Part shown: positions 1-64,000 of the stretch, piece after piece
How the letters are laid out: every line of letters starts with the position of its first letter
How positions within the stretch are numbered: the first letter of the stretch is position 1
Translations under genes and position numbers: made by a program
The notes under the pieces: model-generated
Databases searched by the model: none
What the model saw: the letters and a program-made list of their open reading frames with translations, nothing else
Told to the model about the DNA's origin: nothing
DNA from: Octopus sinensis
Lineage: Eukaryota
NCBI RefSeq assembly: GCF_006345805.1
Contig: NC_042997.1
Coordinates: 147,250,001 to 147,314,000 of the forward strand
DNA length: 64,000 nt
Reading direction: 5' to 3'

Positions 1-119
1 TTTTTCACAACCATTTAACTTTTCTGAACATATCCCACGTTGTATCAATTTGACTGGGTATTTTTTCATCAGTATTAATCATTTATAATTTTGGAATCTC
101 GATATTTATTCCTAATTAA

Positions 120-330
120 GACAGCAGAATCGTTACTGCACTGTGCAAAATGCTTTGGTGCATTTTGTCCGCCTTTACATTAGGAGTTCAAATTCCGCCG
201 TGATCGACTTTGCCTTTCATCTTTTCAAGGTCGATAAAATAAGTACCGGTTGAGTATTGGAGTCGATGTAATCTGCTTTCCCTCTTCTCCACAACTGCTG
301 GCCTTGTGCCACAATTTGAAACGAATACTT
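120..330 (+). mobile_element. tRNA-derived SINE, family A (degenerate copy)
   Basis: B-box-like GAGTTCAAATTCCGCC followed by the family core ctttgcctttcatc...gtcgataaaataagtacc and tail gccttgtgccacaatttgaaac, shared with many copies in the window. Confidence 0.8.
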
Positions 331-853
331 ACTCCTAATCCATAGTTTATCAAATTAGATCTTAGCTCATTGGTTTTTATTATTATCGTATTACATACTT
401 ATCCTAATAAATATCATCGGCAAAAACCAATTTACTGCTGACTTCTCAATTTTCTATAGCAGTTCCTTCTAAAGACTCAAAGATTTCTGTTTTTATGCAT
501 TATAGAAATACATTTAAATGTCTTAGTGAAAGACTATAACTTTGACACCAGCAGTCGTTCTAAACAATATGCTTGCGGTATTTCTAATTAAACCTAAACT
601 GGTCATATGTCTTGGTAACAAATACTATTGGTAGGCTGGCGCTATATTTTCTTATAGGAAAGCTATATTTTCTTATAGGTACCCCATGCCACACTTAGTC
701 ATAAAGTTCTTAGTTTTAAGTTAATGGAATTGTAGTAATGGTCTGACTAGTGCTTTATGTATTTTTCTACTAGAATAGAAATGTAACAAATCTTAAAGAT
801 TTTTTTCCTCAACAGTATGTTATTTTTATATTTAATATTTCCATTTGGCATAG

Positions 854-1152
854 GGCGGTGAGCTGGCAGAAACGTTAGCACGCCGGGCGAAATGCGTAGC
901 CGTATTTCGTCTGCCGCTACGTTCTTAGTTCAAATTCCGCCGAGGTCGACTCTGGTTTTCATCCTTTCGGGGTTGATAAATTAAGTACTAGTTGTGTACT
1001 GGGATCGATCTAATTGACTGGCCCCCTCCCAAAATTTTCGGGCCTTGTGCCTAGAGTAGAAAAGAGGTCGACTTTACCTTTCATCCTTTCGGGGTCGATT
1101 AAATAAGTACCAGTTATGCAGCGATGTCGTTGTAATCGACTTAATCCCTTTG
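854..1152 (+). mobile_element. SINE family A, full head + core + tail A, followed by a second core fragment
   Basis: Head ggcggtgagctggcagaaacgttagc...gttcaaattccgccg, core catcctttcggggttgataaattaagtac, tail ggccccctccc...ctagagtagaaaaga; a second core starts at about 1065. Confidence 0.9.
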
Positions 1153-1366
1153 TTTTTTTACATTTTATGTTTATCTCCATTCGACAATGTTCAGCATCAG
1201 CAATGTCTTGCTTTGATGGTTGATTAAATTTTTTAGCGTTTCTCTTTTCACAAGTGGTATAAGAATTAATTCTGCCCATTTGCCGGGCCACCATCTGTAG
1301 GCAAAATACTATTATAAACTTTACAAAGAATCTTACTGGTAGTTTCACCTTTCTTTTTAACTGTTC

Positions 1367-1622
1367 TGCCTAGTGTTTAATATGTTGCACTCACGATCGC
1401 AAGATAATGGCTTCGATTCCCAGATCGGGCAGAGCTTTGTGTTCCTGAGTAGAACACTTCATTTCACATTGCTCGCGTTCACTCAGCTACATATGAGTTC
1501 CAGTAATAGTTGGGAAGTTAATCCTGCGACGCACCGGCGTCGAGTTCAGTGAGGGAGTGTCGTAAACTCAGTCACTCATGCGCCATGGCTCCTGGGTTAA
1601 TCTCCGGCCTATTGGTGCCTAG
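1367..1622 (+). mobile_element. tRNA-derived SINE with CORE-like and V-like segments (old copy)
   Basis: A-box-like tgcctagtgttta, B-box-like ggcttcgattccc, then ttcctgagtagaacact and cctgcgacgcaccggcgtc; related copies at about 20760 and 48652. Confidence 0.65.
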
Positions 1623-1721
1623 TATTTATGACAAATATGTATCAAAATCATTTATATTATCTGTTTCAAGTTAGTAATTAAATTTTAGTTTACTAATTGC
1701 TGATGTAACTTCTGATGTAAC

Positions 1722-1849
1722 TTCTGGCTCTTGTATATTAAAAGGAGTTTCTTTTCTTAATTGCTTTAGTATATTACTATCTACATATTTCTGGCTCTTG
1801 TATATTAAAAGGAGTTTCTTTTCTTAATTGCTGTAGTACATTACTATCT
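1722..1849. repeat. Tandem duplication, about 67-bp period, 2 copies
   Basis: ttctggctcttgtatattaaaaggagtttcttttcttaattgct starts at both 1722 and 1789. Confidence 0.9.
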
Positions 1850-1859
1850 GCCTCTGGTT

Positions 1860-2510
1860 TATAGCTGTCAAATTTCTCTCAGTATTCTATCTGTCTATCC
1901 GATCTATCATTTTCTGCATTTGCTTTCGTTAGTAGACTTGCATATGTATCCTCAACAACTTGGCTTTTAGGTACCCTTCATTTTGGTAGATCTTTTGCTG
2001 ATTGGTATGTTTCCCACCAGTAACTTACTCTGTATCGTTCTATTTCTTCACCGCTTTCATATCTTTACTGCCTTTTTTTTACATTCCTATAGGCTAATCT
2101 ATATTCCATTTCTACCGTTTCGTTTTCATATAGTTTCTCTTTCAGATCTCTTCTTTCATCACAATTGATTAAAATATCATTATTTATCAAAGGTTTCTCA
2201 GCTTTCTTCCTTTTACATAGAATTCTTGTTAGCTGTTGTTATTATTTCTTCAATGGATCCTCTTAATTCCAGCACATTTACATCTAATAATAATAAAGGT
2301 GCGAATTTCCTTCTATCTATGCTTTTAATACTGGTCTGATGTTCGGGCTCTTGAATATTCAAAGATTATATTCTTTTCGTACATTTTGGTTCTTTTCGCT
2401 GATTTTAGTGTAATTTTTATTTTTATTATCAAAATTTCGTGATGGATACCTATATCAGTTCATGAAAAAAATTCGAGGTTTGGCTCAACTTATAGCAGAG
2501 GGATGAAAAT
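1860..2510 (-). mobile_element. Degenerate RTE-like LINE fragment (end of APE endonuclease and linker)
   Basis: Manual minus-strand translation gives TDIGIHHEILIIKIKITLK (resembles DIGSDH..V...IKL.LK) and downstream CDERRDLKEK...YRLAYRNVKK; many stops and frameshifts. Confidence 0.45.
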
Positions 2511-2611
2511 AAGATATATCTGGTTAATATATATCTTTCCGAGTGAAGGTCATATTGCTCATGAAGGCTTCTCTTGATGTGTTGTATTTTCTATAATTAG
2601 TTTGTGTCGTT

Positions 2612-2812
2612 TGGCAAATCGTTAGAATGTCGGACAAAATGTATAACAGCATTTCTTCGAATTCGTTACAGTCTCAGTTTAAATGGCAACTTTGACTTTC
2701 ATTTCTCCGGTATCGATAAAATAAGGTGCCAGTCCAGTACTGAGGTTGATGTAAACAACTATGCCCTCCCCTCAAAAATAGTCGCCTTGTGCCAAAATTT
2801 GAGAGACAATTT
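2612..2812 (+). mobile_element. SINE family A, old copy
   Basis: ggcaaatcgttag head, ctttcatttctccggtatcgataaaataag core, gccttgtgccaaaatttga tail. Confidence 0.7.
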
Positions 2813-3574
2813 ATAATAATTTAATATTTCTCCTGTTAGTTGTTACAAAGATTCATTTAACAACTGTTTCTTATCACTGATCCAATTTTTTCCCATTGTG
2901 TTTACCTTGAAATATAAGGATGTTTATTATTATTTTTTTTTGCTGTCCAATAATCCTTTCACATTTTGCTCGTCTTGTTTCTGTATATACAATAGTCATG
3001 GTTTCCAACATTTTCACTATTACGGACCCCTTTTTATTTCAATGAGTTTTCCCCTCGGACCCCTTTTGATATGCTTATGTATGTATGTATGTATGTATAT
3101 ATTTCTGAGCTCAATTACCCTCATCTGCAACACGACAATTTGTCTTTGGTCAGCTCAAAAACTATACCTCTTAAGAATCACATATTACTACCACAAGCTA
3201 CGGACATCAATTCTTCTCTACAGAGACAAACTTTTGTTACTTCTACACCTCTAACTTTCATACTGCCCTCTGACTCAGTGCGTTGTTGCTTGCAAAAACT
3301 TATACGTTGTTGACGTGATGGCATCTCTCTCTCTCTCTCTCTCTCTGTAACATGCTCGGACGTTTCTTGCTATACTAAAAAATAGCTTCATGGAGAGTTT
3401 ATGTTATTGTCATGTGTTTCGACATGTTTCAGATCGGAATAGTGTTTTGCGATCTACTTGGCGTTCCGGGTGAACATTTGTATCTTTTTTTAGAAGATCT
3501 AAGTTTTCTCTGTGACAAAATATTACAGCCTGATGCCGTTCTACGTTTGCATACACGTTATAAATGTATATGAA

Positions 3575-3878
3575 CTGGCATTCATCGGTTACGACGATAT
3601 GGGTTCCAGTTGATCCGATCAACAGAACAGCCTGCTCGTGAAATTAACTTGCGAGTGGCTGAGTGCTTCACTGATACACGTACCTATAACGTAGTTCAGT
3701 GTGATCCAGAATGTGACTAGGCTGGCCATATGCAATACTGGTACAACTCACTTTTCTCAGCTGAGTGAACTGAAACAATGTGAAATAAAGTGTCTTGCTC
3801 AAGGACACACCGTATCGCCAGATATCGAAACCACGATTTTACGACTGAGCCAAATTTCCTAACCACGAAACCATGCGC
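3575..3878 (-). mobile_element. tRNA-derived SINE, family C (CORE-like)
   Basis: Minus strand reads gcgcatggtttcgtggttagg...gtggtttcgatatc (A/B boxes), then gtgtccttgagcaagacactttatttcac and tail ggatcaactggaaccc...gtaaccgatgaatgccag. Confidence 0.8.
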
Positions 3879-3909
3879 TATTTCAGTCTAAGGCTGTTTC
3901 AAGTGCGTT

Positions 3910-4175
3910 TTTCTTTTACTATTTTCAGCTCGAGAGCTGCGGCCATGCCAGGGCACCGCCCTTTGATTTGCTACACTCGCACTACTTTATACCATTTCTG
4001 GTATGTGGTATTTGTTGAATGAGGGAGTTTGATATTGCTGCCCTCATTTGAGGTAGGATCATCTGGAACTCTTGAGATGAGGAGATCCAGTTTTGTTTTG
4101 AAGACACACCCAATCAGATTTTTTTTGGAGGATATTGAATTTTAGGCCCTTGAAACGTGCTTCAGCATCTGATTT
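3910..4175 (-). mobile_element. CR1/L2-type LINE, 3' end of ORF2 plus 3' UTR
   Basis: Minus translation FKGLKFNIL...VFKTKLDLLISRVPDDP resembles CR1-group ORF2 C-termini; 3' UTR ends ggcggtgccctggcatggccgcagctctcgagctgaaa. Confidence 0.7.
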
Positions 4176-4719
4176 TTTATCCTGATGACAATGTCGAGAT
4201 TTTTAGCACTAAGCAATGACGCTCTCTTCTGCTGTTTGTGTAACTTTGACTGATAAAAAAATTGGTACAAGTCCTTCCAGGATTTTCTAGATGTATATCC
4301 TTGCATATGACCCCACTTCGTTCTTGGGAGTAGTCTTAACTTTATCAGCCTCTACCAGAAACTGACTCGTCGCATTGAGGCAATCTTTGTGTAACTTTTC
4401 TCGATTGCCTCGTGTTCCTCCGCGTAATTTAATGTTAGTATTTAAAGGAGGTTTGATTGCTAATTCAGACAAGGTCAAACAATGACCTAGAAGGATTCGT
4501 GTTAATTCGATTAATCTTTGTGAAAAAGTTCAATATTTTGCATAATGACATGCACACACATATGCACTGCACTAAATTATATCCCATTCATATGAGCACT
4601 GAGAAATATTTGGAGTTAGTGCTATATTGACCCCTATATGATGCAATAATGTGTGCGCGCGTGTGCATAGAAGGAAAACATATTGGAAGCTACGTTTATT
4701 AATATTTAGTTATTAATCC

Positions 4720-4855
4720 GCGCCGGGAAAGACTTTGCCTTTCATGATCGATAAAATAAGTACGAGATGGATACTGGGATCGATGTAATCGATTTACCCT
4801 CTCCCCCGAAATTGCTGGCGTTGTACCAGTGCCAAACGTTGAAACCGTTATTTTA
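4720..4855 (+). mobile_element. SINE family A fragment
   Basis: gactttgcctttcatgatcgataaaataagtac...atcgatgtaatcga...gaaattgctggc core and tail. Confidence 0.7.
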
Positions 4856-5217
4856 TTATTAATAATGTAAATTTTCTAAAATTTAATATAAAAAAAGATT
4901 TGGAGTTACGAAAGATGAATATTTTATGAAGTAAGATATAACATTTTGAACTTGTTTCATATTTTTGATCACACCCACCTACCCATCCCGCTCCAACTTA
5001 AATAGTGTTTTCGAGTTCCGTCAAACAACCTGATATACCAGGTAAATCACCTGTAAGTTGATGTTAATAAAATTCTTCAGAAACATGTTTGCATAATTAA
5101 ACAAATTTTCAATATAATGTGTTTGTGTGGACACGAACAAATGGAGTTTGTTGTAATCAAGAGTTTTAACTCAGCTACTATATAAATTAAAATTTAGGGA
5201 ATGGAGTAGATAAAATC

Positions 5218-5302
5218 CGGGCTACATGTTTTCTATACTAGTAGAACCTCGAAAGCAGTTGTTATTCAACGAGCGGTACTCCACTAGCTCCTCATCAGGC
5301 CG
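5218..5302 (-). ncRNA. Hammerhead-ribozyme-like motif with long stem II (probable Penelope-like terminus)
   Basis: Minus strand: cggc CTGATGA ggagctagtggag...ttctactagtata GAAAACATGTA gcccg; stem I ggc/gcc, palindromic ACATGT, one extra A relative to the canonical core. Confidence 0.4.
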
Positions 5303-7641
5303 AAGATACCTTAGTTGAATGGAGGTTACATTGTCGTCAAGGGATCCTAAGTTAGCTCGCAGGAGATTTGATCGAAAATGAATGGAAATCGCGGAGTAAG
5401 AGAACAAAAGAACAACATGTGGTTAGTAGCTAAAGGAGTGGGGTAGTTGTAAGTGGTTTTGGTTGAAGAGGAGTTTGAGAAAATGGAGAAAAATACTTGT
5501 GCGGATGAGGAGGCTGCGAAGGAGGTAGGATATGGTGGGTAAGAGGAATGTGTAAAGATAATCAGGATAAGGACTAATTTTGTAGAAAGGGTGGTATTAG
5601 TAGAGGGGCTACATTGCTAGGCCGACTTAGTTGTACTTTAAGGTTAATCGTAATTATGGATAATTATAGTTAAGCGATTACATAGATTTAATGAAATGGG
5701 CAAACGATGTGTAGGACCTGTGTTAACTAGAGAGTACTACATCTAAGATTTTATTAAGTAATAAGGGTTTGTGGTTGTGGAAGATGGTTAGCTATTTCCT
5801 TAAACGCGATTTATAAATGCCAAGGTTAGTGCTGTAAGTGGGGAGCCAGAACTTGACTGACATATTATTATCTCAACCCAAGTAATTATTCAATCTCGGA
5901 ATGATGAAAGACAACAGAATTGGAATATGTGTTTCTAAAATACGCACAAATCTTATGGACAGTGTATCAATCGATTTTATCTACTCTAGTAATCGACTGG
6001 TATTCAAATATGTAACATAACCCTTACCTTAGAGTACTGGTTCCGAAAAGTGAGCCATAGATTTTTAAAATTACAGTTTAAGGTTTTAGAAAACCTGTAA
6101 TAATGCTCTCACATGAAAAACGTGCTGTTCATAATTTTTATTGTACATTGAAAAGGATGATTAATAAAATAAGGTGATCAATAGTCAATTTTATTTTATT
6201 TTCCAAATTTAAAAAAAAATGTTTTAAAACCGTCCATGTAAATTGCGTCAGTAATATTTAGTTTTTATCTCCGGTGCGCCACGAAGCTGAGAAGACTGGG
6301 AACTACTGCCTGAGCGGATTATAGAAAAGCTAAGTGAAACGTGAAATAAAGATTCGTTATTTGATATCTTCTGGAGTAGATGTAAATAAATTATCTCATA
6401 TACTGTCTCCGATTTATTTAGTTGGATAAAAATTGGTATTACAAGGATTAAACGACGTGGAAAAAATGAGGATGACATGAGCTTAACACGTGTTTATATA
6501 CTGGAAAGAAGGCAAAGTTAACATATGTTGACAGTCACAATATAGGCGACTCAAGAAATTTTTTTTTTTATTTCGAGAAGGGATTATTCCTCGGCGCCTC
6601 GAGTGAAGAAAGGCAATGAATAGTTGTGTATTTATGACGCATTAATGATTATAGAACATGGCTGTAAATGATAACACAAAATCCAAGATGTCACCAAAGA
6701 ATTAACAGCAATATAATCTCCAAATCTCTCACTGCCATACTAATATTTCCGACACGAAAAAGAACATTAAGAAGGAGCCTCTATACGGACGCTCGTGCTG
6801 CTAAAAATAGCAGCAAAAATTCTCTCGTCAATCATTACCGTACGGCTGGGACGTCTTTGACAATATGTTTACTCAGTCAGGTCAGACCTGGGGCTAAAAA
6901 AGCCATCACTACACAACTACAACATTACTAAGTATTGAAATAATAATTTCTTTCATAAGAACGAGGTAGGAAATTTGGGGAAAAGGAGAATCGGTTAAAT
7001 TACATCGATTCTTTCCAGTATTTTTTTAGTTCATTATTATATCAGTTTTAGTACTTGACTGGTACTTTACAGAGCACAAAAAGATAAAAGGCAATATCTG
7101 AACAAAGAAACTAAAGAGCAGTGAAAATATAGTTGTTTCGAACATAAATACAAGACCTGAATTTTGGGTTTTTGCTAGAGAGAAGAGTTTGGTTATATCT
7201 ATACCAGTGTTTGGTACTTTATTTTTAATTTATCACCCCAAAAAGATGAAATGCAATGTAGAAATCAGTACGCAATAAACTCAAAATGTAAAAACATTGA
7301 AAAAATACCACTTCAAGTCTTCTGCCAATGCATTATTCTAAAATAAATAAAATTTATGTCATGGACACAAGACAAGAAACACTTTTGGGAGAAGGATTAA
7401 CCTGTTAAATCGACTTATGTAGGTGAATAGTTTATCCATTACAATGAATAACCTTTTCTAGAAATTTGAAATATAAAAGAAAAATCATTGAATAGCCTAC
7501 CTTTTACTGTCATCATAGTTGACTTTGGCGGGATTTGAACGCTGAACGTAATGGGCTGTAACTAAATAAGGCAATGAATTTTTTTCCGAAACCGCTAGCG
7601 ATACTGCTGCCAAGCTATGGACCTCAAGAAAGGGGAACGTA

Positions 7642-10342
7642 TTGGGTCAAACCATAAATAATGTGGTTTTTTTAATACTCCTTTTTATACTTCAAAATTA
7701 AGATAATGTTTTTTTTAAAATCTAAAATATACTCTCCTTCATTTTCTACAACGCTCTTCCATCTATCTGGTAGACTTGCAAGGCTGCTCTTCCAAAATTC
7801 ACTTGTCCGTGACGAAAAATACTCCCCCAGTATTGTTCTAACCTCGTCTACAGAGTTCATAATTTTTCTATCCAAATGATTTTGAAGACTACGGAAAAAA
7901 TGATAATCTGATAGGGCAATATCCGGCGAACATTGTAGGTGGGCATTGTTTCCCATTGAAACTACTCCAGCCTTTGGAATGTCATCCTCGCTGTGTGTGG
8001 CCGAGCATTATGTTGAAGGAAAAATACACTTCATTTTGAAACCAAAAAAGGTCGTTTCTCTTCGAGTACTGACTTGAGCCGCTCAAGCTGCTTGCAGTAG
8101 ATCTTTGTTATCGTTTGGTTTGGGTTTAAAAGTTCAAAGTGAACTAAACCTTTCACATCCCACCAAAAAGGTAACAACACCTTATGTTGGTGAAAACTTT
8201 CTTTAGCCTGGAGTGCCAGTGTTTCTCCTTTCCCCATCCACTGTCTTCGGCGCTTGACATTTTTATGGAAAACCCATTTCTCGTCACCAGTCACTATTCA
8301 GTCCAAAATGATTCATTCGTGAGACATGACAGCAAAGAAGAGCACACATTCACTATCTACACGCGATTAGACTGGGAAAGTTTGTGAGGAACCCATTGAC
8401 CCAATTTGCTGACTTTTCCGATGGCATGCAAGTGTCGATGAATGGTTGAATGAACAAATCCAAGCTTCTCTGCTAGTCCCTCGACAGTTACGATGGGTTT
8501 TATTCCACCAGATTTTACAGGACGTCCTCGTCGAGCTCTACAGATCTTCCAGGGTGAGGTTCGTCTTCTAGGCTGTAGTTTTGGCTCGGGATTTCTGGAA
8601 CCACCGTTGACACTGGCTTAATTCGGATTCCATGAGCCCCGCCTCGCCTCGCTACTGATACCTGAGATACGCCTTGTGTCGCAATCATGAAGTTACATTC
8701 ACACGCAACATCCTTGCTACATTCTTCCATCGATTTTCGAACATTTTCACAGTCAGGCATTTTCTCTCTAGCCCTGTTTTCCTTTTAAGGTGAAAGGTGA
8801 AGTAATTCACCAATTCAGGGCCAGGGATGAAGGTGCCTGACTTTAACCCTTTCAGCCTCGACTTCCAAATCACCTCTCTCGCAATTGCTACTACAATGAC
8901 GAAACAATTCTTACCTTTTTCCGAAAAGAAATCAGTTGGGTCAATTTTTACTACAGACTCAGTCGATAGCTGTACTCTTCCTGCACTTGACAGCAGTTGT
9001 TTAGCATAAACCCACATGCCTGACACATCCGAATACTGAACAATAGCGCGCGGGACGGTTTCCCTATCCCGCTCACATCTTGGACAGGTCGAAGGGCATT
9101 GGCCACCATGCCTTGTGAGCTTGTCCCGAACAGGCAAGGCTCCTTGGTAACACTGCCATGCCAGAGACTTCTGAAAGTTGGCCAGGGACTTCGGCTCGAA
9201 TGAACGTTGGAACAGACTGTCCAGCTGATTATCGTCGAGAACTTAGGGTTTCCCCTAAGGTATCATCACGTTCCGCCTCTACAAGCCCTCTATAAAAGAA
9301 TTCGGTAGAACCTCCATCGCAGGCATTGCCCAAGCGACGGAATAGCTGCAGAGCCTTGCGACACTCCGTAAACCATGTACCCAACTTCGATCTTCGATAG
9401 AACCAGGTTTCCCGTCCATCGAAACTAGTGAACTTGGGAAACATCCGTTTCGCTAGCGGAGACCACACTCATTCACCATCCACGTTGTAAGTTTTGTAGA
9501 TCATTCTTTTCTTATTAACTTGTTCTATTGTTTCTGTTGGAGGGGCTACTTGTATTTCCGTACCCTCCTTTTTTTAACATAGACATAAACATTTTAAAAT
9601 TATTTTTCTCTTTGTTAATTTGTCTCTCCTTTTCTGTTGCCTCGGCAACGTTTAATCTTTTGTGACACCGCCGGTGTTTTTTCTTCTTCACCTGTTACAA
9701 AAACAGACATATCAATAATTAAATTACTTGGCGAGTTCATTGAACTCAATGGTGACTCCATGATGTTTTTTTTTTTAAACAAAACGCAATTTACGGCAAA
9801 ACGCCGAACACAGAAAAATTTGCGCTACGCCCCACAGAATTGGCTCAAAGCAGCACAGTTCAACAATAATTCCCCCACGGGGTGGGGAGGATTGGAAACA
9901 AGCCGCTTCAACGAAGCAATAAATAGTTCTTCAAGAAAAACAATCACAAAACAACCTCAACTCACCGCAACAACACAACAAATTCAGCAAATGACAAAGG
10001 AAGCACCGGCAAGATGTTGACACGACAAGAAACTTGCTCAAAGAAAAATTTGATTTTTTATTGCCAACAAGGGGCCAACATAGATAGGACAACGCAAAGA
10101 CATGTGGGCACAAAAACATGTGGGAACACAAAACATGTGGGGACAAAGACATGTAGGGACACAAAACTTAAAATAAAATTACAAATAAGATTATAAAAAT
10201 GAAATGAAATGAAAAAAATGGAAATGAGCTGCCTGCACCACACAATTACTACAATGTGATGCAGGTAGTTTACCCCGTCCCCTTCCGACGTTTAATTCAT
10301 ATAATTGAAAAAAAAAACCGCATTATTTATGGGATGACCCAG
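7642..10342 (-). mobile_element. Mariner (DD34D) transposon, inactive, interrupted by a LINE insertion
   Basis: TIRs ttgggtcaaaccataaataatgtggtttttt and aaaaaccgcattatttatgggatgacccag, each flanked by TA; transposase fragments QRWFQK...SLEDEPHPGR, MTGDEKW, WWDVKG, SPDIALSDYHFFRSL (ORFs 7672-7956 and 8031-8294). Confidence 0.9.
8620..10295 (-). mobile_element. Tx1/L1-clade non-LTR element nested in the mariner, apparently internally deleted
   Basis: ORF 8685-9137 has a zf-RVT-like PVRDKL...CPRCERDRETV and IWKSR C-terminus, preceded by ORF 9229-9468; 9490-10295 is tentatively 5' UTR/ORF1 start and includes a ~17-bp acatgtggg tandem at 10098-10165. Confidence 0.7.
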
Positions 10343-10344
10343 TA

Positions 10345-10495
10345 TAAGTCGATTAAATCCATGAACATCAGCCGATACCTTATTTTTATCGACCCGGATG
10401 TTAGCGCCACAGGGTAATTTGAACTGAGAACTTACAAAGCAATAATTAAAGGCATTTTGTCCGACCTTCTAACGATTCTGCCAACTCGTTCCTCC
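10345..10495 (-). mobile_element. SINE family A, degenerate
   Basis: ttatttttatcgaccc...atttgaactgagaac...ctaacgattctgccaactcg. Confidence 0.7.
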
Positions 10496-12500
10496 GAGTA
10501 AAACAACAGCAACAACAAAAATGGAATGAAAAACCTAAAAAAATAACAAAAAAAGCTAAATACAAATAAAAGAAATAAGTCTCGCGCACTATAATTCTCG
10601 TAATATTGAAAATATTCATCTTGTTTATTTGCACCCCCTTTTCCCCACAGGATCTCAACAATAACAGCTGATATATAATTCATTGTTTCTAAATATTTAG
10701 CTGCAAGTCAAAAAGGATATCCGGAAAGCGCTGTGCTGTAATCACATAAAATTCCATTGTAATTTTTAGTAACGGTTGAGAGAAATTTCATTTATTCTTT
10801 ATATTCTTTTTTTTAAGAATAAACTTTGTTATATTGATTTTTGCCGAAGTTGCTATGAAGTCACTACTACTACTACTACTACTACTACAACAAAAATTGC
10901 TACTACCACTCGAATAACTCCAACCATATCCTACCATGTTAAAAAAAGGATACACTCTATAAAGGCGGGGCTGTCACGGTTGGAATTACCTTTGGTCATA
11001 GAACTACTTGATCAGAGTTGACTTGGGGTTAAACAATATCAGCAGCAATGTGGAATTTTGGGGAAATAGTAATGGTTTCGAATTTTGGCACAAAGCCAGC
11101 AAGTTTGTAGAGCACTGGGGTCGAAGTAATTGTCTTACCCCTAAGAAAGCGTAGTGTATGTGTGTGTGGAGTGGTGGGAGCTTACTTGCTGCTGACCCGT
11201 CCACACAAGAGGTTGTACCGGACTTCATGCTACCAACAACAGTCGTAATCGATCTTATATTTATAGAAGTGTGCTCTGTCTTTTACGGTGAGTGGTTCTC
11301 TGCATACTGCTTTTCCAATTAATGGATGTAACCTATTTTGCACTTTTTTTGCCTTACTGGTGCAATTATTTGGTTCATCCACTTCCTGCTTCCGACCACT
11401 GCAGAAAAGCTGCAGCATATGCCGATATTAATATTATCAAAACCTTTGGCTTTATCTCTTTGTATCAAACTCCACCCTGCCAGTGTGCGGGGCTGTATTA
11501 TATATATATATATATAACTCCAAGAAAGTGAGGGGTTGTGGGTCAAGGGATAATATCTATCCAATATACCGTTGGTATAATACCCAATTATTAATACACA
11601 AGTGTTTTTTATTGCATTGCAATTAACTTAGTGTATTAAATGGGTGAAGGTAAAGAGATATATTACCCTTAATTTATATTGCAAATAAGAAAATGGAGAA
11701 CAATAGGTAGTTCATCAACTTTGGGACATTAAAATGTTAACTTATTTATTTATTAAAATTCATAATTATAATAACATAATATAGCATATTATTCTATGCA
11801 TATTTTTAATCAGTAATTCTATTGTTTATTGTGTGAGAAATACATCGCAAGTTTCTATAATTGGGAAATAAGCTAATTGTTTGATCTCGTGCATAGGAAA
11901 GTTCAAAATTAACCAATAAAGTGTGAGAGTAGTTTAGCAATATTTAGAGATAATGGTTATACCATATTTTGCAACGTGCCTCTATGTTGTCGTACAGGTT
12001 ATCTGTCGAAGTTTTAAGAGATATGTTGGTGTATCATCACAGCAGTACCGATTACATATAGGATCATGGAATATTTTCTGAACTACAATAATCATTTTCA
12101 TTGAATGATCATGGAATATTTCCAGCTTCCTTCTGAACAATAATCATTTGGTATTATTATGCTGGTCACCATTATATTATTTTAATTTTTGTCATGAAAA
12201 TAGTGTACGGTTTATGAAATATGTGGTCGTAGTCTCTCTTTCTCTCTCTCCGTTCATAATCTTACAATATTTTCACATTGTCACTTTATATCATAAAGAG
12301 AGATTCTTAAGTCATACTGCATAACTTTTTCACGCATAAGAGGAAATGTTTTGTAAGGTTTATGTTGAGCATCTTCACTTTAGTATTTTGTCTCCAAGAA
12401 CATAGTGGTTGAATGGGATGTTTCTTAGAAAATATTCCACACAAGCGATATTTGTCATTTATAGTATAAGAATTATAGTTATTCCTTTTAATATGTTTAG

Positions 12501-12660
12501 TGGTGATTGCTATCTTCGGTATGCCGAATATTATTGTTGCAGTTGCCTCTGAAATCTGGCTAGATTGGCTTATTCAGGCTAAAATTAATTTCGGTAGCGA
12601 AAGCCTTTTCAGATTAAACACCAGCCAGTACTTTGTACAAAGCACACATTCTAAGAAGAT
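12501..12660 (+). CDS. Candidate host-gene (or pseudogene) exon, product unknown
   Basis: Pyrimidine tract + tttag acceptor, then open frame VIAIFGMPNIIVAVASEIWLDWLIQ... in non-repetitive DNA; no convincing GT donor found, so the 3' end is uncertain. Confidence 0.2.
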
Positions 12661-13259
12661 GGCAAAGGAAAGCCGAAAATTTCTATTTAAATTATATACT
12701 TATTATTCCTACAATAACTCACTTTTTTCTACTCCACTGAATTTTAGCATCGAGAACTCAATATGCAGGCGAGATACATTTATTTGCAAAAAACAAGTTA
12801 ATTATGTTATTTGAAGTAACAAGTTAATTTACTTAACACAAGTTCAGTTGAAGTAAACATATTTAATGCAGGAAACATCAAAAAGATCTTTGTAAAAAAA
12901 AAGAGTAAATTATTCTCTGAATATTTCAAAAGTTTCTAAACACTCACATATCACTTTATTACTTTGTTAATTATACAATTTTTTTTCGTTTCTTCGCAAT
13001 TTATATTTTAGTGTAATTTCCCGAGTATTAATTTTTTTGTGTATATATACTTGCTGTGTTTGAAGTTCGTATGTTCAACTGTTTGTGCTTCGTCTCCATT
13101 ATTGTATGAATTTATACTTGTGAAACATTGAAGCTTAAATGATAAACGTTGCTAAATTGTATGCATTGTTGTTACTGTTAGTGTGGTGTATTATCACTGA
13201 AATATTTCGATGATAGTGATTTTTGAAAAGAACAGAGAAGGTATTCTTTTTCTTTCAGT

Positions 13260-13301
13260 CTACTACTACTACTACTACTGCTGCTGCTGCTACTATTACT
13301 A

Positions 13302-13336
<35 letters not shown>

Positions 13337-13362
13337 ACTACTACTACTACTACTACTACTAC
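13260..13362. repeat. (CTA)n/(CTG)n compound microsatellite
   Basis: Directly visible. Confidence 0.95.
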
Positions 13363-13506
13363 ATGTAATCATAATACACACACACACAGCTAGTTCATTT
13401 ATGCAAATTATCATAAGCTGTAACAGTCCACTATTCCCGTTGCATGTCTGAATCTTATATCAGCTTGAGACAAGGTAGGGCATTTACTCTTGTGATGAAA
13501 CCTATT

Positions 13507-13687
13507 CTTTTCTACTCTAGGTACAAAGCCCGAAATTTTGGGGGAGGGGGCTGATCGATTAGATCGACCCCCAATACGCAGCTTGAACTTAATTTATCGA
13601 CCCCGAAAGGATGAAAGGCAAAATCGACCTCGGCGGAATTTGAACTCAGAACGTAAAGACAGATGAAATACCGCTAAGCTCGGCTTA
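13507..13687 (-). mobile_element. SINE family A, 5'-truncated, tail A, with TSD
   Basis: Flanked by gtgatgaaacctatt and gtgatgaaacttatt (15 bp, 1 mismatch); core gaccccgaaaggatgaaaggcaaaatcgacctcggcggaatttgaac. Confidence 0.9.
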
Positions 13688-15504
13688 GTGATGAAACTTA
13701 TTGAGGCAGAAATATGTTCACAGCTGCCATCTTGCTTCCTGAAAAATAAAAACTAAAACGATAAAAAAAACAGACAAAAAATCCAGGCTTTTCCTCAATG
13801 CATATCAATTCCAGAAAATTTTTGATTCTTCAGATTACCTTCCCTGCACATTCGGACTTGATCACAATAGCTACTACGTATTTGTCTACCATCTCTCGAA
13901 GTTTCAATAAATCAAGACTTTATCTTGAACGGTGTTTAATATATCTTTCGTTGTTCAAATTCACGTCACTGGTCACAGTGTGATGTTTCTCTTAGATCAA
14001 TTTTGGGATGCACTGCCGCCCACATACTCACACATGTATTTGTATGAGTGTGTGCGTCTTTATTTTCTCTCTGTATATCTTCCCCTACTCTTTCAATAGT
14101 GCTTCATCTTTCACTGAATTACAATTTAGTTATCATTACTCGACATTCCTTTTGGAAAGAACCTCGATAAAAAAAAACACCCTCTTGTTCATAGGTATTT
14201 ACAGGCAGGGCGGGATGATCAATCGAGAGCTATTGAACTTACAGATTCTTGGTAGACTTTGATAAACGTGTACAAGAAGGAACTGTTATGATGTCTTTTG
14301 ACCTATTAGAAATAACAACCAAATTCTCTGACGTCACATATTGAACTATAAATGGACAAATGTACAAAGGTATGAGAGGGAAAGTTAATGTATGACTGTT
14401 CTTGAATATGTTTGCTCGAGCAGAGCTGACATGATCTTATCATTCGCAACCTCCTCCTCATGATTAGCATTGACAACGAAAACAACAACTACAATATTTG
14501 GAAGGAGTAAAAACATCGTTCATACAACTTTCCACACAGAAGTCATCACCTTCATCACAAATTCTGTTGATCAAGTCCTGGCAACGTCAGCCTTGTCTTT
14601 CATTCTGTCGGGGTGAAGAAAATGTACCAATCCAAGGCAGGGAATTGGCGGAACTGTAGAACTATCAGAGCGGATAACTTTTCCAATTTGTTTCAGGTTT
14701 ATGCATTCTACAAATCCCGTTATGGCCTACTAGGGTAGTAGACATAACCCGTTGCACAGTTTCACACCACCACCCGGTACCTTGGGTGCAAGCATCCGGG
14801 TTGGGTTCCTAGTGTGACGATAAATTCCTGTTTAAGGATAGCTAATTAGTCTTGGAATCAATGTAACGGGTTATGAGTATTGCCTTCTTCCTCGACTAAA
14901 GGAGAATTCACCATGGAACTTATTTTTAGGTATGTGTCTTGTTGAATTCAAATTCCGTCGTATTCAGCTTTACTATTATTCCTTCGAGATTCAGTAAAAT
15001 TTATATTAATGATTAAGTCGATCATCCTACTTTTCTACATTTGTATATTACTTAGTGTCATATTTAAAAATGATTTTTAATTTCATTATCGCTGTTAACA
15101 TTATTTAGATGCTGGCCAGACCGATGAGTGGACTGATTATGAAAGGCTTTCCTTGCCTGGAACATCATATGTTTAGTATTTCTACAGCTACATTGTCCAA
15201 AGTATCCTTCTTTATTATCACAATCAGGGGTGATGTAAGGAAATCTTTTTCGTAACTTCAAACAGGTCAAACGATTGCAAAGGTAGTCCTTTGTTGGTTC
15301 GTATTATTGTTGAGTGGGCAGGAAGGAAATAGAATTAAGGCACATCCCTAAATATCTTCTCTGGTATATAGGTTCTTTTACGTTCTAAGTTGAATTCAAG
15401 TACGACCGAGGTCAGTTTTGTTGTTTGTCTTTCCAGGATCAATAGAGTGTCAGTCCTTATATGATGTCGATTTCTCACTCTTTCATTCTCTTTTATTCTG
15501 GAAG

Positions 15505-15745
15505 AAATTGGCTGTGGGTCGACCTGTCGGAAGGTCCAGTTCCGTCAGGTCTAAAAAAGGTGTCCAACAGGCGACATATATCAGGTCTATACTGCAACAC
15601 CTCCAACAGGAGTCGCGAGTTCAAGGCAAAGGAAGACATGGTCATGTGGTTATTGAGTTTGATCAACACCAACAACGTTTCGGATACGATCCGTCGGTAT
15701 ATATCATTCCAGTTCACAAGTGCTAAGTACGTAAACCAACAGCCT
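15505..15745 (+). CDS. Candidate host-gene exon, product unknown
   Basis: GC-richer non-repetitive island after a pyrimidine tract and AG, ending cct|GTAAGT; frame NWLWVDLSEGPVPSG...KYVNQQP is open throughout, and a second frame is open almost to the end. Confidence 0.4.
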
Positions 15746-16542
15746 GTAAGTATATTTTGAAGCGTTAGTCGGTTAAAGCTTATCACTAGGCTCTTTTGTA
15801 CGTTGAGCATCCTGGCTTTTCCATTTCTTCTTTCGTGACTGATAAACCGACAGAAAATAAGAACCAGTAATACACTGCTTCGATGAAATTGAACAGAATC
15901 CTATTCCCAAATATTTGACTGTCTGCCAAGTTTTAGAAATCAATGCAAGCTTAATCTTCAAACGGAAAGAAAGAGAAGTAGAGCGTTTAAACTTAGATTC
16001 GATTGAAACAGAGAAACCCCGAACACGCAGACACACGGACGTATCAGCACTTACAATATATATTCATACACACACATAAACGCGTAGACACACACATTCA
16101 CATACGATCATTCCCCCCTCACCACATTTATATACAAACACATAGATATAAACACACGTATTCCTTGTATTGTTGGTTAGCGGTTTGTCAATAACGTTGC
16201 ATTAATACAGCCGTTTGTGTGGCTGGGTGAATAACCTCTCGTGGTCACAGTTCACACGTAACTATGCTTATGAGACTTGCTTTTCACACAGTACTATTTC
16301 AAAGTATTGACTTTAATATGATATTTCTAACATCGATTAGATAAAGTTTCAAATAGAAATATTTATGTCCCGACAGTAAACTACGTGAAATAACTAACTA
16401 ATAACTAATTTTCTTTTTTTTTCTCTATATTCTTAATGTATTTCCTAGTCAGAAGTATATATATCAAATATTTCTGATCTTCTTTCCGATGTATATATGT
16501 GTGTATATATAAATGTGTGTATATATAAATGTGTATATATAA

Positions 16543-16586
<44 letters not shown>

Positions 16587-16727
16587 TCTTCTACTTGCTT
16601 CAGTCATATATATATGTGTATGTATAAATGTGTATATATATATATATATATAAATGTATGTATGTATGTATGTGTATATGTGTGTATAAACACGTTTATG
16701 TATGTATGTAATTATGTATGTATGTGT

Positions 16728-17578
<851 letters not shown>

Positions 17579-18559
17579 TTATCTCTCACCAGATGGAATA
17601 CTTTCTGTTGATTTTGCCATCAAGGAACAGTACACTATATGTATGTGCGTGTGTGTGTTCATTATAAACTGATAGTGAAATACTCATCGTTTTGTTTAAT
17701 CTTTTGTTTAATCAACATACTGTTAACCTCATAGCGAAAGAAAAAAAGAAAATTAAAGAAAGCAGTTTTGCTCTTCCGTAGGAAGAGGCTGTAGGATCAA
17801 TCAGATAAAGTATGCTCATCTTGTTACCACAGAAAAATTAGGTGCTCATGGCTTTTTCTTGTGCAGACATACTAGGACTCAGCTAAACTGGGAAGTTTAA
17901 TTTGCCTAATACAAGAGCAGAAAATATCAAATATTAAATATGTCATTGTACATCACATTTCTTGTTTGTATGAACTCTAAAAAAACTTTAAGTTATTTAT
18001 TTATCTCTCTGTCGACAGAAGATGGGTAATATGTATCTGCTGAAACGTTTCAGGGATTACAAGCGATTCAGATCGATGTAATTATTTCTGCTCATAGAGG
18101 GATAAAACTTGAAGTGAAAACACTTTATACAACGAAACAAACGATGCATGTTAAATAAAAAAAAGATATACCTTGCATTTTATATAACCAAAAAATAAAA
18201 CGAAGCAACTCCACCTACAAAAAAAAGAATGGGTAATATAGTTCATTATAGATGAGTTTATTAATCTAAACTGTCAGCGCATGTACTGTTATGCAAATTA
18301 GACTAACCAGTCTAAATGAATCGCAGTTTGCTTACACTTTAAAAAGCTATAAACCACGAGCTGTCCGTGGGGAGAAAACAAGAATTGTTCTTCTAATTGA
18401 AGTCTACTGACACTTGATAAACAGTCAAGTTTCTCCTAATATTTCTGTTCACGGAGAGGCAAAGCCCTTGGGTGTAACACTTTTATTTACTTTTCATAGC
18501 TTGATTAAATTGTTTTGTTTATTAAGAAATGATATTTTACATTTCAGATGTTTTTTTGT

Positions 18560-18592
18560 TTCTATGTATGTATGTGTATTTATGTATGCATA

Positions 18593-18633
<41 letters not shown>

Positions 18634-19780
18634 AAAGGCACACGTATATATACACATTCATGTATATATATGTATATGTACATATATATATACATCTACA
18701 TATATACATCTACACACATATATATATATATACACATATATATTTATATATATATATATACATTCATATACAGATAAACATGCACGCACAACACACACAC
18801 AGAAGCATTCACACACTCACACAAGCACACACACACGCACACACACACACATATATATATTTACATTACGTGTATGCATCCATAGATTCACGAATAGAGA
18901 TGTATACACATTCATTTATATATATATACGATCGTGTGCATGCTCTGACGCCCTCACGCACTTAGACATTCCCACACACGTGCGCGCACACGCACGCACG
19001 CACACATACACACGCACACACACATACTTACACAAACACACCTACTTGTGTCTGTACAGTACTTTGTTTTTGCTTTCGCGATACAATCTTTATAAACGCA
19101 ATAATATGTGTACACAGTTTATACAAGAGGAAAACTCTTATCTATTTGTTCCATCATTTCACCTTACCATTTATTTACACTTCAGCTACTCATCTTAAGT
19201 AGCTATTTATCTTGGCAGTTTGTCTATCTAAAGTATTATGTTTTGATAAAGAAAAGTCAGTTTTGTTTAACAAACTGTAGTTATAGATTTTGTACCATTA
19301 GTCATTTTACACATTGCACTACAAAATATCTTCGATTTGTAATTTCAAACTTAGAAATAAAAATCAAAGAGAATTTAAAAAAAATATGCATTTATTTATT
19401 TATTTTCATTGAAACGTATATTGTATGTAAAATAGATGAATGGCATTCAGAATTTCAGAATATAATTAGTTACTTATTTTAATATTCATAAATTCAAGAA
19501 TGTATGTATGTATGTATGTATGTATGTATGTATGTGAGTGTGTGTGTGTGTACGTACATTTACATGTATCTGTTATATATATATACTCTTTTATATGTGT
19601 GTGTGTGTGTGTGTAAAGAAAGTGTGAAAATGTGTGAAGAATGATAATTGCATGAAAAACTAGTAACGTAGCTGACACATAAACGCATGAACACACACAC
19701 ACACACTCACATGCATGTGTGTGTGCGTGTATGTGAGTGTATTTATGTATATGTATATATGTATGTATCCATATATATAC

Positions 19781-19824
<44 letters not shown>

Positions 19825-19844
19825 ATGTAGTAGATATATATGCA

Positions 19845-19876
<32 letters not shown>

Positions 19877-19932
19877 CATAGACATATGTAGTAGATACAT
19901 ATGTATACATGCATACACACACACACACACAC

Positions 19933-19997
<65 letters not shown>

Positions 19998-20080
19998 GTT
20001 CATGCATCTGTGTTTCCATATCTATCTATCTATCTTTCTATATAACTACCACTCCTAACACACATATACACACACACGTT
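18560..20080. repeat. Two blocks of (TA)n/(CA)n/(TATG)n simple repeats (18560-19045 and 19500-20080)
   Basis: Directly visible; source of the YIYI/THTH ORFs. Confidence 0.95.
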
Positions 20081-20759
20081 CATATTACATTATTTATGGT
20101 GATTTTTCAGCATATTGCATAACAAAGTTTATAACATTCACAGAAAATATTTGTGTACCAAGCGCAAACAAACGAATTTACTGAGTTGTATATTTTTTTC
20201 TCTTTCTTGGAATGATGTTGCATAAAAATTACATTTTGTACCATAAATTTATAATATTCAGGCAGCCTAAAAAGAAAATAACTTTTGCTATAAATCATAA
20301 GTAGAAATAATCTTGTTAGCTGCCGGAAGTAAAATAGGAAGTGATTCGTTGAAATTCATTAAAAAAATATTTCTTTAGATTCGTGAAATATTCTATTTTA
20401 AAGTGTAAGCAATTTAAATAAAACTAACAAATTAAGCTGAAATATAAGTTGGTTTTAAATAAATACAGTCACATATTCTTTGTGTAATTCAATGTAAAAT
20501 TGAAATCTAAATTGCTGATTCCAATAACTGTTGAAATAAATAGATTCTTTGAGTGTATATAGTTTCATTGTATACAGCAAGAATAATGTTGATGTATAGA
20601 ATAATAAAAACTGATCAGTCTTGCCGAGAAAAGTTCCAAGAACGGGAATGTAATTAAATGGCTCGTCAGCAGAAGAAACAAATTATGCTAAATAATGTAT
20701 GACTGTCACTTAGATTCCACTATAAATGTGCGTTCAAATGGAATTAGACAACTGTGAAG

Positions 20760-20960
20760 GTGTGTGGCCGAGTGGTAAAAATGTTATGCATACAATCATG
20801 ATTTCGATTCTTGGACAACGCGGTAAGTTGCTTTGTTGAGTAAAACGTTTCATTTCACGTTGATTCAGTCTGTAAACCTGCATCGGACTGGTTTTCCATT
20901 GCGGGTGAATGTTATGATTTCGGTCATTTATAGACCATACAAACTGGTTAACTAGCCATA
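20760..20960 (+). mobile_element. Old tRNA-derived CORE/V-like SINE
   Basis: gtggccgagtggtaaa A-box, atttcgattctt B-box-like, ttgagtaaaacgtttcatttcacgttg, cctgcatcggactgg. Confidence 0.6.
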
Positions 20961-21583
20961 GGAGTAGTAGATTGTACTTACATTTAATTAAATCACTGTA
21001 GAGAAAATTGCTGTGTAGTTTTAGACAGATCGAAATCGGAGATCAACTGTTCAATATCCACTACTACGGGGTATTTGTTCTGTAGTAGAAATAGTCTTCA
21101 CTGTTGCTTTTTGTTGATGCTGTTTTGAAGATTCCAGGCAATAATGAGATCTGCATTAACAGCTCAAGTTGGTGGCCAACATAAAATCGGACGAATATAG
21201 GTAGAGAGGGAATTATAGGACGCAAACGTTCTGGGTAGGAATAATTGTGAGAGCAGTTAGCGCGAAACCTCGAGGTAGGGATGGACACAATAAAGCGTTC
21301 AAAGGAGTGACGACGAATGAGTAGCGAGAGTCTGAATAACTGTGGGTTCTGATTTGTTACGATTAACCCCAGTCATTGCAGTAGGATTTGAAAGGCAGAT
21401 TGATGAAATGCTCGCCAGTGGTAGGCTAACAACTTTAAACCAACCTGTTGGGTGAACTGCTTTTGGATGTAGTCTAGGAAGTCTCTATGAAGGATAGCAG
21501 CACAATTCCACGTACTAAATTAAATTCTTTTAAATATAATTATTAGCGAGAGAAGCAATATTAATAATAAAAGGCAATATTAA

Positions 21584-22224
21584 AAGCGGATGTTGTGTCA
21601 GAACTCACAATACTGTAATAGCTACCGCGAGAGAAACTCTCATATGGGTTTTTGGTGCATATAAGCACTCTTGTTTACATCGCCAGCAGGCGGATAATTG
21701 CTGGCCATTGCCACCACCGCAACTGCCAGATCACGTGATTTCGGACTTCCCTATCCTCGTCAGTGGCAGACACTCGGACGCTGGAGATAGCAGCGATATG
21801 TCTGCTAGTGATATACATAGAATCTCAGTGCCTAAACAGGCACCGAAAGCCGATATTAGAGTTTCTCTCGTGGTAACTATCGCAGTATCTTGTGTACTAA
21901 TACAACATGCATTTTTAAGTATTAATACTGCTTCTATCGTTCATAATTAGTTTTAATAAGCCCACTAGCTGTTCGCGACACCAGTGCCTGTTCTGGCACT
22001 GTAATTCTAGATATCGCTTTCTCCAGCGTCCGAGCATCTACCATTTACCAGGCTTCGAAAGGCCGAAATTACGTGATCTCGTAGTCTCGGCGTTGGGAAT
22101 GGCGGCTGACTTATCTCCCCGCTAGCGATGTATACAAGAGCGCTTATATACAGCCAAAGCCTATATGAGAGCTTCTCTCATAGTACCTGCCGCAGTATCC
22201 GGTGTTTTAACACAACATCCACTT
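21584..22224. mobile_element. Fold-back non-autonomous DNA transposon (TTAA-flanked, Kolobok-like)
   Basis: ttaa|aagcggatgttgtg ... cacaacatccactt|ttaa; arms 21584-21845 and 21985-22224 are diverged inverted copies; an extra internal copy of the terminus lies at 21857-21934. Confidence 0.6.
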
Positions 22225-23410
22225 TTAAGTGGGGATAAATATTATATTTTAAATATTATTTTAATTTAGCACATAACGCTAACGAGCATGTGACTGCTCC
22301 TTTGTCATCTCGTTATTAGAATCCTATAAATATTCTGCATATAGGAAGGTCGTAGATTTATACAAATAGAAAGCTACTATAACGGATCTCCAGTAGATAT
22401 AGCAAATACTCTACTCTTTCCTCTAGATTTAGCAACTAAACAGTGAGATGATTAGGCAGATGAATAAAAGTATAGACACTTTACAAAGGGACACCTATCT
22501 ACTCAATGGTATGTGACTTGTCAAAGCATTAATTTAACGTACTGAAGTTTCTCTTGGAAGCAGCAGAAATATAAAGAACATCAGACTAATCGAAAGCACT
22601 TAAACATAGATATACTTTGCTTTCTGTTCCTTTAGGTTTCCATAAATCTTCATTCTCACAATATCATGGTCTCAATATGTCTAGGTCTAGAGCATGACAG
22701 ATGAAAATATTCATTATTTCAAAAGAAGACGGGAATTGTGTCTACATAAACAAATAGGTTATTGCTTATTGAGAAGTACAAAATTTTAATGCAGATATTT
22801 AATATATTGTACAGAAAATATGAATTGATTTTGACTTGCCGAAATCAGTTTTCTGTTTAAAATTTTCATTTTACCCACTGGGTCTGAAAAATGAGATTTT
22901 TCAACGGTTGCATGGTTTAATGGTTTCCAATCCAAATTTGCGCATTTTTACGCGCTTTTTTAATATATCGTTATTTTAACTACGAATAAAATCTCTTACA
23001 CTGCCATTACTTTATATTAAACGATGAACTTCTCGGCAAATATTTTTCAAATATTTTTCTATTATAACATATATCTACAGATATTGTTTTTGCATCCATG
23101 CACAGAATTGCTCAATATAGAAATAATATTCAGAACACGACTGTTAAACTGCGGTTTTCTGTTACTACTAAGTCATGTTGCTTCACAGTCAAAAACGGAA
23201 ACCTCATGTAATAATGCATGGTAAAAATTAATCTCAGAAAAAATAAAATGAATAACAACCGCTACTTCATGTAGTGAATAACTTTCCTTTTAATTTTATA
23301 AATTTACACCCACCCACATATACATATATATTAATGTGTGTGTATATATATAAAACCTGGAAATGAATGTGTGGCCTTCGATCATATAATAGTATGAATA
23401 ATATAGAAAT

Positions 23411-23851
23411 ATATGCATATATACATACATATACGTACATACCTACATATATATGTATATATACATGCATAGATGGGTACAGTACATAAAAAAAAACGTA
23501 GACAAAATGAGAAACGAGAACATAAAAAACATGGAAGACGTACTTTTTTCGAACAACGAAAGAAACAGAGAAACGAGACAGACAATATAAAAAACATTCC
23601 CTTCATCAGTTATCCCCGAAACGCAGAGTAGATAAAACAGGGGACAACTGATGAAGGGAATGTTTTTATGTTGCTTTTCTCGTTTCTCTATTTGTTTTTT
23701 TCTTTCGTTGTTCTAAAAAAGTTAGTTTTCTATGTTTTTGTTTTTCCATGTTCTCGTTTCTCATTTTGTCTACGTTTTTTTATGTCCTCTATTCATATAT
23801 GCATGTATATATACATATATATGTAGGTATGTACATATATGTATGTATATA

Positions 23852-23858
<7 letters not shown>
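23411..23858. repeat. Long inverted repeat, arms about 205 bp, 22-bp spacer
   Basis: aaaacattcccttcatcagttatcccc|gaaacgcagagtagataaaaca|ggggacaactgatgaagggaatgtttt; aaaaacgtagacaaaatgagaaacgagaaca versus tgttctcgtttctcattttgtctacgttttt; arms include flanking TA-rich repeat. Confidence 0.9.
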
Positions 23859-23888
<30 letters not shown>

Positions 23889-24362
23889 TTTTTTCTTTTA
23901 CTTGTTTCAGTCTTTTGACTGCGGCCACGCAGTATATATATATATATACATGTGTGTGTGTATGTGTGCATATCATTACACATCTGTTACATATATTTTT
24001 CTATATGTGCTTTGTGCATATACACTCATCACGTTTGATATAATTAAAACTACCATATAAACGTTAACGCAAAGAAAAGAAATACAAGGACGTATAGAAG
24101 ATTATGTACTTTTACTTATATATGTTGGGGGCTAATGATAATCTTTTCCCTGAAATAACGTAAAGTTTTACTGGTTTAAAGACTTCATGTGAAAAATTTG
24201 CCCGTTCTCTGTGTTATTTTCCTTTCAGATTTAATTAGAATGTTTAATTACGATTCTTATCTGTATCAAATTTATAATTATTGCCGCTATCATGGTCGAC
24301 ATTTTCTTTCACTAAGAGCAGAATTTTCATTATCACCATATCTCCAACCATATCCCATGTGT

Positions 24363-24397
<35 letters not shown>

Positions 24398-24416
24398 TAT
24401 ATATGTATGTATGTAT

Positions 24417-24607
24417 ATGATGACGAAAGCAGCTATACGCAATATAAAACTAAAAAGGAAAAATTCAGTTGTCACTACTTCTGTTTGAGGGTGCCGGGCA
24501 GTACCTATATTGCTAGAAATAAGAGTTAAAACACTTAGAGACGCATGAAAGCATATTTTACATATATTGATTTTTGGTTTTATATTGCGTATAGCTGTAT
24601 TCATCAT
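24417..24607. repeat. Inverted repeat, arms about 40 bp
   Basis: cagctatacgcaatataaaactaaaaa versus tttttggttttatattgcgtatagctg. Confidence 0.8.
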
Positions 24608-24814
24608 TTTATAATTTTCACATTAGCATTTTGCTAAATCAGCCATAAATTTATATTGTAAATATATATATACACTGACAGACCAGCTTTAGCTAAACCA
24701 TTCAGCGATGGAGTAGTAACTATTGACGCGCTTGTAATTTTCTAGTACGGGGCGGTTATATCCCCTGTCAGTATATGAAAATGTGCTTTCCTGCAACTCT
24801 AAGGGTTTTAACTC

Positions 24815-25030
24815 TTATTTGTGGTTGGACGGCTACTTCTTGCATCGTTCACAGATTCCTTGGTCATCAGCTTGGCATGACAACTTTTTATTGTCTCCAA
24901 ATGTAGTGTTGCATGCGTACCTTTCCATGCACGCCACCATCTCTGAACCAAAACAATGGAATTCCGCACTCCATAGCGTGCTGCTATCTTTTATTCGCTC
25001 CTGAACAGTCAAGCGACCGGCCATCTAGAA
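24815..25030 (-). mobile_element. 5' fragment of a Tc1/mariner-superfamily transposase (DUF4817-like HTH)
   Basis: With one frameshift the minus strand reads MAGRLTVQERIKIAARY...SIVLVQRWWRAWKG...TIKSCHAKLMTKESVNDARSSRPT. Confidence 0.6.
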
Positions 25031-25194
25031 AATAAGAAATAGACAATAGGAAAATTAAAAAAATCCTCATTATTGTTGTCTGTTTAAAAATGTTTTCGTC
25101 ATTGCTTCAGTGATACAAAAAATTCAGTAAGCAGTATATATATATGTTTGTATGTATATACGTATGTGTGTGTCTTTTGTTTGTATTTCATCTT

Positions 25195-25578
25195 TTCTTG
25201 TACTTGCTTCACTCATTAGATTGCGGCCATGCTGGAGCACCGCCTTGAAGAATCTTAGTTGTACAAATGGGCCCCAATATTTTTTGTTTTTAGTCTTTGG
25301 CACTTATTCTATCGGTCACTTTAGCAGAACCTCTAAGTTAGAAGGACATAATCATACCAACACCAATTGTCAAGCGGGGGTGAGGGACGAACACAAAGTT
25401 ACACACACACCACACACACATATGTATATACAACAGGCTTCTTTCGCTTTCGGTCTATCAAATTCACTCCTAAGGCTTTGGTGTGCTCGAAGTTGTAGCA
25501 GAAGGCACTGAACCACACTGTGACACTGAACCCGGATCCATGTGAGGGGTATGCAAACTTCTTAGCATACAGTCCTAC
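25195..25578 (-). mobile_element. SINE family B
   Basis: tgcggccatgctggagcaccgccttgaag ... acttattctatcggt ... ggctttggt ... actgaacccgga. Confidence 0.85.
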
Positions 25579-25580
25579 AA

Positions 25581-25673
<93 letters not shown>

Positions 25674-25683
25674 GTAAATATAA

Positions 25684-26079
25684 TATGTGAGAATTATTCG
25701 GTAGCCATGATAAAACTCCGGGTTTCGGATGTCGGGGCGGAAATCCATCCGCCATCTTTTCAGTTATCGGGCTATCGAAAGAAAAAAATGCTATGAAAAT
25801 GACCGTTAAACAAAGAGAAATTACTCTATGATTGACCGTTATTAAGACAATGATTACTATGAACATTTTTACTCACTTACCTTTACTCCTTCCCCTTATT
25901 TAGCGGTCATTCTAATAGCAGTTTTGTCTTAATAACACAGTAATTTCCCTTTGTTTAATGGTCATTTTTATAGCATTTTTTTGCGATGGTCCGATAACTG
26001 AAGAAATGCTGGCGTAGGTCTCCACCCCGACATCTGAAACTCGGAGTTTTATCATGGCTACCGAATAATTGTCACATAT
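25684..26079. repeat. Long inverted repeat, arms about 170 bp, each carrying a type I hammerhead-like motif (Penelope-like inverted termini)
   Basis: aattattcggtagccatgataaaactccgggtttcggatgtcgggg versus ccccgacatctgaaactcggagttttatcatggctaccgaataatt. Confidence 0.85.
25993..26053 (+). ncRNA. Type I hammerhead-like motif (mirror copy on minus strand at 25709-25768)
   Basis: gataa CTGAAGA aatg...catct GAAAC tcgga GTT ttatc: stem I gataa/ttatc, core boxes and GUH triplet; the minus copy has CTGAAAA, CGAAAC and a CCGG loop. Confidence 0.6.
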
Positions 26080-26155
26080 ATTTACTGATAAATTCCTCTA
26101 TTTACATAATATCGAGGTCTTTTTCATTCTTTTGTTGTCTTGCCATTTGTATCAG

Positions 26156-26235
<80 letters not shown>

Positions 26236-26314
26236 CGCGGTGGATTTTGAAAAATTATAACATGTAAACAAGAGGCATGTTCTGTATCGCCTCGTATTAT
26301 ATGTTAACCATGGC

Positions 26315-26393
26315 TTCCTGCTGATGAGAGCTTCGCCAATTGGAAATTATTTTATTTACAAAGGATTGCTTGAAACTATGTATAGTCCAGGAA
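26315..26393 (+). ncRNA. Type I hammerhead ribozyme, near-canonical
   Basis: ttcctg CTGATGA gagc...gctt GAAA ctat gt atag TC caggaa: 6-bp stem I, intact CUGAUGA and GAAA, stem II with G-U closing pair, 5-bp stem III, GUC triplet at 26385-26387. Confidence 0.8.
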
Positions 26394-26530
26394 AAATAGG
26401 GTAAATGTTTACATTTTTCATTACCTTTCGAAATTACCACTATTTAGTGGTTTGTAGTTTAACTACTCTTTCTAGCGAGTCAGATGACTTGTTATATCTT
26501 ATGTGTTTAAATGTAAAGTGTATCTTTATA

Positions 26531-26588
<58 letters not shown>

Positions 26589-26789
26589 ATATTATATATA
26601 TATATATGTATGTATGTATGTATATATGTATGCGTATATGTATATATATATATATCTATATATATAAGCCTGCAGCCGATAAGGTGTTATTATAGGCTTG
26701 CTGGATCAGGGTTGACGTCAACAACATTAACAACAGTAATTATCATTATCACCAATCTTATGCACACCATTATCCTCCTCCTCCACCTC

Positions 26790-26806
26790 CTTATTATGAT
26801 GACGAT

Positions 26807-26840
<34 letters not shown>

Positions 26841-27504
26841 CAATTGCTTATATTTTAGGCATCACCACTATCGAGATCTCCAACTTTCGTATGTTTTTCA
26901 TTTTCTATATCATTATCACCATGATAAAAAACGATGACGATAATGACGATGCTAATCATCATCATCATCAGTTTTATTGCGTTAATTCTACCCTACTTTT
27001 CCTTAACCGCCGTCATCACCACCGCTATCACCGTCATAATCCAACTTCATTATCCCGCCCCCACCGTCATAATCATAGCTGTCATTAACTCCCTGCTATC
27101 AATCTTTGTCTCATTATCTTCTCCACATTTTTTTTATCCCCTTCCTTCTCACCAACAGTCAGGATCATTATCGTCGTTCTCTGTAGGTATTATTACTGGT
27201 CACATTATCGGCCTTATAAGCATCTACATCATCGTCATCATCATCATCATCATCATCATTATCATCATCATCATCATCATCATCATCGTCGACGCCATCG
27301 TCATCATCTTCATCGTCGCTGTGAACCTTATCGACGGTATGATCGTACATCCTCATCATCGTCATTTTCATTATTAACGTTGTCGTCATCGTCGTCGGCG
27401 ACATCATCACAGCACGTTCATGATCATCAGCATCATCATTACCACCGCCATCATCTCCATCATCACCACCGTCATCATAACCACCGTCATCATCATCATC
27501 GTCG

Positions 27505-27542
<38 letters not shown>

Positions 27543-27845
27543 GTCGTCGTCGTCGTCGTCGTCGTCATAGACCATGCTATTCCGGACGTCTCAATTGTTG
27601 TTTGATAAAAATAATATCTCCTGTCAAGATGTATTTTGGTTCAATTCAAGTATCAACACAATTGTTATCGCTAATGCTTTGCAACAACAACAACAACAAC
27701 AACGAAACAACGATGACAACAACAACAACTACAAGAGCAGCCACAACAAAACAACACTAGTAATAATAGTAATAATAATAATAATAATGATAACAATTAT
27801 TTCATTATCATGATTGTTATTATTATTATTATTATTATTATTGCT
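26790..27845. repeat. Extended (CAT/CGT/CAC/CAA/AAT)n trinucleotide low-complexity tract
   Basis: Directly visible; produces poly-H/D/I ORFs in several frames. Confidence 0.95.
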
Positions 27846-28549
27846 AAAATAATTGGTAAAATGGACAAAACGCCAGAAAACAGCAAAAATACAAAAATAA
27901 AATGAATAACAGATGTAAAATGGAAAACAAACTTAAGAAAGAAACTACAAAACAATATAAATATAAGAAAGGGTGAACGAAACGTCTGTTGAATGATGCA
28001 TTATGTCTGGATATAATTTCAATATATATATATATATATAAATTGTTTATTTCTTATTTATTTCACAAACTATTGGGTTCTCAAAGCATTATTAAAAATT
28101 ATTCTTTCACACATTCATGCATAGACACTAAATCACGGTGCATCTATAATTTAGTAACAACTCATTGTAACAACTCGGTGAATGAGTTTTTTTGCAATTA
28201 CTTGGATATGCATCTTAATCTTAAGAGGTTCGAGTGTTTAAGAGTCGTAGTCCAATACACGAATGCAGTGCCTCAATATGGTTCTCACTTAAATTTTCGT
28301 CTAATTATGGTGGAAATATTTCTCCCCTTCTTGAGAGAAATTTTACTCTTTGTGGTAAAATTTTGGCAATATATATACGAAATCGACATGCGAGACAATG
28401 TGATATTATAAGGTGTAGCATTTATGTCTCGGTCTAAAATTTGACGGTTTGCATAAAATCAAAAAGCAACACAATATCTCATGTGAAAGATGAATATGTT
28501 TTAGATGAGATAAGAAATATATAAACTAGATTATGGCAAGGAGATAACA

Positions 28550-28950
28550 GTTTACTTATTGCAGCTGCCCTCAGCTTATACTACGGGCTCAAGACGGCTT
28601 CTGAACCTTGACCATGCATTCCTCACTGTGTTCTTGGGAAGGTGTTTCAACATCTTGATCTTGGCCACAAGTTTGGCCTTCGTGTTGCAGGTAGAGCGGT
28701 TGGTGCCTTTCTCAACCCTTCCTCCCCACATATAGTAATCCTTGGGATTACGATCGGGAAAAATTAGGAGGCCAGAATTTTGGGCTGGTAAAGTCGTAGA
28801 AATTCTCCGACAACCACTTCAGAGTGTTCCTGGAAGCATGGAAAGGAGACGAATTCTGCTGCTACACATATAACTTTTCCAACCAGAATTTAATTATTAT
28901 ACTCTCCAGTGCCTTCACATAGCCGTCTGAAGTGAGCCTAAGGCCCTGTT
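28550..28950 (-). mobile_element. maT/DD37D-type transposase 3' fragment
   Basis: Minus translation (one frameshift) QQNSSPFHASRNTLKWLSENFYDFTSPKFWPPN.PDRNPKDYYMWG; 37 residues between the second (mutated to N) and third catalytic positions. Confidence 0.75.
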
Positions 28951-30289
28951 ACAAGATGTGGGGAATGAATTTCGGCGTACGGACGCAGTCAGAATGTTTG
29001 TAGTGTCCCTTGACGCTAGCTACGGCTTCGTAATCTCCCTTAAGCTGTACATGCCACATTTTACACCCTTTACAGTGTTCCCAAAGCAGTGAACAACAGT
29101 CATGACATCGGCATTTTGACACCCGCCAGGAATCATCATGATACAAGCAACTCTTTTCGAATATTCAGAGTTTCCATTCCTCAATGTCTTCTAACTTTTT
29201 CTCAACTACAACTTTAATCTTTATGTTTTTCAACGCCGTTCGCTGCTCACTAATACCAAGCTGTTCCCGAAAAAAGGAGATAATAAAAAATAAATCGTCA
29301 CATTTAGCTGGAATATACTGTATTATTGATACGTGCAGTGAGTAGTTAATGCATGTGGATGTTATTAAAAGAAAGTAGGTTTAATGAACAGGCAAGCAGT
29401 TCAGGTTTAATGAGAGGGATTTAAGTTAAGTGCGGTTTGTACATGAATACAGGAATGGTATATCGTCTGCGTTGGTTTCGGTTTTCGAAGTTACAGCATA
29501 AAAATCGTTCATATACAGAAGAATGAAGATAAAAAGATATTAGTTAAACTTGGGTACTCAAGACTTGGCGAGATACTGTCAACTGTCAAGTATCCACTCC
29601 ATATAGATTTCTTAAGCGCTTTGGCAATATATTGTAAATTTGTGAGCCATTTGCCTCAACGCTGTTGTTTCATCTCGTCCTGATATTTGATGTGATGGTG
29701 GGAACTTCAGTGCTAAGCTATGGAAACAATATTGATAATTGGATATATCGAAAGTTGTTTCACTCTCCTCAAGAAACCTATCTTGCCTTTGCTCCGGACA
29801 GTAGAGTCTTAATGCTTTTAATCTCCCTCACTTGTTTTCCTGAGACTATTTTCTTCCTGAAGCAAATAACGAACGGTTTAGACTATCAACCGTGGGTGTG
29901 ATGGCAGGAACTACAAACCTCTTGTGGGCAATATGCTTGTTATAAGTTGAGAACTCCAATAAACATATTCTCTTTCCTCTTCTTGGATATTAATCCCAGG
30001 TTATTTCCTTATTTATGTTGTCCATGTTACTTACAATTGTTACACAAATTGTAGTATGTATGTATGTATGTATGTATGTATGTATGTATGTATGTATGTA
30101 TGTATGTATGTATGTATGTATATGTATGTATGTATGTATGTATGTGTGTGTGTGTATGTATGTATGTATGTATGTATGTATGTATGTATGTATGTATGTA
30201 TGTATCGATGGATGGACGTAAGCACATTTAGAGATGTATTAAGTACCAGGTTTTAAAAAAATAAGTGCTAAGGTGTATGAATGTATGTC

Positions 30290-31306
30290 ATGGTTTCTCC
30301 ACCAGAAATAATCACACATGGACAAATCAAGGGACCGAAGTGGCCAAGGAATATTACCAAACCTGGAAATGAGGCGGTCACCAAAGAGAGGACGAAGTAC
30401 ATCCATTGATGCTCTGGCTGTGTGGGGCGTCGCCCCATCCTGTTGAAACCACACACATCGAATAGGTACACGTTTTCGTCGTACTTTAGGCACAAAGAAG
30501 TTGTTTATCATCGCGAGGTGACGCTCGGAGTTCACAGTAACATCATTCCCATTGTCTTAAAAAAAAGTAAGGACCAATAATGGCAGCTTTTCCAGCAGCA
30601 CGCCAGACCGTCACTTTTGGGCCGTCATAGTGGTCTTTCTTGGATTTTAAAGAGCCCAATAACGACATACTATTGAAATGAAAATGAGCCTCATCTCTCA
30701 TTAACAAAATGAGGTTGTCATTTACCTAAAAAATTGCTTTCATCAGACGAACGAAGTTAAGCCGCCGTGCATAGTCATATGGCTTCAATTATTGCTCCAT
30801 GACAAATTTGTACGGGTGGAAATGCAGGTCTTCATACAAAATACGCCTTACCGATTGTTTACCGATGCCAAGTTCAGTGGAATACCTCTGATCAAAGCGA
30901 TTCGCACTCCATATCAAAGCTTTTCTGATGCGTTCCACATTTTCTGGGGTCCGTACCATCCGTGGCACCCCCACCAGTCTCCTATTCATTAGTGTACCTC
31001 GTGTACGAAGTGCATTTACCCAAGGTAATATTGTGTTACGGGTGGGAACAGCCTGATTTCGGTGAATGTTGAAATGGCGTGGAAACTCAAGCTAAACTGC
31101 TGTGACAGACTTGTTATTCTTCACGTAACTGCCGTAGGCACACACGCGATGCTATATAATACAGAGCACCATGGCTTTACCTGAAAAGAAAAGAAAAGAA
31201 AATTTAAGATACCACGGACCGAATGGTACCTGTCGGACATATGTCCCTCCCACTGGAGCTGAGCAATAGCCATTTAAAAGACGTCCGTCCTCTCTGCTCC
31301 ACCCTG
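30290..31306 (-). mobile_element. rosa/DD41D-type transposon, 3'-truncated and inactive
   Basis: WFQQDGATPHTA...PWPLRSLDLSMCDYFWW has 41 residues between the Ds; RTPENVERIR...LHFHPYK upstream; 5' TIR TA|CAGGGTGGAGCAGAGAGGACGGACG at 31306. Confidence 0.85.
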
Positions 31307-31309
31307 TAC

Positions 31310-32145
<836 letters not shown>

Positions 32146-32659
32146 TTTAACTTGGTTAATTTTTAAGTTCCACCAAATTTTTTGACCCATCGCTCTCAAT
32201 AGAGTCAACTTCGCCTGTAGGTGTTTTCTTTTTTGTTATGTATGTATCTCTTCTTGTTTTAATTCCAATAAGAAAGAAGCTGCTTTCTAACAAAGATAGA
32301 TAGCTCCCCCCCCCAAAAAAAAAAGAAAACTTGAACATGAGAAAATTCTTGCATATTTTTACTGTTTCACTTACAGAATTTATTTGCAATTTGCGTGTTA
32401 GCTATTTGATTTCGGTTTCTGAAAACTCAAATTTTCCTGATTATCACGTAGACATTTACTCACAAAAGCATAAGGCATATGTATGTATGTACGCATGTAT
32501 GTATTTATGTATATATGTACGTATGTATGTATGTATGTATGTATGTATGTATGTATGTATGTATGTATGTATGTATGTATGTATGTATGTATGGATGGAT
32601 GGATGGATGGATGAATGGATGGATGGATCGATGGATGGATGTAAGCACATTTAGAGATG

Positions 32660-32765
32660 CATTAAGTACCAGGTTTAAAAAAATAAGTGCTGAGGTCGAT
32701 TCGTTCGAGTAAAATTATACAAGGGGATGCCCCAGCATGGCCGCAACCTAAACAAGTAAAAATAT
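32660..32765 (+). mobile_element. SINE family B 3' fragment
   Basis: taagtaccaggttt...gaggtcgattcgttcga...gccccagcatggccgca...aaacaagtaaaa. Confidence 0.75.
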
Positions 32766-32777
32766 AAAGGATAAAAG

Positions 32778-32808
<31 letters not shown>

Positions 32809-32833
32809 ATAATAATAATAGATATATATGTTT

Positions 32834-32910
<77 letters not shown>

Positions 32911-33402
32911 TGAAAAACAATTATATGAATTATATTTCATATATACAGAGCTGGAAATGTAAAAATGTCCAAGGACAGATGAATAGATAGAACAACTGTA
33001 ATTAAGAGCTGTATAAATAATGCACAAAAATTGCACAATCTCATTAAATCTGTCAAAATTGCGTGCAATTGGGCAGTCACCTATTTTAAGCTAAGATATC
33101 TTGCTTGTCTATAAATGTAAATATATATGTTACATTTCATTACGTTTCCTAGAATTGAGCTTCGACTATTAATGGTGTTGTTGTTTCTGTTGTTGTTGCC
33201 ATTAATTTTCTTACAATTGATTGGTTTATGGAAAGAGAAAACATTAATTGTCGTCGTCAGAGAACACGACTGTAGGGGATATGTTGTAGCTTGAAAGTTT
33301 TCTCACCATATTACTGATTAATTATCCAGAAACGAAATTAAATATTCATTTATCGTTTCCGATGTTCACGGCAGAGTTATGACAACATTGACAAAATGAA
33401 TG

Positions 33403-33451
<49 letters not shown>

Positions 33452-34208
33452 GTGCGTGCATGTATGTATGTATGTACGTGTGTATGTATGTATGTATGTA
33501 TGTATGTGTATATGTATTTTGAGTGTATATATATATATATAAGTATATTATATATATTTATGTTTTATATGTATGTATATATATATATGTTTATATATAC
33601 ATATATATATATGTTTATATAAATATGTTCATATATATACATATATCTATATATGTTTATATATATATGTATTCATACACACACACACACATATATATAT
33701 GCATGACTATATATGTGAGTCAGTGTGTGGGAAGCACACACATACGCACACAACACCATATCATTATCTGTGAAATATACAGTATGTACACCGATTAAAG
33801 TATGTATACCGTTGAATGTAATGATGATGTGGTTTTATCTGAGAAAACATCTCTCCTTAGATATATTGCGTTAAAAGCGAGGCCAGCTTTCCTCAATACC
33901 ATTGAATATATTATTCAGCGTTTCGTACTTATCGAAGCGTGAACGTTGTCCGAGCAAGTGATAAATGGTTACAAGATATTGACGAGTCCCTCGAAGAACG
34001 AAGTACATCTGTCACTCTCGCGAAACACTGTTGCGAAGATGTTCGTCTCGCTCTGTTATATTTTGTGATTCTAACATATGTGTCTGAAAAGATTTGCTCG
34101 CAGAGAAAACCAAAGCCTCATGCATTTCCACTAATGTATATACATTTAATATGATCCATATAAGTCAGTTATAATTTACTTCTCTTTCCCTTGATTTCAA
34201 ACACACAC

Positions 34209-34262
<54 letters not shown>

Positions 34263-34378
34263 TATATATATATGTATGTATATAGACTGTTGGGATACAC
34301 AAGAATGAGCAAAGCATTTAAAGCGTTTAGTGGAACTCCATAGACTTATTAACAAGTTGAATCAGCCGAGCATTGCTT

Positions 34379-34469
34379 GACGTTTCGTGCATACAAAGAC
34401 ACGCCTCGCTCATTAGATATCAACAGTCAGCGTCCGGCTCTGGGCATCTGATGAGCAAGGCGTGTCTTT
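34379..34469. repeat. Short inverted repeat (24-bp arms) overlapping a hammerhead-like core
   Basis: aaagacacgcctcgctcattagat versus atctgatgagcaaggcgtgtcttt; minus strand reads CTAATGA g...c GAAAC GTC and the right arm preserves CTGATGA. Confidence 0.6.
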
Positions 34470-34539
34470 ACGCCTACCGACCTTCAAATAATGGGGACCT
34501 GACTCAACCTGTTTATACGCAAACACCCACACAAACGAG

Positions 34540-34742
34540 CATACACACACATACACCACACACACATGTATACACACACACACATACATACACACACACA
34601 CATATATACACACATATTTATGTCAATATACAAATATATAGATACGTGTATCTTTCTGTCTGCCTACCTGTCTGTCTGTCTATCTATATATATCTATCTA
34701 TCTACCTACGTATCTATCTATCTATTTATCTACCTACCTACG

Positions 34743-34796
<54 letters not shown>

Positions 34797-34980
34797 CCTA
34801 CGTATTTATCTATCTACCAACCTATGTATCTATCTACCTACGTATCTATCTATCTACCTACCTACGTATCTATCTATCTACCTACCTACCTATCTATGTA
34901 TTATGTATGTATGTATGTATGTATGTATGTATGTATGTATCTATCTATATATATATATATATCTTTATATCTATCTACCT
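34540..34980. repeat. (CA)n, (TCTA/CCTA)n and (TATG)n compound microsatellite
   Basis: Directly visible. Confidence 0.95.
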
Positions 34981-35519
34981 CCCGCATTCCCTCCCTTCTG
35001 CACCAGCATCAAGCACCAAATTCCCATACTACTAGCAAATCTACCACACCAACTTCATTACTAACTATAACTACCACTCGGCACCACCTCAGTCGCAAAC
35101 AACACTACCACCACCATCAATCATGTCCACCAGCAACACTGCCACCACAGACAACATATTCACCGCCATTACCGACAGTAAACCTTCACCCCGCCCAAGT
35201 CTTCAAAACCATCGACTACATTAACACATCGCCAATAGCAACTCCACGAACAATGCATTCACCACCGCCACCAGCATTACCACTACGAAACCACCACTAG
35301 CCCGCCCGACCTAACCACGTACCTTAATACAGGGATGTTAGTGATTTAGGTATAAAAGCAAATTAAGAATAAGTTGTGAGCCACTAACATCAACGCCACC
35401 ACCCACACCAGCTCAACCACTGTTCCAGACTCTCTCAAGTAACATCAAAATGAAATAATACGAGAAAAACAAAGGGAGAAGATGTATACATCAAAGGGAA
35501 ACGCTCCCACTACTATTTT

Positions 35520-36085
35520 AGTTACCATCATTATCATTATCATCATCTGCAGCAATAGCAACAGCAGCAGAACAACCACCACCGCCACCACCACCACTAC
35601 CGCCGTGCCCCGCCACTACTGCTGCCGCCACCATCACCACCATCATCATCATAATCAATAGCAGCACCAGCACCAGCACCAGCACCATCACCGTCACTTC
35701 TGCTGTTTTTACTACTACTGCGCCACCATCTTCACCACCATCACCACCATCGTCTTCATTATCATCATCATAATAATCAGTAGCAGCAGCAGCAGTAGCA
35801 ACACCACCACCACTACCACCACCACCACCGTGCCGCCGTCACTTCTGCTGTTGCCACTACTGCTGCCGCCAGCACCACCATCAATTTCATCATTGTCATA
35901 ACTATCAGTAGCAGCAGCTGCCTCAATCAACACCACTACCAGTGCTATCAACACCACCACCATAATTATCATCATCATCATTTGAAGCAGCAGTAGCATC
36001 ATCACCAGCATTATCACTATCATCACCAGCATTATCACTATCATCACCAGCATTATCACTATCATCACCAGCATCACCACCATGA
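35520..36085. repeat. (CAC/CAG/CAT)n low-complexity tract with a 21-bp minisatellite at about 35998-36080
   Basis: atcaccagcattatcactatc is repeated about 3.5 times. Confidence 0.9.
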
Positions 36086-36549
36086 CGAGATAGAGTTGAA
36101 ATTAGGGCAAAAGTTGTTTCATGTGAAAAGTTGGAAAGTAACGCCATCAAATTATCTATGTAAATACGAAATTTAGAAAACTTAGATTAATTGAAATTAT
36201 CCAAAGAATTAGTAAGCAGAAACTCCCTCCAGGGGTGATTTAATAAAAGCTAAAAAAAAAGCTGGAAAAATTAACAAGGGAGATAATTTGAATGAGATCA
36301 GATGAGTGAAATTTTTGATTAGTACGGGGAATGAATACGTAACCGAGTTTGATTAATATAACTTGGTGGTAATGGTGATGAAGAGATACTAGTGGGGATA
36401 ACATGGTGGTGGTGGTGGTGGTGGTGGGTGATTTGTGCGTACTTGGGAGCTGATGTTAAGGACCTTGGTTGTGCTTGAGCTATCTAGGCTGCTGCATGTT
36501 TAGTGTCTGGCGTTAGTTGCGATGATGGCGGGAGTGACGCTTTTGTTAG

Positions 36550-36704
36550 TAAAAGTAGTAGTTGTAGTAGTAGTAGTAGTAGTAATAGTAGTAGCAATAT
36601 TGGTAGTATTGGAGGCAGTTGTAGTATTTATAATAATAGTAGTAATAGTAGTTGTAGTAGTAGTAGTTGTAGTAGTGGTAGTTGTAGTAGTAGTAGTAGT
36701 AGTT

Positions 36705-36737
<33 letters not shown>

Positions 36738-36740
36738 ACA
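36550..36740. repeat. (TAG)n microsatellite
   Basis: Directly visible. Confidence 0.95.
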
Positions 36741-37599
36741 GCAGCATGGTGTTGATGTTTACTTTGAAGTTGAAGTAGTGTTACTGTTCGTTGTAACTTT
36801 TAATGTCAGGTAATAGTGGTGATGGTAATTGTTGTATAGGTGGTAGCAGCAGTGATAGTAAAACGGATATATTCTGAAGATGAAGTTGCAAAATTGTGCT
36901 TCGAGCTTGTGCTCTCGTCTGTATAGTGTATGTATAGTAACATGTAGTAGTGGAGACATTTGTGATTATATGACGGTAGTAAGGAATACAGCCTGCACCA
37001 GCTTCTTCAGTTTGTAATTCTCGAAGTCATTTTTTATGTTTTCTGATCGCTTTGCAGAGAACAGAATATTCAAGGTTATAATTCATGTTTATTTTCATAG
37101 CTTTCCGTTTCTGTAGCATTTTCGTCCTCACCTCTGAGATTCTTCCGTTAGGCTCTCGCTGGCTTGAAGTTTTCGCTTTCCAAATACAGGCATTAATTTT
37201 CTGGATCAGTGAGTTGTAGTCCTCATCGAACTCTTTAAGTTGATTCCATGACGATGGAAAGACGATTTAGTTAAGCGATTTGGGACATGATGAAGAAAAA
37301 AATCGCGCAAAGCAAGAATTGAAGGCGCACGCTGATTAACCTTTGTGGAAGAAGTTCCTATACATTGTGTATTTTACGTCTAGTGCATATTTTTGTGTAA
37401 GCGCTTTCCTTTTCCAACTTTTCAGACACACGGGCTAATGCATAAAGGGGAAGTTGATTCTGGTAATGGTGTTAAATATTTCCAGTTCAGCTTCAAAGAA
37501 TTTAAGAGAGATTCTCAAAAGAATTTATTCTTGAAGTATTACGGTTACAACTGGAAACAACTTCTTTGACAATCAATATCATTTACAAATGCAAGGCAC

Positions 37600-38030
37600 A
37601 ACAATGTGGACGAAAGTCGCACTAAAATTCGTGAGACTAGTAAAGGGATACCTGGAAAAATATCGATACCCTGTCCAGAACTACTTATGATCATCATTTC
37701 CAAACCTATTGGGAACTGGAAAGAGTTTTGTCTGATTGCTTCATATTTTGGAACAAGAGTCAGGAGAACTTTACATTAAATTAATAAACGGAATTCCCGA
37801 ATCTATCTAATTCACTTGGAGATGAATTATTTGGACATTCTGATGATTAAAGAAAATGAGACGGTTTCGACCGATCTCTCCTGCAATGACGCACACCAAT
37901 ATTTATATTTCAGATTTTACCATCCTTCCCCAAAAAGAACATACCATTTAACATGACAACACATATATGTTCAGTGGTTACAGATACCAATAGATGCCTC
38001 TAGAGGATGTCTCTAAATTTCCAAACGGAA
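37600..38030 (+). mobile_element. Penelope-like element reverse transcriptase relic
   Basis: Manual translation across frameshifts: DCFIFWNKS (RY.DD.F motif region), YLDILMIKENETVSTDL..DAHQYLYF..HP, KNIPFNM...IC, as in PLE RT C-terminal regions. Confidence 0.7.
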
Positions 38031-38415
38031 ATGAAGAACAGCCCTACTTGACAAGGGGAGATAATATCATGAATTAATGAATTACCATTAAGGAAAAGTA
38101 CAGGCTCGTTGAATTAGCATCGAGGTATTTCACAAGAGCATGTACCATCAACGTATACTTCGGGTGGACTAGTGAGACTGTGTGACTAGCCTGGGCTTTT
38201 AAATTACATGTAAATTCCATTCAACAGGCTTCCGTACGATTGACGTCTGTTAAGCTTTGCTCATAAGATACAAGTCGACGTGAGACTAGAGAAAAGGACA
38301 CTTGCCCAAATCGTCACGTAGCGGAATACAAGACTAAATTATTGCCTCATAGTGTGCCTACACAAACACACAGACAGACACACGCATGCAAACAGATACA
38401 CTGATGCACATATAT

Positions 38416-38447
<32 letters not shown>

Positions 38448-38751
38448 GGGCGACCACACACACATGTGTATATGTATATATACATGTATGCATCCAAACC
38501 TATATATATATACAAACCGAAAATTTGACATACTTTTAATTTAAAATATATCAAATTTTCCGGTGCTTGTTTAAATATACACTTACTCTGCATATATTAT
38601 AATATAATCATATATTATGGTTCACCAAGATTTTCGACTAATATGTATGACTTTCTCATTTAAAATCCACTCGCAAGACTTTGGTTGGCCCGAGCTTGTG
38701 GTAGAAGACACTTGCTTAAGACAGATGCCACGCAGTGCGACTGAACCCGGA

Positions 38752-39068
38752 ATTTGTTTGCAAGCACTACAATTGTTTCTACGCAACATAGTTCTCCAGG
38801 CTTGCAGGTATTTGGTTATGTAACCGTATCTCTATAATATAAATATATATTGCCTGGAGTTAGTAGCCACTACTACTAACTGCTGACCACAACAGACAGA
38901 TAGTATGCTCTTGAAGCCGAGAATTTGAAATTACAGATACAATATTTATATATCACCTGAGGAAACACAACTAGATCACATAATGCAGGGAAACGATTAC
39001 ATAACCAAATACCTGCAAGCCTGGAGAACTACATTGCGTAGAAACGACTTTAGTGATTGCAAATAAAT
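38752..39068. repeat. Inverted repeat, arms about 75 bp, with a degenerate hammerhead-like motif
   Basis: tagttctccaggcttgcaggtatttggttatgtaa versus ttacataaccaaatacctgcaagcctggagaacta; minus strand of the left arm: tgcaagc CTGGAGA...GAAAC aatt GTA gt gcttgca. Confidence 0.8.
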
Positions 39069-39294
39069 GTCCAACCGTACTCCTTGATGAATCCAACTTA
39101 TTTGGACCAGCCCTTTAGGCAATAAATACTCATAGGGTTGGTTTTCTCTTTGTACACTACCGAAATATCCTATCTGATATTTTGATACTCACCAACCATA
39201 GGCCGGAACCACAGAGATTACAACCGTACCTGGTGCATACCTTTTCAAGTACCTGATTCTATCTGAACCCTTATATAGTGAAATTATATATATA

Positions 39295-39713
39295 CTAGCA
39301 GTATCGCCCGGCGTTGCTCGGGTTTGTAAGGGAAATAACTATATAAGCATTTTTAGAGAGTTACTTCCCTTATAGATGCCAATTCGGGCTTTCTTAGCCA
39401 TTTCTGTTTTGGTGTCTTCAAGCCATGAAGTCGTTGTTCTAAAAGAATGCTGGTCTCCTTGACAACGCTTTACGACGTTGATTTCCTTACACACGAAAAA
39501 TTATGCATTAAAATGGAATAAAAAATGATGTTAAATTATTTTTAAAATCGTAGACTCATCGTAGACGCGCGCTAATACACAGACGGGCTCGATATGAATC
39601 ACGACTATAAGATACCCGAATTTGGTTAAACTGCACCGCAAAATGTGGGAGTAGTTAGGAATCTAAATCGAAGGGGACAGACACTCACACAACTACAGTT
39701 TTATATATATAGA
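39295..39713 (-). mobile_element. Non-autonomous Helitron
   Basis: Minus strand A|TCtatatatataaaac ... cccgagcaacgccggg hairpin ... CTAG|T: canonical 5'-TC, subterminal hairpin, 3'-CTAG and A|T insertion site. Confidence 0.85.
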
Positions 39714-39719
39714 TATATA

Positions 39720-39957
39720 GAGGATAGCCCAAAAGTAGGGTTCCAGTTATTCCACTATCTCTTTCTTAGCATTCATCTATTAACAGTCTAGATGTTAATT
39801 CTAAAAAAGTATGAAACCATTATTCCATGCTAATTTAGTTAATTTTATCAAGCTCTCTTTTCATTTTGTAGGATAGAAATTTAAGTGTAATAACATGTTT
39901 TAAAAGAAATTTAAAGTACCTACGTAATAACTGTAAGCCTACGTTTGGGTCACCCTG
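39720..39957. mobile_element. Tc1/mariner-type MITE
   Basis: Imperfect TIRs gaggatagcccaaaagtagggttccagttatt and aataactgtaagcctacgtttgggtcaccctg. Confidence 0.65.
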
Positions 39958-39986
39958 AATAGTATTCATAAACAACAATTTTACTG

Positions 39987-40031
39987 ACTGTGACTTCGAA
40001 GTTTCGGCCAATTACGCTATCGTCAGACTGT
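39987..40031 (-). ncRNA. Minimal type I hammerhead motif (Penelope-type)
   Basis: acagt CTGACGA tagcgtaattggcc GAAAC ttcgaa GTC acagt: intact core boxes, perfect palindrome acttcgaagt in stem III, stem I 4/5 paired, weak stem II. Confidence 0.6.
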
Positions 40032-40260
40032 GATGCATTGAAGGTAATCTGGTGAGTTAAAATATTCTTTGGAGACATGAATTTTAGTGGAGTGGTAATT
40101 TGGGTTTTAGGTAGGTTGTTATGGAGAAGCGTTTTGGAGAAATTTTATTGATCAAATTTGGGGTTATGTTATTGTTTAGAATTTATCCATGTATGTAGAG
40201 TTTTGTTAGCAGGTGTGAATATTTGTGGGTGTTCCTTCTGGTTGGTAGGTACAGGATAAT

Positions 40261-40620
40261 ACCTATTTCTTTACTACCCACAAGGGGCTAAACGCAGAGA
40301 GAACAAACAAGGACAGACAAACGGATTAAGTCGATTATATCGACCCCAGTGCGTAACTGGTACTTAATTTATCGACCCCGAAAGGATGAAAGGCAAAATC
40401 GACCTCGGCGGAATTTGAACCCAGAACGTTACAGCACACGAAATACCGCTAAGCATTTCGCCCGGCGTGCTAACGATTCTGCCAGCTCGCCGGCTTTAAA
40501 GGATGAAAAGCAAAGTTGACTTCTGCGGAATTTGAACTTAGAACGTAAAAACGGACGAATTATTACTAGGCATTTCGCCCGGCATGCTAAAGGTTCTGCT
40601 GCCAGCTCACCGCCTTAAGA
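40261..40620 (-). mobile_element. SINE family A composite (partial copy + full copy with tail B), with TSD
   Basis: Flanked by taggtacaggataat and taggtataggataat; two tRNA-like heads. Confidence 0.9.
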
Positions 40621-41669
40621 TAGGTATAGGATAATTTCAGTAGTTTTAGTTATTTTTGGTTTTATTGAATTTAATATTTTTTATTGACAATGGTCAAAGG
40701 TTCAAAGTCTAGTCCACTATTTAAAATCATAATTATTGCGTGTGTCTACATTTTGAAATGGAATTTGTTCAGGGATTCACGAAAGAATGTAAATATGTGG
40801 TATGTTTTAGCTGGTTAATTTCATTACGTGTTATTGCTGTTATTTAGGGTTTTTCATGTCTTTTATTCAGAAGACAGGGTTATTAGTGGGGCATGTAATG
40901 GTGTTAACACAGTAAATTGTTTATCGTGTGCGATGATGTACACAAGAGGGTAGGATAGGTATAAAGGTTGTTAGTCTGTATCTTTCTCTCTAGTCGTTCA
41001 TTGTTCTATAAACAATTTGATTATTATGTAAACATTTTAACCCTTGTACTTTTCAGAGGTAGTGTTTGTGGGTTCTGTGTTTATAAACATTTCTTCAATG
41101 CTGTTTAAAGCGTAGGTATTTTAAAATATAGTATTTTTAGGCTTCTGGATATATGCAAAAGTTGGGCATTATAAAAGTCGCGTATAGACTCATGTATAAA
41201 AATGGGAATAAAAATACACACACGCATGCACCCATGCACACATTTACACACTTACATACACACATGCACAAACACTGACACATACATATTGTTTGTGTTA
41301 GTTTGGTAGTTTAATATTTGCAGATATAAAACTGTTCAACATACGTGGTACGCTGCGTCGAGTCAGCAGTGACACGGGACCAACAGCATTAGATCATATT
41401 TAAGCGACTTTCGATTACAAATTCAAGTTGTACTATTGTTAGCTCCACTTCTAATTCATACATAATCAATAAGTACCAGTAATACATATTGGGTTAAGAT
41501 TTAATCGATAACACATCCCACAAAATATAATTGACTTTGTGCCAAGTCAAAAGAAATCAAATTTGTCTTTTTTCATGATTTTTTGTAGTCTTTTTTTTGA
41601 CGTTTGTTGCATTCATATCTTCAATAGAAATTTTTCAGCCGACGCTTTGCTTTTCATCTATTGTGCACG

Positions 41670-42720
<1,051 letters not shown>

Positions 42721-43170
42721 AAACATTTTTATTGAATAGCTATACGATAAATATTGAATTGTGATAGCTTTTTGAGATAATGCAGAGTTTTATATTTATA
42801 GATTAATGTAGTTTCTTGGTATGTAGTTCTCAATATTGTAATGGACGTTAGGTAGAAGAGTAGTACAGCATTATAGAGTATCTCTAATGATTTCACTATT
42901 TGTCTGTTTCAAGTGTTTGTCTACTTGTCTGTCTGCCTATCTTGCGCATGCGTGTGTAACGAGACCAGTCATTGTCATTAGATTTAGATACCTTATTGTA
43001 CTGAATATTTTCACCTTAATTTTTTGTTCTGCTAGTTTCTCTTAAATGGAAGAATACAATACATACAATACATACACTTACATACATACATATATAAATA
43101 CATACATACATACATACATACATACATACATACATACATACATACATACATACTACATACACACACACAC

Positions 43171-43433
43171 ATGATGGGTGCCCCCTCGTTATCGAGTATG
43201 GCCATTGCACGAAGCTTAACTGTTATTGGTGCTGTGATCGAATGTGACTTTTTAGCCCAGCTAAAGATCTACAATGTCTTGTACAGAATTGGCAGCTAAA
43301 GCCTTTACCGGTAATAGCCGGCAGTAATTGTAACTGGGCTTCATGTACCTTTGCATGTCGTTTAAGTCCTCCTGCCGAATTACATTCTCCTCCACATGCC
43401 TGACAGATATGATTAGTATGGTGTGTAACACCA
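43171..43433 (-). mobile_element. RTE-like LINE 3' end encoding two C2H2 fingers, embedded in (CATA)n
   Basis: HICQACGGECNSAGGLKRHAKVH...FSCQFCTRHCRSLAGLKSHIRSQH* followed by a short 3' UTR ggccatactcgataacgagggggcacccatc and a simple-repeat tail. Confidence 0.7.
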
Positions 43434-43467
43434 CATACATACATACATACATACATACATACATACA

Positions 43468-43500
<33 letters not shown>

Positions 43501-43945
43501 GCATGCATGCATACATACATACATACATACATACATACATACATACATACATACATACATACATACATACATACATACATACATACATACATACATACAT
43601 ACATACATACATACATACATACATGCATACATACATGCATACATATATACATATATACATACACCAGTAATAATTGGGCAGTAGGTTTTGTTAGTAAATG
43701 CTTAAAAGAAAATTCTGGATAATCTGGGATTTTTAGAAAGAGAAATTGACAGGCTAATTTGTACATTACAAGTGCAGTCTGTGACTGGAACAGTAAAATT
43801 GTAAAATTATGCAAGAATTTTCTCAAGTTTCCAATGTGAATTTTTCTGTGTTAACTACACCCCAAAGATGGAGCTTTGTACCATTGTGGGAAACCGGCTC
43901 CCTCTTCAGTGGAAGATTTATAATAATTAAAGTGTTTTAAAGAAG

Positions 43946-43988
<43 letters not shown>

Positions 43989-44011
43989 CATATATATATA
44001 TATACACATAC

Positions 44012-44062
<51 letters not shown>

Positions 44063-44394
44063 TATATAATATAATATATATATATATATATATCTATATA
44101 TATATCTATATATATATATATATATATCGTGACGTATATTTGCCATTTGAATATGGCTAACCCCTAAGGGTGGATGCTACTGTAGTTTGTAGCCCCAGGA
44201 GGACACCTCTTCCAGCTGGCTATAGACACACTTTCTGTGACCTATCAGTATTTGTGAAGGGAAGTCATCCTTCCCGTCTTCAACTTATGATACACAACTT
44301 ATGATATATATATCCATGTTTGTATGTGTGTGTGTGTCTATGTACGTATGTATGTATACACATACGCACGCATACGTACGTACATACATATATA

Positions 44395-44912
44395 CGAGGG
44401 TTGATCAAGAGTTACTCCGACTGGTGCTATAAAAAGAAAACTACAATACATCAATTCGGCAGATAATCTTCATCATTGTTTCCACTGATGGAAGCATTAC
44501 TGGAACTCCTTTTATGGGAAAGCAAGCAGCAGCCTCTTCGCATTCTACTGGATTTCCACGACGTCTTGAAATTCCATTGGGAGTCCTCCACTGCAAAGAC
44601 TGATCCTTGGTTTCGGGGTCATACCCATAGACTCACGATCCGTCAACTCTTATGGCCTTTTCAAAAAATGTTCGTCTTCCTCGACGCAATCAAGGAGATC
44701 TTTCGCAGTTGAAACCCGATTTTCGTTTTGATACAATCACACTCTACACACTTTACTTCCAAGTACTTCCAAGTACACTCTATAAATAACGGAAGTGAGT
44801 GAGAACGTTATACGTTAGTGTGCATGCGCGACAGAGATGAGGACCATTCTACGTCAAGAGGATTCATTCTGTAACCATAGCAACAGCCCCGATTCTTTTT
44901 GATCAGGTCTCG
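44395..44912 (-). mobile_element. Internally deleted mariner
   Basis: Diverged TIRs cgagggttgatcaagag...ggtgctat and atagcaacag...tttttgatcaggtctcg; residual YGYDPETKDQSLQW on the minus strand. Confidence 0.7.
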
Positions 44913-44927
44913 TCGAATATACATATA

Positions 44928-45010
<83 letters not shown>

Positions 45011-45059
45011 CATCCATCCATCCATCCATCCATCCATCCATCCATCCATCCATCCATCC

Positions 45060-45130
<71 letters not shown>

Positions 45131-45280
45131 AGTATATATATATGTGTGTGTGTGTGAGTGTGTGGTGTATGTAAGTATGTGTATACATACAAAAGTCTAT
45201 CCATCCATCCATCCATCCATCCATCCATACATACATACATACATACATACATACATACATACATACATACATACATGCAT
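44928..45280. repeat. (TCTA)n(TCCA)n(CATA)n microsatellites
   Basis: Directly visible. Confidence 0.95.
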
Positions 45281-46022
45281 ACAGTTGTTACTTCTGGTAC
45301 TGCATAGAAGGATAATTTTCAGCTTCTGCTTTTGGATCTGTTTTGACATTTTATTGTTTTCATCATAGTGTCTTTTTGATGTATAGTTTAGTGAAGAGAA
45401 TGATGTTACTAAAATAATTTATTAAGTAACAAAGAAAACATTTAATCAATTACCATTACAGTAGAAATATATAGGAAAGTTATTATCTTCAGCGATAATT
45501 ATCGTAAAGAAAGGAAAGGGAGGTAAATACGAAATGGATGAAATTTTTCCATGTCTCCTTCATGTAATACTTTTATTTTTTTTAAATATAATTTAGGACT
45601 ATGTTGTATTTTAAAGACTGTGGCTCATTGAGATATTGCGAAACCCATTTCGACTGAAAGGTGAAGCAAATGAAACGATCTCACATTAACACGGAAAAAT
45701 TTTATACTTTAATAATAATATAGCAGCCGACTGGTGTTTTTTGGCAAATTTGAATTTTATTTTGTAAATTTGAGGAAAATGGGATATGTTGATACTTATG
45801 TATTAGTGATGTAATTGAATTAATTTCAGCTAAGATTTGAAACGATCTCAGATATACTGCAATATCATGTTTATTATTTCATTGGTTGTATGTTTCTCTA
45901 AATAAACAGAGATATAATTAAAATTAAAAATAAATCAAATTCTATTACATCCAAGGATGCCTACTCAAAGAATATTGAATATTGTTCATGGAACTCGATA
46001 TGCTATTTCTTATGTATGTATG

Positions 46023-46056
<34 letters not shown>

Positions 46057-46914
46057 TGTATGTATGTACGTATGTAGTAATGCGTTTGTGTATTTAAGTC
46101 TCTAAGTATGTATACATGTATATATGTGTAAGTATGTTTGTATGTATAATGTATGTATTTTTGTATGCTTGCTTGATTTGGTTATGATACCAATTATTGA
46201 TTTACAGAACAATGATATTAATATTACGTGTTTACATTTAAATAAAGCGTTGGTGGAGATGAAGAGAGTATATTAAATTACAATAAAAATGTGAGCAAGT
46301 GAGGCATGAATATTCAAATATATAACGTTAAAAAATAGAATGCACATGACGTTGTGATGTTTATGCCTTAACTAATTGTATTAACAATGCCAGGGAATAA
46401 AGATATTTCGCATGAGAACAGAAATAGAGTCACATGACTGGGTAATGATGTTGAGGATCATGTAGGTCAACTATTTCGTAAACACACCTACGGCCAATTG
46501 CATGCCATTTGTTGGACTACATTGTTTAGGGTGCTGATCATTTATGTAATTCGGAAGAGTGTAGTCTGAAGGACATTGGCTGTGATTTTTAGCAGGTCGA
46601 GTGGAAACACAGAGACTTTATTAATTCATGTAACTGACGTTCCGTAGTTAATTCAGAGTTTATATATTTAATGCAGAGAACGTTAATAACTGACTGGAAA
46701 ATAATAATGTGGAGAAACATTATTATTGACTATATTCAGTCCACTTCAGGACAAAAGCCTCAGCATGCTCTCTTCACCAATCACGGGCTGATGTGGAGAC
46801 CGTGAATTTGAGCTTCAGATCATACAAATCTGATGGGCCTGCTCTGCCACACTGGCCCGAAATAGTCTTACAGGGAGGTGTAGATTTTATACTCTTATCC
46901 AGGAGTATTTAAGG

Positions 46915-47080
46915 CGATTATCTCGACCCCAGTGCTCAACTGGTACTTATTTTATCGACCTCCAAAGGACAATTGGCAAAAGTCGGCCTCGGTGGAATTT
47001 GAACTCAGATTGTAAACACGGAGGAAATACCGCTTAGCATTTCGTCCTGTGTGCTAACGATTCTGCCAGCACAATGTCTT
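46915..47080 (-). mobile_element. SINE family A
   Basis: tcgaccccagtgctcaactggtacttattttatcgacc...gaatttgaactcag...gctaacgattctgccagc. Confidence 0.85.
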
Positions 47081-47528
47081 AAAACAATATTAATAATTAA
47101 TGTTTATCTCTGCCAAATTCAACTGCCCGCATGTTTCGCTATTATTCTTACCTCACCAACAAAGTCCATTCTTTATCGTACTTGCGAAAGTAGTGATAAA
47201 AGAGTTAGTAAGTGTGGTTCCTTTTTATAGGAGATGGAATGGAGAAATGCTTTGTGATTTATTTCTTAACTTTAGACTTAACTCTAGCTTCCATGAAATA
47301 AGCCACAATCATATACTAAGCAGATTTAAACGACTGTGACATCTCTTGTGCACGTCCATGGCCTTATTACACAGGGAGATTAAGAAGCTCAATACAACAT
47401 AAGGTATGACATTTAAGAATTAGAGATATTTTGATCTTTACTGCTTAACTGAATTCCGGGAATTACCATCTCAGTTTAACATAAGGTTATTTTGGTCCCT
47501 ATTCCATTCATTGGAATATTGACATAAT

Positions 47529-47927
47529 ATTTTCTACTTATAGGCACAGGGCCTGAAATTTGGGGGGAGGGGCCAGTCGATTAGATCGACTCCAGTATGC
47601 AACTGGTATTTAATTTATCGATCCCGAAAGGATAAAAGGCAAAGTCGACCTCGGCGGAATTTGAACTCAGAACGTAAAGACAAACGAAATAACCTGTTTC
47701 TTTAATACCCACAAGGGGTTAAACATAGAAGAGACAAACAAGGACAGACAAAGGTATCAAGTCGATTATATCGACCCGTGCGTAACTGGTACTTAATTTA
47801 TCGACCCCGAAAGGATGAAAGGCAAAGGCGACTTCGGCGGAATTTGAACTCAGAACGTAACGGCAGACAAAATATCGTTAAGCATTTCGCCCGGCGTGCT
47901 AACGATTCTGCCAGTTTGCTGCCTTGA
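47529..47927 (-). mobile_element. SINE family A dimer (head + module with tail B + module with tail A) inserted as one unit
   Basis: 14-bp TSD aatattgacataat at 47515-47528 and 47928-47941. Confidence 0.9.
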
Positions 47928-48651
47928 AATATTGACATAATGTTGAATAGATGTAAAGCCATATTCTTCTATAACTTCCCCAAAGCCATAAATGTTGTAT
48001 AAATGTATCAGCTTCAGGCGGAAATTGTACCTTATGAAGGGATTCATGTTAATATGATTTTATCTCTTGTCCTGCAGCATTTGCTCAAATCATTAACACT
48101 CGAAAGAAAGAAAAGGAAGAAAATACGATGAAAGATTGGAATCTTTATGATTTTTTCATCAAGAGTAATGTTAGGTCTTTCTTGAGCTTAAATTGTTTTC
48201 TATTCAATTGGTGATCGGGAGTTGAGTGAACTGGAGCAAGTGTTTTGCCTAAAAGCACAACGCATTTTAAGGCCCAGGAATCGAAATCATGGTCTTACGA
48301 TCGTGAGTACAGTATCTTAACTACTAGGCTACGCACCGTATCCTTTTCCTAAGAGTAAATGAGGAGAAAATATTTAAAGCACCTTCAGCTGTTGATACAT
48401 GTTGTGGATTAGTGCAAAGTTCGTTTCATGAAACCAAATAATCAAAATTGAAGTAAAAGCAAGTGGAAATCTAACGCGGAATACATTTTATTTTCACACT
48501 GGGAGGAAAAGCGACCGAGATTGATAGAACAAAATCCTCACACTGGAAACCGAATGTTTGAAACAAATTTGACACCACTAAAGTCACCCCGAGGACCATC
48601 TCATTGTGTTAAAGTAGGTGAATAGATTGTCTACAATCTAATAGTAGGAAT

Positions 48652-48926
48652 TGTTTGTTCCTTCTCGAGCCATGCCTGGCTCATAGGGCCGGTTTCTCGG
48701 ATTCCGTGGCGTATAGGTTCCCTGCGCCAGTCCATCGCAGGTGAGCTGCAAGACACAGGAGGAAATAGTGAGAGAAAGTTGTGGCGAAAGAGTCAGTAGA
48801 AGTTCGCCTTCTGCCGGAGCTTAGGTGTTTCGCTCATAAACACACATATCGCCCGGTCTGAGATTCGTACCCGCGATTCCTCGACCGCGAGTCCGCTACT
48901 CTAACCACCAGGCCATGTGCCTCCAC
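48652..48926 (-). mobile_element. tRNA-derived SINE family D (V-like segment), full length with TSD
   Basis: 12-bp TSD aatagtaggaat; head ggaggcacatggcctggtggttagag...gggtacgaatctc; cctgcgatggactggcg; tail atgagccaggcatggctcgagaaggaacaaac. Confidence 0.85.
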
Positions 48927-49827
48927 AATAGTAGGAATAGTTCCTTTAAAAGGCTTCCACATAATTTCCGTCTAGATACTTTCCTAATATGCTGTAAAAT
49001 AGAATCGGACATAAAAACTTCACGTTTTCGAAGCTAACACTTTCAGTCATACAGCCATGTCTGCACCGATAGATTGGATCCATAAAAGGATGTGAGTGTT
49101 AGTAATTTTTATTGACTCAGGGTAGATGAAAGCGTCATTTAGTCACGTTATTTGATATATTAATTATTGAAAAAATAATTCAGAACCACGCTACACTGTT
49201 TTAGCTGTTTTTGGCTCCTTATCAGAAACATTATCAGGATTTGTCACTAAAGAAAACATCTAAATATTTCATGTTAAATATTTGATTATATAACGCTTTC
49301 GTTGTTTTGTATTTAAATCTGAGAGGTGGGGAAGTGTCCATAGCTTCCCAGAGTGGAGGTTGTCGATACAATTAATGTTCAGCTTCAGTTTCTTTAAGCT
49401 TAATGTCTGTAGGGAAAACAATGACATGAGCGATGTTATGGAGAAGGGGTTGCAGTCATAAGAAAAGAAGTTTTGGCCAAGTGTATAATGCTGGAATTTG
49501 AGGAATTGAGAGATATTATTGTGGTGATAGAGATAGTATGAATGAAGTGTTGACCTGAGAAGTAGTATACGGTTTGATAGCTCAGAAGAGCATGAATTAT
49601 CATGTTGCACTAATTTTTTCTTAAGTATAGGTACTAAGTTATGGTGGCGTGCTGGCAGAATTGTAATCGCGTCGGACAAAATGCTTAGCGGCATTTCTTC
49701 CGACTTAAAGCTCCGAGTCCAAATATCTGCGGGGTCGACTTTGCTTTTCATTTCGCACATACATAAATATATGATCACCGTTTATATTATATAAATAACA
49801 ATGATTACTAATATTTTATCTCTACAA

Positions 49828-50035
49828 AGGCGGCGAGCTGGTAGACACACCAGCACGCTGGGCAAAGTGTTTAGCGGCATTTCCTCCGTCTTTACGTGCT
49901 GATTTCAAATCCACCGAGGTTGAATTTACCTTTCATCCTTTCGGGGGTCAAAGAAAATAAGTACCAGTTGAATACTGGAGTCAATGTAATCGACGTTTCC
50001 TCAAGATTGCTAGCCTTGTGCTACAATTTGATATC
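49828..50035 (+). mobile_element. SINE family A, full length with TSD
   Basis: 18-bp TSD aatattttatctctacaa at 49810-49827 and 50036-50053. Confidence 0.9.
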
Positions 50036-50102
50036 AATATTTTATCTCTACAATCCACGAATTGCTTGACTTCAATGTCGTGAAAGATAATTCAGCGATA
50101 TA

Positions 50103-51348
50103 CAAGGGTGGTATCAAAATGTTCCCGGACTAGTTCTATAGCGCGCCAACAGATGGTAGCACATAGTTGCATGCGAAATGAGAGCTAGCAGTGACCTTCA
50201 TGAGGCAGTGTACCGAGCGGTATTGTTGTGTTTACTTCGCAAGTTGTGAAAGTTTGTGATTTTGTGATCACGGGTACGCTGTATTCTGCGATTTTGCCTC
50301 GGACAGGAACAAAGAGCCGACGTGAAATTTTGCGTTAAACTTAGGATGTCTGCTACAGAAACATTGAGCATTTTTCGGCAAGCTTACGGCGACGAGGCAA
50401 TGGCTCTAGCACAAGTTTCAAGTGGTACGGGCGCTTCAAAAGCGGAAGAACGTCTCTGAAAGACGATGAAAGATCTGGAAGAGTTTCCACGAGCGTCACC
50501 TTCGGAAATGTGGAGAAATTTCATCAGCTTGTGCATGAGGATCGTCAGAGGACAATCAACGACATTGATAATGTTGGTTTGTCGTGTAGGTCTGTGAAGG
50601 CAATCTTAACGCCTGAATTAAACATGTGGCGTGTCTCTGCCAAGTTTGTCCTCCACCTGCTAACCATTGCGCAGAAACAACAGCGCGTAGAAATCTGTCA
50701 AAATCCCCATCCTTCATGTCGTGGACCATCAACGGTGACGAGAGTTGAATCTACTGGTTCGACCCTGAGATGAAGCAGTAGTCGTCACAATAGAAGAGCC
50801 CTTCATCTCTACGACTGAAAAAAGCAAGACAACCGCAGTTCAATCAAAAGAATGCTCTTTGTTCTTTTCTTTATATCCACAGTATTGTGCATCAAGAATT
50901 CCTCCCCCAGGGCCGGACCGTCAATCGAGAGTCCTACTACGACGTTTTGAAGCGTTTGAGTGTGGACATTCGGCGAAAGTGACAGGATCTGTGATGTGCG
51001 AATAATTAGATTCTTCACGACGACAACGCACCCTGTCACCGAGCTCCCCTCGCTCGTGCGTTTCTCGCCAAAAAGAAAATGGCATCGTTTCCGCACCTAT
51101 TCGCCAGATTTAGCACCTTCACACGTCCATCTCTTTACCAAGATGAAAATGCAGCTAAAAGGTCGCCGATTTAATACCGTTGTCAAAGTCCTCGACTCGC
51201 TTACGGAAAATGACCTCTTAGCCGAATTTCAAAAGCGACAGGTGCATTGCTGTGCAAGGTAGCTATTTTGCAGCAGATTATGTTAAAACTTAGGTAAATA
51301 AGTTATTTTTTAGTAAACATAGTCCGGGAACTTTTTGATACCACATCG
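50103..51348 (+). mobile_element. Mariner (DD34D), near full length, inactive
   Basis: TA-flanked TIRs caagggtggtatcaaaatgttcccggacta and tagtccgggaactttttgataccacatcg; fragments SLKDDERSGR, RVSAKFVLHLLT, HDDNA, YSPDLAPS..LFTKMK.QLKGRRF; many frameshifts. Confidence 0.9.
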
Positions 51349-52109
51349 TAACTAATGTAAAATTAAAAAAAGGTATAACTATCTATATAAAAACAACCCC
51401 ATTTATCTTCTATTTCAAGATTGTGAATCTTACCATCTTTAAATCACATCTTATATTTTCTGAAAAGTACCTCTGAATATTCAACAATATGACAGCAGTC
51501 AATATAACTCAAATACAATACAATGCAATATTTACTATGTTTGTGTAGGTGTGCGTCTGGTCTGTTCCAACCTGAACTAGTTACCTCAAAAACATCCAGC
51601 ATCTGAGATGAAATCTAACCAATGTTTATAAATATATTAGTCCTCATAAGAAATCAATAAAATTTGTGAAATGCAACAATAAAAAAAATAAGGCTAGATT
51701 TAGGTTGTGGGGTGTTTATTAAGAATCTTTTAAGAGTATTCTCCCAAAACGTATTGCGGGAGTTGTTTGGTTCTATTGAAAGCAAGTAGTTTGTCATGTT
51801 AATCGAACAGAATGCATTCAAAATCTGTTTTTAATGAAATAATGCAAATTGAACGTGAGATATTCCAGTTACATGCAGCGTGATCTCTGAAAAATGTTAT
51901 GGAAAACAGAGAACGCAGATTTAACTGTGTTTGCCCGGAAGTAGCAGCATAGCAGGGAATATACTTCTGGTATAGAGAAGAATTAACGAAGGAAATATAA
52001 CATAACTTTGAATTATTACTGAGTTAATAGGTCGTATGTCAGAAAGTGTCCTTAAGAGACTCAGATGATTTATACCTTTAAAATATCTTTCGTTAAAAAA
52101 TTTACTTAC

Positions 52110-52154
52110 CTGACAAACTGCCGGAGCCCTGCTTTCGTAAATACTTTCTGATGT
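52110..52154 (-). CDS. Candidate 45-nt symmetric (phase 1-1) micro-exon, xIRKYLRKQGSGSLSx
   Basis: Perfect donor CAG|GTAAGT, T-rich tract + AAG acceptor, length divisible by 3, stop-free, inside about 0.9 kb of repeat-free sequence. Confidence 0.35.
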
Positions 52155-52311
52155 CTTTATGCACAAATACAAAAACGTTTGGAATAAAACGTAACAATCA
52201 CATGGAGAATGGTGTTATAATGAGATTACGGGTCCTTCTAAGGTATTTGTATTCGGCTCGCTTCTCACACTTTTCCCTGACTTAGTTGGTATCGTTCTTC
52301 TAAATCGTATA

Positions 52312-52529
52312 CAGTAATCCCGCATCTATCGCGGGTGTTACGTCCAAAATCCCGTGATAGGTGAAAATCCGCGAAGAAGAAACAGTACTGTACTGTATAT
52401 TTTTTTTATTGTTTTTATAATTTGTATATATGTGTTTTATTATAAATTCAAAACAACACCACCGAAGAATCAACGTAAGCTAAAATAATAAGCCGCGATT
52501 GGTGAACCGGATATGGCGAGGGATTACGG
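52312..52529. mobile_element. pogo/Tigger-like MITE
   Basis: TA|CAGTAATCCCgcatctatcgcgg ... ccggatatggcgagGGATTACGG; internal ccgcga repeats. Confidence 0.7.
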
Positions 52530-52684
52530 CACTGCGTACCGGCCGGAATGCAACACACAAGTAAAAGTAAAAACTGAAAGTGTTTTGGGCATTCTTTGAA
52601 CTTGTTGTTGAGTATTGGTCTTGAAAATATTTTGGAAAAGCATGAGAGAGATTTAAGCTAATGCCTATTTATATAATTTTTAAC

Positions 52685-54189
52685 TGTTGTGTCTGGGGAA
52701 ACTCATTTACATTTTGTGCCTTATAATTTAATACACTCACCGGTAAAATTTCCACTTATTTCTTATTTTTATTTTTCTAAAATTTTCGTTGCGTCTTGCA
52801 ACCTTTTCAATAGTCTTGTATTTTAGGAAAATAAAAATAAGAAATACGAGGGGCGTTCAATAAGTAATGCCCCTGACCCACTTCCCATAGCAGTAGAGCA
52901 ACGACACTTGGTACAGTTATTAGTCTTTTCCTACATAGGAACTACCCAGAGTTATGCATTTCTCCCATCGTTTGATACAGCTCTGGAGACCGTTTTTGTA
53001 GAAGACCCCAGCTTGGTCCTCCAACCACGACGTGACTTCAGAAATCAAGGCTGCATCATCTGGGAAACGCTTTCCTTTCAAAATCAACTTCATGGCTGGG
53101 AAGAGGTGAAAATCAGAGGATGCAAGGGGAGGAGTTCATAGCTGCACGCTTGTGCTTCTGATCTTGCGACACGCGAGTTGTGGACCGGAGCGTTGTCCTG
53201 CAGGAGGAGGATGCCTTTGCTGATCTTGCCCCGCCTCTTGATTTTGATAGCTTCTCTTAATTTCCTCAAAAGTGAAGCATAATAGGCTCCTGTAATTGTG
53301 GTACCCTTTGCCAGGAAATCTGTCATCACTACTCCGTCCTGGTCCCAGAAGACTGAGCATAACCTTGCCAGCGGAGGGCTGCACCCTTGCCTTCTTTGGA
53401 GGAGGTGAGTCACGGTGCTTTCACTGCATTGACTGAGCTTTGGTCTATGGATCATAGTGATGGACCCAGGTTTTATCCTGTGTGATCAGTCTTTTGAAAA
53501 ATTTTGACTCATCTTCTTGGCACATCTCCAAATTCATCCTCGAGCACTCAACGCGTTCTTGCTTCTGGAAAGGTGTGAGCAACATGGAAATCCATCTGGC
53601 AGACACCTTTTGCATATGCAAATGGTCATGAATGATAGTTTCCGCAGACCCGGTACTAATCTTGACCTTATGGGCTATTTGGCGAATAGTTATGCGTTGA
53701 CTTTCCAAAATGGCAGCCTCAACTTCACGGACAGACGTCTCATCAACGGCAGAAGTGGGGGACCAGATCTGGGAGCTGTTTCCACAGAGTTCCGACTATG
53801 TTTGAATTCACAATGCCAGCGTTTTACAAGGTCATATGATGGGGCATCATCACCATAAGTTACTCTCATTTCATCAAAAGTCTCCTGTGGTGTGCGTCCT
53901 TTCAAATTCAAAAACCAGATCACTGCTCGACACTCAACAGGCTCCATTTCACACTTGACTCAGTTCAAACACCTGTAAATCAGAAACCATAATTAGTTCA
54001 GAGCTGTAATTCGCCACTTAATCTATAGCGGTATACGTAAGTGTACATGCAAAATTACAGCTACGTCAAACAACTGCAAGTGGGTCAGGGGCATTACTTA
54101 TTGAACGCCCCTCGTAAGTGGACATTTTACCGGTGAGTGAGTTAAATTATAAGGCACAAAAAGAAAATGATTCTCCCCAGATACAACAA
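52685..54189. repeat. Inverted repeat (arms about 100 bp) whose right arm is split by a mariner
   Basis: Left ttttgtgccttataatttaatacactcaccggtaaaatttccacttatttcttattttt; right aaaaataagaaata[mariner]agtggacattttaccggtgagtgagttaaattataaggcacaaaa. Confidence 0.85.
52847..54114 (-). mobile_element. Mariner (DD34D), full-length outline, perfect 37-bp TIRs, transposase broken
   Basis: cgaggggcgttcaataagtaatgcccctgacccactt at both ends with TA TSD; ORF pieces MEPVECRAVI..., KVSARWI..LLT, ITQDKTWVHHYDP, LLQDNAPVH; the YSPD motif is deleted. Confidence 0.95.
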
Positions 54190-54350
54190 AATATGCTTCA
54201 ACACACGAGATCTTAAAGAATCTTGCAAACCAAATCCCAAAACGAAATAGCTTTTAACTATTTGCTGGAAACTCATCGAGACCTGTGGCTGAGTTTAAGT
54301 TCAATTAATTTATGAATGGTATTGAACTTTCATTATTCATAGCGACACAT

Positions 54351-54384
<34 letters not shown>

Positions 54385-54699
54385 ATGTGCGCGCGTGTGT
54401 GTATATAACGCACACACACACACAACACACACACGCTCTCACATACACACATATACACACACACATATAATTTAAAACAATTTGATTTAGCTCTATGCAA
54501 GTTTAAGTTTCGTGAGCTTCTAGCAGGTGCCTGTCTCTTTCAGGCTTAGATTACTGAATGAAGATGCATGGAGAGGTATGCACGTATGTATGTATGTATG
54601 TATGTATGTATGTATGTATGTATGTATGTATGTATGTATGTATGTATGTATGTATGTATAGATGCATGTATGTATGTAGATATGTCTGCATTTATATAT

Positions 54700-56092
54700 G
54701 TATGCCATTATTCAGTTTTATTTCAAGAATTCTTGCCAATAGAGAAAGAGCCAGTTTTTAACCTAGATCAAAGGCTCTTCATTCGAATTTCAATATCAAC
54801 AACAGGGCATTTTTGTATGCATGTATGTATCTGTATGTGCAGATTTCTATGTTTTAATTTATGTATGTCTTATCATGCATATACTTGTGTATCTAAACAT
54901 GCTCATATATACTTAAATGATAAACTTCTGGAAAGTTTTGCAGATTTTTACAGTTGCAGTAATACAATAGATCTGTAGTCTTCGAATCAACTTTCTCTCT
55001 TCTGGTTTTGAGAAGTATAATTTCTCAAGATTGGTATTTACGCAATGTGTTACATATCCCAGTGCCCCAATAATTACAGGTATAAACCTGAATTTGTAAT
55101 CTAGATTGAGCAACTACAGAGTTCTCAATAGTTTAGCGTAGGTATTCTCTTTTTCACTGATCTTCAGCTTTACGTTAACATCCGCTGGGAAGCTAATTTT
55201 CACAACTGTACATAGTTTCTTTTCTATGCCAAACACTTATATCAGGCCTGTTGTGCTTAGATTTTATTGAGCTTTTCACTAGGGCATTCCACTATTATTC
55301 AGTTTTAGTATGAGTGGATATGGCTTCAACCATACTGTGGGTTCTTTTTTCTTGGTCCTCGGGGTTATCCTTCCGACAGATTTTATTATGTAGTTTCCTA
55401 GCTACAACATCATATTTCATCAGTAGATAAAACCGTGGTGACATTTTCAGACAACTGCTTATGATGTGGATGATATCTTCGGCGTTAACTCCACAAAGTC
55501 TACATCGGTTGTCACATTTTAAAGCTTTTCCTGCATCTCTATCCCTTTTATGAATCAGGTATTTGGTTGATATTTCCTGCTCCTTGATTGCAAACGCATA
55601 CCCTTCAAAGTGCGACTTCTTTGGGCATGCATTCCAGGTTATCAGACAAGGAATGTTGCCCAAGGAGCTGCCTTCCAAGTATTATGATGTTACCGCCCTC
55701 ATGTACGCAAACTTGGTCAACGGATGCACTTCGACACTTGGTGATTAAAAGATGTTGCTGAAGGGCAATGATACGACGTTAAAAAAATGTTCTGTATCGA
55801 TGTTAAGCCTCTGCCGCCTAGTCTTCGTTTTAGGTAGTGTAGGTCTACGTCACTGTTTATGTGGAAGTTATGTGTGCTGGTAAGTATTTTTCAGATTTTC
55901 ACATCAATGGCTCGGATCTCATCAAGTGTCCAATCAAGCAATCCAAATGTTGGTATGAGTACTGGCACTGCAAGCACATTGTGGGCCACTGTCTTACTGA
56001 ATGCAGAGAGTTCTGATGTCCAAATTTTCTTTATTCGACTGTAATGTTCTTTAGTGACACGTGTTTTGTTATAGGTACCATTATAAGATATA
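54700..56092 (-). mobile_element. R4/Dong-like LINE, 5'-truncated and degenerate
   Basis: RIKKIWTSELSAFSK...AVPVLIPTFG, CRLCGVNAEDIIHIISSC (CCHC), FIPVIIGALG; its 3' UTR runs into (CATA)n. Confidence 0.85.
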
Positions 56093-56137
56093 TTACACAC
56101 ACACACAAACACAAACACACATTTATGTATGTATATA

Positions 56138-56542
56138 TTCTTTTACTTGTTTCAGTCGTCTTTGACTGCGGCCATGCTGGAGCCCCGCCTTGACGGGTTT
56201 TCGTCGGAAAAATCGACCCCAGGATTTATTTTTTAAGCTTAGTACTTATTCTATCAGTCCCTTTTGCTGAACCGCTATGTTACGGTGACACAAACACGGC
56301 AACACCGGTTGTCAAACGGTGATGGTAGGACAAACACAGACATAAAGACACACGCACACATTGATATACACACATATGTGACGGGCTTCTTTCAGTTTCC
56401 GTCTACCAAATCCACTCGCTTGTCTCTGGTCGGTCCAGGGCTATAGTACAAGACACTTGCCTAATATGCCACGTAGTGCGACTGAACCCAGAACCATGTG
56501 GTTGGGAAGCAAGCTTCTTGCCACACAATTACGCCTGCGCCT
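56138..56542 (-). mobile_element. SINE family B, full length (second partial copy at 56590-56760)
   Basis: Head aggcgcaggcg...gtggcaagaagcttgcttcccaaccacatggttctgggttcagtc; CORE-like ggcaagtgtcttgtactatagcc; tail ccagcatggccgcagtcaaa...ctgaaacaagtaaaaga. Confidence 0.9.
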
Positions 56543-57596
56543 ATATATATTCATATATTATATACATATTCTTTTCTTATCTACTCTTTTAGACATTTCA
56601 GTCATTTGACTGCGGCCATGCTAGAGCACCGCATTTAGTCGAAGAAATCGACCCCAGAACTTATTCAACGAGTCTCTTTTACCGAACCGCTAAGTTACGG
56701 GGACCTAAACACACTAACATCGGTTGTCAAGCGATAGTAGTGTGACAAACTCAGACACACATACACACACACATACATACATATATATATATGTGTGTGT
56801 ATATATACATATACATACATACATACATACATATATATATGCACACGTATGTGTGTATATATTTACAGAACAAGAGAGAGACGGAGAGAGAGGGGAACGG
56901 AGAGGGAGACAGAGAGATAGAACGAAAGTTTAGGAACAGTGTCACTAGAACACATATATTTTCTGTAATCACACATTCTCAGACTTTCATGTTGAGATAA
57001 AAAAATTTAACAATATAACTAATTTAATATAAATATTGAATTTATATTAAATCTAAACATTTATCTTTCGCTTCACGAATGTGAATGTAACAAACTTTAA
57101 ATCCTAACTTACATTCTTTGAAAAGTACTTCCTAGAATTCAACAAAAATGGCTACAATCGATGTAATTCAATGAAAATACAATGAAAAATATGGATGTGC
57201 TTTGAGTGAGTTTGTGTAGATGTCTGTGTATATTTGTACGTGTTGGAGACTATTTGTACGTTTGTTTGTTTGTTTGCGCGCGCGTCTGTGTGTGTGTGTG
57301 TGTGTTTGTGTGTATGGAACATTATGAGAGCAGTGGTGCTTGAGATAAGCGAATACTTGTTCAAGCAACTTAAAACAAAGAATGGCATTATCTGCTATTC
57401 GGTTTTGGAAACACTGAAGGAAACAATAAAGAAAACAAAACTATAATGTTGAAAGTAACAGCAGGACATGAGGCAAACATTTATGTTCTGGAAATTCATT
57501 ACAAACAAATATCAATTTTAATTCACTATTTTCCTTCAATTGTCGATTGTGTTTATTTAGTGCTATTGTCTTCTGCAGATAAATATTTCCTCCTTC

Positions 57597-57664
<68 letters not shown>

Positions 57665-58317
57665 CATTATTGTATACTTTCTTTATTGATGTTGAAACTA
57701 AGTTTGCTTGCTCGTGTTATCTTTAAGATAAAAGGAGAAAATATATACGTCTGTTAATCAAATAATGCTATAAACTGCTTCCTGTACTCTGTAATGAAAA
57801 TGTATCACTCATTGGTTCGGAGAAAGAAATATTGTATTAGATAGCAATATTTATAATTACTTTGGCATGTTTATGTTAATCCTTCGCTTTGTATACATTC
57901 ACTTCGTATACATTGTCAAGTAAAGTAGGAAACGTTTAATCAGAAATATATACATTAGGGTAAACGGCCTAGTCTGTCGAATAAGTATGTATTTATTAAT
58001 CTTGTTTTATCTTTTAAACCCAAATTACACACAAAAATGTAAAGTAAAACGGTGTAGTTTGTCTACCTAATCATACGTATTAAATGTATTATACCTATCT
58101 TTATTCCGTCTAAGTTTTTTATCGTCTCAGTTTATTAAAATGTCTCTGAGCAACGGCTGAACAAATATTTAGGAACACACAGAACACTGAACAGTGAATA
58201 CAAGAATAATTTCTCACGGAAGGAGAAAAGTTTAGATATTGTTGTTGCTTAGTCACTCGTTATCCATGAATAATAATAATAATGACAGTAATAATAATAA
58301 TAATGATCATAATAATA

Positions 58318-58377
<60 letters not shown>

Positions 58378-58413
58378 TAATAATAATAATAATGATCATA
58401 ATAATAATAATAA

Positions 58414-59975
58414 TACAAGTACCTAGGGGTAATTGAAGGGAACGGAATAAGGCATTCAGGGATGAAGGAAAGGATCAGGAGCGAATGCTATCGAAGAGTG
58501 AGAGCAATACTCAAGACAGAGCTGAATGCAAGAAACAGGATCGAAGCGATCAATGAATTAGCCATACCAGTCGTGACTTACAGTTTCAATATTGTTAACT
58601 GGTCAATTACTGAAATATGTCAGCTCGACAGAAAAATAAGGAAACTGTTGACAATGCATCAAATGCACCACCCTAAGGCAGATACAGAACGACTCTATCT
58701 GCCAAGAAAAGAGGGAGGCCGTGGTCGTTTGCAACTGGCAATAACAATGAAGATTGCTACAATTGGCCTAGACACCTACCTGAAAAACTCTGAGGACTGG
58801 ATGTTAAAACTTGTCTCAAAACATGAAAACAAGAAAGCATCATACTCAGTCACAAAACAGGCAAAGGAATATCTAAGTGAATTCCGAATACAACCAATTT
58901 CGGAATTAGAGATAGATATACAAGAAACAAGCACAGAAAAAGCTAGGCGCATGAAAACCCGTGCCAAAACTGCGGCCTTAGATATTCTGAATAATAAATG
59001 GCAAGAAAAACCTCTCTATGGCAAATACCCAAAGAGAGCGAATAATGCAGATATCGACAAAGCCCTGACCCATCAATGGCTAATGGCCTCTGGCTTAAAA
59101 TCTGAAACAGAGGGGTTTATCATAGCAGCTCAAGATCAATGCCTACCAACAAGAAACTACCAGGCCAACATATTAAAGAACGGCAGTAGCCCAACATGTC
59201 GTGTATGCCGACAACAAAATGAAACCATTGATCATGTTGTCTCCAAATGCAGTCTTCTAGCGCCTACAGAGTACCTCAGTAGGCATGATAGAGCTGCACA
59301 ATATATTCACTGGGTAATTTGCAAAAACCTGGATTTGCCCCATGAAAAAAACTGGTGGGAACACAATCCACCTCCAGTGCTTGAAAATGACCACATCTCA
59401 CTCCTCTGGAACTTCACCATTCAAACTGACAGGAAGATAGATGCAAATAGGCCAGACATCATATTGAAAGACTTCAGACAAAGAACATGCCTCCTCATTG
59501 ATATGACTGTCCCAATCGATATAAACGTATCTATCAAGACCTACCAAAAACTGAGCAAATATAAAGATCTTGAAATAGAAATCAGCAAAATGTGGAAGCT
59601 GAAGACTAAAACAATACCTGTTATCATAGGTGCCCTGGGAATGATAGCAAAAGGGACTGATTGCTACCTAAGTCAGATACCAGGAAACCCCAAAATGGCA
59701 GAAATTCAAAAGATAGTGCTCATGGGAACTGCTCATATTCTACGCAAAATACTCTCTATGTAATCCCAAGGTTTAAAACAAACTTTTTTTATTTTTATTT
59801 TTTATTTTTTTTATATTTTAAAAAATTTTTATGTATTAGACATTCACTAGTACAACACCAAAAAAAAAAAAAAAAACCAAATATATGGCACAGAACTTCC
59901 AACCTGTTGTCTCTTGAGGTCTCTGGGTGAGACTTGGAGCCAACTTGTACAGACATAAAGCAAAAGTCAAACATA

Positions 59976-59976
<1 letters not shown>
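58414..59976 (+). mobile_element. R4/Dong-clade non-LTR retrotransposon, 5'-truncated, inserted in (AAT)n
   Basis: Starts in frame at YKYLG (end of RT); (AAT)n on both sides (58268-58413 and 59977-60046). Confidence 0.93.
58462..59763 (+). CDS. R4/Dong ORF C-terminal part: post-RT region, CCHC zinc knuckle and restriction-like endonuclease
   Basis: 433 aa uninterrupted: RLYLPRKEGGRG, CRVC...ETIDHVVSKC, RHD, NRPDIIL...LIDMTVP, KLSKYKDL, IPVIIGALG. Confidence 0.92.
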   Translation: MKERIRSECYRRVRAILKTELNARNRIEAINELAIPVVTYSFNIVNWSITEICQLDRKIRKLLTMHQMHHPKADTERLYLPRKEGGRGRLQLAITMKIATIGLDTYLKNSEDWMLKLVSKHENKKASYSVTKQAKEYLSEFRIQPISELEIDIQETSTEKARRMKTRAKTAALDILNNKWQEKPLYGKYPKRANNADIDKALTHQWLMASGLKSETEGFIIAAQDQCLPTRNYQANILKNGSSPTCRVCRQQNETIDHVVSKCSLLAPTEYLSRHDRAAQYIHWVICKNLDLPHEKNWWEHNPPPVLENDHISLLWNFTIQTDRKIDANRPDIILKDFRQRTCLLIDMTVPIDINVSIKTYQKLSKYKDLEIEISKMWKLKTKTIPVIIGALGMIAKGTDCYLSQIPGNPKMAEIQKIVLMGTAHILRKILSM

Positions 59977-60047
<71 letters not shown>

Positions 60048-60048
<1 letters not shown>

Positions 60049-60250
60049 CCATTCTACTAAAGGCACAAGGCTTGATATCTTGGAGGTGGGTGCAAGTCGA
60101 TTACATTGACCCCAGTGCTCAGCTTGTATATATTTTATCGACCCCGAAAGGGCAAAAGACAAAGTCGACCTCGGTGGAATTTGAACTCAGAACGTATAGA
60201 CGGACGAAATGCCACTAAGCATTTTGCTCATCGCGCCAACGATTCTGCGT
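60048..60250 (-). mobile_element. SINE family A
   Basis: ttctactaaaggcacaagg tail, tttatcgaccccgaaagg core, gaatttgaactcagaacgt B-box region. Confidence 0.85.
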
Positions 60251-60494
60251 GCAAATATTGATACGCTGCAATACCACATGCAGAATACGAAGCATCTATT
60301 TTTTTTTAATTTTACAATTGTAAAATAAGTTGAATATATTCCAAATTCGGTAATTGCGACCGAATCAAGCCGCACCCCATACATTTGTGTGTGTATGTGT
60401 GTGTGTGTATATGTGTGCTTATGCGTGTGTCTGTGTGCATATATGTGTGAATGAGTGAGTGAGTGTGTGTTGTATTTCATACACAGTCATACAT

Positions 60495-60750
60495 AAAATG
60501 TCAAATGCCTTTTGTGTGAATTTGGTAGACGGAGACTGTATGAAAGTGTGTATGTGTGTGTGCATAATGTTTGTGTTTGTCCCCGCACTGTTTGACGACC
60601 GGTGTTGGTTTGGTTACGCTCCTCCCCACTTTTCCACAAACATCCGATACTAAATTTTAAAAAAGCATAAGTACTGTGGACGATTACTCAACTAAACCCT
60701 TCAAAACTATACCCCAGCATGACCGCAGTCTAATAACTGAAACAAGCAAC
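60495..60750 (+). mobile_element. SINE family B, 5'-truncated
   Basis: gtgaatttggtagacggagactg...ttgacgaccggtgttgg...ccccagcatgaccgcagtctaataactgaaacaag. Confidence 0.75.
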
Positions 60751-61003
60751 TAAATACAACATTATGTATACATAAATGCTTATATGAAATGAAATGCATG
60801 TTAACCTGGTCTCCGAAGACGTTCAGCTATGGAGACCTGCTTGAACTTCTGATCAAGAACATTCATGGCATCACTGAATAAACTTGCTTTATTCCATCAG
60901 TTTTCTTTGACGAATAAGACAGACTCTTTTAGGCTGTATGTCGATGCCTCCCTCTCATTGATTTAGAATTATTACATGTATACGTACACATATATACATA
61001 CAT

Positions 61004-61037
<34 letters not shown>

Positions 61038-61040
61038 GAT

Positions 61041-61079
<39 letters not shown>

Positions 61080-61288
61080 CATATATATATAAGACTGTCG
61101 AGGCGTTCGGCTGACCGTGTGTGTACTATTACTCTATTACAGCTGACCTAGGGCTATATAAGGACAACAAAGTACATATATATGTGTATGTGCGCGTCTA
61201 TATCTCATAATATGAGGTGTTTGTGTGTGAGTGCGCATTTACTTTACATTAATATATATGTTTACCAACACGGACTATATGTATATAA

Positions 61289-61380
<92 letters not shown>

Positions 61381-62556
61381 TATATTACAGAGAAAGCTGA
61401 CCTCTCATAGTAAACGCATGAAGTTCAAAGTTAACTATTTAGATATGTTAAATGATTGTGTAGTAGAATTTTATGTAAAATTGAAGGGTAAAAAGAAATA
61501 TTCAATTGAATTTCAATACTTATTTTTGAATTTACTATTGGTAGACCTTCATATATCTTTACAATAATAACAACCTTACAGATGAAATCCCAGCATTTTT
61601 TGAGTTATACTAACCAGACAGCCTTATCTTGACGTATTAGAAATCAGTGCAGGAAATTGCATAATTAGTATGTTAAAACTAACGATTGAAAGGAATAGAA
61701 AAGATAGATATTAAACTCTCGGCCTAAGTACTGTTTGAAACTATGAAATTAGTTTCCAAATTGCAATAATGCAGAGCAGAGTGGCATTTATATAACGTTG
61801 TTTTCTCGTAGTTTAATGAACTTTGCAACAACAAACCGAAGTACAGAGAATTTTCTAAAAGCTAGTGATTTTACCATCGAAAATAACATCTCATCAAGAA
61901 ATGAAAGCTACATCGAACATCATTAGTACAGACTTGAAAAGAATTTTTTTTAAACGATTTTTGCTACTACTTACCATTTCTGTGATGTCGAACAAATTGC
62001 TGTCTCTAAACCCATTTAGAGCTGACTTATTTCCTAATATTGGGTACGACATCAACAAGCAACTTGTATCACTCAGCTTTCAAATAAAAGTGTTCCCCCG
62101 TGTTATTTGTTTAGAACAATATGATTTAGACATAAATGAGTAAGCGGAGAAGAAAATAAAACATTTGCTGAATAAAAAAAAAAAACAGCAAAAAACATAC
62201 GAACAAAAAACACGAGAAAACAACAGCAAAAAAATTTGGATTACACCGGTCTGTAGTTCTCATCTTTTATTTTCAGAATTATACTTCAACAAACCTATCT
62301 TATACAGGAAAAAAAAAAAAAAAAAAAAAAAAAATAACAAACAGCGCAATCGTATTGGTTTTTCTGTTCACATAATGAACAATTACGAGCGCCATTTTAT
62401 CACAAATATAAAAAGCTTATCAGTTGTAAGATCACATTTAGCCATTGACATTGCGCAACGCTACGCTAGTGACAGAATAGAAACCATCGACATTTAGTTT
62501 CCCTCTCCAAGAACAGAAGAAACAAACTATTATTTTCTTCAAATAACGCAGTTGTG

Positions 62557-62595
<39 letters not shown>

Positions 62596-62689
62596 TCTGT
62601 ATATGTTTATATGTATGTTACGCATACGCACCCATATATATGCATACTTAATGCATACAAAATACATACATAATTCCTTTATCCATTCA

Positions 62690-62860
62690 GCTGAGACGAC
62701 TTGACTGGCGTCGCGGTGGGCGTCTTCAAAACGATTCTGCCAGCGTCTGTTGCTGCTTACTTGATTAAAAAAAATGCTATCCAAGAAGTTATACCGTACC
62801 CACCGCATTCTGATATAGCACCTTCAGATTAGCACCTTTTTCGGTCGCTCTCTAATTGTA
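62690..62860 (+). mobile_element. Mariner transposase fragment
   Basis: IPYPPHSDIAPSD*HLFRSLSN. Confidence 0.65.
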
Positions 62861-63302
62861 AAGTCAATACCACCATGACCGATATCCAAAGTACAGTGGA
62901 GAAGGTTAGCCACTGGATTTGGTTAAAAAGAGACGATGAGCAATGGCTAAAGAAATGTTGAGCTTTATTTAATAACCATTTGATCTAGCAAGCGGGGCCT
63001 CATATCAGTGAGGGGAGCCGGTGCGCATTGATGCCGTCGAGAGGTAGGCCCCAAAACGGCGCGAATTCTCTCCTGATGACCCCATACACTTGCTGGCTTC
63101 CGGTATGCGGAGTTCTTGACTGGTAGCACTTTCATGTACGAGTTGTATGCAAGACATCAAGGCATTTCGTTCAACAACGGCGTAGAAACGAGAATGTCGA
63201 TCGATCAAATCTTTAACTCGGGGCTGTGATTTTCCGCAGTCAAGGTCTCACCAAGCATAGGGAACGTTGGCGAGAAGTCTTGAACGATGAAGGAGAGTAT
63301 AG

Positions 63303-63878
63303 CCATTTCTTTACTACCCACAAGCGGCTAAACAGAGAGAGGACAAACAAGGACAGACAAACGGATTAAGTCTATTATATCGACCTCAGTGCGTAACTGG
63401 TACTTATTTAATCGATCCCGAATGATGGAAGGCAAAGTCAACCTCGGCGGAATTTGAACTCAGAACGTAGCGGCAAACGAAATACCTATTTCTTTACTAC
63501 CCACGAGGGGCTAAAAACAGACGGGACAAACAAGGGCAGACAAACGGATTAAGTCGATTACATCGACCCCAGTGCGTAACTGATGCTTATTTAATCGATC
63601 CCGAAAGGATGAAAGGTAAAGTCGACCTCGGCGGAATTTGAACTCAGAACGTAACGACAGACGAAATACCTATTTCTTTACTACCCACAAGGGGCTAAAC
63701 ACAGAGAGGACAAACAAAGACAGACAAACGGATTAAGTCGATTACATCGACCCCAGTGCGCAACTGGTACTTATTTAATCGACCCCGAAAGGATGACAGG
63801 CAAAGTCGACCTCGGTGGAATTTGAACTCAGAACATAACGGCAGACGAAATACCGCTCAGCATTTCGCCCAGCGTGCT
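63303..63878 (-). mobile_element. SINE family A with three tandem ~184-bp modules
   Basis: Units 63303-63485, 63486-63669 and 63670-63853, joined at gaaatac|ctatttc; partial tRNA-like head at 63854-63878. Confidence 0.92.
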
Positions 63879-64000
63879 GATTTCTTTATTTGAGCATTCA
63901 GGCTCTACATAGAGGAGACGATAGACGACAGACAAAACAGCACAGTGGGGATATAAAACATAGAACGAATGAATGATTGATGAATTTTGATAATGAAAAT

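What the first reader, a model, noticed from the sequence alone, without database searches (positions are those of the whole stretch)
26315..26393. Near-perfect type I hammerhead ribozyme
Seen: all core nucleotides are present (CUGAUGA, GAAA, GUC). Stem I is ttcctg/caggaa, stem III is near-palindromic (actatgtatagt), and stem II gagc/gctt encloses a ~36-nt loop. The only deviation is G-U instead of G-C at the base of stem II, consistent with CpG decay. It sits in a ~300-bp island between two (TA)n runs. Inference: a possibly still active self-cleaving RNA from a small Penelope- or retrozyme-like insertion; if transcribed on the plus strand it would cut after 26387.
Basis: partly seen in the sequence, partly recalled or inferred. 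Interest (0 to 1): 0.75.

Follow-up and report, generated by a model that had tools for sequence, protein, structure and literature searches.

The report
Worn hammerhead in Penelope-parasite repeat
This is a real self-cutting-RNA (hammerhead) motif inside one shortened, worn copy of a non-coding repeat found in hundreds of places in this animal genome, likely pasted into TA microsatellites by a borrowed Penelope retrotransposon enzyme; it is a new member of a known kind, and this copy is probably no longer an efficient cutter.

Summary
The motif is there as described (0 hits in 100 shuffles). It lies in a 5'-truncated, ~6% diverged copy (26234-~26533) of a ~478-nt non-coding unit: 539 genome matches to one 28-mer. 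Copies show Penelope footprints: two preferred 3' ends (91 of 100), (TA)n targets, inverted arms (100 of 194 places), longer-than-unit inserts (51 of 194).

Corrections: (1) G-U at the base of stem II is not CpG decay; it marks a 46-copy clade (98/97) and only 3 of 46 carry G-C. (2) The family's stem III is a perfect palindrome, suggesting dimer cleavage; this copy broke it. (3) The '36-nt loop' is structured and likely forms a 5-bp pseudoknot with the leader; this copy lost one pair.

This copy is a lone monomer with four private changes in the ribozyme; no RNA evidence either way. Most interesting: 5' truncations are ~3-fold denser in the 36 nt just 3' of the cut site and drop beyond it, a possible fossil of in vivo cleavage (no sharp spike; rivals remain). 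The scan found similar retrozyme families before on other DNA, not this sequence.

The parts
26234..26533 (+). 5'-truncated copy (~0.63 unit; unit positions u324-u478 then u1-~u151, u1 = first base after the cut) of a ~478-nt non-coding hammerhead repeat; the 3' end merges into TA up to ~26544
   Evidence: only family match in the window
26258..26306 (+). long hairpin upstream of the ribozyme, present across the family; role unknown
   Evidence: fold; alignment
26310..26314 (+). leader strand of a predicted pseudoknot with 26335-26339 (5 bp in the family, 4 bp here; 26310 is a private change)
26315..26320 (+). stem I, 5' strand
   Evidence: inner pair GC 37 / AU 9 of 49
26321..26327 (+). core C3-A9; position 7 is free in the family (A31/T20/C19/G1/gap 3 of 74)
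26328..26371 (+). helix II: 4-bp stem with clade-wide G-U at the base, internal loop carrying the pseudoknot strand 26335-26339, distal hairpin 26340-26361 (private mismatch at 26343)
26372..26375 (+). core G12-A13-A14-A15.1
26375..26386 (+). stem III: perfect 12-nt palindrome in most relatives, broken at its centre here by a private C>U at 26381
26387..26388 (+). predicted cleavage site (GUC, cut after 26387)
   Evidence: by homology to hammerheads, untested
26388..26393 (+). stem I, 3' strand
26156..26233 (.). (TA)n, 5' flank / likely target microsatellite
26534..26666 (.). (TA)n, 3' flank at the family's first preferred 3' end

Best explanation
This hammerhead motif is part of a truncated, about 6% diverged copy of a ~478-nt non-coding repeat with hundreds of genomic copies, which was likely reverse-transcribed into TA microsatellites by a Penelope-type RT/GIY-YIG enzyme supplied in trans, and this lone copy is probably a weak or silent cutter today. 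Mechanism: (shown) the unit codes for nothing, joins head to tail, and ends at one of two sites ~90 nt apart next to (TA)n, often with an inverted second arm; (inferred) a longer-than-unit RNA from a tandem source locus was the template, the enzyme nicked (TA)n, began at one of the two internal sites 3' of the ribozyme and copied 5'-ward until it fell off; (inferred) the ribozyme was under selection in the source lineages, cut best as a dimer through palindromic stem III, and was braced by a leader/helix II pseudoknot; (inferred, weaker) some 40% of templates were already cut, which left extra 5' ends just after the cut site. The window copy came from an uncut or religated template, ended at the first site, and has decayed since.
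For: Family: 1198 first-look candidates, 40 scored, 81-89% identity; 539 and 213 pattern matches, controls 0. Period 475-481. Longest stop-free frame 71 codons; no PLE protein match below E 0.26. 3' ends: 59 + 32 of 100 at two sites; 82 of 112 at (TA)4+ vs 7.5% background, somewhat inflated by the unit's own TA-rich end. 100 of 194 places two-armed, 51 longer than a unit. These match PLE hallmarks (PMC8557442, PMC11167929). Open 781-aa RT+GIY-YIG frames exist in the genome. Selection: position 7, position 17 and stems vary by subfamily with compensation (13 of 25 pairs, 56 cells vs 14.7 shuffled) while core letters have no subfamily variant; stem III is a palindrome in 12-, alternative 12- and 8-nt forms. 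Pseudoknot pair 5: UA 49, CG 15, UG 8 of 79; WC 65 vs 43 shuffled; pair 6 unpaired. Truncation hazard 0.0217/nt at u1-36 vs 0.006-0.008 elsewhere (p 1e-7; one per locus 6e-6), second anchor set 2.3-fold (p 0.03); simulation shows no end-calling bias and equally AT-rich stretches show no rise.
Against: No autonomous partner found: the unit matches only 1 of 35 GIY-YIG loci and there as a separate insert ~1 kb past the frame. Only 3 of 194 places hold two or more ribozymes in one arm, none in the window's G-U clade; one has A13G in both, one is a local duplication with TA inside, so the source locus is not identified. Compensatory changes are few events inherited by subfamilies, so shuffle counts overstate them; pseudoknot pairs 1-4 show no covariation above shuffles. 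No sharp spike at u1-6 (p 0.28); among 29 arms joined to unrelated flank the excess is 2.1-fold, p 0.06; the 36-nt bin was chosen after seeing the data; the two anchor sets share some loci. Folding does not favour the active state even in less decayed copies. This copy's core is intact, so it could still cut.
Confidence: 0.82

Rival explanations
1. This particular copy is still an active, possibly co-opted ribozyme that cuts a plus-strand transcript after 26387.
For: All core letters and stems I-II intact; stem I pairs at 0.8 in the isolated 79-mer; 4 pseudoknot pairs remain; an axolotl hammerhead with U-U at the base of helix II still cuts 22% in 1 h as a monomer (PMC7229834, passage).
Against: 18 substitutions and 3 indels against close relatives, four inside the ribozyme domain; terminal branch 0.059, as in other decaying copies; no second copy in the window to dimerise with; active fold p ~4e-4 in context; only 1 of 9 frog retrozyme dimers cut in vitro (bioRxiv 10.64898/2026.07.22.740005); no host exon among 149 of 646 frames tested.
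Confidence: 0.12
2. The unit is just the terminal repeat (pLTR) of a protein-coding Penelope element, and these are its truncated ends.
For: Same end anatomy as PLEs; one sister subfamily (11 of 82) fits the published PLE ribozyme consensus with the unpaired base before G10.1 (PMC4209133 supplement).
Against: Copies that run far enough 5' go into the tail of the previous unit, not an ORF (all 87 and 100 anchors); no PLE protein match beside family copies in the loci held, apart from low-complexity or unrelated hits. A parent element may still exist or be extinct.
Confidence: 0.08
3. The template was a self-cleaved, re-ligated circular monomer copied more than once around (rolling circle), rather than a linear multimer.
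For: 51 of 194 inserts exceed one unit although tandem arrays are rare (3 of 194); most arms that reach the cut site read through it; circular RNAs are shown for other animal retrozymes (PMC7229834).
Against: Few arms pass a second cut site (longest arms 711-870 nt apart from one local triplication); a 1.5-mer source such as L281 would give the same products; no RNA data.
Confidence: 0.35
4. The pile-up of 5' ends after the cut site comes from a transcription start or a fold-back hairpin at u4-31, not from cleavage.
For: No single-base spike; the excess is strongest in arms joined to an inverted arm (3.2-fold, 68 arms); u4-31 can form an 8-bp A/U hairpin (read from the sequence); no RNA-seq ends at the cut site were seen for the anole PLE (PMC11167929).
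Against: The hazard falls within a few bases of the cut site (0.0219 at u478-35, 0.0060 at u442-477); the stronger hairpins upstream raise no hazard; three arms start exactly at u1.
Confidence: 0.4
5. Chance match to the hammerhead pattern.
For: No Rfam hit; folding z 0.08.
Against: 0 of 100 shuffles; compensated stems across subfamilies.
Confidence: 0.01

Closest known systems
Metazoan non-LTR retrozymes (Cervera and de la Pena 2020, PMC7229834, passages; Li, Clavereau, Pollet 2026, bioRxiv 10.64898/2026.07.22.740005, parts 1-3 of 5)
   Same: Non-coding AT-rich unit of a few hundred bases with one type I hammerhead, head-to-tail junction, many solo copies, proposed non-autonomous PLE derivative.
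   Different: Unit 478 nt (above the 170-400 nt of the 2020 paper, inside the 51-972 of the preprint); almost no arrays (3 of 194 places); explicit PLE end footprints; long structured helix II; RNA and circles not shown.
Penelope-like elements and their pLTR hammerheads (PMC4209133, parts 1-2 of 4 and one supplement file; PMC8557442, passages; PMC11167929, parts 1-2 of 4)
   Same: 5' truncation, partial tandems, inverted 5' arm, two 3' ends bounding a tail, (TA)n targets, palindromic helix III; a sister subfamily has the unpaired base between 9 and 10.1.
   Different: No ORF; tail ~90 nt rather than 30-40; helix I 6 bp and helix III up to 12 nt, so not a minimal motif; the window's clade lacks the 'highly conserved' G10.1-C11.1 pair.
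Pseudoknotted hammerheads (Perreault et al. 2011, PMC3088659, passages; includes the human C10orf118 ribozyme with a 5-bp pseudoknot)
   Same: Watson-Crick contact between sequence flanking stem I and helix II, found in about 40% of hammerheads there.
   Different: Here the partner is an internal loop of a long helix II in a mobile animal repeat; predicted only. Not the pistol-like PK hammerhead of PMC11300833 (part 1 of 6), where the pseudoknot replaces helix II.
Axolotl HHR_Amex2 (PMC7229834)
   Same: A whole amplified family with a non-canonical pair at the base of helix II.
   Different: U-U there; G-U, U-U, A-A or a bulged U in this family's clades.

Membership tests
Type I hammerhead ribozyme | Core CUGANGA, GAAA, NUH | tested here: met
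Type I hammerhead ribozyme | Three helices, helix I open, supported by compensatory changes | tested here: met
   88.6% of cells paired, slid controls 31-46%
Type I hammerhead ribozyme | G10.1-C11.1 pair (usual, not invariant) | tested here: not met
   G-U here and in 39 of 46 clade members; G-C in sister clades
Type I hammerhead ribozyme | Stem I-stem II tertiary contact | tested here: inconclusive
   5-bp pseudoknot conserved, one pair covaries by subfamily; no probing
Type I hammerhead ribozyme | Self-cleavage at the NUH site | not testable with these tools
   needs bench work; indirect footprint
Rfam hammerhead families | Score at the gathering threshold | tested here: not met
   likely due to the long helix II (inference)
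Non-LTR retrozyme | Short non-coding AT-rich unit with one type I hammerhead, head-to-tail | tested here: met
Non-LTR retrozyme | Two or more consecutive units with complete ribozymes ('active' criterion) | tested here: not met
   not at this locus; 3 of 194 family places, all in sister clades. The locus is a truncated solo derivative
Non-LTR retrozyme | Unit-length linear and circular RNA | not testable with these tools
   no usable RNA run for this sequence
Penelope-like element (autonomous) | RT + GIY-YIG ORF | tested here: not met
Penelope-mobilised element | Partial tandems and inverted 5'-truncated arm | tested here: met
   51 and 100 of 194 places; the window copy itself has neither
Penelope-mobilised element | Two 3' ends bounding a tail; (TA)n targets | tested here: met
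Penelope-mobilised element | Sequence kinship to the pLTR of an autonomous PLE | tested here: inconclusive
   none in 35 GIY-YIG loci out of 5029 first-look candidates

The most novel reading that the evidence does not exclude
The family's insertion ends record ribozyme cutting in the germ line: about 40% of the RNAs copied by the Penelope enzyme had been cut at the hammerhead, by a pseudoknot-braced, dimer-acting ribozyme that swapped the 'conserved' G10.1-C11.1 pair for G-U, U-U or A-A in whole amplifying lineages. This would be genomic evidence that Penelope-linked hammerheads cut during transposition, and a natural mutational series for the base of helix II.
Probability: 0.4. Interest if true: 0.6.

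Novelty: new member of a known kind. Interest (0 to 1): 0.36.

Why it matters
The single motif is ordinary: one of at least three hammerhead-like motifs in this window and one of hundreds of relatives. The family is useful because the role of hammerheads in Penelope-type transposition is open: cutting was not needed in vitro and no RNA ends were seen at the cut site (PMC11167929). The truncation step at the cut site is a test that can be repeated on any such family from genome sequence alone. The clades also offer natural variants (G-C, bulged U, G-U, U-U, A-A at the base of helix II; 8- or 12-nt palindromes; a pseudoknot) for a simple cleavage series. A head-to-head chimera of two unrelated hammerhead families (L010) suggests that the two arms of an insertion can come from different RNAs.

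Tried and rejected
Rfam: no hammerhead hit. RNA: no RNA holder listed (my query included the TA flanks, so the small shares are probably TA words); 8 of 24 listed runs laid on 26234-26533 gave nothing; no evidence either way. Autonomous partner: not in 35 GIY-YIG loci; the RT fragment upstream of L007 is separated from the unit and was not linked to it; the relative in L196 follows a TA run ~1 kb past the frame and is missing from the other near-identical PLE copies. Coding remnant in the unit: no significant match. Host gene: only transposase and RT fragments in 149 of 646 frames. CpG decay: rejected. A spike of 5' ends at exactly u1-6: not significant. Core conservation of 1.1% is not used, because those 82 copies were picked by a core pattern; unbiased counts give ~5% decay, like the flanks. 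One search used wrong columns for the pseudoknot and is void; one search used 22 hand-picked copies, so (79 of 82; one mis-anchored row and two near-duplicates dropped) is the count to use. In one search, L051 was mislabelled as an internal deletion; it lies outside the tested bins. No dead-ribozyme control family was available. Literature: 8 searches answered listed no paper on cephalopod retrozymes or on 5' truncation at the cut site; the supplement of PMC7229834, one file of PMC4209133 and the preprint's supplements could not be read and may list this family. Lunse et al. 2017 on dimer cleavage is recalled only.

Full report
1. Observation. The motif is at the stated place. A type I descriptor recovers it with stems of 6, 4 and 6 pairs and the cut after 26387; it finds one other site in the window and none in 100 block-wise dinucleotide shuffles. 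Rfam has no hit, and the 79-mer is not unusually stable (z 0.08). The window lies in a 2.72-Gb animal genome, G000; its repeats look octopus-like to me (recalled, not tested). It holds microsatellites and transposon fragments; no host exon was found in 149 of 646 frames tested.

2. The element. The 300-bp island has many relatives: 40 scored of 1198 candidates, 81-89% identical. A 28-mer from its 3' part has 539 matches with up to 2 mismatches and a 25-mer from outside the island 213, both with 0 control matches. Sequence downstream of the island reappears upstream in longer copies, giving a period of 475-481 nt. I number the unit from the first base after the cut (u1). The window copy is u324-u478 plus u1-~u151, the only family match in the window. 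The unit has no frame over 71 codons and no PLE protein match.

3. Insertion anatomy. In 100 anchors taken without regard to what lies upstream (all 65 exact matches and the first 35 one-mismatch matches), 59 end at u143-162, 32 at u237-258 and 9 elsewhere; only 22 reach far enough to hold a whole ribozyme. 82 of 112 3' ends touch (TA)4+ against 7.5% background, a figure inflated a little by the unit's own TA-rich end. Of 194 distinct places held, 100 have an inverted arm at the 5' end and 51 exceed one unit. Partial tandems, inverted arms, a tail and TA targets are PLE hallmarks (PMC8557442, passages); two internal RT start sites bound the tail in the anole PLE (PMC11167929). The genome has open 775-883-aa frames, two confirmed as RT+GIY-YIG. 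None of 35 GIY-YIG loci carries the unit as its terminal repeat, so the partner is not identified.

4. The ribozyme across the family. Core letters are 92-97% conserved in BLAST-anchored copies with no subfamily variant, while position 7 is A31/T20/C19/G1. On 49 aligned copies 13 of 25 pairs have double changes (56 cells vs 14.7 shuffled; slid controls 4-25), including GC/AU 37/9 in stem I and UA/CG 33/7 in stem III. These are few events inherited by clades, so the shuffle count is not a probability. Stem III is a palindrome in its 12-nt, alternative 12-nt and 8-nt forms, which fits dimer cleavage (PMC4209133).

5. G-U is not CpG decay. A tree of 82 ribozyme-bearing copies puts all G-U/U-U forms, including the window's, in one 46-row clade (98/97); sister clades have G-C directly, a bulged U then G-C (the published PLE consensus), or A-A then G-C. 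Within the clade: G-U 39, U-U 4, G-C 3. G12 is intact (83 of 86), whereas 5 true CpGs keep C in 60-93% and lose G in 6-14 copies each. By alignment the G-U looks like an added pair below the old G-C pair, which later became A-U (inference; the root is a midpoint).

6. The loop is structured. It holds an 8-bp distal hairpin (93.5% paired in its inner six pairs) and an internal loop complementary to the five bases before stem I. Over 79 copies pairs 1-4 are paired in 72, 72, 69 and 66 without excess covariation; pair 5 is UA 49, CG 15, UG 8 (WC 65 vs 43 shuffled); pair 6 is unpaired. A pseudoknot between stems I and II is a known, rate-enhancing contact (PMC3088659). It is predicted here, not shown.

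7. This copy. It differs from 13 close relatives by 18 substitutions and 3 indels (terminal branch 0.059). Four lie in the ribozyme domain: 26310 (pseudoknot pair 5), 26343 (distal hairpin), 26363, 26381 (centre of the palindrome; self-duplex -15.9 to -9.0 kcal/mol). The active fold is 2.6 kcal/mol above the ensemble alone and 4.5-4.9 in context, but near-consensus copies score no better, and the model ignores pseudoknots and dimers. There is no partner copy nearby. I put meaningful cleavage in vivo today at about 12%.

8. A possible footprint of cutting. 5' ends occur at 0.0217 per nt in u1-36 against 0.0082 in u37-71 and 0.006 beyond the cut; the ratio to the rest is 3.1 (p 1e-7), 2.9 with one arm per locus (p 6e-6). 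A second anchor at u267 gives a flat 0.007 over u37-267 and 0.018 at u1-36 (ratio 2.3, p 0.03). Simulated copies show no such bias, and AT content does not explain it. Survival across u36-u1 is 33/75 and 8/17 against ~0.78 expected, which would mean ~40% cut templates (my arithmetic). Against: no spike at u1-6 (p 0.28), 2.1-fold and p 0.06 among 29 arms joined to unrelated flank, a bin chosen after the fact, shared loci, and a start site or small hairpin as rivals. Most arms that reach the cut read through it, so uncut or circular RNA was also copied, in line with PMC11167929.

9. Source loci. Three of 194 places hold two or more ribozymes in one arm: L281 (G-C clade, 1.5 units), L072/L246 (A-A clade, A13G in both) and L232 (three units with TA inside each, a local duplication). 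None is in the window's clade. By the 'active retrozyme' criterion of the 2026 preprint this locus is a solo derivative.

10. Verdict. A real type I hammerhead in a decayed copy of a non-autonomous, PLE-mobilised retrozyme-like family: a new member of a known kind. Earlier notes of this scan describe similar families in this and other genomes; a look-up by this sequence found none. My reading was formed before those calls. Interest 0.36; 0.6 if the truncation step proves to be a record of cleavage.

Noticed in passing
window 25646-26142: A second, unrelated two-armed element between TA runs right beside the finding, with a hammerhead-like motif at 25993-26053 (+; core intact, weak base of helix II, palindromic helix III, GUU site) and a decayed inverted one; matched by 8 held loci.
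   Followed up: partly
window 21723-21769 (-), within 21530-22270: A compact, fully canonical type I hammerhead (stems 6/4/5, G10.1-C11.1, palindromic helix III) in another two-armed element; a degenerate one lies on the other arm near 22030-22085. It fits the generic consensus better than the flagged motif.
   Followed up: partly
L010 (G000:C1:50637587-50640881), 1247-1797: Head-to-head chimera: one arm from the neighbouring family, the other from this family, joined directly at their 5' ends; suggests shared enzyme and separate RNA templates for the two arms.
   Followed up: partly
L281 1142-1876; L232 2912-4485; L246 3206-4121: The only multi-ribozyme arms found; L281 is the best natural construct for a cleavage test.
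   Followed up: partly
L186, L189, L190, L191: Near-identical open 781-aa RT+GIY-YIG frames; in L186 and L191 preceded by an overlapping 479-aa frame: a young, two-frame PLE family.
   Followed up: no
L182, L183, L188: Hammerhead-like motif with the U3-A8 core variant about 570 nt past the GIY-YIG frame.
   Followed up: no
L014, L019, L034, L184, L190: Other hammerhead-like motifs with long helix II inserts; long helix II seems common in this genome.
   Followed up: no
window 58414-59763 (+): 449-aa open frame with a zf-RVT hit, a LINE fragment; mariner transposase fragments near 8034-8297, 50794-50979 and 53093-53959.
   Followed up: no
window 63305-63854: Three tandem copies of a 184-bp unit, 90% alike.
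   Followed up: no

What the first reader, a model, noticed from the sequence alone, without database searches (positions are those of the whole stretch)
47529..63878. SINE with a variable-number, precisely bounded GT...AG module
Seen: on the SINE sense strand the structure is head(...gcttagcg) + [GTATTTCGT...core...pyrimidine-rich tail B...GAAATAG]n + GTATTTCGT...core...tail A. n=0 at 854 and 13507. n=1 at 47529-47927, where a single 14-bp TSD shows it moved as a unit (junction slightly diverged). n>=3 at 63303-63878, with 184-bp units. The copy at 40261 ends just after the same AG|GT junction. Removing GT...AG restores the monomer exactly. Each module also carries its own B-box-like motif. 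Inference: either an internal satellite-like expansion (SINE-derived satellites are known in other animals), rolling or template-jumping reverse transcription of a 184-nt circle, or a portable intron-like cassette of the AG|GT tandem-duplication type. Caveat: Pol III transcripts are not normally spliced.
Basis: partly seen in the sequence, partly recalled or inferred. Interest (0 to 1): 0.7.

Follow-up and report, generated by a model that had tools for sequence, protein, structure and literature searches.

The report
SINE that inserts into itself
The repeated 184-base 'module' is real and occurs at about 20,000 identical joints in this animal genome, but it is not an intron: a short jumping gene lands at one GGTA spot inside its own copies, the joined copies are likely copied onward as a unit, and the long stacks likely grow afterwards by local duplication.

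Summary
The structure is real: the joint is found exactly 19,854 times genome-wide, and 119 of 127 tail-to-SINE joints sampled fall at head position 48. The splicing or circle reading fails. Tail B is the natural 3' end of a free 231-bp SINE bounded by target-site duplications (TSDs) and shares sequence with LINE 3' ends. 'GT' is part of a GGTA target motif present in both TSD copies. Full-length copies sit inside resident SINEs with TSDs, at position 48 and at an antisense GGTACTT site (446 exact joints). Other fixed joints lack GT-AG (positions 15 and 24, a 65-bp head repeat). Dimer units are no more alike than random units; arrays of five or more are homogenised in blocks. Best reading: self-targeted insertion, read-through copying of the composite, then local duplication. 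The exact partner LINE was not found and no RNA test was possible. The scan already reported this family on other DNA of this genome (five notes); those notes moved my reading and I re-tested their core claim.

The parts
47695..47927 (-). Tail-B SINE monomer (consensus positions 1-231): tRNA-like head with A-box and B-box, core, LINE-type tail ending GAAACA
   Evidence: (B1-229)
47529..47694 (-). 3' part of a tail-A SINE from head position 48 onward (the host remnant in the composite)
   Evidence: A50-210; A-type GTCTTTACG variant
47515..47528 (.). Target-site duplication, copy at the 3' end of the dimer
47928..47941 (.). Target-site duplication, copy at the 5' end of the dimer
63671..63878 (-). 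First unit of the array, tail-B SINE positions 24-231
63487..63670 (-). Second unit, positions 48-231 (184 bp)
63304..63486 (-). Third unit, positions 48-230; array ends with tail B, no tail A
63879..64000 (-). 3' end of a different retroelement (ORF1-like remnant upstream, outside the window) with a tail homologous to tail B, joined to the SINE head at position 24
40264..40498 (-). Tail-B monomer preceded by a head fragment (40501-40614); followed by GGTATT running into its TSD
854..1066 (+). Tail-A monomer (followed by a core/tail-B fragment to 1153)
13500..13679 (-). Tail-A monomer with a shortened head

Best explanation
A 231-bp tRNA-type SINE with a LINE-like tail inserts at GGTA target sites, including one at position 48 of its own head, and the resulting joined copies are likely transcribed through and copied onward as units, with long arrays likely lengthened later by local DNA duplication. 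Step 1 (shown): tail-B copies insert with 13-23 bp TSDs that start with GGTA for the T219 tail variant; resident SINEs carry this motif at position 48 (sense) and in the core (antisense), and nested insertions with TSDs exist at both. Step 2 (inferred): transcription starts at the inserted copy's own promoter, meets no T4 terminator in either consensus, runs through tail B into the host's 3' part and is reverse transcribed from the last tail, giving head-[48-231]n-(tail A or B) with a fresh outer TSD; each new round of nesting adds a unit. Step 3 (inferred from sequence patterns): unequal exchange or slippage between the tandem units makes the long, blocky, homogeneous arrays and keeps the joint exact. 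The mobilising enzyme is inferred to come from a site-preferring LINE group that shares the tail.
For: Free tail-B monomers: 59 simple complete ones, 35 with a called TSD. TSDs 13-23 bp, median 16.5; the left copy also starts G,G,T,A in 21, 20, 20, 23 of 26 T219 cases (4 of the 26 were picked by GGTA patterns). Flank starts with G in 46 of 74 T219 vs 1 of 40 C219 terminal copies, p=3e-11. Antisense joints: 446 exact; 9 of 15 fetched hold a full monomer, 7 with a visible TSD (read by eye). Sense nesting: 48 exact matches; of 20 distinct loci among the 30 fetched, 6 show host head + TSD + full copy + TSD + host remainder (L142, L160-L164) and 6 show the nested composite itself moved with a foreign TSD (L141, L145-149, L150, L154, L166, L169). 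Composites ending in tail A carry B-type heads: A19 in 22 of 29, G43 in 7 of 29, against 9 of 46 and 0 of 46 in tail-A monomers. Positions 55-64 of the two dimer units are not TSD-like copies (15 shared variants vs 11.4 expected, p=0.11, 48 dimers). No T4 run in either consensus. Eight of 8 copies of an RT-bearing LINE family share 30 nt of tail B at 93-97% and sit at one site of a second SINE.
Against: No LINE carrying the whole of tail B, or sitting at position 48, was found (tight exact patterns). Nested loci with a duplicated head are rare (48 exact) next to 19,854 seamless joints, so most joints must be secondary copies, which is inferred rather than seen. Some loci look grown in place with the host head kept (L063 has an old head; L309 shares a private variant across the joint; head divergence tracks the last unit in tail-A composites, rho 0.42, p=0.025; small excess of sharing at positions 65-96, p about 0.02-0.04 uncorrected). 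Sequence alone cannot tell whether long arrays grew after insertion or by repeated template switching during it. The sample is about 1-1.7 Mb, mostly picked by patterns on one contig.
Confidence: 0.7

Rival explanations
1. One or a few ancestral dimers formed once; everything else is copying of multimer masters plus unequal exchange or slippage, with no continuing self-targeting.
For: Unequal exchange keeps the joint exact; long arrays are homogenised in blocks; the C219 tail variant is almost confined to last units and monomers (1 of 54 first, 1 of 64 middle, 21 of 37 last), as position-specific master variants would be.
Against: Independent nested insertions with host-specific TSD variants at position 48 (L161, L163, L164) and 446 antisense joints; many different unit pairings in dimers; a recurrent GAAATA-GAAATA joint variant typical of slippage at priming (most of the first 100 of 222 matches).
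Confidence: 0.14
2. Joints form on RNA or cDNA: the reverse transcriptase jumps from position 48 of one RNA to the 3' end of another or the same RNA, or rolls round a 184-nt circle.
For: Position 48 lies just 3' of the loop of a hairpin in the head, and GAAATA is complementary to TATTTC; units in some young long arrays are near-identical; template jumping could add to long arrays.
Against: Dimer units are as different as random units; 119 of 141 arrays have a head; antisense joints with TSDs cannot come from a sense circle; no ribozyme family and no hammerhead core; the head fold is only weakly better than shuffles (z -1.8).
Confidence: 0.12
3. The module is a portable intron-like cassette removed by the spliceosome at GT...AG.
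For: Removing the unit restores a consensus-like monomer; the tail is pyrimidine-rich; GT is present at positions 49-50 in 60 of 68 first units.
Against: GT is as common in monomers (57 of 71) and absent in the 47529 example; the pyrimidine tract and AATAAAGAAATA end are shared with LINE 3' ends; the G of 'AG' belongs to the target; GTATTT is a poor donor (established knowledge of the GTRAGT consensus); other fixed joints lack GT-AG.
Confidence: 0.02

Closest known systems
TSD1-(SINE)n-TSD1 arrays of the blood clam Scapharca broughtonii (PMC11481361; passages read)
   Same: First unit with a complete tRNA head, further units truncated at one head position, one outer TSD, 4-15 units.
   Different: There the inner units also lack their 3' tail and the passages seen propose unequal recombination; here every unit keeps a full tail and nested self-insertion with TSDs is seen.
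SINEU-3 and Tx1-Mar LINEs of crocodilians (PMC4494074; passages read)
   Same: A SINE with target preference for a repeat, likely through a site-preferring LINE; tandem copies from sequential insertion.
   Different: The target there is a DNA transposon and tandem copies sandwich a TSD; here the target is the SINE's own head and the composites are themselves mobile.
SINE-derived satellites of squamate reptiles (PMC10702118; first fifth of the text and passages read)
   Same: Tandem units cut from part of a SINE, variable number, longer arrays more uniform.
   Different: Those are linked to unequal recombination and likely subtelomeric sites; 'TSD' and 'target site' do not occur in that text. 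Here arrays are dispersed, often TSD-bounded, and seeded at one target motif.
Animal non-LTR retrozymes (PMC7229834; abstract and outline only)
   Same: Tandem units in the 170-400 nt range in molluscs and other animals.
   Different: They hold hammerhead ribozymes and give circular RNA; no hammerhead was found here and the arrays start with a tRNA-like head.
Octopus OR1/OR2/OK tRNA-derived SINEs (Ohshima and Okada 1994; not held; seen only as cited in PMC4824008 and PMC4758252)
   Same: Likely the same organism group and a tRNA-type head (resemblance recalled, not tested).
   Different: Sequences could not be compared; whether the multimers were described there is unknown.

Membership tests
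tRNA-derived SINE | Short interspersed repeat at high copy number | tested here: met
   71,281 exact tail-end motifs; 231-bp monomer
tRNA-derived SINE | Head with A-box and B-box, at least 60% identity to a tRNA | tested here: inconclusive
   Box-like motifs read from sequence; ARAGORN and Rfam find no tRNA; no tRNA alignment was run
tRNA-derived SINE | Variable TSDs and a LINE-related 3' tail | tested here: met
   TSD 13-23 bp; 30-nt match to LINE 3' ends, score 50-55 vs shuffled maxima 24-35
tRNA-derived SINE | Transcribed by RNA polymerase III | not testable with these tools
   No suitable RNA data
Spliceosomal intron / introner | Conserved GT donor and AG acceptor specific to the removed unit | tested here: not met
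   GT equally present in monomers, absent at 47529; G belongs to the TSD; non-GT-AG joints exist
Spliceosomal intron / introner | Removal from RNA | not testable with these tools
   A spliced product equals a genomic monomer; needs locus-resolved long RNA reads
Retrozyme (circular-RNA retroelement) | Self-cleaving ribozyme in each unit | tested here: not met
   Rfam at E<=10 gives only a chance snoRNA hit; no CTGANGA core on either strand
Retrozyme (circular-RNA retroelement) | Units in one array are copies of one circle | tested here: not met
   Dimers: within 0.109 = between 0.109
SINE-derived satellite | Tandem units from part of a SINE, at least four middle units, more uniform in long arrays | tested here: met
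   Arrays of 7-10 units (L062, L063, L072-L074); within 0.043 vs 0.094; the window's own array has only 3 units
SINE-derived satellite | Heterochromatic or subtelomeric clustering | not tested
   Joints seen on many contigs but no positional test run
SINE mobilised by a target-specific Tx1-clade LINE | Partner LINE shares the 3' tail | tested here: inconclusive
   Partial sharing with one RT family; no LINE with the whole tail; clade not tested by a tree, 'Tx1-like' is recalled and taken from earlier notes
SINE mobilised by a target-specific Tx1-clade LINE | Partner LINE uses the same target site | tested here: inconclusive
   No LINE end at position 48; but the LINE family and some tail-B copies use the same site region in a second SINE

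The most novel reading that the evidence does not exclude
The SINE's own read-through 3' extension chooses its target: tail variants that carry GGUAUUU home into GGTA sites and so into their own head, variants that carry AGAA go to AGAA sites and head position 15, making an RNA-steered, self-reinforcing route from dispersed SINE to satellite, shared with ORF1-only and LINE relatives that each own a different position of the same head.
Probability: 0.3. Interest if true: 0.72.

Novelty: new variant of a known kind. Interest (0 to 1): 0.42.

Why it matters
It gives a mechanism, with intermediates still in the genome, for how a dispersed SINE becomes tandem arrays: self-insertion at a fixed site, mobile composites, then local amplification. 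Published SINE arrays that I read are put down mainly to unequal recombination. The switch in target motif with a tail variant (46 of 74 vs 1 of 40) makes an old question testable: whether the RNA 3' end or the LINE endonuclease sets target choice. It also warns that AG|GT joints in such repeats will mimic back-splice junctions in circular-RNA screens.

Tried and rejected
RNA: no RNA holder listed on record; contigs of 4 runs laid on 47100-48400 were swamped by other family copies and cannot tell splicing or circles from genomic forms; not used as evidence. RNA-templated GGTA at the 3' joint: right copy matched the extension where the left did not in 2 positions, the reverse in 5 (26 TSDs), so no support. 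In-place seamless growth as the main route: not supported in 48 dimers. Age correlations among parts of 24 dimers: none significant. Search for a LINE at position 48 or with the whole tail B: 6, 222 and 96 matches, read by eye (all 6, first 100 of 222, all 96), none a clear LINE family. Ribozyme and tRNA scans negative. Papers: the 1994 octopus SINE paper and one octopus genome paper are not held; SINEBase supplements unavailable, so family membership in OR1/OR2/OK is untested and unseen supplements may bear on it. Searches that found no description of this self-inserting family: (open-access library only). The 12 more distant LINE relatives mostly end in AATAAAGA(A/G)AT (11 of 12) but their tail-B alignment scores (19-35) are not clearly above shuffles.
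Full report
Observation. 47529-47927 is a dimer inside a 14-bp direct repeat and 63304-63878 holds three tail-B units at a 184-bp period. The joint 29-mer occurs 19,854 times exactly in the 2.72-Gb genome, control 0; a tail-end motif that ignores what follows occurs 71,281 times, and about 36 of the first 100 listed continue into head position 48 (counted by eye). The organism is likely an octopus; this rests on recalled resemblance and on earlier notes, not on a call.

Anatomy. I merged 121 stretches (991,855 bases, mostly picked by patterns on contig 1, 200 kb unselected) and tiled them with two consensus sequences built from them. There are two monomers that share a head and core of about 165 bp and differ in the tail: B (231 bp) and A (213 bp). 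Multimers read B1-231, then (B48-231)n, then optionally A48-213; up to 10 units were seen. B is a free element: 59 simple complete monomers, 35 with a called TSD; 17 of 37 simple complete multimers also had one. So the 'module' is a B copy minus its first 47 bases, or, read the other way, the 3' remainder of a host. Of 127 tail-B ends joined to sense SINE sequence, 119 join at position 48, 5 at position 15, 3 elsewhere.

Why GT...AG is a coincidence. Free copies end at GAAATA. What follows is target DNA: in 26 T219-variant copies with a TSD, the upstream copy of the TSD also begins G, G, T, A in 21, 20, 20 and 23 cases (149 terminal copies examined, 40 with a callable TSD, TA-rich flanks left out, 4 of the 26 picked by GGTA patterns). 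Target choice follows the tail variant: flanks begin with G in 46 of 74 T219 and 1 of 40 C219 copies (antisense joints count as flank there); C219 prefers AGAA or TATA, and the position-15 joint reads AGAAACG. The pyrimidine-rich stretch matches the 3' end of an RT-bearing LINE family over 30 nt at 93-97% in 8 of 8 copies, and 11 of 12 more distant relatives end in AATAAAGA(A/G)AT. GT at 49-50 is as common in monomers (57 of 71) as in first units (60 of 68) and is AT in the 47529 copy.

Direct evidence for self-insertion. A tail joined to antisense SINE core at GGTACTT occurs 446 times exactly; 9 of 15 fetched loci hold a full monomer inside the host and 7 show the TSD. A host head followed by a second full head occurs 48 times; among 20 distinct loci fetched, 6 are textbook nested insertions at position 48, some with the host's own variant in both TSD copies and an older host (L164: host 78-86%, insert 96%), and 6 are such composites that moved again with a foreign TSD, some with 1-5 copies of a 65-bp head repeat that has no GT-AG ends.

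From nested locus to seamless multimer. Neither consensus has a T4 run, so a transcript from the inserted copy would run into the host remainder (inferred). This predicts B-type heads on composites that end in tail A, and unrelated units in dimers. Both hold: A19 in 22 of 29 and G43 in 7 of 29 composites against 9 of 46 and 0 of 46 A monomers; 24 dimers differ inside as much as between loci (0.109 vs 0.109); positions 55-64 are not shared as a TSD would be (p=0.11, 48 dimers). Against a single route: L063 keeps an old head, L309 shares a private variant across the joint, and head divergence tracks the last unit in tail-A composites, so some arrays likely grew in place.

Long arrays. All 8 arrays of five or more units are more alike inside (0.043) than outside (0.094), with subsets of identical units and two-block patterns; the window's three-unit array is not (0.092 vs 0.101). 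This fits later local duplication, though template switching among units at insertion is not excluded, and some indels may be assembly noise. 119 of 141 arrays begin with a head, which a 184-nt circle does not contain. No ribozyme was found.

Partner. The LINE family that shares part of the tail sits in 8 of 8 cases at one site of a second SINE with a TSD of about 16 bp, and a few tail-B copies use that same region. I found no LINE with the whole tail or at position 48, so the earlier notes' claim of such a LINE is not confirmed here. At the window's edge a further element with a tail-B-like end and an ORF1-like remnant is joined at head position 24; six of 30 related loci, the closest ones, are joined at that position (read by eye).

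Comparison. Works like: target-preferring SINE mobilisation (SINEU/Tx1-Mar, PMC4494074, passages) combined with SINE-derived tandem arrays (PMC11481361, passages; PMC10702118, first part and passages). It is not a retrozyme (PMC7229834, abstract) and not an intron. No description of a self-inserting SINE of this form turned up; the 1994 octopus SINE paper could not be read. Earlier notes of this scan reached much the same reading on other pieces of this genome; before seeing them I favoured joining during reverse transcription, and the tests moved me to DNA-level self-insertion.

Verdict. Real, genome-wide, and explained by known retrotransposon chemistry in an unusual arrangement: new variant of a known kind, interest 0.42.

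Noticed in passing
window 63879-64000 (-) and L077:1-830: 3' part of a retroelement with an ORF1-like remnant directly followed by a tail-B-like end; its closest relatives (L307-L310, L312) are also joined at position 24 of this SINE's head; 30-45% amino-acid similarity to the ORF1 region of the LINE loci.
   Followed up: partly
L220-L227: RT-bearing LINE family inserted 8 of 8 times at one site in the A-box region of a second tRNA-type SINE, TSD about 16 bp; some copies are full length, others start about 1.4 kb later at a shared point.
   Followed up: partly
L143-L150, L154-L159, L167-L168; G000:C3430:1366-2212: A 65-67 bp head repeat (positions 1-63) in 1 to about 10 tandem copies in front of a full SINE, some copies 100% identical.
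   Followed up: partly
L228, L230-L232: Related LINE family with AATAAAGAAATA end inserted into (TC)n microsatellites.
   Followed up: no
SINE head, consensus positions 1-90; window 40400-40500 (-): The head can fold as a long hairpin with its loop just before position 48; z-score only -1.8 for the window copy.
   Followed up: partly
window 62650-63303: GC-richer, coding-like stretch next to the array's last tail, no match among the fetched loci.
   Followed up: partly
window 58413 onward (+): 449-aa open frame that looks like a LINE reverse-transcriptase C-terminal part of another group.
   Followed up: no
L077:6163-7434 (+): 423-aa open frame that looks like a Penelope-type RT/GIY-YIG fragment (recalled resemblance).
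   Followed up: no
genome-wide: Joint variant with a doubled GAAATA before GGTATTTCG makes up most of the first 100 of 222 matches.
   Followed up: no
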